DNA from: Eukaryota sp. GEM-RC1
Lineage: Eukaryota
Reading direction: 5' to 3'
Length of the DNA stretch: 64,000 nucleotides
Assembly (NCBI GenBank): GCA_040285855.1
Contig: JAUFOQ010000002.1
Span: forward strand, 1,550,001-1,614,000
Positions 1 through 64,000 of this stretch are shown here, piece by piece. The notes under the pieces are model-generated. The model saw nothing but the letters and a program-made list of their open reading frames with translations. It was not told the origin of the DNA and did no database searches. Position numbers and translations under genes: made by a program. Position 1 is the first letter of the stretch, and every line of letters begins with the position of its first letter.

Positions 1-32
1 GTGTTTTTTATGAAGTGACATGTTTATTGGTA

Positions 33-233
33 CTACCTCTTTTCTTGCCGTTTTTTACTCGGAAGCGTTTCCTCTACTTTATGTTTGCTCTTTTCGACAG
101 CCTCTTGTACTCTGTGTTGACTTGCTAATGTTGCCTCCTCTGCCTTGTGCTGTGCCTTGTGTATCGCTTCTTCACTTCTGTGTTGGGCTTTGATTCCTGT
201 TTGCTTAACCTTTTCTGTTTTGGGGTTTGGCAT
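33..233 (-). CDS. small hydrophilic protein with 11-mer repeats (LEA group 3-like hydrophilin)
   Basis: 66 aa, K/E/Q/A-rich, no Cys/Trp/Phe/Tyr; 11-residue periodicity KAQHRSEEAIH/KAQHKAEEATL/ASQHRVQEAVE/KSKHKVEETLP. Confidence 0.55.
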   Translation of the reverse strand: MPNPKTEKVKQTGIKAQHRSEEAIHKAQHKAEEATLASQHRVQEAVEKSKHKVEETLPSKKRQEKR

Positions 234-1889
234 TCTAAAGGTCTGGAATATACCGTTTCTTTTGCAGTTTTACTTCAGTTGGTAAGGATTTCTTTTTTAG
301 AGGATTTCTGTTTTGAGGCAATACATTTGATTGAACCCTTATAGAACATTTGAACAATAGATAATTATAATACAGTGGATATCTTCGAATCAACGACTTT
401 TTGAGGATTACTAAGACCTTTTTTTGGTCAATTCGAAAATTTGCTCCCAAACTTCCATCAAGGTGGCTTTAAGACTGGGACCTGGTGAAACATCTTGTGA
501 TAGACTATTGCATATGTTGATTGGCGAGGATTGTTTATTTATTATGGGCTAACATTTGGATTCTTGCTGAACTACTCAACAATTCCTAATGAACAAAAGA
601 TGTTAAAGTTCACTCAGCAACCGCAAAAAATATATATTTATTGCATTGTTTATTGTTTGATCGAACAATACATATATTGTCCAACCAAATATTGCATTGT
701 ATTGTAGGTTTATTGTGCACAAAAACAATAAACAAGAATACAGTATTTCCGCTTTATTGAAAGCAAACGTCAATCTGAATCATTGTTTTCTACATGTACA
801 AATTCACTTTCTGCTTTCTGAGTCATAACACATGTCACTATCTGCTGATTTCTGGTAGTAAATGCAAAACTACATTTCGGGACATGGAGATCTGTTCGCA
901 CGATCAAAGAGAGTTCTATGATCTACTAAAAAAGTTGTCAATGTCTTAACTGGATGAGGGTGTGAACAATAGATCATTTGTGCTGTCTATTTCTTAAGAG
1001 TCTGAGCTCTGTTACTTTCCTTCAAAAATTGCTCAAAAGACATACCGTCAGAAATTTGGGTAACACATACACTTGAAAGGTGTTCGTTCATCCGAGCATT
1101 CCTGATGAACAATTGGGGGTTGCACACCTTCCAATAGTTTGGTTTTATTGAGAAAAACAGTGAAGTTGTGAGATACGTGATTCTTGTTATAGTTGCACAA
1201 AATGATACTACTAGTAGTACGTATTGATTTTATCCAATTAAGTTACAATTTTGATTTGAACAACAATGCTCGTTGGAGAAAGGGTTCGGTCACACGTGTT
1301 GATTACACTTGCAGGTCCATTTGCAAGTGTGATCACCATCACCAACACATCACAGATTATTGAGGGAACACATTGGTTAGTGTTCATTTTTGTGATTTAC
1401 TGATCAAACACTGTACTATAGCTCAAACAGCAGAATGTGACTGTAGTTATGTGATGACCGCATTGAAACGTGGAGCTGATAGTAACAAGTATGTCTGAGT
1501 GTGGTACTGTCTTTTGATCCATGGCACATATATGAACCATCAAATACCATGGTTGAAACGCACTACCACTAACACTGGAATCACCCGTAATGGACGTGCA
1601 TTTGACCGTTACGATTAGATACCAACAGTCTTGGTCTATAGATATGATTCCAGAACAGAACCGCTACAAACCTTTGGAGCATTAAGACTCTAGTTACTAC
1701 ACAGGAATCTCTACTCTGACATCTTTGGTGAATGAAGTTCTTTCAATAACTGATGAATCCTACTGTATTCAATCAATGGGATTTTGTACAGCAATCCTCG
1801 TCATAATAAGTTGAATAATAATATATATTTTTTTGGCAAGTGAACCAATTGTTCCAATGACTTGCTCTCCAACTACCATATTGCTTTTT

Positions 1890-2419
1890 TCTTACTTTGG
1901 TCATCCTGATTGATGCCAAATGCATCAGCCAGTCTCCTTATCTCTGGAGTAATATGCGCTGCTTCTGTGATATGCAAAAGTATGCCAATAACCATGGATC
2001 TCCCCCCTGATGCCAAAGCTTACTGGATGGGGCATTCTACTGCTGTTAGTAAAGGTTACTGCAAGGTTTGCAGTATCTATTTCAACGGAATCGATGGTAC
2101 CGATGGCAAATCTCCCTCTACTGACCATGGTACAGTTGCTCACTTAAGCAATGGCAAAATCGTTTTTCCTATTACTCAATGCTTGTCCAAAAGGTTTGAA
2201 TCTTCTGGTTGCTCTAACGCTAGAACCCATTTCATGGATTATGATGCTTGTGTTAGATGGGCGCGGACCAAAACTCATGTGTTTGTTAATGATAAATGGT
2301 ATATTCGCTATGTTGCAAAACATGGAGCCCATCCGGCTTGTATGTTATTTTTATCTTTCATCCTAGATTGTAACTTGTGTGGTCCTACCGATCCTTGTAA
2401 TGGTGAGATCCGTGGTTAA
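1890..2419 (+). pseudogene. degraded ORF, possibly a tyrosine-recombinase C-terminal fragment
   Basis: Across a frameshift at a C-run (~2002-2007) reads NMRC...AYWMGHSTAVSKGY, resembling the HxxR...GH...Y signature; upstream frame is broken. Confidence 0.25.
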
Positions 2420-3182
2420 TTCACCAGCTTAAGTAATTTATTGTTCATTTGTATATAAAGCACATATTCATGGTCTGTCTTATAACAGGTTATATAATAG
2501 GAATGTAATTAAGATCAACTCACTTTACGAACTCAAATTGAATTGATTGAACAGATCATCTTCTCCGCAGTGTACTGAATTACTGTCTTAGAAATCAATC
2601 ACAGACAAAATATGGAATCTACCATCACAAGAAGCAAAAATTTGTGATTTGCAACTATGATTGTGATTGACTTAAACTACTTTTCAAAACAATTGTACCA
2701 GAATTTGCACAGTGTTTTTGCATATCATTTCTTGACAGAGTCGACCTTTGTATGATACTCAGTGTTGATGACTACTAGTACTGTCGTAAGACAACCACCG
2801 CGGAAAGTCAATCTAAAGCATATAAATTCTTTAATTTGGTTGTGAATTGTATCAACTGCCAAACAACACTCTACAGTAGACACCCTATAAGTGGCGCTTC
2901 AATTTTCTGTTGAATCTGGTTGACAATTACTGCTTCAAATATTAGAAACCCAATCAAGGGCTCTCAAGGGATTCGTTGTTTGGAGTCCTTTATCCATGCA
3001 ATTGACTCCAAAAAGATGAAACTTCATTGATTGTTAGTCAGACTCGTATGTTTGGATCTGTGTATTTCACTGATCATGTACGTTGTTCTAACAGTACTGC
3101 ATTATGGTTTACACGGAGCCAAGACTGTCTGTTCACAAACTTAACTAACCATTTTGCATTCATTACTATGATTATTTAATAT

Positions 3183-3248
3183 TGTTAGCACTGGAACAGT
3201 ACCCTTATAATAAATTCAATTTACTTCACCCTATGTCTACAGACAACA
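3183..3248 (+). repeat. 5' LTR (66 bp)
   Basis: tgttagcactgg...ctacagacaaca, identical to 9385-9450; contains TATAATAAA and an ATG at 3233. Confidence 0.95.
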
Positions 3249-4182
3249 ATAATTATTGTGTCCCTTGCGGTTCCGCCCCGTGTGACGCTCAACCCCCTCA
3301 TTCTCCAGAGTCTCAGGACCCTACAATGAGTAGGTTTGTTATAGAAGGTTCCGCCCTTCCAATAACCTCCCAAAGATTCTCCGAGGTTGTAGGTTCCGTC
3401 CCTACTCCTCAAACTTCGCAAACTCCCCAGGAGGTTCCGCCCTTCAAAGGATTCCGGTAGTTGAAGGTTCCACCCTTCCTTCTACTCATGTGGAAGATAC
3501 TACTATCCAAGTGGATAGCTCTTCGGAAGGTCCCGCCCTTCAGAGTTCCATCTCTACAGAAGATTCCGTTCTTCAAGAGACCACTTCTCCGAGGTCTGTA
3601 CCCAAGGATACACCTCCTCCATCAAGCCCATCTTTTGAGAGGATTAGAGCTATGTTCAGCGGAGTTCATACTTCCAACAAGCCTTTTACTTCCCTACAAC
3701 TCTCTTCTTCAGCAACTCCCATGTCGCCATCAGGAGGGTTTAAGTTTGCCCCGGAACGAGACTCAGGTCTCCCTCCACGTAAGTCTTTGCCAAAAGCCAC
3801 TTTCAAAAGTGCTCCCCTGAAAAAGTCTCAGAAGGGTTCTGTTCCCTCATCACTTCCCACAGTTGATGCCTCGTCGACTCCACGTGCTCAGGATTCCGTT
3901 CCTCATGTTGGTGTAAAATCCATAGTTTCTCACATCACTCCCACCGTGGACCCTGATTTAGTAGATCTATGTGACTATGACGTATCTGATGATGAAGAGT
4001 CTGGTCGGACGCCTACTAGAGGCTCATCTGACCATTCTCAACCTCCGCCGTCAAGGCCTGATACGAGAGGGTTCCAACCCCATCCTATAATTCCCGTACA
4101 AGGGTTTATACCTGTCAGGTCTTCCAAGACGGGTTCCTCAAAGTTATTCCAGGCCCCAACTGGTCTTTCCAACAAGGATTAA
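3233..4182 (+). pseudogene. S/P-rich first ORF of the retroelement (putative gag N-terminus), frameshifted
   Basis: ORFs 3233-3460 and 3490-4182 share EGSAL/EGPAL/EDSVL/GSVP peptides; position is that of gag; no capsid motif recognised. Confidence 0.4.
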
Positions 4183-5231
4183 CTGAAAAGAACTAAAACA
4201 AGCCGATCGTAGGATGCTTCAAGTTGCGTACTCTACAAGCTGTTCGAACTGTGTTTCTCTTCTATTTGAACATGGTTCATGAATTTCAACAAAGCAGACT
4301 GTTCTTCCATGTTCAATCTCAATTCACGCAGGTTTCATCAGTTTCTTATACGGTGAACACTCTCAACCAAGCACCTGGCTGTTTAGAATCCGGTTGTACA
4401 GACCCACTTTACAATGCTACTACTGCTATTCGCATGAAGTTCATCCCCGAAATGCCTCTTTCATAGTGTATTAGAGGTATACTCACTGTCTTTGATGACA
4501 GAAGCAAACCTGATTCCTTTCTGACGCATCGTTACCAAACGGATTCTGTCATCTTTTGCCAACGAACGTGGTTCCGATCCACGAAGTTGATTCTGGGTCA
4601 ATTTCACAATTGACGAATTTCTCTTCAAAAAAAAATTCCATCTCCACTAGATGTCCGTTTATCCGCTGATGGCATCTATCCACAGCCTCAAACTCTAACT
4701 GAAGATTCAGGTACACTATCAACAGCTCTCCACAGCAAAACGTTAGTAGTGTATCGACAGGACTTGCTCATAGAGCTACTTCAAACCTTGAATCAAAAAA
4801 GTTGAACAATTTTTTCCACAAAATCTTCCACCTCCCACAAAATCTCTCTTTTCCTTAAGTGAGTTAGCTTCCCCAAGCCCCGTGTACAGCCAACATCCGA
4901 TAGTTTTTCTTAGTGTTTAAGAGATACGGATGTCTCCTGCTGCTGTCACAATTCAATAAACTGTTTAACTTTCTATAGTAACAGCTATCCAACCGCTGCT
5001 CAACAATATCCTTTTTCAGACGAGGATGTTCTCCGAACGTATATTACGAGTTGAAAGACCATTTTATTCGATTCTATTCACAGCAAACAATACAACCTCC
5101 TATGGTCTGTTTCCACACGTTCTGAACAACATTTGATTTTTTGCTCCACAAATTGGTTCTCACAGGGAATCGAGCCTGTGACCGTGACTAATCAATATCA
5201 CCATACATCTGACAAACTTTTGTTAAGATAA

Positions 5232-5720
5232 ACACAAACGAGAATCAAGGACACTGATTCAACATCTCATCCTTTTCTCCACACAAACGAGAATCAAGGA
5301 CACTGATTCAACATCTCATCCTTTTCTCCACACAAACGAGAATCAAGGACACTGATTCAACATCTCATCCTTTTCTCCACACAAACGAGAATCAAGGACA
5401 CTGATTCAACATCTCATCCTTTTCTCCACACAAACGAGAATCAAGGACACTGATTCAACATCTCATCCTTTTCTCCACACAAACGAGAATCAAGGACACT
5501 GATTCAACATCTCATCCTTTTCTCCACACAAACGAGAATCAAGGACACTGATTCAACATCTCATCCTTTTCTCCACACAAACGAGAATCAAGGACACTGA
5601 TTCAACATCTCATCCTTTTCTCCACACAAACGAGAATCAAGGACACTGATTCAACATCTCATCCTTTTCTCCACACAAACGAGAATCAAGGACACTGATT
5701 CAACATCTCATCCTTTTCTC
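5232..5720. repeat. perfect tandem array, about 10 x 49 bp
   Basis: Unit aaacgagaatcaaggacactgattcaacatctcatccttttctccacac recurs at 5236, 5285, 5334 ... 5677 with no spacers. Confidence 0.97.
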
Positions 5721-6019
5721 AAAGCAAGCAAGATCCAAGATTTTTGGTTTCTTACCTGATCCTTTGTATCGACAACATATTCTCTTGGGATCATCCCTTA
5801 CCAGAATACTAAATAAAACACTGTTAGATATTTGAGCGTATTTGACATTGAAAGTGTTCATCACTTAACACAACCATCATCGAAAACGGTTCCGACCAAC
5901 TTCCCAAACCCACTCAGTAACATCAGTAACAGTAGTGGTATGAATTCAATAAAGCCTGAATCGCACATTCAGCAATGTAGTCAGAACTCACCTTCATTCC
6001 TTAGTTGCAGACTAATGTC

Positions 6020-9000
6020 GATGGAGTTCCAGTTCAAGGTCTTTGCGGACAGTGGAGCAACAGTCCCAAATCACACAAGACCTGGCTACGAGGTGCAGCA
6101 TGCCCATCGCTCACTTCATCCACCGCCAATGTTGAGTATAAGCCCTTGAATCGCGCACAAGGCATCTTAACCTTCGTACTCAGTAATAAAAGCTTACCTG
6201 ACAAACGTTGATTAGACCCTCCCAATAATTCCCGGATCCAACAAACTATTATTGGGAATCGATCTCTGAAAACAGTTGGGAATGCTGAACGAAGACGGAC
6301 CAGTCATCCGGATTGATAGGCTCCCATTGCCATCTTGAACGACGAGTGTGAATTCAACTCACGTTCATCCAACCAAGTAACCATTTCTATTGATAGCTTT
6401 GTAGACTGTAATTAAACAATCTATTAATTCCGGTTGCACCACACAAAACTCGATGATACAAACAGGACCAAGAATATATTGTGCCTTTACAGGAGTTTTC
6501 CTCAATATACTCGTATGTCCCTCACCAAGACGGCATCAATTGTCTTCCTACGATGATTGACTTCTACACTAGAAGAGTCCTCTGTGAGAAGGAATCCACG
6601 GTCAAATTCATATATTCAATGGATTTCCGAATGATCCTTGAACGTGTTCAAAGGAATTTAGCTGAGATTCAACTCCAAAGAACAGTTCAGCTCAATGGTA
6701 ACTCATGCAGTTCACCCGATCAACGTAGGTACCAACTTACCGGTGACTACTGTGTTTCCAATGAGATCAAAGCTCTAACTCGCGTACTCGAATTGAACCT
6801 CCCATGGAACATCGATAGTAGTAACCGAGGCAATTTTCCAAAAATTTGATGTATGAAAGATTCGACCATGAGGGCATATTCATTTACATCGATGACATAA
6901 TCATAGTAGGCCGCACATTCGAAGAGTTTATGGGCCGAATACGATTCGCTCTAAACAAAGCATTCACACGTAGAATCAACCTTGGCCTACCAAAATGCCA
7001 CTTTGTGACTAAGAGACACCCACTAAAGATCTTGGATAGTAAGTTCGTTAACAATACACGCAGTATTGACCCTTCGCGTATCACAGCTCTCCTAGAGTTG
7101 CCCGTACCAACAACAATCAAAGAAGTTCGTAGCTTCGTGGGTTCGAGAAACTACATCAAAGACTTTATCCCAGGTGCGTCAGACTTTCTGGCCCCAATCA
7201 TCAGCTTAGTCAAGAACAACGCTCGTTCAGTAAAATGGACTCCACTCCATCAATCTAATTTTGAGACAATCAGAAATAAGATCATCAATCACATGCTTCT
7301 CAGTCTACCAGACAGGGTCAACGCGTGCTGATTAGTGCAGACGCCAGTGATATTGCCGTAGGTGGTGTCAATTGGCAGGAAATACCTCCCAACGCACAAG
7401 ATGGAACTCCTTTGAACAACAGGAAAGTTATCCCACTAGCTTTCTACAGCAAACTCCTAACGGAATCTCAACAAAACTGGGCAACAATTTAGAAAGAGTT
7501 GTACGCCATTGTTCTGATCCTAACGGAATCACCCATGTCATCATTCCTCCTGAGCAGGGATCTAACCATCTTCACAGATCATAGAAACCTAGCTTTCCTC
7601 ATCTCAGCACCCGAGAAAAACAGAGTAGTCAAGCGTTGGATACATATCCTAAGCGAATTCCAATTCTCGGTGATCCACACCATTGGAGAAGACAACCACT
7701 GGGCAGATATGTTATCTCGAAACATTGAAACCTCTCCACCCGAAAACATAAACCTAGTCACATCTTGCCCCGAGCCGATGTTCTCTAGAGTCGATGGACT
7801 GTGTCGTTCTGATGACGATATGGAATACCAATCGCTGACCTCCGAGTCAATCAACATGATTAGTGAACCATTAATCAACAAGTCAAAAATTTTTGACGCT
7901 TGGCTATCCAAAGTACGCTCCACACAAGTAGAAGCCAAGAACAACAACGACGTACTGTTTCAGCATCCCACTGCTGTATACAACGAAGAGCTCCAGCTAT
8001 TCCTAAATAGCGATGGTAAGATCCTCATCCCTGTGAGTCTTCGGAAAACCACCCCTTTCCCTCACGCAGGCCACCCCAGCCTAAGAGTCAGCATTGATCG
8101 GCTAAACTCTAGTGACTATTTCTGGCCCAAAATGGCCAAAGATATGAAGAAACACTGCATGCAATGCCCAGCTTGTCAAAAGACAGCTCCCCTTGCAAAA
8201 CTCAAAATCAAACCATCAGGTAACCTTTGGGCAGACAAACCATTTGCAAAAAATGAACGCTGACACCATGGACCTTTGCCGACAGACACCTCCGAAACTG
8301 TCACCTTCTCGTATTCATAGACTCGTTTACCCGTTATTCAGTTTTATGTCCCTTGAAGGAGCTCAATGCCCAAGAAACCGCCCATGCACTAGTGTGTAAT
8401 GTATGTGCCATCTTTGGTATACCCCATCTGATTCATAGCGATAATGGCAAGGAGTTTGCCAACCATGTCTTTAATGGCGTGTGTCAGGCTTTTGACATCG
8501 ATGCGGAGAAATCCATCCCCAGTTTTTCGCAAAGCAACGGATTAGTGGAACGTCGCCACAGAGACATCCTGCAGTCATTAAGAAAGATGCTTATCGATTT
8601 TAATGATTACGACAACTGGTCCAAGTACATTCCAATTGTACAACTGTTAGTTAACACAACTAAGAGTAGAGTGACAGGTTTCACCCCATACCAACTCATA
8701 TTTGGATCAGCCACCAGCCCTGGTAGCGATCCCAACAAGATCCTAGCTTGTCTCTCACAGGAAAGCCAATCAGAAGATTCCTTCCTGGCAGATTATCAAT
8801 CAAAAATTCAAAGAATTTTGAAAAATCGGGAAGAGGCAGAGATCAATCAATCTTCCACTCAACCCGTGATAACTGTCGAACCAACCTTGTCGTCCCTGTA
8901 CTCGAGTGGAGACTTAGTCCTAAAGACTAACTCCAAAACTAAGAAGCTTCACGGCAAGCTCGAAGGTCCATTCCTGGTCATCGACACGCCCACCGCAAGC

Positions 9001-9384
9001 TCTCTTATCTTACAGAACATTATCACTGGACATCAGTTCAAATGTAGTGTTCACCAATGTAAGAAATACCTCACTGACAAACCCTCGTCTGACGAGTTCC
9101 ACAAAGCTGTCGCCTCCTGTGACTCAGAGGAAATGATCGTGATTAAGGTGCTGTCCCAATCCGACTCATCCTCAGGACCTGTTTGTTCAGTCGTCTGGTT
9201 CGATGGTGATACCACCGAGGTGCCTTTGGATCAAATAAAGAACACCAAAGCGTATTCCGAGTTTATTAAATCTAATCCCTCCTACAAGCCACCTACTAGA
9301 AAGAAACGAAGCGTTCAGGGTAGTTCCAGCCGTGCCTCTCCACCTGCCAAGAGGACCAGATCCTCGAGAAAGGGGAAAAAGTAG
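6020..9384 (+). pseudogene. pol: pol polyprotein remnants: protease, RT, RNase H, integrase with chromodomain-like tail
   Basis: FADSGA (protease); YIDDIII (RT); ADASDIAVGG and TDHRNL (RNase H); HAGHP...CPAC, HSDNGKEF, SNGLVER, GPF (integrase); IKVLS...VVWFDGDTTEVP chromo-like; several frameshifts. Confidence 0.9.
9366..9384 (+). other. polypurine tract
   Basis: gagaaaggggaaaaagtag directly abuts the 3' LTR and also encodes the last integrase codons RKGKK*. Confidence 0.85.
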
Positions 9385-9450
9385 TGTTAGCACTGGAACA
9401 GTACCCTTATAATAAATTCAATTTACTTCACCCTATGTCTACAGACAACA
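9385..9450 (+). repeat. 3' LTR (66 bp)
   Basis: Identical to 3183-3248 and followed by the ATAT TSD. Confidence 0.95.
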
Positions 9451-9456
9451 ATATAC

Positions 9457-9837
9457 TTACATTTTCTCCCCTCTAATAATTCTCCCCGATTTGAGATCAA
9501 CATCTACTCCAGAAGGTCCTGCTCTTCCACCTCCTATGCTTTGTGGTAGAATTTGACCATGTCCGTAATGTTCTACTTCCACGTTGTCTGGATCTTCACA
9601 CTCCAAGTGACCGTCTTCAAATTGGACACAGCCTCCCAGTGGAGCTCTTCCTCCTCCAACACCTTGTGGTAAGATCTGTCCTGGACCATAGTTCTTTACT
9701 TTGGAGCTACCGGTTGGCTTGGAAGCTCTTTCAGGACGTTCAAACTCTTCTTGTGGTTCAAACTCTTGCTCTTCTTGTTCAGGTTGTTGGTAAGTGAATT
9801 GTTGTCTAGAAGATCTTTTGGGATATCTGGATGACAT
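9457..9837 (-). CDS. uncharacterised protein with two YGxGQILP...GGGRA repeats (family member 1)
   Basis: ATG (MSSRY) at 9837; close paralog at 55255-55662 differing largely at synonymous sites; distant relative at 50179-50469. Confidence 0.75.
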   Translation of the reverse strand: MSSRYPKRSSRQQFTYQQPEQEEQEFEPQEEFERPERASKPTGSSKVKNYGPGQILPQGVGGGRAPLGGCVQFEDGHLECEDPDNVEVEHYGHGQILPQSIGGGRAGPSGVDVDLKSGRIIRGEKM

Positions 9838-10935
9838 TAAAGTAACTTTTTGATTTATTGGTTGACACAATGCAAATAAATTTGGTTAGCAGGTTTCTTT
9901 TTTAAAAGAAGTCTTACAGATACAGTATGCTAACGGCTGTAAGTAACTAACTGTATGTTATCTGACTGGATCCTAATATGTTTTAACAACAAAACGGGAC
10001 TCTGTTTCCTCAAAACTATCGTTTGTTAAAATATTTAATCAAACGACGTTAAAACAAGGATTACTCACTGGAACGAATTGTGGATGTCTATGGAACCACA
10101 ACATAAACACCTTGTCCTTGTTTAAATTCTACTGCTACTACAAAATATATTTTTTATTTATTTATTGTCAACAGATGGATCACCAATATATTTGTTGTCT
10201 CAATCGGCAGTATGCAATAATATTGCAATATATTTCAATATTGTGACAATATGTTTTCATGCTAAATTGTCGTGTTTTCATTTGCAAATATCGAACTTTC
10301 TTCAAACAACTCGTTCAACGTTGTCTCGATTTTGTAAGATATGAACAGTTGATCCTACTGCATTTTAAATTAAAATTTTTAATTGTTCGAAAGATTGTTC
10401 AGTCGTACAGTGCTTACTACTGGTACTCTTCGATCACGTTTGCACCCTTCAAGCCTTGAGAAACAGTTACGTTTACTGTACAACTCGCAACTTTGACATG
10501 AAAACACTATTCGATGAATTGTCCTCCACAGTCCTTGTCAAGATTTGTTGTATCAAGATGCAATGTAATGGATGAGAAATAGACTGTACTACATTAGAAT
10601 TTTTTCTCTGATTGATCATAATCCCTGTTTTTTCTACATTATACTAGTACTAGAGATATTGGCAATAAATATATATATTTATTGTAAACCCACACAATAT
10701 TATATATACTTAAATATATTTATTAACATCCCTGCTTGTACTAGTAAGGAATACTTCCTTTGTTAGGTATTAAAGGAATACTCAATTAGTAGAACTGCAC
10801 AGTGTGTTCATTCGATATAGCCTAAAACACGTTATAGCGAAAGGACATACAGTGACGCTATAGACAGGGTTGACTGTACTGCAGTGGTGAACAATGAACT
10901 ACTACTACTAGTAGTACATGTTGTAGTAGTACATG

Positions 10936-10993
10936 TTTATTCGGCACCCAATAAGGTAACCTTCCTACAAACTATGAAATTGTAAAAACAAAC
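10936..10993 (-). repeat. isolated 3' tail of a CRE-like non-LTR element
   Basis: Reverse complement of catagtttgtaggaaggttaccttattgggtgccgaataaac, also seen at ~22071-22112 (+) and ~51973-52015 (-). Confidence 0.7.
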
Positions 10994-11000
10994 CAATAAT

Positions 11001-11635
11001 CATAGTTTTCAATTACTAATTTCCAGTAATCGTAATTGTAGGAATTCCTGGAATTCCTGAAGGCCAATTTTGTAACGCCAGAATTACTGGAATTCGAGGA
11101 CTTCCTTAAACACGAAGATCTTCAATTTCCAGGACAAAACTCAACAAAATGGAACAAGTCTAGATCATACATACGGTTTCGTTGTATGTTACACTGGTTA
11201 CCAAAAGACTGCTTGACACCGACAGTTCTCAATTTTTACAGCAATTTACGTTTTTGAACAAAACAACATCGAAACTCCATTTTTCAAGAACAATTATCTA
11301 CCATTATATTGTCCTAAACATAAAAGTGTTATCCACATTGAGTATTTCGGTATAAAATTAACACATTTTGCAGTCGAAGTACATAACCACAATTTCCAAT
11401 TTGTGCTACATGTTTGCGAAGGATTTCCAAATACATATGGTTTGATTTGTCACTTTGCAAAAATCGTGTGAATAGAAATCAGAACCGGAAGTTCATTTTT
11501 CCGCAAAAAATCTCTGGTAATTGTACGAATTACTGCAGTAATCGTAACTCTGAGAATTCCTGGAATTACTGCAGTAATCGTAATTGTAGGAATTCCAGGA
11601 ATTCCTGATCCAACAACCCAGTAATTGAAAGTATG
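11001..11635. mobile_element. degenerate TIR element (MITE-like)
   Basis: Imperfect TIR CATA(G)TTTTCAATTACT; cagtaatcgtaattgtaggaattcc subterminal repeats at both ends; no TSD seen. Confidence 0.55.
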
Positions 11636-11742
11636 AAAAACTTCTATTATACAGTGTATAATAGAAGTTTTTGAATAATTTTCTTTCTCAATCCTTCAAG
11701 AGCAATCACCACCACTATTTGACATTTATAAGCTAGCTACAG

Positions 11743-12375
11743 ATGTCAGATCTTCCTCTTGAATTTACTGAAATCGATGACCTACTTAAATGGGCTGGCA
11801 TTACCAACAGAGATGACTCATTGGTTATGGGTCTGGTTGAATTTGCTCAGCGTTACATTCATGAGACCTTTATAGATTCCCACAACTGGGCTCATTATGC
11901 AGGACGTTCAGATATTAAACGTGAAGATGCTGAACTAGCTATTCGCCTGAAAAACAGCTTTGAAACCCGTAAAGTCCCTTCTCTAGACAAAACACACTCC
12001 CTAGCATCCCAAATCAATTCCGAGAACATCCCTAACATCTCAGGTAAACCTGGAATGCCTTGCCCACCTCCTCGCTTCTGTACATTGGCTGCAAACTACG
12101 ATGTTAGTTTAGTCAAGGGAGAAGAACCAATGGAAGAGGTCCAAGCGATGCCTTCTGAGTTACCATCGACGCATGAAGTTAAACCAGAAATGACCTTTGA
12201 CATGCCTTCCGATCTAGGCTTTCTTGATAGTTCTTTCTTAACAGAACCCCCCTCACAGCCCCTCCCTTCTCAGCCTCAGCAACCCTCGAAACCAGAACCT
12301 GAATCTCAATTTCCTGAGTTTGGATCTATGTCAGGAATGGACTTTCCATTTGGAGATGAGTTTGAGTTTGAATAG
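11743..12375 (+). CDS. TAF9: TFIID/SAGA subunit TAF9 (histone fold)
   Basis: LP...I..LL...GI...VEFAQRY...D...A.YAGR..I...DA.LAI...LASQIN...P...CPPPRFCTLAANY matches the TFIID-31kDa family. Confidence 0.88.
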   Translation: MSDLPLEFTEIDDLLKWAGITNRDDSLVMGLVEFAQRYIHETFIDSHNWAHYAGRSDIKREDAELAIRLKNSFETRKVPSLDKTHSLASQINSENIPNISGKPGMPCPPPRFCTLAANYDVSLVKGEEPMEEVQAMPSELPSTHEVKPEMTFDMPSDLGFLDSSFLTEPPSQPLPSQPQQPSKPEPESQFPEFGSMSGMDFPFGDEFEFE

Positions 12376-12623
12376 GGACAGTATTAACTTATTGTTATGT
12401 TGGTTTATATGATACTCTGGTGTTGGGTTTTTCTCTACCAGTAGTACATTACCAAAGTTATTGTTCTTCATTTCAGGGTACTTTGAACTGATTACTAGGG
12501 AAAATGATGAGATGTTGTCATCAGACAACAGTTGTATGTATCGAAGGTGGTTTTTAAAGGAGTTATTAAGGTCTAAATACAAATATTTACATGATATGTA
12601 CATCAAAAATTCAAACCAAAACA

Positions 12624-13720
12624 TTAATCAATTTCTAGATTCAACCTATTTTCCGTTAAATTATCACCCAATAAACATCGACGCAATTGGTTAACCTGCA
12701 GTTCAACCTCTGGACTAGCCATATACCTCCTCGCATCCTCCATTAGAGTAACCAATAGATTTGCCTGCACTTCATCCAATGCAAACTGTTGACTTAACAA
12801 AGGCCGAAGTCTAAAGTACTTAAGTCTAGAGTCAGTGTAGATCTGTTGATTACAAAAGAACCACAAACTCCCTGTTGTAGAGCAATGCAATCCTGAAGAG
12901 AGTTGTCCACTTCTTCCGTACTGGTAGCACAATCTACAATAGCATTGTAGACTGACTTGTAGTGATTGAGGTTGGGAGAGAGTGAGGGAACTAAAGACAA
13001 TACTCGCATAAATGAGGATTGATTCTTTGAAGAGATTCTGTGAGGCAACATTCCAGGAGATATAGAGAGGATTGTGATAGGATTGGGGGAATTAAGAGCT
13101 CTAGCTTCAGTAATAGCAATGCTGGCAGGCTTGGCTGCAATGGCTCCATCGATAAACGAATGTCCTACTATCATGTTAGTACCAGGCAGAGGTGCAGTTA
13201 AAGTAGCGTCTATAAAAGGAGCAAAGTAAACAGGAGCAGCACTGGAAGCTCTCACTGCTTTCCAGACTGGTGCATTTGTAACACATGGGTAACGTGATGG
13301 GGCTTCATAATTGCGGAAGAGGAAGGTAGATGCAGGTTCTGTGGAAGTGGATGAAGTAATGATGCAGAGCTTCTTTGTGATCTCGGTGGAGTTCATTAGA
13401 GTTGTCCCAAATTGTTCTTGAAGAACTTCTTCAAAAGAATCAGATTTGTAAAGAGCAGAGTTGGAACTGGCTAGTGCTCGAAGCATCTTTGAGTGGGATG
13501 CTTTGAATATTCGATGTCTGTTTTCTAGGAACAACTGTTTAATAATATCAATAGGAAGTCCAAGTGCAAGGCCTGCAGCGATAACAGACCCTGCACTTGA
13601 GCCAATGAATAGGTCGAAACAGTCATAGAGAGGTTGGCCAAGTGATTGTTCAAGTTGACAGAGTACTTCACAAGCAGATATCCCTTTCATGCCACCATGA
13701 TCAACACACAGGATTCTCAT
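12624..13720 (-). CDS. patatin-like phospholipase (iPLA2-gamma-like); one 26-nt intron at 12843-12868
   Basis: RILCVDHGGMKG, GSSAG nucleophile elbow, RASSAAPVYF, DGA; removing GTTTGT...CAACAG joins the YFRLRP...LDE C-terminus in frame. Confidence 0.9.
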
Positions 13721-14429
13721 TGTCCTATTTAAGGCGAGAGGTGTTTGAAGCCGAGATTTGGTTGGAGCTAAAAATTTGCAAGAAAAATTCGCAAGTGAAA
13801 TGTAACTTATACGGTTTGCGACGTTTTTTGCTCGCACTCGGTCTGTACGCACTGAATGTGAGTACACTACAAAAAGTTAAATAGTATTTTAGTAATTGTA
13901 GTTTTATAGTGTGTATGTAGAACATTTTATATCTCTTAAGTGTTAGTAGTTTATATTATAAAGTAAATTCGTAAAAAACAATAGTTCATAAATTTGTCGG
14001 TTCACCAAATACACTGTTTGCTTAAGAATCGATATAAATGTTGCAGTAGACCCCATGAGTGATAATGAGTAGACAGACTCTGCATATGAACTCAATTTCA
14101 GTAACTTCTATGACAGTATTCGTCACTCTTTGAAAATTCAAAGCGAAATACATAATCATTGCAAATATCCATACAGGACCATTAATCGAAGAATCCGTTT
14201 ATAAAGATTGTTCAAAAAGTCTTAGTTCATTGGGATTGATTAAATGATGAACAAATTGGACTCATAGAACATTTAAACAAGACCGTTGATGGGATATTCT
14301 AAAATTGAAACACTAAAGTTTAAAAGACTCATGAATCGAACATGTGGTCTGATAACGCCGTTGAACGACACAAAAAGGAGAAACACAAAACAAAAAATTA
14401 ACTAAAAAACTAAATCAATCATGAAGCAA

Positions 14430-15705
14430 TCACTTCTTCTTTTTGACCTTCTTAATTTCAACCGTACTCAGAGCGTGACCAGTTTCCTCCAAATGCCGGA
14501 AAAGCTGATTCTTCGATGGAAACTCCACCAAACACTGAGCACACTTCAAATCCATCCCCCCAGACTTCTTCTTCTTCTTAGCCTTATTATGAGACTGAAC
14601 TGGTTCCTCTTGACTAGGAACGGGGGCACTAGGGGCCTTAGACTTGGATTTACTTCCTTTAGAAGAGGGAGCGGGAGGGGGAAGGTTGGGCAACACCTGC
14701 TTTTGCAACAGCTTGTTTATGTTTCCTAGAGTTTTCGTGGTTCTTTAACTGCCCTTCACTGCTGAACTTCTTCTTACATGCTTGACAATAAAACTCTTCA
14801 TTATCATCAGATTCATGAGTAGTTGTTGCAATATTCAGACTGTCCATTTCAAAAATATCCTCAACAAAAGCTTGATTTCGATCAACTTCCACAACTTCCT
14901 CCTCTTCTTCTTCTACACTTTCTTCTTCCTCCAACTCCATCATCCTCCTCATTCTCTCTTCCCTGGCTTTCCTCTTCGATTCCTCCTTAGCCAACGCCAT
15001 CTCCTGCTGACGTCTCTTAGTCTCCTCAGCTTGTGCCATCTTTTGAGCATTAATCATTACAACACGAGGATCCCTTCGTTTAACAACAGAAGCCAATAGC
15101 CTAACTTTGTCGTTAAAACCTCTTCTGGCTGAGGAAACTGTATTCTTATTCTCCTTGTCCATGAGTCTTCTAATTTCCCTGTTAGGAGCATGGTTTAGAT
15201 TATACTCCTTCTCGTGAGACATTGACTTCTTAGTAGAAAAGTTCTCCCAATGAAGGTAGAATTGGGAAACGTCATTGAGTGGAGATTTAGAGTCTCCAAA
15301 GGAAGGAAGGGGAGTGAATGAGGGACATAGAGATTCTTCATATGCCAGGTCAGTAAAGGCTCTTCTGTAGATGGCATAGAAACCAGCACCATCATCAGAG
15401 AAGCCGTTAAAGCAAGAAGGGGACATGTATGAGAAGATGGGAACATTTGTAGCAGTGCCAGCGGTGTCAAGACCGAGAAGAATAGAGTCTCTGTTACTGT
15501 CATAGAAAGCACGTTCATTGGGGTCACTAAGAACACTGTAGGCTGCATTGATTTCCCTGAATAGTAAAGTAGATTCTTCAACATTGTTGTAGTTACGATC
15601 AGGATGATATTTGAGAGAAAGTTTACGATAGGCTTTCTTTATTTCGGTTTCGGTAGCGGTTTGGGCTACTCCCAGTGTTTCATAGTAGTCGACTATGGCA
15701 GCCAT
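14430..15705 (-). CDS. DNAJC21: DnaJ protein with C2H2 zinc fingers (DNAJC21/JJJ1); one apparent indel at a C-run near 14680
   Basis: J domain with [17 protein letters not shown]...KRRDPRV; zinc fingers CQACKKKF...HENSRKH and CAQC...[13 protein letters not shown]. Confidence 0.9.
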
Positions 15706-15774
15706 AAGGAGATTTGTCAAGGGAAAAAGCGAAAGCGAATTTGACTCAGAATTTGTCTGTTTTTGGTTAACCAA

Positions 15775-16227
15775 ATGTTCTTTCCTACATCTCCAAAAAT
15801 AAGATGTGTTGCTGTTGTCTCAAAGTCTGACACACCACTGTTTATCTCATTACCTCCCTCAGACGAAAATATCGTATTTCACTTTATGGTTCACAGTGCA
15901 TTGGACTACATTGATGAAAAACTGAAACCCTCCCGTCCAAGCCGCTCCTCCTGTTATCTGGATCTTCTATTTCCATATCAACTTTTCCGTGTATATGGCT
16001 ATGTCACACCTACAGATACCAAATTTATTCTCATCATTGATGACAGTAATGTTACGAAAACTTCTGTGCTTGAGTTTTTCAAATCGATTCATTCAGCGTT
16101 CATGAAAGTGGCTCTGAATCCTTTTTTCGAGGATGGATCGTCCATATCATCAACTCTTTTTCTAAACCGAGTTACTACCGCGTCTAATCTTCTTGAAGGT
16201 GAGTTGAAGACGACTTTCAAGGGCTAG
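15775..16227 (+). CDS. TRAPPC2L: TRAPP subunit, sedlin family (TRAPPC2L/Tca17-like)
   Basis: CVAVVSK...PLFI...[14 protein letters not shown]...YL.LL...VYGYVT.T.TKFIL...NPF. Confidence 0.85.
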
Positions 16228-16489
16228 GATACTTTCAATGTGTTTTCCTGATTTTTGGTCATTCTTTTCACTTCGATGCTGTTTTTGTACGTCTTGTATT
16301 CGTTGTAGTTTTTTGTACAGTGTTAGATTACTTCTTTTGCCTCTATTGAGCAAACATCTTAAAATATTCTCTTGCAGAGAAACAACTGTTGATGAATATT
16401 CTCTTTCGGTCTTTGCCTTGTATAGTCAAAATCCAGAAACGAATTCTTCCGAAGAGAAATAGAGGACTTTTTTGGCAAATAAATCTTCA

Positions 16490-17359
16490 ATGCAACATGC
16501 ACAGTCTAGTGTTCAAGTACCAGCTCCCTTTTTCGAAAAGCTGGCTAATGTGCTGGAACATTCTCGCAAACTTTCTTCTGAGTGGGACAACTTTATAAGA
16601 ACATACAAGAATGATATATCAGAGCACGCAGATGCTCCTGCTTGGATATTTCCTTTCTCGGAAGCGCAGTCCAGCTTAGGACATGTTCTTTCATACATCC
16701 AAGCCGCTGACGACCAAATCTCAACAATAGCTCAGCCACCAACCCCTCATCCTGAAGTTGTTCCCATAGTCACACCAACACCAAGCTCTAGTACTAGACG
16801 AAGAACTCCTCTGTCAGTGGCTTCTGATGGGCTAACAGATCCTTATGGACGACCTATTCAATCACCAGCTCCTTCCAGCCGTGACCAAGGCCCCACTCCT
16901 CCTGATATTTTGGAAACCTGGAGATGTCATTGCACTGCGAACAGCAGAAGAAGATTGTCTTTTCTTAGCAACGTTCAAAGAAATACAGTACGAACGGAAT
17001 ACTTCTCAACCCATTATTGTTGCTTATGACGCAGACCCTGATTCTCCTGGAAATATACTATATGGAGATGCTGCTGTCGTTTTGGATGAAGAAAATGAAC
17101 GAAAAATGCGCAATGTTAGAACAGGACGCAAAGTTATGGCATTATACCCTGGTTGTACAGCTCTATATGCTGGGGAAGTTAAACGAGCTCCCAAAAAGGA
17201 GAAGAAACCGTCGAGGTCGATTTTGGTGATCTCAACGTTTTCCCTATAGATATAAGGAAAATATTCTCGGCTCGAAGGATGCCGCTCTTGTCTTTATTAC
17301 CACAGGAGCAACGAGAGTTCATCAAATCACAACTTCCAAAACCATTTGTTGCACCATAA
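16490..17359 (+). CDS. SGF29: SAGA-associated factor 29 (tandem Tudor); two apparent homopolymer indels (~16910, ~17195)
   Basis: Reassembled frames give PGDVIALR...LFLA...YDADPD and GRKVMALYPGCTALY.G.V...P...VEVDFGD. Confidence 0.75.
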
Positions 17360-17518
17360 TTCGTCAATTGTATATTATTATTTTGGGCACTGTATAATGT
17401 TAGATTTTTAAATAGTTAATTTTTGTGTAGGTGATAGGTTAAGGTAGATACATTCTTCTGTATTAGTGTTATTTGGTGATGAATTCGGAAGAAATGAGAT
17501 GGGACAAAAATGGACATA

Positions 17519-17779
17519 CTAGAGACCTCCTCTAAGAGCTAAGACAAGATGGACACAGTCACCAGCCTTGATACCACAACTACTAACAGTTTGTTCGTCA
17601 TTAAGGGGTTGGCCGTTAAAGATAATACTGGGATCAACGATGAGTGAAACCTACCGTTGTTGCGATGGATGGATGCCTTCCTTTTCTTGAATTCTCTGTT
17701 TGATTCGAGAAACTTTGTCCGATTCTTCAACTGTAAGAGAGAGTGTAGCACCAGTAAGAGTTTTGACTTGGAGATTCAT
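17519..17779 (-). CDS. NEDD8: NEDD8/Rub1 ubiquitin-like modifier; one 27-nt intron at 17628-17654
   Basis: Spliced product MNLQVKTLTG...RIKQRIQEKEGIHPSQQRIIFNGQPL...VHLVLALRGGL*, 77 aa, with the NEDD8-type Ala72 (LALRGG). Confidence 0.9.
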
Positions 17780-18170
17780 TGTTAGAAAGTAGTTGATTTC
17801 TAATTCTAACTGCATTGAGTCTGCAGTGTTTTTAATAAAAGCGTTCAATGTCTAAGATTTATAAATCAATTAACACAAAGTTGTATAAGAACTGTGGTAC
17901 TGTTGACCAGAAATTGCCCGTGGCTGTTTCATAGCTCTTATTATGCATCGATAAAATTCGTGTTTTTGCTAAATTATTACTACTTCAACAAAATTATCAA
18001 ACCCCATGAACGGTTCTCCTATAGTAGTACATTCTACTTTCCCATTAGTGCCAGCCTTTGCGAGGATTATCTTAATGAGAGGGTACTACTTGTATAGGTA
18101 TCTTATCAATCCATATCTGTAAGGTAAAAAATTAGAAAATTTATTAAATATAAGAATACTGCCAGAAAAT

Positions 18171-19427
18171 CTACAGTTGCCATACAGTTAGAGAACTATC
18201 CAAATGTCCTAATATTAATCGACGGTCTTCTGAAACGAACCAAATAGCTGTAACCTGTTGTGCCAATCCATTTTCTCTCAGACTAGACTCTAAATCATAC
18301 TGGTGAAGCAGACTTCCTGTAATAGGATCAATGATGTTAACAACCATGACAAAGCTAGCATTTTCAACCACAGAAACTAAGAAACGTTCACTTGGGTCAA
18401 CAACAGTACAAGAGAAATCATCAAAATCACAATTAACCATCGTGCTTGGAAGTTTGTTAACTAGCTCGAGTTCATCATTAAGAAGCAACGCAAAACCTTT
18501 ACGACTGAACGCAATGATTCGACTTGCTGAGTGAAGTAGCAAAAATGAAGAAACAGACTGAAGCCCATCATATCTGTTGTCCCTAAAGGTTTCATTAACT
18601 GGTCGTTTGATCGAATTCATAGTTCTCATGTTACAAGCCTTCATGAAGCCAGCATTAGGACCTAGAGGACAGAAGCAAAATGCAAGATCGCCTACAGCTT
18701 CAGTATAGAGTATGTTGTAAGTAACTGGATGAGGAAGTCCACGAGGTTGAAGCTTTAGTGAAGTAGTGCAAAGAATAGAACCATCAACAAGATCGTATAT
18801 TAGTATAGGTATTTGAGATTGAAAGTTGGGTTGGTGAAAGACAACTAGACGATCTGGACAGAGTTTGACTTCAAGAACATTGTTAGAGGAGATGGAGTAG
18901 AGAAAGTGATAGTTATTAAGTTCCCAAATACGATATGTTTGATCTGGTGCACTATAAGTTATGGCTCGATTGGCTTTGGATTCAAACTCAACAAATCCAG
19001 GATGACGGAAAGTCTCTGAGGTAAACAGTTTGGTTGCACCTTCTCTAGCTCTGCCTTGTTTGATGAAATCCACTGGAAATGATATAACGTGCAATAGGAG
19101 ATGAGTTTCTGACTTTTTGGTGGCTACAGTTAGAATAGTTCTATTTTTATGATGAGCGAACAGTGAGCGGACGATGTAATTATCATCAATTTGAAGCTTA
19201 CCTAAAGATTGTAGAGTGCACATGTCAGCAACTCTTGCGATGCCATTTGAATCAAGATAAACGATCAGATCATTTGTTGATAGTACTTCCACAATTTTGG
19301 CTGCATCAGAACTTCCTTTTACGCGACCACAGAACCGCGGTTTAAGGCCAAAGAATGAATGTGGGGGACATCCAACGACGGCATAGTCATTGTGCAACAT
19401 GAGATTGTGACAACATTCAGGATTCAT
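18171..19427 (-). CDS. WD40-like beta-propeller protein of a conserved uncharacterised family
   Basis: Long open frame; HPGFVEFE...ITYSA...YRIWELNNY.FLYSIS...V.EVK resembles an uncharacterised WD40-like family I recall from plants and protists; C-terminal LILGHLDSSLTVW. Confidence 0.7.
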   Translation of the reverse strand: MNPECCHNLMLHNDYAVVGCPPHSFFGLKPRFCGRVKGSSDAAKIVEVLSTNDLIVYLDSNGIARVADMCTLQSLGKLQIDDNYIVRSLFAHHKNRTILTVATKKSETHLLLHVISFPVDFIKQGRAREGATKLFTSETFRHPGFVEFESKANRAITYSAPDQTYRIWELNNYHFLYSISSNNVLEVKLCPDRLVVFHQPNFQSQIPILIYDLVDGSILCTTSLKLQPRGLPHPVTYNILYTEAVGDLAFCFCPLGPNAGFMKACNMRTMNSIKRPVNETFRDNRYDGLQSVSSFLLLHSASRIIAFSRKGFALLLNDELELVNKLPSTMVNCDFDDFSCTVVDPSERFLVSVVENASFVMVVNIIDPITGSLLHQYDLESSLRENGLAQQVTAIWFVSEDRRLILGHLDSSLTVWQL

Positions 19428-19504
19428 AGCAACATCAGATGCCGGCAAAAATTTGTCAGTTATTAGACTTGCTTCTACTCTCTCACTAATATGTATTGCT
19501 TACA

Positions 19505-19587
19505 TTCACTACAAAACTCTAAATCAGAACTATGCGAGCTGAATTCAGTTTGTCACATACACGTCACATTAAGAGAATTGTTGTGAA
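19505..19587 (-). promoter_or_regulatory. type II SECIS element (GUGA_AAA_GA)
   Basis: Minus strand: helix I, core G-UGAC at 19567-19563, 11 nt, AAA (19551-19549), minihelix CUG-AAUU-CAG, helix II UAUGUGA/UCGCAUA, 3' core UGAU (19526-19523). Confidence 0.72.
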
Positions 19588-19600
19588 AAGAACATGTCAA

Positions 19601-19894
19601 TTAACATCATTTCGACATTCCCTTTGTTGGATCCTTGGGGGGTTCAACAATTGGTTGAAGAAGAGCCTCAAGATCAGAGAACGATGGACATTTCCCAAAG
19701 CATTCAAGTAAAGTTTCATTATTATACTCTTGTACTAGACAAAACACATCTGGTCGTGGATCTACTTCATCATCATTGTAGTTGATGTTGAAGTGAATCT
19801 GAATTTTGCCTGGAAAACGACGAATAAGTTGCATTTCAAGAGCTTCTGCGCTACGTTTTAGACTAGGACAAACTTCGAGGAGAAAGGTTGGCAT
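19601..19894 (-). CDS. Rdx/SelW-like small protein; candidate selenoprotein ending ...GMSK-U-C
   Basis: MPTFLLEVCPSLKRSAEALEMQLIRRFPG...RPDVF.LV...LL...KCPSFSDL follows the Rdx pattern; ends AAA TGA TGT TAA; SECIS-like hairpin directly downstream. Confidence 0.65.
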
Positions 19895-19984
19895 AAGAGT
19901 GGTTGAGGCAGAATTTTGGAACACTGTTCATGTTTCTGTTCAAAAAAAATAATTGCATTAAGCGTGCGATAACAACCATTGTGA

Positions 19985-20056
19985 TCTTCTGTAGTGTAAT
20001 GGTTAGCACGCTTGACTTTGAATCAAGCAATCCCAGTTCGATTCTGGGCAGAAGAA
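19985..20056 (+). tRNA. trnQ-UUG: tRNA-Gln(UUG)
   Basis: Acceptor TCTTCTG/CAGAAGA; anticodon arm CTTGA-CTTTGAA-TCAAG; T arm CCCAG-TTCGATT-CTGGG. Confidence 0.95.
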
Positions 20057-21030
20057 TTTTTAGCATTTGAATTAGTTCAAAATCGGAAATGTTCCCTCTT
20101 CTGTGGATGCCTACTGCTTCCAAAAGTACTTGTATTGCTTGTCAACATTGCATCAAAGTACTTCAAGAGTGGGTAAAATGTGAACGAGCTCGTCCTCTTG
20201 AATAGTTCCCATCGGATTTATTAACAACACGGTGGAATTGTTTGTCCAAAACAACTTTGGTTCAACTAAGTGTGATCGTTGCCTCATTTTTACCTCAACA
20301 GTAGCAGTAAAATTTACAATCATCACACTAAGATAATAAATTTCTTGGTACAATGTTCTCAAGACTGAATATTTCTAGGCTTGTGTTGGTAGAGGGTTGT
20401 ATTGGTAGACTAATGGATGCTTTACACCAATGGTGTTACTACACTGCAGATAAAGAACTTTATTATCGGGATCACTTGATTCAGTGATGTGAACAAATTC
20501 ACTTAAATTAAATGATTAATTCTTGATGCCCTCAATTAATTAATTTTAATTTTCGTGGCCTAGCATTAATTCTGTAGTAGCAATACAATAACAGACAACA
20601 TTTTATCAATGAGAATGTTTCAGTAACGTTGTCTCATGCAAGTTCTTGGTCACAATTAATTTGAGTACATCAAAGTACTAACATTTTGAGTTCTAGAGAT
20701 TTAACACTTGTTTCGTTAGAGAATTCAAAGATTCGCGTATTTGCACTAAGATGAAGTTACCATTATATTGAACCAGGAGTCAATTCTATTGGCCAGTTGT
20801 GGAATTGTTTGTGTTTTGAATCTCAGACACTAAGCGTTTTTGACGATATCGTGTGTTTGCTGGTCTTTAACAGTCCAGGTTTGAATGTTCCCACTTTTAC
20901 ACTATCAAACTATTTACTTGTAGTGTTCTCATATGCACTAGTTTATCATGATTCGACACATGGAAAAACGAACAATGCCTTCTTGCTGAGTATCGGGGAA
21001 AACGACATAGTGTGGCTCACAAGAAATTAT

Positions 21031-21662
21031 TAGGGTTGTCAATGACTTGACTCAGGTCGCAAGTCGCAAGTCAAAGTCAAGTCGACTTGATATTTTCCAA
21101 GTCAAGTCATTTGACTTGACTTGTAAGTAATGCCGCTTTTTTATAGACGGCGGGCAACTGAATATCAATGTAAGAAGCTCAAATACTGCAACTTTTTTAG
21201 TCACTAGTAAATTAATTCGTGGTTCTTGCGTCCCTTGCAAGAGACTTTTTGGCTATTCCAGCCACGTCTGTTCCCTGTGAACGAGTGTTTTCACTTGCAG
21301 GGAACATTAAAAATTAGAAGAGAAGCAGACTCGGTGATGATTCGTTCACTTTATTAACCCTGTTAAAGGACGTTGGAAAAGGGTTATGATATCTTAGAAG
21401 CCTGTAGTGACGACGAAGACGAAGACGTTGGTCAGAATATTGGGGAAGTTGTGGTCTAGTACTAGTGTACTACATGTAGTAGGTGTATCACTTATACTTA
21501 TTTATACTAATAAATTGATGTTAAACTATGATGAGCATTGGTTAATGATGCATTTCTATCAGCACTCACATCATTTTGCTCAAGTCGACTTGGGACGATT
21601 TGACTTGACTTGATGAATGACTCAAGTCAAAGTCAAGTCGACTTGAGTCATTGACAACCCAA
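21031..21662 (+). mobile_element. non-autonomous hAT element
   Basis: TIR TAGGGTTGTCAATGACT; GACTT/AAGTC subterminal repeats; internal LAIPATSVPCERVFSLAG dimerisation-domain remnant; TSD not preserved. Confidence 0.8.
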
Positions 21663-22112
21663 TTTCAAATTATACATTTTCTTCTCTTAATCCATTAACA
21701 GCAGCTGAAAAGCTCAAACACTCCAAGTATGACTCTCAAGTAGAAGAATTAAATAGAAACTCATATTCCAAATTTGTGTTTCAACCTTTTGCTGTTTCTC
21801 TTTTTGGATCTATTAGTCGTGCTGGTGATCAATTTTTCAAGGATTTCGAAGAATTGTGTAAAGAAAAGAAGCGTAAGTTTAGAATGGCTGAATGGAAAAA
21901 CCGTATAGTGTTTTCCATATATCGGAATATGTCTTTCTATTTCTCTAGATTAATTGAGAAATTGTACAAGTTTGGTGTGAAGGTTAATGTTGATAAACGT
22001 AATCTTTTACCGGGTGGTGATGAAGTCGTTTGGATTTAATCTTAGTATTTTTTGTTTGTTTTTACAATTTCATAGTTTGTAGGAAGGTTACCTTATTGGG
22101 TGCCGAATAAAC
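21663..22112 (+). mobile_element. 3' fragment of a CRE/SLACS-like non-LTR retrotransposon (restriction-like endonuclease end plus 3' UTR)
   Basis: AAEKLKHSKY...FQPFAVSLFGSI...FF...W..RIVFSIYR; homologous fragments at ~40140-40590 and ~55900-56100. Confidence 0.7.
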
Positions 22113-22462
22113 TTGTTGTCATTATACAATTAATTCTACTAATTAGTGTTAATTAATTTTAATTCTTAGGTGTCATAATTAATTAATTAGAATTCTACGC
22201 GGCTAGAATTAATTAATTCTCAGGGAATTAATTCAATCAATTAAAATTATATAAATTTTTTCGCATCACACACTTGATTACTCAAAAACACGCTATTGAA
22301 GAGATGTGTTTTTGTTCTATAAAAATATTGTCTGACCATGACTGACTTATGAACAACAAACGAACTTTTTCTTCTCCTCTGAAGAGGATAAACATATTCA
22401 ATATATTTAATTATCCTCTCAAAATTAATCCAGTTGGAACTGTAATTACACTTCATCAAAAG

Positions 22463-22765
22463 TTAACTTCCATCTTCTAGAGACGCGTCAATAGGTAACA
22501 GTTGATTTTTTTTCGGCTTTGGATGGGGAACGAGCAATAGAGGTCTTTTCTTAGTAGCGTCAGCGCTGTATAGGACAATTCCTGGTGATCTCATTTTTTG
22601 CGAGGCCGGTTTTGTAACGGCAACAGACAAGTTACCTATCTGTTCATAAGTATAGTCAGCTTCGGCATCGAAAAATACGGAGGTTTCATCAAAATTGTAG
22701 ATGTCGCCAAATTCGTAGTCGTTTTGATTGAGCTTATCTTTCAATATGATAATATACTCAACCAC
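22463..22765 (-). pseudogene. pogo/Tigger DDE transposase fragment
   Basis: IYNFDETSVFFD...G...V.V...KMR...SADATKKRPLLL. Confidence 0.75.
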
Positions 22766-23472
22766 TTTTTTTAGAGAGCTTCAGCGAAGTTTTCCTTATT
22801 CATGAAAGAAGAGTGGATGTAAGATAATAATACAAGTACACCGATACAGCTAATTTTATCATCAGTTTAATTTAATTTGGATCTACAGCCTAGAATCAAT
22901 AACGACACTTTCAACTTCATAGATCGTACAAGCCTACTATTTTCTAGGCCTGTATGGGTAGAAGGCTTGTATGGGTGTCTCTACTATGTATACATTCTTC
23001 AGCAAACAATACCAGGACGTTCTAACCATGACACAGCCACCACAGCTCAAGGAGCCCATCTTCTGACTACTACAGCTGCAAGGTCTGTCAACCCAATTTT
23101 TTCTCTTGGATAAGAAATGAAAGGGATACACCAATCTTCTTTATCACTCTAAAACTGACCAGTTAAATGACGATCAAAGCTTTGAATCGTCAGAACCTCA
23201 AAACAACATTGTTCAATATGATGTTAAGATGATTGTAGTGTTTCAAAACCGGTCTATTGATGACAAGAAGATGTTAATTGATATCAAGGACAACATAAAG
23301 CTACACACCAAGTCATCACGTGTCAGAACAACACAACTGCTCGATCGATCAGGGTAGCAATTTTCTCTTGTAACTTCTGGTTGAGAAATACAACTTTCTC
23401 TCCTCAATCTTTATATCATGAACATACTATCATGACTTGAAACGTTGATATGACAACAGTGGGTTTATTTCG

Positions 23473-24812
23473 TTACGCTGATCGGATATTTCTTGGACAA
23501 TCTTTACGTAAATGACCGACTTGTTTACACTTTCCACATGGTGCTTTACATGTCTTTTGGAAGTGACCTAAAAGCAGACAGTTCTTACACACTGCTTTCT
23601 TCTTTGGAACTACCTCTTTGTTTTGAATACCATGATCTTTGGGTTCATCAATAGATGTGTTAGCAGCTGGAGGTAACAGAGGTTCACTTATGCTCTGCAA
23701 TGCTTGTTCAAGATGTTTCCTCGTTCTCATCTTCTGGACAGCTGTGTAAGAAGTCCAATTCTTGTACAAGATATCGATCACATCTTCTTCATCATCTTGT
23801 TGTTCACTAGCATCACATTCCAGGCACCAATGGTTGTGAAATGCTTCCAGACTTAATCGCTTTCGTACTTGCAGAAGTTCATGGGCACAGGGTATACCGT
23901 ATACTCTTCGTTGATATCCTTGACAAATAAGTTCATCACTTCCTGGATCCTCTTCCTCAACCTCTTGAAGTCTTTGCATTTTCTTAAATCTGTCATGTAC
24001 CATTGCAAGAGCATACTGTGGATTCTTTGCCGTGTAGTTTGTTGAAGATCGGATCTCTCACTGTCTTTACTAACCGACATTGTTTTTCCCTTTCTATGTC
24101 AACACGCCTTTCTTCTGTGGATCTCAACATTACTTCAATAGCCCGTTCTGATGCTTCCAGGAGAGTCATATTACTCATCTTCTGATTCTTCAACGTTGCA
24201 TGAGATCCTTCAACTCTTTGACTTGTATATGATCCAAAGTGAGTGAATTCATCTACCCAACATTTTCCAAAATACCGTCGCAGAGGGATCCATTGAGATG
24301 TGATGTACGCAACAGCAGCATCAAAGTCCGGAATTGACTGCGATTTCTCAGTCAAGTTACTCAATCTCCAGTTAAACTCTTCTTCACAACTGGAATTTAC
24401 CACATTAGTCCATAAATACCATTCGATTTTTTTAGAGAACTGTGACCATCCTTTTTTCTGCATATGTGATCTTTTGTTGCAACATTGCGAATGATCTAGT
24501 AACATAACATTTGATCCACGTCTGGCCAGACGTGGGTCATTCTCCAGCAGCCTTTATCAAAGCTTTGTCTGCATCAGTACAGACTACTTTTGGGCGACAT
24601 CCCATAACTTCATCAAGCGTGTTTAAAATCCAACGGAAATCCATCGTTGCTTCCTTAGCAATAAAGGCATATGCAATATGGAAAGTTCGCATACAGCAGT
24701 CAATTCCAACAACTGACATCAATGGCAACTGATGCTTGTTAGTGCCGTAAGTACAGTCCATAATAACAATTGAATTGAATTTCTTAAACATATTAATATA
24801 TGAAATACCTGC
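23473..24812 (-). pseudogene. Mutator-like (MULE) transposase remnant
   Basis: MDCTYGTNKHQLPL...AYAFI..E...W...TDADKAL (MULE); TSQRVEGSHATLK; SWIM GIPCAH; two CCHC knuckles; frameshifts and stops. Confidence 0.9.
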
Positions 24813-24844
24813 TACAGTCAAAACCATACTTGTGGATCACAAAC

Positions 24845-25304
24845 CAGGGCCTGGAAAAATTGAATTGCCAATACAATTATTTCAATACATTGGTATGAAA
24901 CATTGATTGATATAATGTTCAAACATTGCAACATTGGTCAATTATATTTTGCGAATTATCCTATTTCACTCACCACTACAAACCGCAATACCAATATGCA
25001 GCTGATGTAGATAGTCGTTTTAACATGTTCTTTAAGAACAAAATACATAACTTGTATGATTTGGCTGTTCTACTAGTAGTAGCAGTGGTAATACTTGAAA
25101 CATTGGACCAATATCAAACATTGAAACATCGTTTCGACCAATATCTAACATTCAAACATTGATTGGGCCGATATCTAACATTCAAACATTGATTGGTTTC
25201 TTTTGAAAAATTGAAATATTGATTGGTTCAATTTGAGACATTGACATTGCCATTGGATAAATACCAATCATTGACATTGGCAATCAATTCAATTTTTCCA
25301 GGCC
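24845..25304. mobile_element. MITE (hAT-like), right end clipped
   Basis: TIR GGCCTGGAAAAATTGAATTG at both ends; aacattga/caat subterminal repeats. Confidence 0.75.
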
Positions 25305-25863
25305 AGCTAGAGTGTGATCACATCACTTGTGATTCATATATGATCCATACTTAAGTGAAGTCATTAATATAATACATGTATGTGCTAAACCTAGACCAGT
25401 TTTAGGTGTTCAACAACACTCTAAAGTGTAGAGCACCAGTTTAGAGTCTAATCTGGTGCTCGAAACCTATATTTACATTTCCAAACAATGTCATTACTTC
25501 CTTTTCTCAAATCCGATTGTAACAAGGACAATCCGGTTTACCAGCCTGTGAAAGTTCGTGAAAACACATCAGGTAAGGAAGACTTTCAATGTCAAGGGTG
25601 CTATAAGATATCAAACAATAATATATTTTACCACAAAACTTACTACTTCCGAAGTCATTAATTTGGCTGTCCATCAATGGTGGTACTCTGTTGGTAGACA
25701 GCTTAATCCACAGTTGAGTCAATTAGCTCAATGAATTACAGGTCATACTGGTTCAGCATCTACAACAGAAAGGAATTGGTCTTCATTTGACTTCCAGGTG
25801 TCCAAAAGAAGGTTGAAATTGACCAACGATCATTTGGATGATATGATGATTATTCATTTTAAT

Positions 25864-27562
25864 CAGTGTTATCAATTTTCAGAATGCGCCAAATGCGTCA
25901 AATGCGCGCATTTTGCGCATTTGACGCATTTTGACGCCTTTTACGCATTTGGGATTTTGTGATCTTGCGCATTTTAACTTTGAGATTTTTTTGAACTTTT
26001 TCTGTTGTTGTGCTTCTGTATAAGTCTCTATATACAATAACAGTGATGTTGATTTCAAAACGGTGTTTTGCAGTACCTCCTTCGTTGGACAAATGCAAAG
26101 TTGTATTGTATACAACTCAATGAACATTCTTTTGATATCACAATGTCAATTGGTATAAAATCAGTGAAGTAAGTGGGATTCAACCAAAACTTTTGATCAA
26201 AAATCTGTTACATATACCCATATTTACGAACAATGTAAATCGATACAAAACCATAAACGGTTAATATTGTATAAAATACTGAATGAAATGTGGTTTAAAG
26301 ACCATTTATTAAGACACCAACGTCCACTGTTTGTCCTTAAACACATTTTCTGTATAGAGTATGTGATCAACAGTAACAGTTGTTTAATGAGATTGGTCAA
26401 TGAGAAGAGGATGTGCGTTTTCGAGCTCTCAACTCAACTTAAAGACTTACAACGAGTTCTGAACACAGTTTTGAACAAGAAAACATTACGTCGTCCTCGG
26501 TACAAAGTGTTGTTTCAAACGATTAGTTCCAGTGACGGACTGGTGGACACAATGATGACAATGAACTGTAGCTTCTGATACAACAGAACCTTTGGAAGGA
26601 GATTGCTATACAATTGTAGCATGATGCCAAATGATGTCGGATTTTGATACATCTCGTAACGGGCATGGAATATAGAGAATTACGAGTCTAGGTACATGTA
26701 TCAAAATGACCGAAAAGATTTTTATTTATGGGCAGGGATGGGAAATATTGAATTTCCAATCCAATATTGCCAATCAATATCAATATATATTGATTGATCC
26801 ACTATTTTTCAATATCAATATATTGCCAATATTGCCAATACAATATGTGTTAAATAAACAACAAATTTACTTCTTCTTCCCTTACATGCCTGACAAAAAA
26901 GTCGTTTGTGGGGTCTTTTATATCCTTCAGTCAACAATTGACAGCCAGGAAACCTAGAAATGTGTGTGTAGAGAGATTTGAAAACGAAAAACTTAGAGTT
27001 CATTCCTGCAACTTCTGTTGAAGTGGAAGGATTATTTTCTCTCATTAAGCTTTGTGTGGGCGAAAATCGATTTTGTTTATCGTCAGAAACACTTGAGCAA
27101 TAGTTATGGTTGCACCACAATCGAAGTCTTTGGGATGTGAAAACTATTCGAAGTGCTTGCCAACCCCACAGATGAAATCGTTGATGGAGATGGAGTTTAG
27201 ACTATTTGTACGCAACAAATTGTTGCATTATTTTTGTAGTATAACATTTAGATAAGTTTTGCATTTGATATCTTTTCTGTACTACTAGTAGTAGTACTGT
27301 CTGTCTGTACTGTCCCATTTCTTTAATTTAAGTGTATTATCTATACAATCTATAAATATTGCAATATTGGCAATATATTGGAGCCAATACTGTATTGATT
27401 GGTGAGCTGTTTTCCAATTCCAATATATTGCCAATCCAATATTTCCTATCCCTGTTTATGGGGTGTCTCCAGTTCGAAATCAAAATGCGCACGTAAAATG
27501 CGCGCATTTGGCGCATTTTGACGCATTTCATTTCTGGAAAAAGTGCGCATTTGACAACACTG
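25864..27562. mobile_element. non-autonomous hAT element
   Basis: TIR CAGTGTT(A/G)TCAA; TSD ATTTTAAT on both sides; AAATGCG/CGCATTT subterminal repeats. Confidence 0.9.
26733..27454 (+). mobile_element. non-autonomous hAT element nested in 25864-27562
   Basis: TIR CAGGGAT(G/A)GGAAATATTG; TSD TTTATGGG; IPATSVEVEGLFS remnant. Confidence 0.9.
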
Positions 27563-28875
27563 ATTTTAATACTCCTCTTCTAAAACAAGAACCCAAACAT
27601 TTGAATCTCGGTATTCTCAACTAAATACTTGAGACCAAATCTAGAGTGGGGGATGTTCTTTTGGATGTGGAAATGTGGGCATCAAACAGAGAAGATTCTT
27701 TAGTGTTGTTGGCAGACGAAGAACAACCGGCAGATACAATGGATGTTGTAGCAAATGTTGATTTGAGAGGTGCTTTTGACGACATCACAGATGACGATGA
27801 TGGTAAAGAGGACATTGGAGAAGCTTTTGTGATCGATTGTATACTAGTATCATTATTATCAACTTTATTTTTGCCAATAAACAGTATTTGTAATCACAAT
27901 TTGTGATTGTGATCACATGTGATCGTGTGATGTGGTTGTGATTGTGATCACACTGACAAAACGAGTGTGATCAACAAGTATGGTCAAAACTGTTTATAGC
28001 GGGACTATAAGTTCCTACGCTATATAGAGTTTCACGCTATATAGAATAAACGCACTGTGCAGCTCCAATCTCAACAATGGGTGTTTAATTCAAGAAGATC
28101 TAGAAAGAACAAAGTATGGGTCAATCAAATATCCATATCGTGGGCATAACTACATGGGATGAGAAGGAAGAATGGACAAAACTAGAATCTGGTAAATATT
28201 TTGAACCGAATTCAAGAAATAGATAGGGAATTTCCAGTGGAGTAACTTCATTCTGACCCTATTTGGACATGAAAGAGTGAAGAAGAGACATGATCATCTC
28301 GCTTCAACTCAAAGTACGGAAAACACCAGGCGTGTTTGAACACGGTGTTCAGTGTGAACGTGTTCTGAACGTGTTGTATTTTTTTGAAGGGGTTATTGCG
28401 GTGTTTTTAGTTGTTGATAGTTTCATGCTGTTGTATGAAAATAGTCTCAAATATACGAATTCTTTACTACATAAAAGGTGGCGAGAACAAATAAGAACTC
28501 TTTGGAGTCGTAATTGATAGTCAGTAATTGAACGCCATAAAAGTTATCCACCAACGTAGTTAGCGTTCCAAGAAATTTGAGATACACACTTGACAATTGG
28601 TGGGTTACTAAAACTGAGTCTCCAAATTGTTCAAGATGAAATGTGCTTCAATTTACAGGAACACTGCAACTCATGCTTGGATTTGGCAGCAAATCACTGT
28701 GTCTTGTACATAAATGTCTTTTCTTTACACTCACAATGCATCTAAAATAACAGTGGCCAGTAATGATACGGTTGAAAATGTTGTCGGACATTTTTAAAGA
28801 GAGTATTGGATGAAAAGTTTGTGTGGTTGGGTGGCGGTGTTGTTGTGGTGTTCAACACGGTGTTGAGGGTGAACG

Positions 28876-30078
28876 CAGGCTTGTCACTTGATAAAAAACG
28901 TTTAAAACGTATTTTGAAAAAAACGACGTTTTTTATTCTTGTCAACGTTTTTTATATTCTGGATTGACACAAAAAGCACGACTTTCTACTCCACTTTTGT
29001 CTTAATATGGTAGATGTTATTTTATGTTTGTTGTTTCTGACCAAGCAAGACTGAAACAAGGCAATCATATTTGTTGGTGACACTATTGCTCTTACAGTGT
29101 ATGCTCTTTGGTTCTGTATCTGAGTAAAACAGCCTTCAGGTACACTCAAACAGTGTTCTTGTTGCATATACCCCGTTATCTTCCCGTCCTGACCACGTGA
29201 TCATCGTTAGATGAGCACTGTACTTCATCTCCATAGTGTTATGCTTCCAATCTCAAAAGAACATAGCTGCAATGATCGAACTATGGAAGATTTGGTTGAT
29301 GAAAATGAAGTGAGAAAAAAGTGAAAAGTTGAAAAAGTTGATCTGCCCTTTTTGAACGTTTTTTATTAAATTCGAAAAAACGTAAAAAACATAGTTGTGG
29401 ATACCTAAATTCGAGGTATTTCGGTAGGTATTAGGTATTGAGGTAGGTATTAGGTATTTTCATGTCTCATATTGGAGATACCTGTTGCTACCAAAAGTAC
29501 CCTTCTAATGCTACATTTAAATAGTATTAATTTTGTTTATTACATTCATTTGGATTAATCAAGTTTTCTATTTTTGAACAAATGGATACATTGCACGTGT
29601 TCTAAGTCAACACCAGATTAAAACTGTTTGTTGAATTATTGCCAATCTTCTCTTTGAATCTTCTTTTCCCAAAAAAAGGACACTTTTTTGCTACCATTAG
29701 GCAATCTTCTAAGAACCATTGTGGAAGCTTGACACAGCCAAGATTATCAAGAAAGAACTTGTGGATATCAGGTGTAATGGGTGTCAACCATATGGATGGA
29801 CTATGTGGAAGAAAAACAAGACGCATCGACGAGTAATATAGTTTGTAGCACTGTATACTGTTGAGTGAGATGTTTGTACAACAGGTTATATAATTTAGCT
29901 TCGATAATGTGTTCAATCATTTTTCTGGGTATTCAGGTATCAGGCTGAGGTATTCGGTATTTTGGTATTTTGGTAGGTATTAGGTATTCTTTTTATTGGG
30001 ATATAGGTATCCACAACTATGGTAAAAAACGATAAAAACCGTCGTTTTTTATTTTTGATCAACGTTTTTACAAGCCTG
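28876..30078. mobile_element. hAT-like MITE (middle of triple nest)
   Basis: TIR CAGGCTTGT; TSD GGTGAACG on both sides; AAAACG subterminal repeats. Confidence 0.88.
29390..30021. mobile_element. hAT-like MITE (innermost of triple nest)
   Basis: TIR CATAGTTGTGGATACCTA; TSD GTAAAAAA; GGTATT subterminal repeats. Confidence 0.9.
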
Positions 30079-30841
30079 GGTGAACGTGTTCTGAACGTGT
30101 TGTAACCGGATGAACACGTGTTTTTAGGTACTATGCTTCAACCTATGATGACATGATTCATTTTCCAATCATCTGCCTAGGTACGTTGTATCATCCTCCT
30201 CTCTGAGTAGTTAGAGTGATACATCTCTAGATACTACGAGAACGGATCTACATCTTCCATCGCCCCTTCTATTTCCCTATCAATTTGGGTTTGTTCTTTG
30301 GCTTCATGGTTGTTCTGTATAGTTTCTTGTCAGTTCTCCCCATAAACACGATTCAATAAGGTTGTTTATCATAAATATATCTTCCGTCTATGTCTACGTT
30401 ATAGCGTTGGTTTAGACCATGTGTTATGTTCTTTTAGGGAACTCTTTTGGAGAGTATGGAGGGTTGCTAGATAAAAAAGTTCTTGTGGTACGTCAATCAA
30501 CATCCTACAGGGTTTTGATGGAGGAGTTACATTTGTTAGAAGCTGTAACACCAAAGATAATCTGAAATGAGCAAGATATGAAAGGGATGATGTTGACGAG
30601 GCAGATAAGACGGGGAGTGTCAGGGGTATCAAAGGAAATATGTCCGGTATATGTGAAGTCAAGAAAGAAGGTAATACATCTTCAAGTTGCTGATCAAAAG
30701 GTGTTCTCAGAATGAACGCCAGTAATACGACAGTTTATTACCAAAGAGAACTACTGATAGAGGCGACAGACTGGACGTCATATGGGAAAAAGAGTAGGAA
30801 AATGTCGGACCATGAAAAGTGCACCCACTGTGCTTTTCAAC

Positions 30842-32001
30842 TAGGGCTGTTATTGGGAGATGGGAGTTTCTCCCACTCCCAACACGTGTTCTCCCACTAC
30901 CACTCCCACCTCCCACTTGTCATAGGTGAGACTCCCACTCCCACTCCCACTCCCAACAAATTCTCCCAACTCCCATTTTTGTATCTTCTAGTACAATGAC
31001 ACTTTACTTTATAAACATAACAATCACTAACTCTATCTCTGATTCATGAACAACTCTCTCATCTCCCGACCTTTGAACCATGATTTCAAACAAAGGACTA
31101 CTTCAATAGAATCACTACTCAAGGAAGCTCGTAACTTCGTAACAACACACCCTGCCTGAGAAAATAACTGTTCACTTGGAACTGATGAGGCTTGTGTTGT
31201 CATAAAGTTCTTAGCATACAATGTATGCGGATAGTCGTGAATACCTGTTGAAACACAACACATTTTGTATTTTAAACCAAATTCAGTAATAATTTCTTCC
31301 ACAGCATCGGCAATGTTGATGGCAGTGTGGTTTTCTTTCAAGTGCTTAAAACCGTGGACGTACATTGTAAATGTTTAAATTCCAGTCTTCAATACAGTGA
31401 ACTGTTACCCCATTAAAATGCTTGTTTGTATTCGATGTCCATCTATCAATCCTAATAGATACTTTAGAAGAATTACACACATTTTTGAATTTATCTATCA
31501 AGTATCCTTTAAATGACTCATAAACATTCAACATATCATTTCTTATCGTGGTTCTTTTTGGAATTTTGAAACTGAAAGAGAGGAAACAAATTCAATAAAA
31601 TCAGGATGTTTAAACAGACCAGAGTTTTCAGGATCTTCAGATAAATCAAGCGATGACATTGGTTGAAATTTACAGATAAACAACCACGCTCTTTATAAAA
31701 CGAAAATAAATAAAACAAAACAAAGACAGTAAAAATGTAATACACCTAGTCCTATTAATATTCTAGAAAAATTATAACTGTATTTGTCTAGCTAGCTTGT
31801 TTCTGTTTTAAATTGAAGTTAGAGTTGTGTCTGTAAATGGGAGATGGGAGATTTTGAGAGTTCCCACCTCCCAACGGAGAGCTCCCACTCCCACTCCCAC
31901 TCCCAAAAATTGCTACTGAAGCTCCCACTCCCACTCCCAAGGGTCATGGGAGATGGGAGTTGGGTGGGAGTTGGGAGAAATGGGAGAAATTGACAGCCCT
32001 A
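30842..32001 (-). mobile_element. non-autonomous hAT element, CTCCCA family, copy 1
   Basis: TIR TAGGGCTGT; TSD TTTTCAAC; internally deleted transposase (DRWTS...VTVHC; HTAINI; ASSVPSEQLFSQAG...RASL...LKSW). Confidence 0.95.
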
Positions 32002-33111
32002 TTTTCAACTGAAATGCATATTTCACAACTTTCTTACAGCTCTTTCCCACAGACTTTTCACATGAAAATGCCTTCATATCCGTCTCTTCCTTCCAGTGTC
32101 TCTGTATTAGTGTGTCCAAACTCATAATCCTTGACGCTCCTGACTCCTTCAAACTGGTATACACTTTTGACATGATCAATGCCAAACATTACATGTCAGT
32201 CTTGTTACTTGTAAACCTAAGAGCTGCATGAAACTACTTATGACTAGATAACAACCATCTTGGGTTCTTACGTGGTAAGCCAATTTCTCTATTTCCTTTG
32301 TGTGTAGTCCCGAGTTATCGAAGCTCTGTGTATACCAGACATGTGTGATCGTTTTATTAGGTAACCGTATGTTTATTCTCAATAAATAGCTAGTGCTGAA
32401 AGTACCATAGTCTAACACCATCTTACAGATATCATATGAAGAACAGTGGTTCATGAACTGATCACGGACACTGTACACCCACGTAAATAACGGAAAACAA
32501 AGTCATGACTCATGAGTGGTCATGTTATGTTCAACTCAGATGTGGGTATATTCTGTAGAACGAAGATCTGTTTATTGATTAACCCAGGATCGTCGAAAGT
32601 GTTGATCCTTGTCCTTGTCTGAAGTTCCTAGTTAATTCGTAAACCAGAAGTCTTTTCGAAAGATCCCTTAAGAGAGAACCGTGATTGATCGATGGAAGCT
32701 GTTGGGTGTCTCTGACTAACAGATTCTCCCCGCATATGCACTGAATGAAGATCTAACTAGCGGTAGATACAAAGATACAAAATGTGATGTCCGCGACGCA
32801 ACAAGCATAGAACATGTGAAGAGTAGGAGCTTGCGCAGGAGTATAAATATCACCTATCTCGACCATCAAACGGTGACATAAACGTGTCATGAAGACAGGA
32901 ATGCTGTGAAATCCGAAGATATCAAGGAGTATAATGGACGGCGTCTAGGAAGAATCCACAGCATCAGTATGATAAAGCCATGAATATGTCTAAACAGTGC
33001 GTACTTCTGTATCTTCACTCGCGTGATGTGTTAGAGTGAAGAGATCTACGTCAGGATCGCAGAGAAGGTCTAAAGATCGAGCCAAGCAGAAAATGATCTG
33101 TGTGAAATAAT

Positions 33112-34281
33112 TAGGGCTGTTAATGGGAGATGGGAGTTTCTCCCACTCCCAACACGTGTTCTCCCACTACCACTCCCACCTCCCACTTGTCATAGGTGAG
33201 ACTCCCACTCCCACTCCCACTCCCAACAAATTCTCCCAACTCCCACCCAACTCCCATTTTTGTATCTTCTAGTACAATGACACTTTACTTTATAAACATA
33301 ACAATCACTAACTCTATCTCTGATTCATGAACAACTCTCTCATCTCCCGACCTTTGAACCATGATTTCAAACAAAGGACTACTTCAATAGAATCACTACT
33401 CAAGGAAGCTCGTAACTTCGTAACAACACACCCTGCCTGAGAAAATAACTGTTCACTTGGAACTGATGAGGCTTGTGTTGTCATAAAGTTCTTAGCATAC
33501 AATGTATGCGGATAGTCGTGAATACCTGTTGAAACACAACACATTTTGTATTTTAAACCAAATTCAGTAATAATTTCTTCCACAGCATCGGCAATGTTGA
33601 TGGCAGTGTGGTTTTCTTTCAGGTGCTTAAAACCGTGGACGTACATTGTAAATGTTTAAATTCCAGTCTTCAATACAGTGAACTGTTACCCCATTAAAAT
33701 GCTTGTTTGTATTCGATGTCCATCTATCAATCCTAATAGATACTTTAGAAGAATTACACACATTTTTGAATTTATCTATCAAGTATCCTTTAAATGACTC
33801 ATAAACATTCAACATATCATTTCTTATCGTGGTTCTTTTTGGAATTTTGAAACTGAAAGAGAGGAAACAAATTCAATAAAATCAGGATGTTTAAACAGAC
33901 CAGAGTTTTCAGGATCTTCAGATAAATCAAGCGATGACATTGGTTGAAATTTACAGATAAACAACCACGCTCTTTATAAAACGAAAATAAATAAAACAAA
34001 ACAAAGACAGTAAAAATGTAATACTCCTAGTCCTATTAATATTCTAGAAAAATTATAACTGTATTTGTCTAGCTAGCTTGTTTCTGTTTTAAATTGAAGT
34101 TAGAGTTGTGTCTGTAAATGGGAGATGGGAGATTTTGGGAGTTCCCACCTCCCAACGGAGAGCTCCCACTCCCACCCCACTCCCAAAAATTGCTACTGAA
34201 GCTCCCACTCCCACTCCCAAGGGTCATGGGAGATGGGAGTTGGGTGGGAGTTGGGAGAAATGGGAGAAATTGACAGCCCTA
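33112..34281 (-). mobile_element. non-autonomous hAT element, CTCCCA family, copy 2
   Basis: Near-identical to copy 1; TSD GAAATAAT. Confidence 0.95.
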
Positions 34282-34532
34282 GAAATAATACAATGTGGGG
34301 AAATTGGAAAAGTCCCACAAATGCACTTAAAAAAATTTCACAGCAGATGCTATTATACAGTTTTGATTGTACAAACAAATGATCGACGTTACCACCTTAA
34401 GATGAAAGGAAAAAGCCATTGATAATAGCTCTAGGCTTTATTGATAAGTAAAGGGGAGATGTGAGAGTTTTATGTCGCAAGTTGACAAATCTTGTGTCCT
34501 AGTCCTGCTAGTCAGGTCTGGTGGATCACAAC

Positions 34533-35363
34533 TAGGGCTCCCAATTCACCCGGGTGGGGTCACCCCACCCTCAATCTTTGAGAATCACCCGGGGTGACCC
34601 CAAACCTAACACCGGGTGAAGTCACCCGCTTCACCCGGCTCACCCATGAAAAGTATAAACTAGTACTCGTAATAAAATATGAAATATGTTATATATTCAA
34701 ACAATTAACATAAGAACTTAATGATGTTTCTAATAATTAAACAATGATTGTTCAACAATAAAAGCTAGTCTTGAGAAGGTTCTGGAAATCTTTTCAACAT
34801 CTCATCGGTCAGTTTTTCACCCATATCCAAGCCAGGAACAACGCCACTCCAACATTTTAAGCAGACTCGTGCTCGCAGTGATTCATCAGTAAGTGATGCT
34901 CTTTGCAGAAGAAACCCATCCAGTCGGACGTGGAAGTTTTGTGACAGTGAAGGGGGGTGAAGGTGAAGTCAGGTTAAATCGTAACACGCCATCCTTGTTA
35001 CGTAGAGTACTAGACATTAATGGTTAGGAAAGTACAAGTAAAAATAATTTGTACAAAAGTCTTACTGTTTATGTAAGAATTGTTTCTACTGTGATTTTGA
35101 TTTTGTGTATTGATGCAACTAGATATTAAAACTGGACAAAAATAAAATACTGTATAATGTAAATAAAGCCAAGAATACAACATGAATCACTCATGTATGA
35201 ATTCATGTTTCAATAAAATGGAAAATCACCCGGGTCACCCCACCCCAAGGCTAAATCGACCCCGGGTCACCCCAGACTTCTTTGATGGGTGACATCACCC
35301 GGGTGGGGTGAACCCGACCCGGTGAATATTTTGTCACCCGGGTGGGGTGAATTGGGAGCCCTA
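34533..35363 (-). mobile_element. non-autonomous hAT element (CACCCGGG family)
   Basis: TIR TAGGGCTCCCAATTCACCC; TSD ATCACAAC; RASLTDESLRARVCLKCW remnant. Confidence 0.93.
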
Positions 35364-35420
35364 ATCACAACTATACAAATCCCGATCGATCAAAACAAAT
35401 GTTCTCAAGATTTTCCTACC

Positions 35421-38400
35421 ATGGACCAATCAAGAATTGCTCACTTCCACATTGAGCTGCGAGTATGTAGCATCATGATGTTCTCTTTTACTTCAGAATT
35501 CTTCATTCCCTCCTTCACGAACTTCGTCCGAGAATACGCCCAATGACGAACTATCAATGCTTTTACAGAACATTGAAGCAACAACAGCACATCAGTTAAG
35601 CTCATCAGAGAACTTTTTATTCCTTTCCGTCAATCAGAGTACTAGTCCTTGTAATCACATTGGTGTGTCGTTTTTCGATCTTCATCTAACATTAGTACTG
35701 AACATTGGTTTCAACGATGAAGTAGCTCAAAAGCTTGCCCTCGTTACTGATCCTCTGTTTGTCTACCAATGTTACCGTCTTTTCATTGAGACTTATTCCT
35801 CTGTAGTATTCGGAGTATCTCCTCAGGACTTGTCCGATATTGCTGAAGAAATTGGACTTGCTGAATCTAGTAAGAATGATCTAACGAAATTGAAAATGTT
35901 GATCGATGGCTATCAAAACCTCCTCCAATTCTTGAACCATGTCATTCCTCAAGATCCAAGGGAACAACTATCACTGTATGTCCAAAAAGTCTCTGAAAAT
36001 CTTCCAACTGACCCCATTCAATTGAAAGTTCAATGTCTTCTCATCAATGATATCCACCAACCAGCCATCACGATTGATCCTTCCACGAAATCCTTTGTTA
36101 CTTGTGAACATGGATTTGACCAAAATGATACTCTCATTCAATCAAATACTGGTACTACTTCTGATGAGAAGCTAGATAGAATCACAAAGGATTTAAACGC
36201 AAAGGCTGAATCTATTGAAGATGTTGTGTTGTTTATTAGAGCAGAGCCTAAAGTAGAATATAGTTCTTCAGCTTTTGCTCAATTCAAGAGTAAGTTCATG
36301 GTTAAACGAAATACGGGTATAGCTGCTGCTGCCTGTCTTGTTCTTGTAATCTTGAGTGTTCTGCTTTTCGTATTCCTTCGTTCATCGTCAAAGACTTTCC
36401 TTGTCTCTGGAACAGTCGGGAATGATTCGGTTGAACTTGCGGACGTTCTTGTCTCTGGTGATGGTTTTGTTAGTGTCTACTCTAATGCTGACGGTTTCTT
36501 TGAGCTTCAGCCACTTGTTAATGGAATATATGAACTCACTTTCGAACTTGCGGGCTACGATACAAAGTCTGTCAATGTTACAGTGTCTGACAGTGACAAC
36601 TCGATTAATGTTTCTCTATCCTTAAATACTTTTGTTGTATCTGGATCCATTACTAGTGATTCGGTTGAACTTGCGGACGTTCTTGTCTCTAGTGATGGTT
36701 TTGTTAGTGTCTACTCTAATGCTGACGGTTTCTTTGAGCTTCAGCCACTTGTTAATGGTTTATATGAAGTCACTTTCGAACTTGCGGGCTACGATACAAA
36801 GTCTGTCAATGTTACAGTGTCTGACAGTAACGAGTTGATTGATGTTTCTCTATCCTTAAATACTTTTGTTGTATCTGGATCCATTACTAGTAATTCGGTT
36901 GAACTTGCGGACGTTCTTGTCTCTGGTGATGGTTTTGTTAGTGTCTACTCTAATGCTGACGGTTTCTTTGAGCTTCAGCCACTTGTTAATGGAATATATG
37001 AACTCACTTTCGAACTTGCGGGCTACGATACAAAGTCTGTCAATGTTACAGTGTCTGACAGTAACGAGTTGATTGATGTTTCTCTATCCTTAAATACTTT
37101 TGTTGTATCTGGATCCATTACTAGTAATTCGGTTGAACTTGCGGACGTTCTTGTCTCTGGTGATGGTTTTGTTAGTGTCTACTCTAATGCTGACGGTTTC
37201 TTTGAGCTTCAGCCACTTGTTAATGGAATATATGAACTCACTTTCGAACTTGCGGGCTACGATACAAAGTCTGTCAATGTTACAGTGTCTGACAGTAACG
37301 AGTTGATTGATGTTTCTCTGTCCATAAGTGTCTTTGTTGTATCTGGAACCGTGACTAGTGATTCATTTGCTCTGGAAAATGTTGTAGTGTCTGTTGATGG
37401 TGACTTTGTTTTGACCACTGATGACGTTGGCAGATATGAACTTGAGCTTACAAATGCTGATTATGAGATCAAATTCGAGCTAGGAGGTTTTGTTACAAAG
37501 TTTATCAGTGTTACAGTTTCTGGCAATGATCAGATTATTGATGTTTCTCTTGAACCTCTTTTTACATTGGAACTTTATATCTATGACGATGTTACTTCCG
37601 AAGCGCTTTTCAATCCTCGTGTTAAGATCAATCAAGATTTGATTGTCAATGGAGATGAAACAGGACACATCACTGTTGATTTGATTGCTGGTCATTATGA
37701 GCTCACTTTAATGCATCCTGATTTCTTTGATCAAACTCTAACAGTGCATCTAGACAGTTCTAGGACTGAGTCGGTGTTGATGACTCGTCATGCGTTTTCT
37801 GTTGATGGTGACACCATTACTAGTTACGATGACTCTTTCGGTCCAGACGTAGTAATTCCTTCCAGTGTTAATGGAATTCAGATTACTACAATTGGGGCTG
37901 GCGTTTTCGAATCTAAACAGCTAACATCTGTCCATATTCCAAACAGTGTTACTTCTATCAATAGTAATGCTTTTCGCAATAATCTCATCAATGAAGTAGT
38001 AATACCTGATAGTGTAACAAATATTGGCGAATCGGCTTTCAAGAATAGTGGTCTGATAACTCTAACTCTTAGCGAGTCTCTCACTTTCATCAGGTCATCT
38101 GTCTTTGAAGGCAATCAGATAACATCCGTGGTCATTCCTAATGGTGTAACCTCTATTGGTTCCTATGCTTTTAGGAACAATCACTTGTCATCAGTAGTTC
38201 TGTCTGAATCTCTTGTTCAGATATATGCCGGTGCGTTTGAAGGCAATTCGTTGACCAACATTGTCATTCCATCATCTGTTACAACGATATCACTTACTGC
38301 GTTTCGGTCCAATCAATTGATTTCTGTTGAATTTGGTCATTCTTTAGAAAGCATTTCCGCACAGGCATTTCACGGGAATTCCAATTTAGAATGAATCAAG

Positions 38401-38595
38401 CTTCCGCCCAGCCTACAACAATTAAGTATGGATGTCTTCACAGGGTGCCCCCTGTTATCTGTTGAGATTTTTGATGGTGTTTCTGTTCATTCCACTTCCA
38501 TTCCAGGACAATTCAGTTCTGTTTATAATGCAAATGGAGCTGGTCTGTACACCAGAGCAAGTACTTCGGACTCCTTTTCCTTTCAACAGGAATAG
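35421..38595 (+). CDS. type II membrane protein: N-terminal domain, TM helix, CarboxypepD_reg/PEGA-like repeats, BspA-type LRRs; 34-nt intron 35463-35496; in-frame TGA at 38392
   Basis: Intron GTATGT...CTTCAG fuses MDQSRIAHFHIELR in frame to the 945-aa ORF; TM AAAACLVLVILSVLLFVFL; 78-aa repeats; LTSV.IP.SVT.I...AF..N repeats continue 66 codons past the TGA. Confidence 0.85.
36394..37329 (+). repeat. four near-identical 234-bp coding tandem repeats, followed by a diverged fifth
   Basis: Unit starts at 36394, 36628, 36862, 37096. Confidence 0.95.
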
Positions 38596-38907
38596 TTTTT
38601 GACGTATCTTCTTTGTTTCTGTAAAGATTATGTATTTTATACATGTATTTGGTTTACCCATAACATAGTTGGTCATTTATAGATGTGTTTGGCTGGAGGC
38701 CCTTAGACAAATTCGAATTCAACATCAATCCGGAAATGTTAGAGTTCAACTATCTGTAGTCGATTTAATTATTTTTGGGTAATGCAGAATATAGTTCCGA
38801 ATCCCACAGTAAGTCAATTTGCAATAACTGAAAAACAGTTGTTTTAATCAACCGCGTTTGCCATGTTGCCTCACTTTTAGTATAATATCAACAACTAACA
38901 CAAGAAC

Positions 38908-39594
38908 CAGGGGTGTGAAAATATTTATTTAAATATATTGTTTATTGTTTTCGAAAAAAATAAATATATTGTTATTGTTTTTGACAGAAATAAATATATT
39001 GTTATTGTTGTCGAAACCAATAAATATATCTATTTATTGGCAATAAATATTGGATAATTTTATTTAGTTTCTATGTATCAATAATCAGACAAGAACAGCT
39101 CTAACATTTTTTATGATATATCAAATGTTCCTCAGACTCGTCATCATCCTAAAAGAGCTCAATAGATTGTGTAGTGAATAAGACTCTGATTGAAGATACT
39201 TTTCTGGAGTAACTCCAATCGCACAACAACAGAACAGTTTGGGTTTCCGTCGTATTAAGCGGGACAAATCGTGTCAAGTACAGATTTGAAAAGTAGTGGG
39301 TAACAATTTCCTTATGTTCAGACATAAATAAGACTCAGATCGAACTGTATCGTGCTCAGCAACCTCCAATCGATCACTTTACACTATATTTCTTCAAAAA
39401 TGGTACAATAAATTACTGTTAAAAAGGACAAAATAGGACTCCAATTTATTTAAATATATTGGAATATATTGCAATAATATTGTTTATTGTTTCGACCATT
39501 AATAAATATATTGTCGGTACTCACAGAACAATAAATAAATAGATAGATATTTATTGCAATAAATACAATATAAATATATTTTTTCTCACCCCTG
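38908..39594. mobile_element. hAT-like MITE
   Basis: TIR CAGGGGTG(T/A)GAAAA; TSD ACAAGAAC; ataaatatattg subterminal repeats. Confidence 0.9.
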
Positions 39595-39899
39595 ACAAGA
39601 ACTAGTGGGTGAACTACTAGTAGTGTTCAATCTTCATAAGGTCCGATATTAAGATATTAAGTTCTACATTGTGTTCCTGATACTGTACGCCCAAAATGGC
39701 TACGAAACCAGCTACCAAGAAATGCAGTTTGTAATGCCGGACTACCGTGTTCCAAAAAAAAAAGTTGGACCGAGAAATGGTGTCGAAAACTATTGGTGGA
39801 AAATAAGGTAGATTTAATAATGTGTAGTTGTCAAGAGTCTCAGCAATTGCCATCTTATTTCGAATTTGATGGTATTTTTGAAGGATCAAGAATGAATAA

Positions 39900-40670
39900 T
39901 TAACATGCGTTTGTGATTGGGGCTCTGGCCTAATGGTTTACTTCAACAGTCTAAGTGCATCTGTAGTGCTTCAAAGCCTGCTTTATGTCATCATATTGTT
40001 AATTACCCAAATTTATTCTTTGCGAGATGTGTTCTTCACAACAGTATTCGTGATCAATACTAGTATTCTTCTTTATTTCAATTCAATAGATTTCACGGTA
40101 AAAGTGAACCTCTTTTTTCTGCATTTTCTTATTCTTTCATTCGTGATAAGAGTCATGGTGATTTACTTGGCACATGGGTAAATTGTAAAGAAGTTGTTTT
40201 GGATTTCAGCACTGTGGATCCATGTAATGATACTCCTTGTAGTAAAATAGTGGATGATCAATTTTTTCCTTTGGATAATGCTGAAGATAAGAAATCACTT
40301 CGTTATTGTGATGATATTTCTAAATTCAATTTTCCAATACATAATGGTGTGTTGTTTCAACCATTCGGTATTTCCATCTATGGGAATTTGGGTTCTGCGG
40401 TTCAAACGTTTTTGTCATCTTTTAATCAATTTTGTTGTGAATTTGGCAAGAAGTTTAACATAAGATTTTTGAGAGATCGTCTGGTTTTTTCTATATTTCG
40501 TTTAATGTATCAATATTTGCGGTTCAAGCCCATATCATGGAATAGTCTAGTAATATTGATTACGTCGTTTGACTTTATGTATCTTTAAGAGATAAAAGCT
40601 TCTTTTTTAGAACTGTGGTACTGTTGATCAGGAATTGCCTGTGTCTAGTGTTTCATAGCTTTTAATTATG
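39900..40670 (+). mobile_element. 3' fragment of a CRE-like non-LTR retrotransposon
   Basis: HGDLL...VVLDFSTVDP...AEDKK..RY...FQPFGISIYGNLG; tail aactgtggtactgttga...tttcatagct also at ~17890 (+) and ~54410-54460 (-). Confidence 0.7.
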
Positions 40671-40794
40671 ATAGGTATTTTTGTGCCCTTCCTTGATAAA
40701 CTGTTTAGAAACTTTTTTTTACATGCAACAAATATGTTCAATATTCAAGTTCATTTTATTATTAAGTAACGGTCAAAACTCGAATTCTTGCCAA

Positions 40795-42039
40795 TTATTC
40801 AAATTCAAATGTTACAATCACTGCATTATCCAGATTGATATCCGTGACAGTCACTGATTGATCTCCTACCAACTCAACAACTTTCTTATCCATACCATCA
40901 CTAAACTGACGTTTCAACGCTCCAACATACAACGGTTCCTCACCAAGAGATACACTTGGAGACGATAGTTCTGCTCCCCCTTGTATTGAGTCAACACCTT
41001 GAGACAACATATCAACAAATTGACTCAAAGTAATATCTATTGAAACTTTGATACGGGTATTCTGAATACCACACACCAAACAGTATTCGTTACGTTGGAG
41101 AGGCATCATTGAAGAGTAAATTCCGCTCTTACTTGAGGATGCTCTGTACATGCCAAAATTATTCAAAATTCCATAAATACACGTGACGATTTTGACCGAT
41201 TCAAACACACAAATAGATGCTACCAATGCATTAGTACTGGCAACTGCCGGAATTACATTTTTAACAACTGACTCAACCATTCTCTCAGTAACTAATTCAA
41301 GACCAAACTCCTGGCAATGGTTGTTGGCCATCTTCATCAAAATATTTAAATGTTCAGAATTTTCTAAATCAAAATTAGTTTCAGGATGTTGCTCTGGCCA
41401 TAAATGAAACGCTGCGTACTCAACACAATGCTCAGGAGCACGCGGTCGATTAGCTAGAGTACATATAGGAAAACGTTCAGCAGGAGGATATAGATCAATG
41501 CAAGACATGCAGGGAGTGTGAGTAGGGACGATGACGCGATAGCTTCCATCAAATCCTTCACATCCTCCGTCTACAAGTGGAACAATCTTTTCAAATGATC
41601 TAAAGACATCTACTACTGTTGAGTTGAGATGTCGCCTGGCAGTAATAGAGTCCAACCCACTAATGATGACGTCAAATGACGAGTACCATTCTAGAGTCAT
41701 TTCTTCTATTCTACAATTGAAATGAGAAATGTTGATATCGGGGAATCGACGTTTGATGCTGTCAGCAGCTGCTTGTGCTTTGTATCGTCCTACATCGGTT
41801 GGAGCAAAGAGAAACTGGCGGTTGAGGTTCGAAGATTCTATTGTGTCCATGTCTATGACAGAGATGTTTTTGAAGCCAGAGAGAGCAAGACATTTAAGTA
41901 TTTCACAACCAAGTCCTCCTGCGCCAACACACAGAACATTTGCAGAACTTGTTCCAGGAGTATCTGTTGGAGCAAACGCTGGGTGTGCAAAAGGACCAGG
42001 AGTGGTAGTGAAGAAGGAGAGGTCGTGAAAAGTAGACAT
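40795..42039 (-). CDS. UBA3: NEDD8-activating enzyme E1 catalytic subunit
   Basis: VGAGGLGCEILK, DMDTIESSNLNRQFLF, GLDSITARRHLN, catalytic FPICTLANRPRAPEHCVEY, IPAVASTNA. Confidence 0.95.
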   Translation of the reverse strand: MSTFHDLSFFTTTPGPFAHPAFAPTDTPGTSSANVLCVGAGGLGCEILKCLALSGFKNISVIDMDTIESSNLNRQFLFAPTDVGRYKAQAAADSIKRRFPDINISHFNCRIEEMTLEWYSSFDVIISGLDSITARRHLNSTVVDVFRSFEKIVPLVDGGCEGFDGSYRVIVPTHTPCMSCIDLYPPAERFPICTLANRPRAPEHCVEYAAFHLWPEQHPETNFDLENSEHLNILMKMANNHCQEFGLELVTERMVESVVKNVIPAVASTNALVASICVFESVKIVTCIYGILNNFGMYRASSSKSGIYSSMMPLQRNEYCLVCGIQNTRIKVSIDITLSQFVDMLSQGVDSIQGGAELSSPSVSLGEEPLYVGALKRQFSDGMDKKVVELVGDQSVTVTDINLDNAVIVTFEFE

Positions 42040-43046
42040 AAAAGTGACTTGGATAGTTTACAATTAGATAAAGAACTGAAAAAGTTTGCTATACTGTACA
42101 TGTACATCATCAGTTTCTGCTAGTTGTTGGGAGATTTGTTTGTGCATATAAACTCATCGTGTTATTTCAATAGTTGTATATTTTAATTTAATGGTTTTTA
42201 ATATATACAATGAACCAATAAAAAAATGAACTAGTATATAAAAAAACGGGGTTTATGATCAGTCAGTGAAATAAAATGCATTTGCTGAAGTTAATAACTA
42301 ACAGACAAAACCATTAAAAAACTTAACAGATGTGACTTTCAAAATGACTTTGAGCGTAAGTGTAGTTCATTGACTGCTCTCGATTTTTCAGTATAACCGT
42401 TTCACTGCATGAAGAACATATATTCGTGATGTCAAATTGTTAGCGATCAGAGGAAAATGCTGCAGAGTCAAGTCTTTTCGTTAAACTGTAATCAATGACA
42501 CAGTCAGTAGTTTGCAAGATAAGTGTATTTGGAAATAGACGAATACTTTGGAACTAGACGTCTAGTGAAGGCTCAACACAAAAGCTCTTAATACAATCTA
42601 AGTATAAGAAGTTTTTGTGAAATACTATTCAAATGAAGAATCTTCTTTTGATCATACAACTTTGCAACTGTCATACTGTGGTTTGCTTTGATGAAAACAA
42701 CTGAATCTGTTTGAACAGAAGCAATCTTAAAGATTAAACACACATTGTTCAAACTGTACCTGTTATGTACATAATAATACCTAATTAACTCAGTGAAACT
42801 TAAGATAAGAGATTGGTATTACCTACACCGATGTTATTAAAACAATACTATTCCTACAGGCTCGGTAGGAGAACAATTTAACCCTCAAGGCCATTTTCCT
42901 TGGAAATCAAGAAAATGACAACACCATGAACTTCACATGTTCAACGAACATGAAATGAAGCACTTTTTGCCTTTGTACCCTCAACTTCATTACAGATTTT
43001 GAAGTAAATATTGATCCTCATACGTTAAGCAATGAAGACAAAGTGG

Positions 43047-44514
43047 TCACACAATTGATCTGATTCTCCTATAATCATCATTCCTCTCCAGAATATCCCA
43101 CACAGGTTCAAGCAAAGACAATCGTACATCCACATCCTCACTTGTATCTACACCCAACCCCTGAGTTTCCGAAGGAAGGAAATAAGCAAGACCATCAGCA
43201 ACAGATCCTACAGAGAAAGGAGGAGATACCAATAGAGGTCGGTTTCCTGCTAGTTTCATTGTTTCATAACAATCGAACTTAGACCACTGAGAGGTCATGA
43301 AAGCACCGGATCCAAATCTAAAACCACTTTTAATTACTCTTTTATTTGGCTGAGCACAGATCCACCACAACAACTTCCTTATATCATCAGAATTAGGCCG
43401 ATCATCCTTACTCAAGGCATGCCACTTGCTGGCAACCTCCCACAGAGGAGCATTGGCCAGTGTTTCAGAGGAAATAGTACCGTGAGGGATTAAGAGGGCA
43501 TTGGGGAAATACATTGGAGGAAGGTCAGGAAGTCTGGAGCCTCTGCAATTAATGGAAGTAAGAAAATCTGGAGGAGATAGAAGTGAGATATCATCAGCAT
43601 AAAACTGTTGTCGAGATCGATGAACAATCTGATGGAAAAAAGCAGAGAGAGCTTCGAAAGTTGAAACCCATGAATTAGAATCAAGAGGGTTAGTGGCTTC
43701 ACGTTTAATTTGGTCAACTTGCTTCCTTGTAAACCTTACAATTTTTCCAAGAATACCATACTCAATCTTCTTCACTTCCTTTTCACCATCATCCTTGTCA
43801 TCGTCCTTCTTCACTTCCTGAGGTACATGGTCAGCATTAAGTAGTTTAGGGTCATGTTTAAGTGCCAACTGCTTCTCTTCAGTGGTCATGTCGTTGTTGT
43901 CCAAGAACGGCATACAGTAGGGTTCAACACTGAGTACAGGATTCTCGTGAGCAGAGAGTTTGTTGTAGATCTCTGTCAATCCACGACAAAACTGGAAGAA
44001 ACCATCACCATCACAAGCCACGTGATGGATTCTGATACCAAGGATTGACCCTGAACACGAGAACTTGGTATGTTTGACTGTCAGTATCGGATCTGTACAA
44101 AACCCATCAATAGAGGGATCAAAAGGAGCCAAAAAGCAATTACCACCGTCAGGGGAGATCAGTTACGGTGAAACGATCTGCCACGTCATCACTAGTGGAG
44201 AATGACTTCAGAGGTTGGTTGTAATGAGTAAGATGTAGTTGTGCACCAGTATTGATTTTTGAGATTTGATAGCTGCCATCAGAGGTACTGATTTGGAATC
44301 GTCCTGTGAGGATGGGGTAGTAATCAAGGAGATGTTCCAAAGAGGTTTGAAGTAAGTTGGCATCTAGGCCATGACGGTAGATGAAAAGAACAGCAATGGG
44401 CACAGGAGTCCCTGCAAGTTGGTCGAAAGGGCTCAAAGTAATAGGGGTCTGGAACTGGTCTTCAGATTTACTCCTGCAGTGCAGAGTGTGTACCGCTAAA
44501 TCAGATAAACACAT
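43047..44514 (-). CDS. CoA-dependent acyltransferase (BAHD/Transferase family); one apparent indel at ~44150
   Basis: LSPFDQ, SLEHLLDYYPILTGR, HxxxD motif HHVACDG, VSTFEALSA, YFPNA, TSQWSKFD. Confidence 0.85.
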
Positions 44515-44685
44515 AAAAAGAGTCTTGGTAACACCACAGTTACACGAACAAATAAGTTGGTATCCACTGCTGTTTTTTACTACATGTAGTATACAAGTTC
44601 GAATTACACCCACACAAAAAGCTCTCTATTTAACGATTCTTCTTTGTCTTAAGCATCTCACTAAGTGCTTTCTGTATTGAACTGC

Positions 44686-46314
44686 ATGTCTCGGTTAATC
44701 AGACAAGCCTGCATCAATCCAAACGTCACCGACTTTTCCCTTCTCGAGAACTATTTCTTATCCGAATCCATTGAATGTCGTTCTGTTCCCTTTCCTAACT
44801 GCTTAATAGTGCAACGGTTTTCCAATTACCAGTTCTTCTTTGATTCTTTGTTGAACATCCATCAGTCTTGTACAACCGTAAACTCCGTTGTTCTCTCAAC
44901 CCTTATTAAAGAATCCCAATCTGATCTTCTACTATCATTCTCTAATCTTTTTAAATCCGGACGAAGTCTCTTCTCCATTGCCCTCCTTAATCACCAGGTT
45001 TCTCTACACTCCTCTCTCACTGACTCCTCCAGCCTCGAACTCTCACTCCCTCACTTCGGTTGCTCTATTGTTGACTTAAACCCTTCTTTAATAATCAGCA
45101 CCAGGCCAGCCCTCCCCAATATCCCCACCTTTTTACCCTCTTTCTACTCATCTTATCTCAAAACTCTCTCCCCAGCTCAACCCCTTGACCTTTCCACTGT
45201 CCCTAATCGTTTCCAGAGTCCTAGCTTTCTCCAGTCTTATCATCCACCCCATTGGTCTTGATCCTTCTGATGTTGAAGCGCTCTCTCAAGTCATCTCTCA
45301 GAATGGAGGGCAAGTATCTCTCTCCTTTATTTCCACCGTTACCACTGTCATTGCTCACTCTGATCCCACCAGAGGCTTCTTTCCTGCTCTCTGTGAACTT
45401 CCACCCTTCGTTGACATTTTTAACAGTGATTGGGTAAGTGCAAAGGTCGACAACATGTTCATCAATGACAATCACTATCGTGTTAGACTTTCTGATCTCT
45501 CAGCCAGTATTGAATCATCTTACTCATCTCCAGTAGTAGTTGGACCCTCTGTTTTCGAGGGATATACCTTCTTTCTGTATCAGTGTGAGAATCCGGAATT
45601 AATACAATTAATTGAATCAAATAGAGGAGTGGTGGTGGATAATATTTTAAAGGCGCGATTGGTGGTTGTAATGCATGGGTTTGAATCACCAATTAGAAAT
45701 GAAGCTCTTGTTGTTTCCCCCTGATTACGTGATTGTTTCTTCGGAAGTCAACAGACTGATTGAGAACACTTTATTCCCCAATCTTAAACCTCTAGCAATC
45801 CCTCATAACAGATTGAAGTCTTTTGGGAAAGGGGAAAGTGTATACGTAATCAGATTAGGTCGTGATTGCACTCTTAAGCACTGCGTGATGCAAGCCTGCG
45901 AGTCGTTGGGGTTTAAAACCCTTGACAAATTGGAAAGAAGAAATCTTCCATCCTTTGTTGTTCTAGTTAAGAATCAGTCCGGAAATCCTGGAGGTGTCAA
46001 TCCGTTGGTTGTGAAGAAGTATCACGATCAGCTTAGGTTCTGTCTTAAACATAGGCTTGATGTTGTTTCCACTGACTACGTCGAGTCTTGCTTGTTAACT
46101 GGAACTGCTGAACGTCGACCTTTTATTGTGAGAGAGGTTGACTTGGGTAATTTAGTGGAGAAGGGTTTTTGTATGTCGCAGTTCAATTCTTCAAGAAGGT
46201 TTATTGAATCACCTTCTGCTCTTTTTTTCTTGTGATTTTACAACCGGAACTCAACAATCGCAGTTCCCTCAACGTGATGATCTCTTTGATGGTATTGATT
46301 ATGATTACGATTAA
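44686..46314 (+). CDS. multi-BRCT protein, TopBP1/Cut5/Dpb11-like; three apparent 1-nt indels (~45213, ~45720, ~46225)
   Basis: BRCT signatures F....I...GL...L..VISQNGG...TTVIA...DWV; VFEGYTF...LIESNRG...VSPDYV; VVSTDYVESC; acidic aromatic tail SQF...IDYDYD. Confidence 0.65.
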
Positions 46315-46878
46315 AATGATTGAAGATTTCTCTTCTTCTTGATTGATCGTTTACATTGATCGTTGCTATTCATGGTTCAATTGAATTGTACATGATAGAG
46401 TTTATCTATGATTGAATTAATGTCCAGCCTCTGAATTGTTTCTGACTCAGATATTTAACCAGATTCCATTTACAATCATATGTTTGAAGTTTGGTCTTTG
46501 GAATGTTTCATTATTTGTGTTTTATGGGGGCGAAACTCTTTATATCTTTTGATTCATCTCCAATTCAAGTATTCTCTTTGATTAATTAGTTTGGTTATTT
46601 AGTCTTTCCGTATTGAACTTTTGATATTCTATAGTAATGGTGTGCATAACAAAAAGCTTTTGATTTTGAGCCATGATATTCCTTTTAAGGGTGTAGTTCC
46701 ATTGACATGTTTTGCACTTCAACAACAACTGATCGTTTGTTTCAAAGAAGCCTCGTGTTATTCAAAGAAGATTAATGGTGTATATTTACAAATATATTAT
46801 ACTGCAAAATCTCTTCACGTCATACCCTATTAATAAAGATCGACCAATAACAACATGAGACGCACAACATTAGGTGTA

Positions 46879-47172
46879 CTACAAATAACGTACATCGGGC
46901 AAACGGAAGGATTTCGATGAAGGAATTTTTGTTGAGGAACGACGGCGAAGAGCTGTCAAATTTGCATATGATTTAGAAGAAGGGACAGTGTGAGCAACAC
47001 CAAAGCTAGAGCTTATTCGTGGTAAACGTTCTCCTTTTGATGGAGATGAAAGACTACTTTGTATCGATCGAAGCCTAGACTCACTGAGCAGAGAATGTAA
47101 CAACGTTGGTGAATGTCTGTATCGGGGTGGTATAAAACTGTGTTTGAAGTAGGTCTGGGTGTGTGATGTCAT
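46879..47172 (-). CDS. small basic S/R-rich protein, tandem paralog A
   Basis: Aligns to 47547-47837 with third-position changes (CCA/CCT, CGA/CGT, ACG/ACA, CTG/CTA). Confidence 0.7.
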   Translation of the reverse strand: MTSHTQTYFKHSFIPPRYRHSPTLLHSLLSESRLRSIQSSLSSPSKGERLPRISSSFGVAHTVPSSKSYANLTALRRRSSTKIPSSKSFRLPDVRYL

Positions 47173-47546
47173 TGGTTGTCGTATACTTAACCGGTGAACA
47201 GCTCAAAATTGTTTCAAACTCGTTCACGACATTACATGTAACTTCTCGTCTCGTCTATTGAAGGTTATTCTTTATTCATCAATCCTGATGTCTATCTATA
47301 TATAATGTTTGAGCTCTGTCCAATCTACCGGAATTCCTTTGATACATCACATCACCTACTCAAAAGATCTCAAATTGTCAAGGTCAAATTTCAAAAACCT
47401 CGTGTTGATGCAAAGTGTCAATATGTGATCAATTGAACATTAAATAGCGTTTATAATAGCACAGAGGAAGAACCTCGTCACTTAGAGACTAGCTCAATAA
47501 ATGACCAACAATAAAAACAATAAGAGGAAGAATCTCAATTCTTATA

Positions 47547-47837
47547 CTACACACGACGTATATCCGGCAAACGGAAGGAACTCGACGAAGGAATGTTTGT
47601 CAGGGACCGACTACGAAGAACTGTCAAATTGGCATATGATTTGGAGGACGGTATGGAGTGAGCAACACCAGGGTTCGAGCTGATCCGCGGGAGTAAACGA
47701 TCTGCTGGAGGTGAAAGACTACTTTGAATCGACCTCATACGCGACTCACTAAGTAGAGAATGTAACAATGTTGGTGAATGTCTGTAACGGGGAGGTATAA
47801 AACTGTGTTTGAAGTAGGTTTGAGCATGCGATGTCAT
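47547..47837 (-). CDS. small basic S/R-rich protein, tandem paralog B
   Basis: QTYFKHSFIPPRYRHSPTLLHSLLSESR is identical to paralog A at the protein level. Confidence 0.7.
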   Translation of the reverse strand: MTSHAQTYFKHSFIPPRYRHSPTLLHSLLSESRMRSIQSSLSPPADRLLPRISSNPGVAHSIPSSKSYANLTVLRSRSLTNIPSSSSFRLPDIRRV

Positions 47838-47905
47838 TGTTGACTTCTTAACTGGGAAACGGTTGTTGAAAGGAAAAGCTCAAAATGGTTCTACTGGTAT
47901 GAGCA

Positions 47906-47976
47906 AATTTCATGCATATGTGAGCAAAGTTCACTTTTCACTGAAAAATGAACTTTGCTCACATATGCATGAAATT
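47906..47976. repeat. 71-bp near-perfect palindrome
   Basis: 35-bp arms 47906-47940 and 47942-47976, one mismatch, 1-nt spacer. Confidence 0.95.
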
Positions 47977-47979
47977 AGT

Positions 47980-49144
47980 TGTTAATGGGAGATGGGAGTT
48001 TCTCCCACTCCCAACACGTGTTCTCCCACTACCACTCCCACCTCCCACTTGTCATAGGTGAGACTCCCACTCCCACTCCCACTCCCAACAAATTCTCCCA
48101 ACTCCCACCCAACTCCCATTTTTGTATCTTCTAGTACAATGACACTTTACTTTATAAACATAACAATCACTAACTCTATCTCTGATTCATGAACAACTCT
48201 CTCATCTCCCGACCTTTGAACCATGATTTCAAACAAAGGACTACTTCAATAGAATCACTACTCAAGGAAGCTCGTAACTTCGTAACAACACACCCTGCCT
48301 GAGAAAATAACTGTTCACTTGGAACTGATGAGGCTTGTGTTGTCATAAAGTTCTTAGCATACAATGTATGCGGATAGTCGTGAATACCTGTTGAAACACA
48401 ACACATTTTGTATTTTAAACCAAATTCAGTAATAATTTCTTCCACAGCATCGGCAATGTTGATGGCAGTGTGGTTTTCTTTCAGGTGCTTAAAACCGTGG
48501 ACGTACATTGTAAATGTTTAAATTCCAGTCTTCAATACAGTGAACTGTTACCCCATTAAAATGCTTGTTTGTATTCGATGTCCATCTATCAATCCTAATA
48601 GATACTTTAGAAGAATTACACACATTTTTGAATTTATCTATCAAGTATCCTTTAAATGACTCATAAACATTCAACATATCATTTCTTATCGTGGTTCTTT
48701 TTGGAATTTTGAAACTGAAAGAGAGGAAACAAATTCAATAAAATCAGGATGTTTAAACAGACCAGAGTTTTCAGGATCTTCAGATAAATCAAGCGATGAC
48801 ATTGGTTGAAATTTACAGATAAACAACCACGCTCTTTATAAAACGAAAATAAATAAAACAAAACAAAGACAGTAAAAATGTAATACACCTAGTCCTATTA
48901 ATATTCTAGAAAAATTATAACTGTATTTGTCTAGCTAGCTTGTTTCTGTTTTAAATTGAAGTTAGAGTTGTGTCTGTAAATGGGAGATGGGAGATTTTGG
49001 GAGTTCCCACCTCCCAACGGAGAGCTCCCACTCCCACTCCCACTCCCAAAAATTGCTACTGAAGCTCCCACTCCCACTCCCAAGGGTCATGGGAGATGGG
49101 AGTTGGGTGGGAGTTGGGAGAAATGGGAGAAATTGACAGCCCTA
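47980..49144 (-). mobile_element. non-autonomous hAT element, CTCCCA family, copy 3 (left TIR damaged)
   Basis: Near-identical to copies 1 and 2 but lacks the left terminal TAGGGC and has no TSD. Confidence 0.93.
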
Positions 49145-50178
49145 CAGTACTTTTCACACAAATTTTTTTTCACACAAATTTTCCCGGCAAATAAAGGTCT
49201 GCTATAACATCATGAGTTACATACTACAGCTTACATTACAATAAAGGGACCCATAGACTGTTGGAATCGACGTGAATCGACTGTTTGTCAGATTCATCAT
49301 CTCATAGGTCGTAAAAGTTGCAGAGCAGTCATTATCACATCAATGCAACATAACCACACTTTTCAGATGTCAGACTCATTGTTTAGACATACATCGATCT
49401 ACATCTTAGTGCTGTCCTTATGCTTAGTTTCTTCTCTGATCTGGCCCAAATTGTCAAGTTAGTCACACTGTGATAATCAGTTACGTTGGTGTCTAGTTAT
49501 GTAAGAAGATCTATTGATTGTCAGAGTTTATCATTCCAAATAGTCACCCGATAGCACAGAGAGATCAACAATTGATACCGTAAATGTACATCAATCTGCT
49601 ACTTATAAAATTGAGCACATGTTCCCATCCGTGTAGAGAGATAGTCCATGTATAAAAAAGATCATTGTTGGGAGAAACACAAAGATAGTGGATTTCCTCG
49701 ATCCCCAAGCAAAGAGTCAATCACATGACATCAGTATAGATGAATTGGTAACTTTTCGAACAAGAAAGTCTTTCATTTCGTGGAGATTGCCTAGTTGTTG
49801 TTCAAATTCTATCACAGAGTCGAAGTTAGAGCCTAAGCTAAGATATAACATGTTCATGATACAAAAAAGATGCTGAAAGTGTAACCAAAATCATCTACTG
49901 AAGTGTTAAAGATGCTGAAGTATGTATAGAGGTCATCAAAAGACTTTCATAGGTCGTAATATAGAGGTTTTATGTGTGTGAAAAAGGTGTGAGACAAATC
50001 ACAAAAGTGGTGAATTATGCATTACACATGAAAACACCAGTAGTTCATTGTTGAACCTTTTGCTCATCAGCTTCATCCTTGTGTTTAACATTGCTTATAA
50101 TTTTTGAGCTTCTGTTCTTACATATATCTGAATTCTGGAACAGGAGATAATTTGTATCACTCTTTAAGAACCATTGTT

Positions 50179-50469
50179 TTATGAGGATTCTCGTCTAATA
50201 ATCTCAGGGTGATCACCTTCTTCTACTTCACCCCACAAAATCTTTCCGGTTGTGTCTTCAACATCAGCTCCTAGAGGACCTGCTACTTTTCCTGGGGCCA
50301 TTCTCTCTCCCGCTGCGTAATGCCTTATTCCGCTATCGGCTGAGGGTGCATATATCGTAATATCTCCAGTTTGTTGGTCTAGTTCCGCTGCATTATTCCC
50401 CACTCTACCTCCTCCTGGGAGTATGGATCCTCTGGGATATCTCTTTTTAGAATGTGGAAGGTCTTCCAT
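50179..50469 (-). CDS. uncharacterised two-repeat protein (distant family member)
   Basis: RYPRGSILPGGGRVG...DQQTGDI and HYAAGERMAPGKVAGPLGADVEDTTGKI align to the repeats of 9457-9837. Confidence 0.7.
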   Translation of the reverse strand: MEDLPHSKKRYPRGSILPGGGRVGNNAAELDQQTGDITIYAPSADSGIRHYAAGERMAPGKVAGPLGADVEDTTGKILWGEVEEGDHPEIIRRESS

Positions 50470-51074
50470 TTGATACTTAGGACGTGATGTTCCAATATTT
50501 CTGCATTAGTAGGTTTCTTCTGTCTTCTTCTTCCTTAGTTTAAACATGGTAGTGTAGCAGCTTGTAAATCATTATTTCGATAGTACATTTTTAAGGACTG
50601 AAATACATTTAACAATTGTGAATACAGTACCTGACAATACCTTTACAGTATTTTCATCAAAAGCGGAGACATCAATCGATTCATCACATTATGAGGTGTC
50701 ACTTCACACATACAAATCAATTCGGCTAAAAAACTGTTAGAGAGAAACAAGAAAATCTGAGTCTAAAAGCAACATCCACATAGTCCAAACCCTAAACATA
50801 ATGATACTATAATTGACATAGTGTGAGTGACAATCTGTTTTGGAGTGACTATCTGGTCAACCAAGAAATAGCAACGTCCATTTTAATATAGGAATTGTTG
50901 TATGATTAACAACTCATCATGTGTCGGTTCGGTTCAATTCATAGAGCTAGTGGACTGAACTGATCTGAACTGATTAAACTACTAATAGTAGTGAAAGAGA
51001 TTAGTACGATTCATGAAGCAGATCATTTGATTTTAGAAGGCTTTATAACTATTCAGAATAAAATGTGCCATTGA

Positions 51075-51602
51075 CTACAGTACACGATCATAGGAAACCC
51101 CTCCAAAGCGTTCACCTCGCATAGCCCTTGAAACATTACTTTGAAACTGACGAAGATCCTTGGTCATACACTCCGCTGCATCCTTATTGAGAGGATCTGT
51201 AGGATTTGGTTCAATAAAAAGAAACCGCAGTCCATGAATGATGTTAGATATGGTGAGTACTGGACGGTAATCATCACGAAGGATGTTGAGGCATACGTGA
51301 CCTTCTAAATCAATGTTAGGATGATAGATTTTTTGCAGGCAACGAACTTCTGGAGGTTTGTGTGGATATTCAGCGCCAACTTTGAAAGAGAACCTGAATG
51401 TTCCATTTTTCCAATAACCATTCCGGGGAGTGTATGTAACTATAAAGTGCATGAAGTTCTTCTTCACATCAGGCCAATCCCAAGTAACATCATTGCAGTG
51501 CAGTTGGTCAAGTTCAGCAACATCTTTCTGTAAGCGAAGATAGCCTATGGTTTGTGTAGAAGCACGTTGAGTTGGAGTTTTATGTGCAATTGTAGCAAAC
51601 AT
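51075..51602 (-). CDS. UBC12: NEDD8-conjugating enzyme E2
   Basis: LRLQKDVAEL, YPHKPPEVRCLQKIYHPNIDLEGHVCLNILR, LFIEPNPTDPLNKDAA, AMRG...YDRVL. Confidence 0.95.
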   Translation of the reverse strand: MFATIAHKTPTQRASTQTIGYLRLQKDVAELDQLHCNDVTWDWPDVKKNFMHFIVTYTPRNGYWKNGTFRFSFKVGAEYPHKPPEVRCLQKIYHPNIDLEGHVCLNILRDDYRPVLTISNIIHGLRFLFIEPNPTDPLNKDAAECMTKDLRQFQSNVSRAMRGERFGGVSYDRVL

Positions 51603-51666
51603 GAGTGAATTGATGGTGAATACCAAGCCTGAAGAAAAAGAAAGTATTTCCAATTTTCTTCCCAGA

Positions 51667-53362
51667 TAGGACTGTGTAGGTTGGTTTAGGTTTCAAACCA
51701 AACCTTTTTTATCAAACATAGCAGAACCTAAACCAGGGATACCGAAAAATATATTGTATTGCAATATATATGTATTGTTCAAGGTTCTTTTTACCAATAT
51801 ATTTACATTGTATTGCAATTATGAGAATGTTGCAATATATTTCAATAAATTGCAATATATTGCAATATTTATGTTGTCATTTTCAAACAACTTTGAAGGT
51901 TCATGTAGACATTGATTAAATAGCCAACAACCTACAGTTGTTGTAACTACACTGAATTATTTCAAAACTTACTTTATTCGGTACCCAATAAGGTAACGCT
52001 CCTACCAAACTATGAAAAATGAAAACAACAACAAATATTACTAAGACTAAATCCAAACAAACTGTTTCAAAATGACATACGTGTCATCTATGAGTTGAAT
52101 TTAAGCACTTTCAGATGTCTACTCCCTCACCCAAGTGTAATTCCTTACATTGTTTACTCTTCACAATATATTTTTGTTATTCATCTACTGTATGTTCCTT
52201 CACTAGAAAATCAACTTCTGAGCCGTTATACACTGACGTGTAGATAAAATCGAATTCGACAGAAAAGTTCATACATTGTAAGCCCATCTTTATAATCAAG
52301 GAGAGAAGTAACTTCATTTGGTATATGTTTGACAAGTTCTGTATGTATCTGACCTGTAGACGACTGTTGACATTAAGTCGTATTGAACAGATAAAACAGC
52401 TACATCTTAGTTTATAGGAGCTACTATTTAGAAATGATGACCTTGAGAAGCATAAGCAACAGTACATCATCAAGAGTCAACTGATATGTGGCTTCTTTGA
52501 GTTTGAATCATAGCAAAAATCTGTACATCAGCGGAACACGGATGGATACATTAAGTGCGGACTGTTCTGTAGATCATATCTCTTGATGAATTGGAACCAA
52601 AAGTACTAAAACCAACATCGAGACCAACAGTGTGTCATATGGGAAGTTCAGGATGTATGTAGGATGAGAAGTGGTGTGAAAACACCAAAAAATGTGAGAT
52701 GGTGCTCACTAACACACAAACAGCGAAAGCCGTACAATCAAAACTTAATGCAGCAGCTGAATTTGGGAAGAATTTTGAGTTTTTAGCTATGTGCAAAATT
52801 GCAATATATTGCCATATTTATTGCAAGTTTCTGAATCTGCAATATATTTATTGCAATTAAATATTCTTGCAATACAATTGCAATATATTTTTCGGTATCC
52901 CTGACCTAAACTCAAAATGCATAAACCAAACCAAACCTAAACCATTAGTAATAAAACCAAACCAAACCAAAACCTTTAGCTTCAGAACCGTAGGAAAATG
53001 AATCACATTTAATTTCAATAACCCTCTGACTCTTACATTATATATGAACGATCTTAACGCTTCTATTGACGAGAACTCTTCTGAAATTGAAGTGATGAGT
53101 GAAGACACAGCATCTCCTGTTACCTCTGTCAGATGAAAGTATCCAATCACTTGTCAGTCTTAAGGATTGGAGACGTTTTTTTGAAAAAGAAAAGTAGCAC
53201 CACTAGTAGTTGTTTGTGATACTCGAGCATTAATAATAAAGCTTATCTAGTACTACCGTAAGAAATACTTTATTTTGACAGTGTTCCACTAAACTACAGT
53301 GTATTTTTATTTCATAATACATATCGGGTTACTAGGTTTGAACCTAAACCTGTACAGTGCTA
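51667..53362. mobile_element. older hAT-like MITE (AAACC repeats) containing 51734-52903
   Basis: Imperfect TIR TAG(G/C)ACTGT..AGGTT; TSD TTCCC(A/G)GA 7/8. Confidence 0.7.
51734..52903. mobile_element. hAT-like non-autonomous element
   Basis: TIR CAGGGATACCGAAAAATATATTG; TSD ACCTAAAC. Confidence 0.92.
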
Positions 53363-55254
53363 TTCCCGGACAGTGTCTGGAGCTAAATGTCAATAAATCA
53401 GAAAACGTAAAAATACACATCAACTGGAATTGTTCATACAAACAATTTAGAAGACATGCACTTCGATACCTTGGAATACTTCCGTAAAGTGGAAAGTCAA
53501 GTGCAAACATACGTATTACCGTCACTCATTGTTCTTCAAGTTTCCGATTTTTAGGTTGCTTTTTTGGCAAAAAAAAGGAGACAAAATCTTAAGAATTATC
53601 ATATTTCCATTCAATGCGTGGAGTTGTTTTTTTATATCTAATTTGAAATTTGAGTTTTAGCAGTTCATTTCATCTATAATTAATGTCTCGTCTATCAATT
53701 CCGAGTCCATAGAGTTCCTATTTGTATAAATGTCAAATAGTGGTGGTGGTAGCACTTGAAGGATTGGGAAAGAAAATTATTCCAACAGTCAACCCTGTCT
53801 AACATCTAACAAAGGAAGTGTTCCTTACTAGCATACTTGTAAGATACAGAAATCTGTATTTTAGGTATGTCTCAAAAGTTTTGATATAAAATACAAACTG
53901 TATTTTACAGTATTTTGCAATATGCTTGACAAGTGCTTCGTCAGCTCATTTTTGTGTATTAAAAAGACATCATGTGCCTTTGCCAGATGTCATCCTTTGG
54001 TTCACATTTTCCAGACCATTTGGTGAAGATTTCCTTGCATTTATCAAACTCATTCAGTGAAAATGCTGAACAATTTTTGTTCACCTATTCGTTTCCTCAA
54101 TTCATATCAACAATCCAGTACTTCCTGGCGTCCCCAAGGAAGTTACTTCTCGAGTAGACAAAAGAGGAAGTGGTCCATGAGGCAGATTCTGGAATCAGTG
54201 AATTAGTGGAGATCAACCTTGAACTTTTGTTGGACATCGTTGTAACCATATCCAGGAAATGAAAACGAATAGAATCTTATACTGCACAGTTATCGTTGAG
54301 TACATCTATCAGAAAATTATCAGACTGATATGTTTGTATTTTACTTTGTATTTTAGTGTATTTAAAACAGTTTATTGATGGAGGGTACACAAATACATAT
54401 CATAATAAAAAGCTATGAAACACTAGTCACCGAAAATTCCTGGTCAACAGTTCCACAGTTTTTGTACAACTTTGCGAAAATTGATTTAAAAAACTTAGGC
54501 ATCGAACGGAACAAAGAAAAAATCAATTAAAAATGCCGAATTGAAAGTAGTGTATTTTCTGTAATTTTGTATTTTTCAAATGAAAACTCATGTATTTTAC
54601 AAGTACGCTTACTAGTACTACATGTAGTAGATGTTAAATAAGGACAAGGTGTTTATGTTGTGGTTCCAAAGACATCCACAATTCTTTCCAGCGAGTAATC
54701 CTTGTTTTAACGTCTTTGCTCTTTGTTGTGGGATGTAATGATTCACTTTCCAAAATACTGTGTTTCATTCAAGTGGCTCTTTTTTTAACATCGACATTTT
54801 GCTAGCTCATTTCCTTCTAACATTAGTATATCCGTTTTTTCACCTGCTTCTGTTCCACATATGATACGCCTTTAATCTGTTTATAACTCATTAAGTATCT
54901 CTTGGGACGACATTTCGTAGTGAAGACTGGTAAAAAACTGCAACATGTTGTCTAGCATCATGGCGTTCGTTTTTTGTTCTCTGGTATAGACATATACATG
55001 TAGCAGTAAATACCACAGCATCGCGAATTTGTGGTAGTTTTGCAGTGCTTCAATTAAATATTTTAACAACCGATAGTTTTGAGGAAACAGAGCCGCGTTT
55101 TGTTGTTAAAACATATTAGGATACAGTCACATAACAGAAAGTTAGATACTTACAGCTGTTAACATATCTGTATCTGTAAGACTTCTTTAAAAAAGAAACC
55201 TGCTAACCAAATTAATTTGTAATGTGTCAACCAATAAATAAAAAAGTTACTTCA

Positions 55255-55662
55255 ATGTCATCCAGATATCCCAAAAGATCTTCTAGACAACAAGTCACTT
55301 ACCAACAACCTGAACAAGAGGAAGAAGAGTTTGAACCAGAAGAGGAGTTTGAACGTCCTGAAAGAGCTTCAAAGCCAACTGGTAGCTCCAAAGTAAAGAA
55401 CTATGGTCCAGGACAGATCTTACCAGACAGTGTTGGTGGAGGAAGAGCTCCATTAGGAGGCTGTGTCCAATTCGAAGATGGTCACTTGGAGTGTGAGGAT
55501 CCAGACAACGTGGAAGTAGAACATTACGGACATGGCCAAATTCTACCACAAAGCATAGGAGGTGGAAGAGCAGGACCTTCTGGAGTAGATGTTGATCTCA
55601 AATCGGGTAGAATTATTAGAGGGGGAGAAAATGTAAGTATATTTAATTATATATTTAAATAA
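55255..55662 (+). CDS. uncharacterised protein with two YGxGQILP...GGGRA repeats (family member 2)
   Basis: Close paralog of 9457-9837; an extra G in the run at ~55621 changes the C-terminus. Confidence 0.75.
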   Translation: MSSRYPKRSSRQQVTYQQPEQEEEEFEPEEEFERPERASKPTGSSKVKNYGPGQILPDSVGGGRAPLGGCVQFEDGHLECEDPDNVEVEHYGHGQILPQSIGGGRAGPSGVDVDLKSGRIIRGGENVSIFNYIFK

Positions 55663-55899
55663 ACATAACACTGAATTTTAATTGGTTCAGCTCAGGTATT
55701 GAAAAGTGTGAGCTGTTACGTACGATTGTGATAAACCACCAATCTGTAGACGATTGTTTGGAAAATGAAGAATGCTTTGAAATAGTTCGTCAAATACACG
55801 TGGAAAAAGAGTGTGTTGTTTAAGATTGTAAAAACTAGAAATGTATAGAACCACTCATAGTAAAACACTTTTAAAGATCAGTAAATTTGTCGTGTTCAT

Positions 55900-56830
55900 T
55901 CAGAACTCGTAGTCATTCAAAATGGAGTCTTTGTAGACTTTTGGAAAAGGGTCAACAGTAGAAGAATCAACCACAACTTGAGATGAATCTAGGAAAGGTG
56001 CAATTAGGTCACCACGACCAGAATCAAACACGTTATTGTCACTATAATGTTTCAGAAGAGGTTCAATTTTACAACTATAATTATATGTATAGGATTTAAA
56101 CATTCTATTCTTGGTCCCCTTGACTTGTTAAAAAGGACACTGTGGAATTTGCTGATATTTATGAAACAGTAGGTTTATCACTGAACCCAGACAAATGTTT
56201 ACTAATTGGTAGATCTACAGAAGAATTATTTATTAATGGAGTTCAGATTCCATTTATTATTAAGTTGAAGACGCTTTTCGGTTTCTAGGCTATTGGCTTG
56301 GGAATGTTCCTAAAATTATCAAGAATTATCTAATTGTTTGGAAATAATTGGTTCAGAACTCAATACAATTTCTTCATATGATATTGAAAAAAATATTATG
56401 TTTTTTATTTTAACAATTTGCTAGTCCGGAAAAATCACACATCTTTTGAGATCTACTGCTCCTTCAATCGCTCTGAATTTTTGTAGATCTTTTAACGAGT
56501 TGAGGATAATGTTTTTTTATTCATTGTTAGAAGTTGATTCAACGTTTCTTAGAAGTCACGTGTTTACTTCTGCTTATTTTGGTGGCATTGGTTTTTACCA
56601 AATCGTTCTTTAAAAATAGGCTATTTTCGGGGGCGGAAAAATTTCATTTTTGAATTTGTCTTAATGATGTTTCACTTGTTAACCCCAATTCATGTAAGAT
56701 TTATTTGACTTAAACGAAGCGTTGATCAAATTACATTTTGATGTTTGGTCTCAATATTTCCCAGTGTCGGTGTCTGAAATACCTGAAAGATGTTTGAATA
56801 ATCTTCAGTTTTGTCTGAAAAACAATTTCT
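55900..56830. mobile_element. rearranged CRE-like non-LTR remnants (endonuclease fragment on -, RT C-terminal fragment on +)
   Basis: GRGDLIAP...VVVDSSTVDP (-); VGLSLNPDKC...FRFLGYWLG...FGGIGF (+). Confidence 0.6.
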
Positions 56831-57133
56831 TGTAACTAACAACATGACGAAATGTGGCTGTAGAACTGTTATTGCAAACACACATTGAATTATTTAGAAT
56901 TATAATATCTATCTATATTAGATATATTTTTGTCATAGACCACGTTTAATTAAATTGCCGCAAATTAATAGTAGTGTCTTTTATATTAGATACATTAATT
57001 AACACCCCTGTGTCAGGACACACCATGGTGCAACCAGTATCGGGTTACAGTTATACAAGCGCAGAAGAGTTATCGATCACAAACCCAAAAGTACTGTCGA
57101 AACAGGTGAACCAATTTTCTTTGCTGTCTCAAA

Positions 57134-57499
57134 ATGGCTTCTCGTTGGACTGAACAATCTTCTGAAGACTTACCTCCCTCCTCTGACTCTGATTCTGTAG
57201 AAGAATCCCCTGTACAACATACTCAATCTGATGACAAGGAAACATCTTCCACTACTCTTTCTTCGGACTCGCCAACGACAGAACAACCCGCCGTTGCTGT
57301 AACATATCCTATAACAGAACTTTCAGTTGAAGAACAAGTTTGTTTATTACAACTGTTCTAATTTCAGGAAGCTGCTTTACAAAAAGCCGAAGAAGAAGCC
57401 CGAACTAAGTTCGGTAATCTAAGTACAAACGTAGCCGCGTTTCAACGAAGGAAACTTCGAAAGCGCTTTGATTCTGCTGATTTCTTTAAGCAGAAATAG
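57134..57499 (+). CDS. ENSA: endosulfine/ARPP-19 family PP2A inhibitor; one 30-nt intron at 57338-57367
   Basis: After removing GTTTGT...CTAATTTCAG: EEEARTKFGNL...RKRFDSADF, the FDS(G/A)D(Y/W/F) Greatwall site. Confidence 0.8.
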
Positions 57500-57846
57500 T
57501 TTGTGTTAGCCTTGTTTATACATCTTAAATAGATTTAGTCTGTGCTTAATAAGTATGTTCATCATATTTGAACATTACACCGGCATTTGCTCAACATGTA
57601 TTATTGAACTGCCTCTAATATCATACAATATGAACACTATTTCCATCATAACGCTACTCATTTGGGGATGTCTTTGTGGAAACTTGTACATGTACAATAT
57701 TTTCGACTACAATGTTCAAAAACACATCCAACCGTCTGAACAAATCGACTGGCATTGTTGTGCAGTTATAAATGATTCAAGTTTAGAGAGTACAGTTTAG
57801 GCATTAACAGTCTAGGTAGAAGTCGCTTTTTTCTCCAATAAACTGA

Positions 57847-58226
57847 ATGTCAGATCAACCTTCTGATTCTGAAACACAAAACATACCCCAGACCGAACCA
57901 CCCACTTCTTCCCTTACTTCATCGGTCCGCCTTGAGGCTGAACAAAAGTACGAAATAGGGCTGAAAAATTCGGCAAGGAGCTATCAACCGATGAATTTGA
58001 ACGTGCTGTTGCCAGGGAAGTCATTATTATCCGTGCCCGAAAGTTTGGTGTAGAGCCAGACTTTTCTGTCTTGGAAAAAACCAAAAAGACGAAGCCTCAG
58101 AATCGAAAGCGCCAGGCTTCTTCTTCTAAATCTCCCAAGACCAAGACATCTACATCCATCAAGTTTGTTCCAGCCGTGGATGCAGACAAACTCCAAAAAC
58201 GTCGGGAACGTTTTGGACCTACGTAG
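57847..58226 (+). CDS. Tho1/SARNP/MOS11-like protein (no SAP domain seen); one apparent indel at the A-run ~57945
   Basis: Shifted frame gives three motifs RAEKFG, RARKFG, KLQKRRERFG. Confidence 0.7.
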
Positions 58227-58999
58227 TTGGCTATTGTATTTTATTCCCTTTTGTGTTGTAACAATGGTACTTGTTGTATCATTTTCTTTATAAATCAATC
58301 TGTATCAGAGGATAAGGTCAGAAATACTAGTATATAACAACAGTCAATTTAAAATCTTTGCAACACAACACTGCCTACCGATATTGCCTGATCAAAGCAG
58401 TACAGTTCTTACACAACTTGGAGATAATTGACTTAATAATCTATACTGTTAATAACAAGAGAAGCAGTAGATCGGCAGTCGCTATATTGAGTTTCACGCT
58501 ATAAACAGTTTTGACTGTGTAAGTAGATTCAAAATCAATTGAAATCTGAGAATGTAATTCTCCATTTGTACTTCCACATACATATGTATATATATGTATA
58601 TACTAATCAGAATTAAAACAATTCGAATTTCGAATGTACCAAATTTTGTTTGAGTTTTGCAAAGTCATTGTAACATAAATTAATTCGTTCCTCGGCTGAC
58701 TATTTCATTTGATGTACATACATACATAACCAAGCAACTTTTGATGGAATCGCCAATGCAAGATTTATTGAAATGAATTCAAAAGAGTATCAAGTAAATT
58801 ACTTAAATGGTTCTCGTTCAGTTTAATTTACCTTGATTCAGAATTCACTCAAGTAAACACAGACAATTACTCGATCGTAAAACAACACATGACAAAACCT
58901 GACACACAAAGTAGAAAATGAAAGCCAACAAACAAACAGAGAGCTCCACAACTAGAACCAATTAAGGATAACAAATTCAACACGGATCCATATCAAACA

Positions 59000-59575
59000 T
59001 TAACTAAAAGCCGGAGTATACAGAACACGTAGTCCAGTGAAACGATCCTCAATAGCTTTAATTACAGAAAAGATGTCATTTCCCAAGTTACACCTATTCA
59101 ACATATCAGCAAGAACCCCACAACGATGTGCTCCTGCTTCAGCATCCGCATGAGTGTCTGGAACTTCAAGATTAATCACATGTACAAGTTTCATTGAAGG
59201 TGTTTCTGAGTAGAGGTAAAAGTCTAATACTTGGTCAAAAACTCGTTGTTCAAAAGTAAATACAACATCAAAATCATGAGTTGCCTCTTGAAATCGTTCT
59301 GGATGAGGTTTAAGGTCTGCATTCCTTTTCAGCATTTGCAAGACCCCATTAGAAGAATAGAGGTGTTCGTCTTTGTTCTTAAGATCTTCGAACATGGCTG
59401 AATATGTCATGGAAAAAGGATAAACGTTGGGTGTATCTAAAGAAGGTCCAGGTAATCTAACATGTGTTCCGGTACCAAAAGATCGAACATCTAAATTTCT
59501 TGATTGAAGTACCAGATGAGCAGACATGGATCTGTTTTGATTCGATGAACAAACAACAGCGAACTTAAATCCCAT
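59000..59575 (-). CDS. SSU72: RNA polymerase II CTD phosphatase Ssu72
   Basis: VVCSSNQNRSMSAH catalytic loop, SFGTG..VRLPG, PERFQ, FDVVFTFE.RVFD. Confidence 0.96.
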   Translation of the reverse strand: MGFKFAVVCSSNQNRSMSAHLVLQSRNLDVRSFGTGTHVRLPGPSLDTPNVYPFSMTYSAMFEDLKNKDEHLYSSNGVLQMLKRNADLKPHPERFQEATHDFDVVFTFEQRVFDQVLDFYLYSETPSMKLVHVINLEVPDTHADAEAGAHRCGVLADMLNRCNLGNDIFSVIKAIEDRFTGLRVLYTPAFS

Positions 59576-60125
59576 ATTAAATGAATAGAAGTGATGAGAT
59601 GAGTGTTTGGGTTATGTGTCTAGGTAGAAATTTGTTGAATTGTCAACAGCTTCTAGTTGAGCCACATACATGTAATTCCAAACTTGCTTGGCTTTGCCTT
59701 GAGTCATTTGAGTAAGTCAGACAAGTCGATTTTTTCCGACTTGAATAAAAAAATAATTTTGAATTAATGTTTTTATTATAGCAACTCATCAAAAACTACT
59801 GTTTTAAAAACTTCCTCACAAATGATTAATTTCCAGATTTCTTGAAAAGACACTGTCTAAATCTGGTCATAGGAAACGCAATTGACCAAAGAAAAAGAAT
59901 TATAACTGACTAACAGAGAATCTAATGGTGAGTCAGCATGGAGAAAAAACAGTACATGTAACACTCCACATTTGAAAAACAGACCTAATATCTCCAATTA
60001 AAAAGAAACACAGATACTAAAGAATACACAATGCCAAGTAACAACACCAACCGTGTTTTAACAGAAAGTTGGAATGTTCCTTTTTTAAAAAAAACATGTC
60101 CACACAATACAACAGAAACAAAAAA

Positions 60126-60716
60126 TCAACTCCAGGAAAAAATAGACTTTACTATGTCAAGACCAGGAAGTTCTTTTTCTTGATCTGTTCTTTCAACATT
60201 GGTAGACGAAGATGACCGCAGAACTCGTTTCACCTCCAATGTATCCAGCAGAGGTTCTCCTTCTATAGAAGAGTCTAACACAAGATCCTTTGGAGGGAGG
60301 GAGGGTAGGAAAGAAGGAACATAAGAAGGCGTAGGAGCATCGTCGTTTGGTGAAGAAAAGCTAGTAACAAGGAATGGGTCAGTATGAAGTGGGAATGAAG
60401 AAACATCTACTGAAAATGGAATATCCTCAAAAGCGGCTAGATGTTTAAGTAAGTCACGAGGTGAATAGTTTAATGACGATAGAGCTAGCAGAATATCATT
60501 GGTGGAGACTTCATATCTGTTATTGAGATGAGCCTCTCTATTTGATCTATGACCTACTTCCAGAATAACTGAAATGAGTGCAGTGTATAATTAAATACAT
60601 TTAGAAAGCATGGAAGAAAGAACATCAATAGAAGAATACTGCATGGTTTTGACATCACGAGCGTGAGAGATCTGTAGAACAATAATTCTAGCTAATGCGA
60701 CACTGAAATCGTCCAT
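60126..60716 (-). CDS. TAF8: TFIID subunit TAF8; one 30-nt intron at 60569-60598 (absent from the ORF track)
   Basis: Spliced MDDFSVALARIIVLQI...SSIDVLSSMLSKFILEVG...A...NR...NDILLAL histone fold plus PSYVPSFLPSLPP. Confidence 0.82.
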
Positions 60717-60773
60717 TTTGCTATGTCAGGAAGCAGAACAAGAAGCCAAAATCGAATCGTTGTTTTTTATTGC

Positions 60774-61256
60774 ATGTACATAACAACTAAATTGTCCCAA
60801 TACATCCACCTGATATCGTCCTATAGCGATGTATCTTCTACATCTCTTCGCATTGCAAATTCCATTTGTCAACTGTTGCTTGCTGATGATTTTTGTTTCA
60901 CATTCGACAATCCGTCTTATCTATTCTTTAAATCCCAACTCGATAGGCTTTACACTGTGCTACTTCAGTTAGAGGACTATGTTCTTCACATCAATAGCAT
61001 GTCTTCTGCTATTATACACGAACTTCTCTCTAATTCCTTCTATTTCTCCTTATCAGAACAAGTACAATGTCTTAGTCACATGTTGTCCTCCGATCTATTG
61101 TGCAAACAATCATTTTTTGATAAGCTGAACTCCCGATACCCTCTAACACGTCATCAGGCACTCATGTTACTCAACTGTTGGGCTATTCGTCCTCTCGCTT
61201 CAAATACTGAAGTTCAAGGGCTCATTGAAGCCATTACAAACTCTGGGGTCGTTTGA
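60774..61256 (+). CDS. helical protein, possibly CINP/C1orf109-like
   Basis: Open frame with C-terminal ML..DL..KQ......R.....LL.CW..RP pattern; start codon uncertain (60723 or 60774). Confidence 0.4.
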   Translation: MYITTKLSQYIHLISSYSDVSSTSLRIANSICQLLLADDFCFTFDNPSYLFFKSQLDRLYTVLLQLEDYVLHINSMSSAIIHELLSNSFYFSLSEQVQCLSHMLSSDLLCKQSFFDKLNSRYPLTRHQALMLLNCWAIRPLASNTEVQGLIEAITNSGVV

Positions 61257-62124
61257 GGAACCAGTTTAGGATTGAAGAGGCTTAGTTTTGGACATACTTT
61301 AGAATGATTGATCTGTACTCGTGGCGTGTGATGATGTGATCTTTTATCGAAATTGATTGTGGAATGGCAGTGCTATTATGCTAGTTTTGTTTTAAAGGTA
61401 GTGATGTGCAAAACCTATAGGTACTCACCAAAGAAGTTAATGTCACTATTGTTGATTGCAAGAGGACTTCAAAGTGTATCTGAACACTATGTAGTATCCG
61501 CTGACTGTTTTTGATCTGGTATTAAATCGTATAGCAGTTGCAGTAAGATTTGATAGTGATGGGTGTTGTTTTGTTGGGGTTTTGCACTTCATATCTACAC
61601 TACTGAAATTGGAAAGGGGTTTGTGCAAAAAGATTTGTGGTGGTGTTGATCAGGCTTTTTTATGTATCAATTTGATTTCGATACTTGGCGTTGTCCTTTT
61701 CATTTATAAACTGTTTTTCATAATTGATATTTAAAGGAGTTGTACTCAACCTGTCTAGTGTGTTTGAGAGCAGTCAAGGGAACATCATTTTTGTTTCTGT
61801 TATATTGTTCTGAAAAATCAATCTATTATTCTAATTTACCTAATACTAGACCCAAAAAAACCCTTACTAGCCTATCTCTTCGTGGCTGGTAATAGGTAAG
61901 GGCTAGCAATAGGTAGGGGCTAGTAAAGGAGGGGCTTGTATTAGGTAAGGGCTAGTAATTAGCTTGAGGTCAACAATGAACAATAAACAAGAGAACTGTA
62001 TACTATACTAGTAGCTATATTACTTTATAGTCCTAAATCAACCCCATACTCATACATGTATTTAATTCTACACTACATGTAGTAGTTTGGTACTGACATT
62101 ATCAAACAACTTATCAGAATAAGG

Positions 62125-62777
62125 CAGGGAGGACTGATAAATATTTAAATAGATATGATATTGTGATTCGATGAAAATAAATATTTATTCAAACACCATA
62201 TTTTGCAATAAATATTGCAATAGTTAAATAAATATGGATCTTAGTTGTGATGCCATTTAGTAAGACAAAAATACTGATTGACACAAACTTACTCATCAAC
62301 CGATGTCTACAACTTCACCATCACAGCCTTTAGCTCTTCTTGTGTTAACAATGTATTCACTAGAGGAAAGTCCCAATACTCGCGGTTTTCATGGAGAAAC
62401 AGATGTTTATGAAGACTGTCTGGCTTAACAAAAGGACGACGATGGATTTCTAGCTTTAGTTCAGCTTTACTAAACAGTCACGTGGCTCAGTTTCATGGTA
62501 AGATTTATGGAAATACATTCCAGATACTTGTTATTTTACCTGTCTTCTTGTTGTTTTTTGCTGACACCGATGTGATATTGAAACAATTGATAAATAATTA
62601 ACAACTTAATGTCGCTGAACAACGGCATTTCAGTTCAAATGTGTGTGTATTGTGCTCACCTCTAAGTGTTTGACTTCAATCATATTTATATAAATATTAC
62701 AATATCAGGCAATAATTATTACACTTCCGAAACAGTCGAAAATACATATTTTTTGCAATATTTATTAGTCCTCTCTG
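62125..62777. mobile_element. hAT-like MITE
   Basis: TIR CAG(G/A)GAGGACT(G/A)ATAAATATT; TSD GAATAAGG. Confidence 0.9.
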
Positions 62778-62964
62778 GAATAAGGTGGGCTAGTATTAGG
62801 TTAATTAGAGTAGCTCTCGGTGTTTTTTGTGAAGAAAAAGCTGATGTGAGTTTTAATGGCAATGATTGTTGCTTTAATGATATTGAGTTCTAGTATTTGT
62901 GTTATCTTAGTGTTTTTGTTTCATAAAGATACAGACAAAAAAATCAATTTTTTCTAACAAAAAA

Positions 62965-63046
62965 TGCACAGGACGAGACTCGAACTCGCGCGGCTCTCGC
63001 CATTGGGACTTGAATCCAACTCCTTAACCAACTCGGACACCTGTGC
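62965..63046 (-). tRNA. trnL-CAA: tRNA-Leu(CAA)
   Basis: Acceptor GCACAGG/CCTGTGC plus discriminator A; loop TT-CAA-GT; long variable arm TGGC-GAGA-GCCG; T arm GCGAG-TTCGAGT-CTCGT; A31-C39 mismatch. Confidence 0.92.
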
Positions 63047-64000
63047 CGCTGAAGTTCATCGCGAAATCCAGACTGCCTTCAGTTCAGTCCTACTAGGTTA
63101 AAGAGAAGAAAAATATTGCCGGCATACATCTTATCTCACATGCCTTCAAGCGGGTATGCTTGACGGCAATGTGAGAAAAGTGTATGGAACTAAAAGTGGA
63201 ATAAGGAAGCACGTAAAAGCCAAACATCTTGAGATTCCCATGATTAAGATCCTTAGGGTTTCTTGTCTTATGTGGTAATTTATCAAGGGAAAGTAAGTTC
63301 ACCATGAAAACACCAGGAAATCCCACTTCGTTTATATATATTATAGTCCAAACCGCCTGCAACATGTCTACCTACAAATTTTGCATTATCAGGTTGAGGA
63401 AGGAAAGTATCAATAAGTCCCTTACAGTCAGTGTTACCTGATGTGCTTCTGAACTCAAACGTTACATCTTCCAATTAGGCTGGTACAAGACGTGAGATTC
63501 ACTCAGCAACTACAAGTCTGAGTCTGAGTCTGGAAGTTCCACAGAATATGACTTGTAATAACGAATTTGTGTGTGGAGAAAAACACACAACAAGAAAGCA
63601 ACAAATAAATACAAACTATTAAACAAATTCTCAAACAAACTACCTACTAGTAATTCCGAAAAGTAGTTACTACCAAACAACATGGACAACACGGAATCAA
63701 CATATCTATACAGAGACCAAAAAATCGAGGAGCAAATGTACTCTTCCAGTACGATCTGATAAACTTCTTGCCAAAGTCTCAACACAAATTTTCAAACAAA
63801 ATTAACAACTCCCTGGTAGAAGAACCGGAATTACCGTGCAGTAATTCGTTGTTTCTAATTGCATTTCGACCACATTTGTAAAAGATGCGTAACTCTTTTC
63901 CAAAGCCAAACTTATACATGGTACTACTTGTTATTCGCTATCGAATGACCGTTGGGCGTCAATTGTTCCAGAAGATGAGCTTGTTGAAGAACAATTATGA

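Follow-up and report, generated by a model that had tools for sequence, protein, structure and literature searches.

A short gene on the minus strand of the window, by which we mean the whole 64,000-nucleotide stretch of Eukaryota sp. GEM-RC1 DNA that was analysed, probably encodes a new selenoprotein of the Rdx fold with selenocysteine (Sec) at its C-terminus, in which UGA codon 96 (UGA96) is, we infer, recoded as Sec and decoded at least part of the time. With slightly less assurance, we favor the view that it represents a family of the skoliomonads' own, characterized by a SelW-like fold without the N-terminal CxxU, Sec on a C-terminal tail with a partner Cys on either side, and a selenocysteine insertion sequence (SECIS) at 40 nt, in which case the reported spacing limit would not be universal. 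Both the fold and the recoding signal are known; the position of the redox centre would be new and the spacing is unusually short. The relevant features are as follows.

19601..19894, minus strand: candidate selenoprotein gene, Rdx/SelW-like and thioredoxin-like (from the ORF, gapless homolog alignment, predicted models and fold matches)
19868..19870, minus strand: Cys9, conserved without exception in the three homologs, where helix 1 begins
19607..19609, minus strand: TGA codon 96, the candidate selenocysteine codon, matching the end column of homolog P0125
19601..19606, minus strand: TGT (Cys97, 19606-19604) and TAA (19603-19601), directly after the TGA
19505..19587, minus strand: type II SECIS-shaped hairpin of 83 nt (from MFE fold, pattern scan and Rfam alignment)
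18171..19448, minus strand: gene for a DUF7899 protein, the downstream neighbour
19985..20056, plus strand: tRNA-Gln(TTG), the divergent neighbour, 90 nt upstream of the ATG and not a Sec tRNA

The ORF, the TGA and the hairpin all lie on the minus strand of the window. A first-pass annotation, which did not state the strand, had read the end of the ORF as AAA-TGA-TGT-TAA, and this is confirmed. The ORF runs from an ATG at 19894 through 19610 and comprises 95 aa, so the product would have 95 aa if the UGA stops and 97 aa if it is Sec. No intron is necessary, and a 31-nt GT-AG stretch at 19765-19735 was rejected as one because the homologs align across it without a gap. The window was found to hold no paralog of the gene. 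The UGA-UGU-UAA itself is predicted to sit in a loop of 11 nt, closed by a 7-bp stem, at 19594-19618 (minus strand), with pair probabilities of 0.77-0.95.

Downstream of the stop codon, the SECIS-shaped hairpin has a helix I whose roughly 12-13 bp fall into three blocks, and a helix II with seven firm pairs. Its core is formed by a 5′ UGAC from 19566, preceded by a G at 19567 (19567-19563 with the G included), and a 3′ UGAU from 19526 (19526-19523); an unpaired AAA (19551-19549) lies 11 nt above the 5′ core, next to an apical CUG/CAG minihelix of 3 bp (19548-19546/19541-19539). The MFE fold of 88 nt (-23.1 kcal/mol, z -2.64, with 3 of 200 shuffles equally stable) recovered helix I, helix II and the minihelix, thereby bearing out the earlier description of a hairpin with a G.A core, AAA 11 nt above it, a minihelix and a long helix I. 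Folding stability by itself is unexceptional: z values of -2.6 or lower were reached by 9 of 150 random 88-nt windows, and the native sequence was matched in stability by 21 of 200 shuffles of the 111-nt stretch and by 147 of 200 when only the upper 56 nt were taken.

A hand check against the SECISearch criteria, taken as they are quoted in PMC1802603, found NTGA, 10-13 nt to the AA, a loop of 6-23 nt, limited stem defects and a lower stem. The core also fits the UGAN/KGAW consensus quoted from PMC3753652, with helix II at the limit of permitted defects; its base is weak, containing a U.U mismatch and one bulge, and amounts to only -6.7 kcal/mol. The Rfam SECIS_1 model (RF00031) aligned its positions 1-64 of 64 to 19577-19515 and ranked first among 4227 families for a 111-nt query, at a score of 13 bits (E 5.7) that lies below the gathering threshold of 35; with a 901-nt query it gave no report. 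SECIS elements outside metazoans are described as the hardest to predict (PMC3753652). The candidate thus resembles eukaryotic type II elements in its UGAN/KGAW core, the 11 nt to an unpaired AA, the minihelix, the lower stem and the full-length alignment, but differs in having G rather than A before the core, a weak helix II base, 13 bits as against 35, and a position 40 nt from the UGA. An AGTGAA at the 3′ end of the hairpin, resembling the Giardia poly(A) signal (PMC1805757), was considered as a poly(A) signal of this gene; the motif stands behind only 3 of 12 gene ends and nothing was drawn from it.

Could the hairpin and the TGT-TAA be accidental, and the gene encode an ordinary small thioredoxin-fold protein that stops at its TGA? 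The random windows of equal stability (9 of 150) speak for this reading, and the frequency of such hairpins was estimated by running a SECIS scanner (pattern plus energy) over 37.5 Mb of block-shuffled window as the null. Loose hits numbered 6780; a moderate cut left 602, and 43 scored as high as the candidate, giving chance rates per 300 nt of about 5e-3 at the moderate cut and about 3e-4 at the candidate's score, the threshold for the latter being set post hoc, after the candidate was known. In the 128 kb of real sequence (both strands of the window), 3 of 23 pattern hits score as high as the candidate. The other two are near-perfect inverted repeats, at 21613-21655 and 35308-35350 on the plus strand, and no evident TGA-ending gene precedes either of them; the second sits among repeated CACCCGGG units.

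The Cys codon and stop behind the TGA can be gauged in the same way. TGA is followed by TGY and a stop in 13 of 3033 TGA triplets of the window and in 1 of the 23 TGA-ending ORFs of at least 80 aa, namely the candidate. The pattern can arise by chance, since one of the 32 ORFs ending in TAA or TAG, a TAG-ending one, also has TGT and a stop behind it. Multiplying the hairpin rate (3e-4 to 5e-3) by that of Cys plus stop (0.004) gives a joint chance of about 1e-6 to 2e-5 per TGA-ending gene, a figure that leaves the protein evidence aside; the selenoprotein-family fold and a homolog whose C-x-x end falls at the same column come on top of it. Coincidence is accordingly quite improbable, and the Sec reading draws further on the homologs.

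A sequence search over 1.84 billion representatives returned one real relative, P0123 (KAL0219767.1, gene P9112_005420), which is 41% identical without gaps over residues 1-94, and a profile search added a second, P0125 (KAL0219797.1, gene P9112_005450), at 46% identity. Both derive from the same contig of Eukaryota sp. TZLM1-RC and share 63% identity with each other (57/90). A 439-aa match, P0124 (E 6e-4), was set aside, its short similarity to an unrelated, repeated domain being attributed to chance. Scans of metagenome contigs for homologs proposed 195 and 347 candidate stretches, none of which was confirmed. Cys9 is kept in all three proteins and Cys69 in two of the three.

The C-termini of these proteins are of particular relevance. 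Both the candidate ORF and P0125 continue for nine residues past a shared EPP anchor; the candidate then reaches its TGA, and P0125, having passed through an identical EPPKDPTK followed by S-C-K-A, reaches its annotated end, so that C-K-A terminates in the TGA column. This suggests that the end of P0125 would read C-x-x-U if Sec followed the annotated C-K-A. The tail of P0123 is two residues longer, contains no Cys and ends M-A-G-G-G. Gly-rich ends precede the C-terminal Sec of SelK and SelS, and the GGG end of P0123 is similar. Hence, a partner Cys does not occupy one conserved column among the three tails; across ten genes of the window, Cys accounts for 1.7% of residues. No homolog with Cys in place of Sec at the TGA column was found in these searches. 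Matching end columns may also be expected of orthologs for ordinary reasons, and the stops of the homologs may be TAA or TAG.

The first-pass annotation had also proposed an Rdx/SelW-like fold, which the comparison of structures supports, while no sequence profile detects Rdx. Two AlphaFold models (pLDDT 72 and 74) show a thioredoxin-like beta-alpha-beta-beta-beta-alpha arrangement with a tail of low confidence; the predicted elements are beta3-8, alpha10-26, beta32-37, beta51-57, beta60-66 and alpha72-83, with pLDDT below 50 in the tail. In a VIA structural alignment against 48161 chains, the top match was the SelW-related 2fa8 (Z 8.9, rmsd 3.1, 78 residues aligned), the sole chain of the 48161 with Z of at least 8, and mouse SelW (2npb) reached Z 7.2. 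For the second model, the best six chains were 3dex, 2fa8, 2oka, 2obk, 2ojl and 2p0g (Z 7.8-8.7, rmsd 2.1-2.6). All six are bacterial structural-genomics chains, three of them titled SelW-related or selenium-binding, and they outrank every thioredoxin among the 969 chains aligned. Foldseek had matched thioredoxins, mitoribosomal mL43-type chains and a Pseudomonas selenium-binding protein; the full structural alignment ranks SelW-related chains first.

At the level of sequence, neither the candidate nor P0123 matched any Pfam family, PF10262 included, at E ≤ 10, and NCBIfam gave no family match at the same cut-off. PDB sequence searches with the protein and two profiles returned noise only, and a three-sequence profile matched none of 201 bacterial genomes. 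Alignment by hhalign against 25 bacterial Rdx proteins was weak (score 15.9, equalled in 5 of 150 column shuffles). The aligned region comprises the last helix and an EP-x-x-D tail. Atlas feature matches for both homologs pointed, at a score of 0.87, to eukaryotic clusters in which 21-38% of members carry Rdx; these serve as leads only.

The candidate is thus like the Rdx family (SelW, SelT, SelH, SelV and Rdx12; PF10262) in predicted fold and size and in the position of its first Cys, where helix 1 starts, and is weakly like bacterial Rdx proteins (2fa8, 2obk, 2p0g) in the last helix and the EP-x-x-D tail. Unlike them, all three members have two residues fewer at the CxxU/CxxC site, the beta2-beta3 loop is longer, and the candidate Sec lies on the C-terminal tail. 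No second Cys or Sec follows Cys9, where Rdx proteins have the first Cys of CxxC or CxxU, and the N-terminal CxxC/CxxU typical of the Rdx/SelW family is not present. Judging from the models, the protein appears to behave as an Rdx fold, yet it is not classed as a SelW, because the test for CxxU/CxxC and the Pfam profile test both failed. For comparison, the SelW forms listed in an algal survey were only CxxU and UxxU (PMC7539508). The C-P-S found at this site in the candidate invites comparison with the CxU of the SelF/SelM type. This reading seems less likely, residue 11 being S, Y or E across the three proteins; neither SelF nor SelM is among the listed fold matches of the models, which by itself speaks little against it.

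The shortening by two residues that had been noted at the CxxU site holds up: the span from the Cys to the Phe ending helix 1 is 19 residues here, compared with 21 in 24 of 25 bacterial Rdx proteins. Neither homolog has an N-terminal CxxU; in both, the span is again 19 residues and the start Met falls at about the same place. Judged from this alignment, the N-terminal resolving residue was evidently lost long ago, and its absence is real: the shared shortening makes the loss of the CxxU old, and the identical span in all three proteins makes an assembly error unlikely. The suggestion that a TGA-GGN at 19860-19870 had gone missing by assembly error is therefore not supported.

The same evidence bears on the notion of a SECIS acting for an N-terminal Sec that escapes notice because of an assembly deletion or because it lies in an upstream exon or an N-terminal extension. 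The protein is exactly two residues short relative to 24 of 25 bacterial Rdx proteins, two in-frame TGA codons occur just upstream of the ORF, and small introns (27 nt) occur in the genome, all of which this notion would accommodate. It nevertheless has to contend with the common span and start Met of the homologs and with an upstream frame that lacks an ATG before its stop. Moreover, 197 single-intron models with a UGA were available, and among those examined (with a Cys-adjacent UGA or an intron of ≤60 nt) none placed a C-x-x-U before helix 1; these models start at or beyond 19979, and nearly all of them cross the tRNA gene. A concealed N-terminal Sec is, therefore, hardly credible. The short introns themselves are exemplified by a 27-nt GT-AG intron at 17627-17653 (minus strand) in a NEDD8/ubiquitin-like gene.

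Another means of extending the protein would be UGA readthrough without Sec, inserting Cys, Ser or Trp in a leaky system and yielding a Cys-ended tail for, e.g., lipid modification. Rdx12/MIEN1, itself an Rdx protein, carries a C-terminal prenylation motif and would offer a precedent. P0125 has a Cys near its end, and in a BspA-like gene of the window the reading frame meets a TGA at 38392 and stays open for 66 codons past it. This reading is very improbable: it leaves the SECIS unexplained, P0123 ends in GGG, C-K-A followed by a stop provides no four-residue CaaX, and only one of five long TGA-split frames looks like a continued gene, consistent with a nonsense change or an error. The gene in question, of BspA-type leucine-rich repeat/carboxypeptidase-regulatory-like kind, spans 35557-38595 (plus strand), just downstream of the inverted repeat at 35308-35350; its TGA (38392-38394) falls in the last repeat, with the frame continuing to a TAG. 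The window scan gave no strong SECIS-like hit behind this TGA, which is likely a nonsense change or error.

The distance between the UGA and the SECIS is the feature least in keeping with Sec decoding. From the TGA it is 39 nt to the G, 40 nt to the core and 19 nt to the base of helix I, and the caution voiced earlier about this spacing proved real, as these values lie under the reported human-cell minimum. The minimum tested in HEK293 cells is given as 51-111 nt (PMC3753652, PMC8659212) and, as cited there, rests on one deiodinase construct in human cells; the candidate's 40 nt is below this minimum, which as a human-cell value may not hold for metamonads. Mammalian genes are reported to have a UGA-SECIS distance of at least 207 nt (PMC3316567), and in Euplotes thioredoxin reductases the core is reported to lie 124-138 nt past the stop codon (PMC3737529). 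In Lokiarchaeal genes, a UGA with a close SECIS is described as a plain stop (PMC4989117). Passages of PMC5133445 and PMC7539508 contain no spacing data. Genes are densely packed in this genome, where at least one intron is 27 nt long. The first ATG of the downstream DUF7899 gene, at 19427, is 173 nt past the TAA and limits the space for a 3′ UTR; with so short an interval, compaction may have favored a short spacing.

It follows that the SECIS could be real by descent and UGA96 now a plain stop, either because the two are too close or because Sec was lost, with the hairpin persisting as a relic or serving SBP2 binding or mRNA stabilization and the protein ending as a 95-aa chain with a single Cys. 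The spacing, which is under every tested or natural value found, the Lokiarchaeota precedent (PMC4989117) and the weak Rfam score all agree with this reading, which we regard as unlikely without being negligible. A relic of an N-terminal Sec, the orphan SECIS that the first-pass annotation had offered as one of its two options, would have to survive divergence to 41-46% identity with the site missing in all three proteins; as the loss of the N-terminal CxxU is already ancient, a freshly orphaned SECIS is unlikely, and this option loses support. The core, the AAA spacing, the minihelix and the long helix I are still intact, and the Cys and TAA after the TGA, together with the C-x-x end of the homolog, would go unexplained unless the loss were very recent. 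The other option, a C-terminal Sec, gains support from homologs without an N-terminal U and from P0125 ending C-x-x at the TGA column.

Should UGA96 indeed be decoded, it would be read as Sec at least partly, aided by the SECIS-shaped hairpin 40 nt downstream, and the product would be a thioredoxin fold of predicted SelW/Rdx type whose flexible C-terminal tail bears a Sec-Cys pair and ends K-U-C. In an ancestor, the two residues that make up the resolving half of the Rdx CxxU motif would have disappeared, and the redox selenol would have been relocated to a tail of about 13 residues past the last helix. Once there, it could pair in a selenenylsulfide with a Cys nearby, as U-C in the candidate or C-x-x-U in P0125, or else reach Cys9, which occupies the usual active-site position of Rdx proteins; cycling of the selenol with either the adjacent Cys or Cys9 is conceivable. 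The C-terminal arm of animal thioredoxin reductase provides a model for such a tail selenenylsulfide. A likely role would be thiol or oxidant defence in an anaerobe. As for decoding, the ribosome footprint can be used to place helix I relative to the mRNA entry channel: when the UGA occupies the A site, the start of helix I, 19 nt away, would lie just outside the channel, so Sec insertion might be possible but inefficient, and chains stopped at 95 aa would then be mixed with 97-aa chains containing Sec.

To our knowledge, the core folds of known C-terminal-Sec proteins are unrelated to that of the candidate. Placement of Sec on flexible C-terminal tails is common in eukaryotes, and SelTryp, for example, has a C-terminal CxxU (PMC1557815). 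Like thioredoxin reductase, SelK, SelS, SelO and SelTryp, the candidate has its Sec at or near the penultimate position with a Cys nearby. Unlike them, it has the order Sec-Cys rather than Cys-Sec and no transmembrane helix, and the UGA-SECIS distance, reported as 200 nt or more in mammals and trypanosomes, is 40 nt here.

The source organism is a skoliomonad-like metamonad, an anaerobic protist. A NEDD8-activating enzyme encoded in the window is 60% identical to a protein of TZLM1-RC and 48% identical to one of TZLM3-RCL, and the other 117 listed matches have ≤45% identity. We take TZLM1-RC and TZLM3-RCL to be skoliomonads. These are described as anaerobic, free-living metamonads related to barthelonids (PMC11603281, PMC13087550). 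Among other metamonads, Spironucleus salmonicida is reported to possess Sec machinery, with three SelW paralogs as its only selenoproteins (PMC3916229), and Monocercomonoides likewise to have the machinery (PMC6759080). Giardia and Trichomonas have lost Sec (PMC6759080), which places the lineage prior for Sec use below 1. A canonical SECIS was reportedly not found in S. barkhanus ESTs (PMC2874811); for this reason, a canonical SECIS here would inform Sec decoding in metamonads.

Within the window, no Sec machinery was seen among the 34 ORFs searched with Pfam or the two tRNAs. Animal-type thioredoxin reductases end Gly-Cys-Sec-Gly. In S. litria, a highly expressed gene, g6763, is listed with frog thioredoxin reductase 2 as its best match (PMC11316075, supplement file 5, row 100), which is only a hint of Sec use in the lineage; the string 'selen' was absent from the main text and the six searchable supplements of that article. 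A search from 2023 on, reaching few subscription journals, found no literature naming both Skoliomonas and selenocysteine, and no study of skoliomonad or barthelonid selenoproteins, or of an Rdx protein with a C-terminal Sec, was found in the mostly open-access literature covered.

If the Sec reading is true, a family would be added to the eukaryotic selenoproteins, and this gene would be the first evidence found that the skoliomonad/barthelonid lineage, sister to Fornicata, uses Sec. The case would also show a redox centre shifting between the ends of a fold, with three natural tails for comparison, and supply a natural gene on which to test the long-standing 51-111 nt minimum for UGA-SECIS spacing.

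Several other elements of the window deserve mention. The second of its tRNA genes, tRNA-Leu(CAA), lies at 62965-63046 (minus strand), and a transferase-family gene (PF02458) at 43047-44625 (minus strand) occupies two frames, with a break near 44150-44165 that reflects a frameshift or a small intron. Finally, the loci at 7493-9384 (plus strand) and 23473-24827 (minus strand) hold mobile-element remnants, including the RNase H and integrase of an LTR retroelement and, judged by eye, the remains of a MULE-like DNA transposon with a zinc knuckle.
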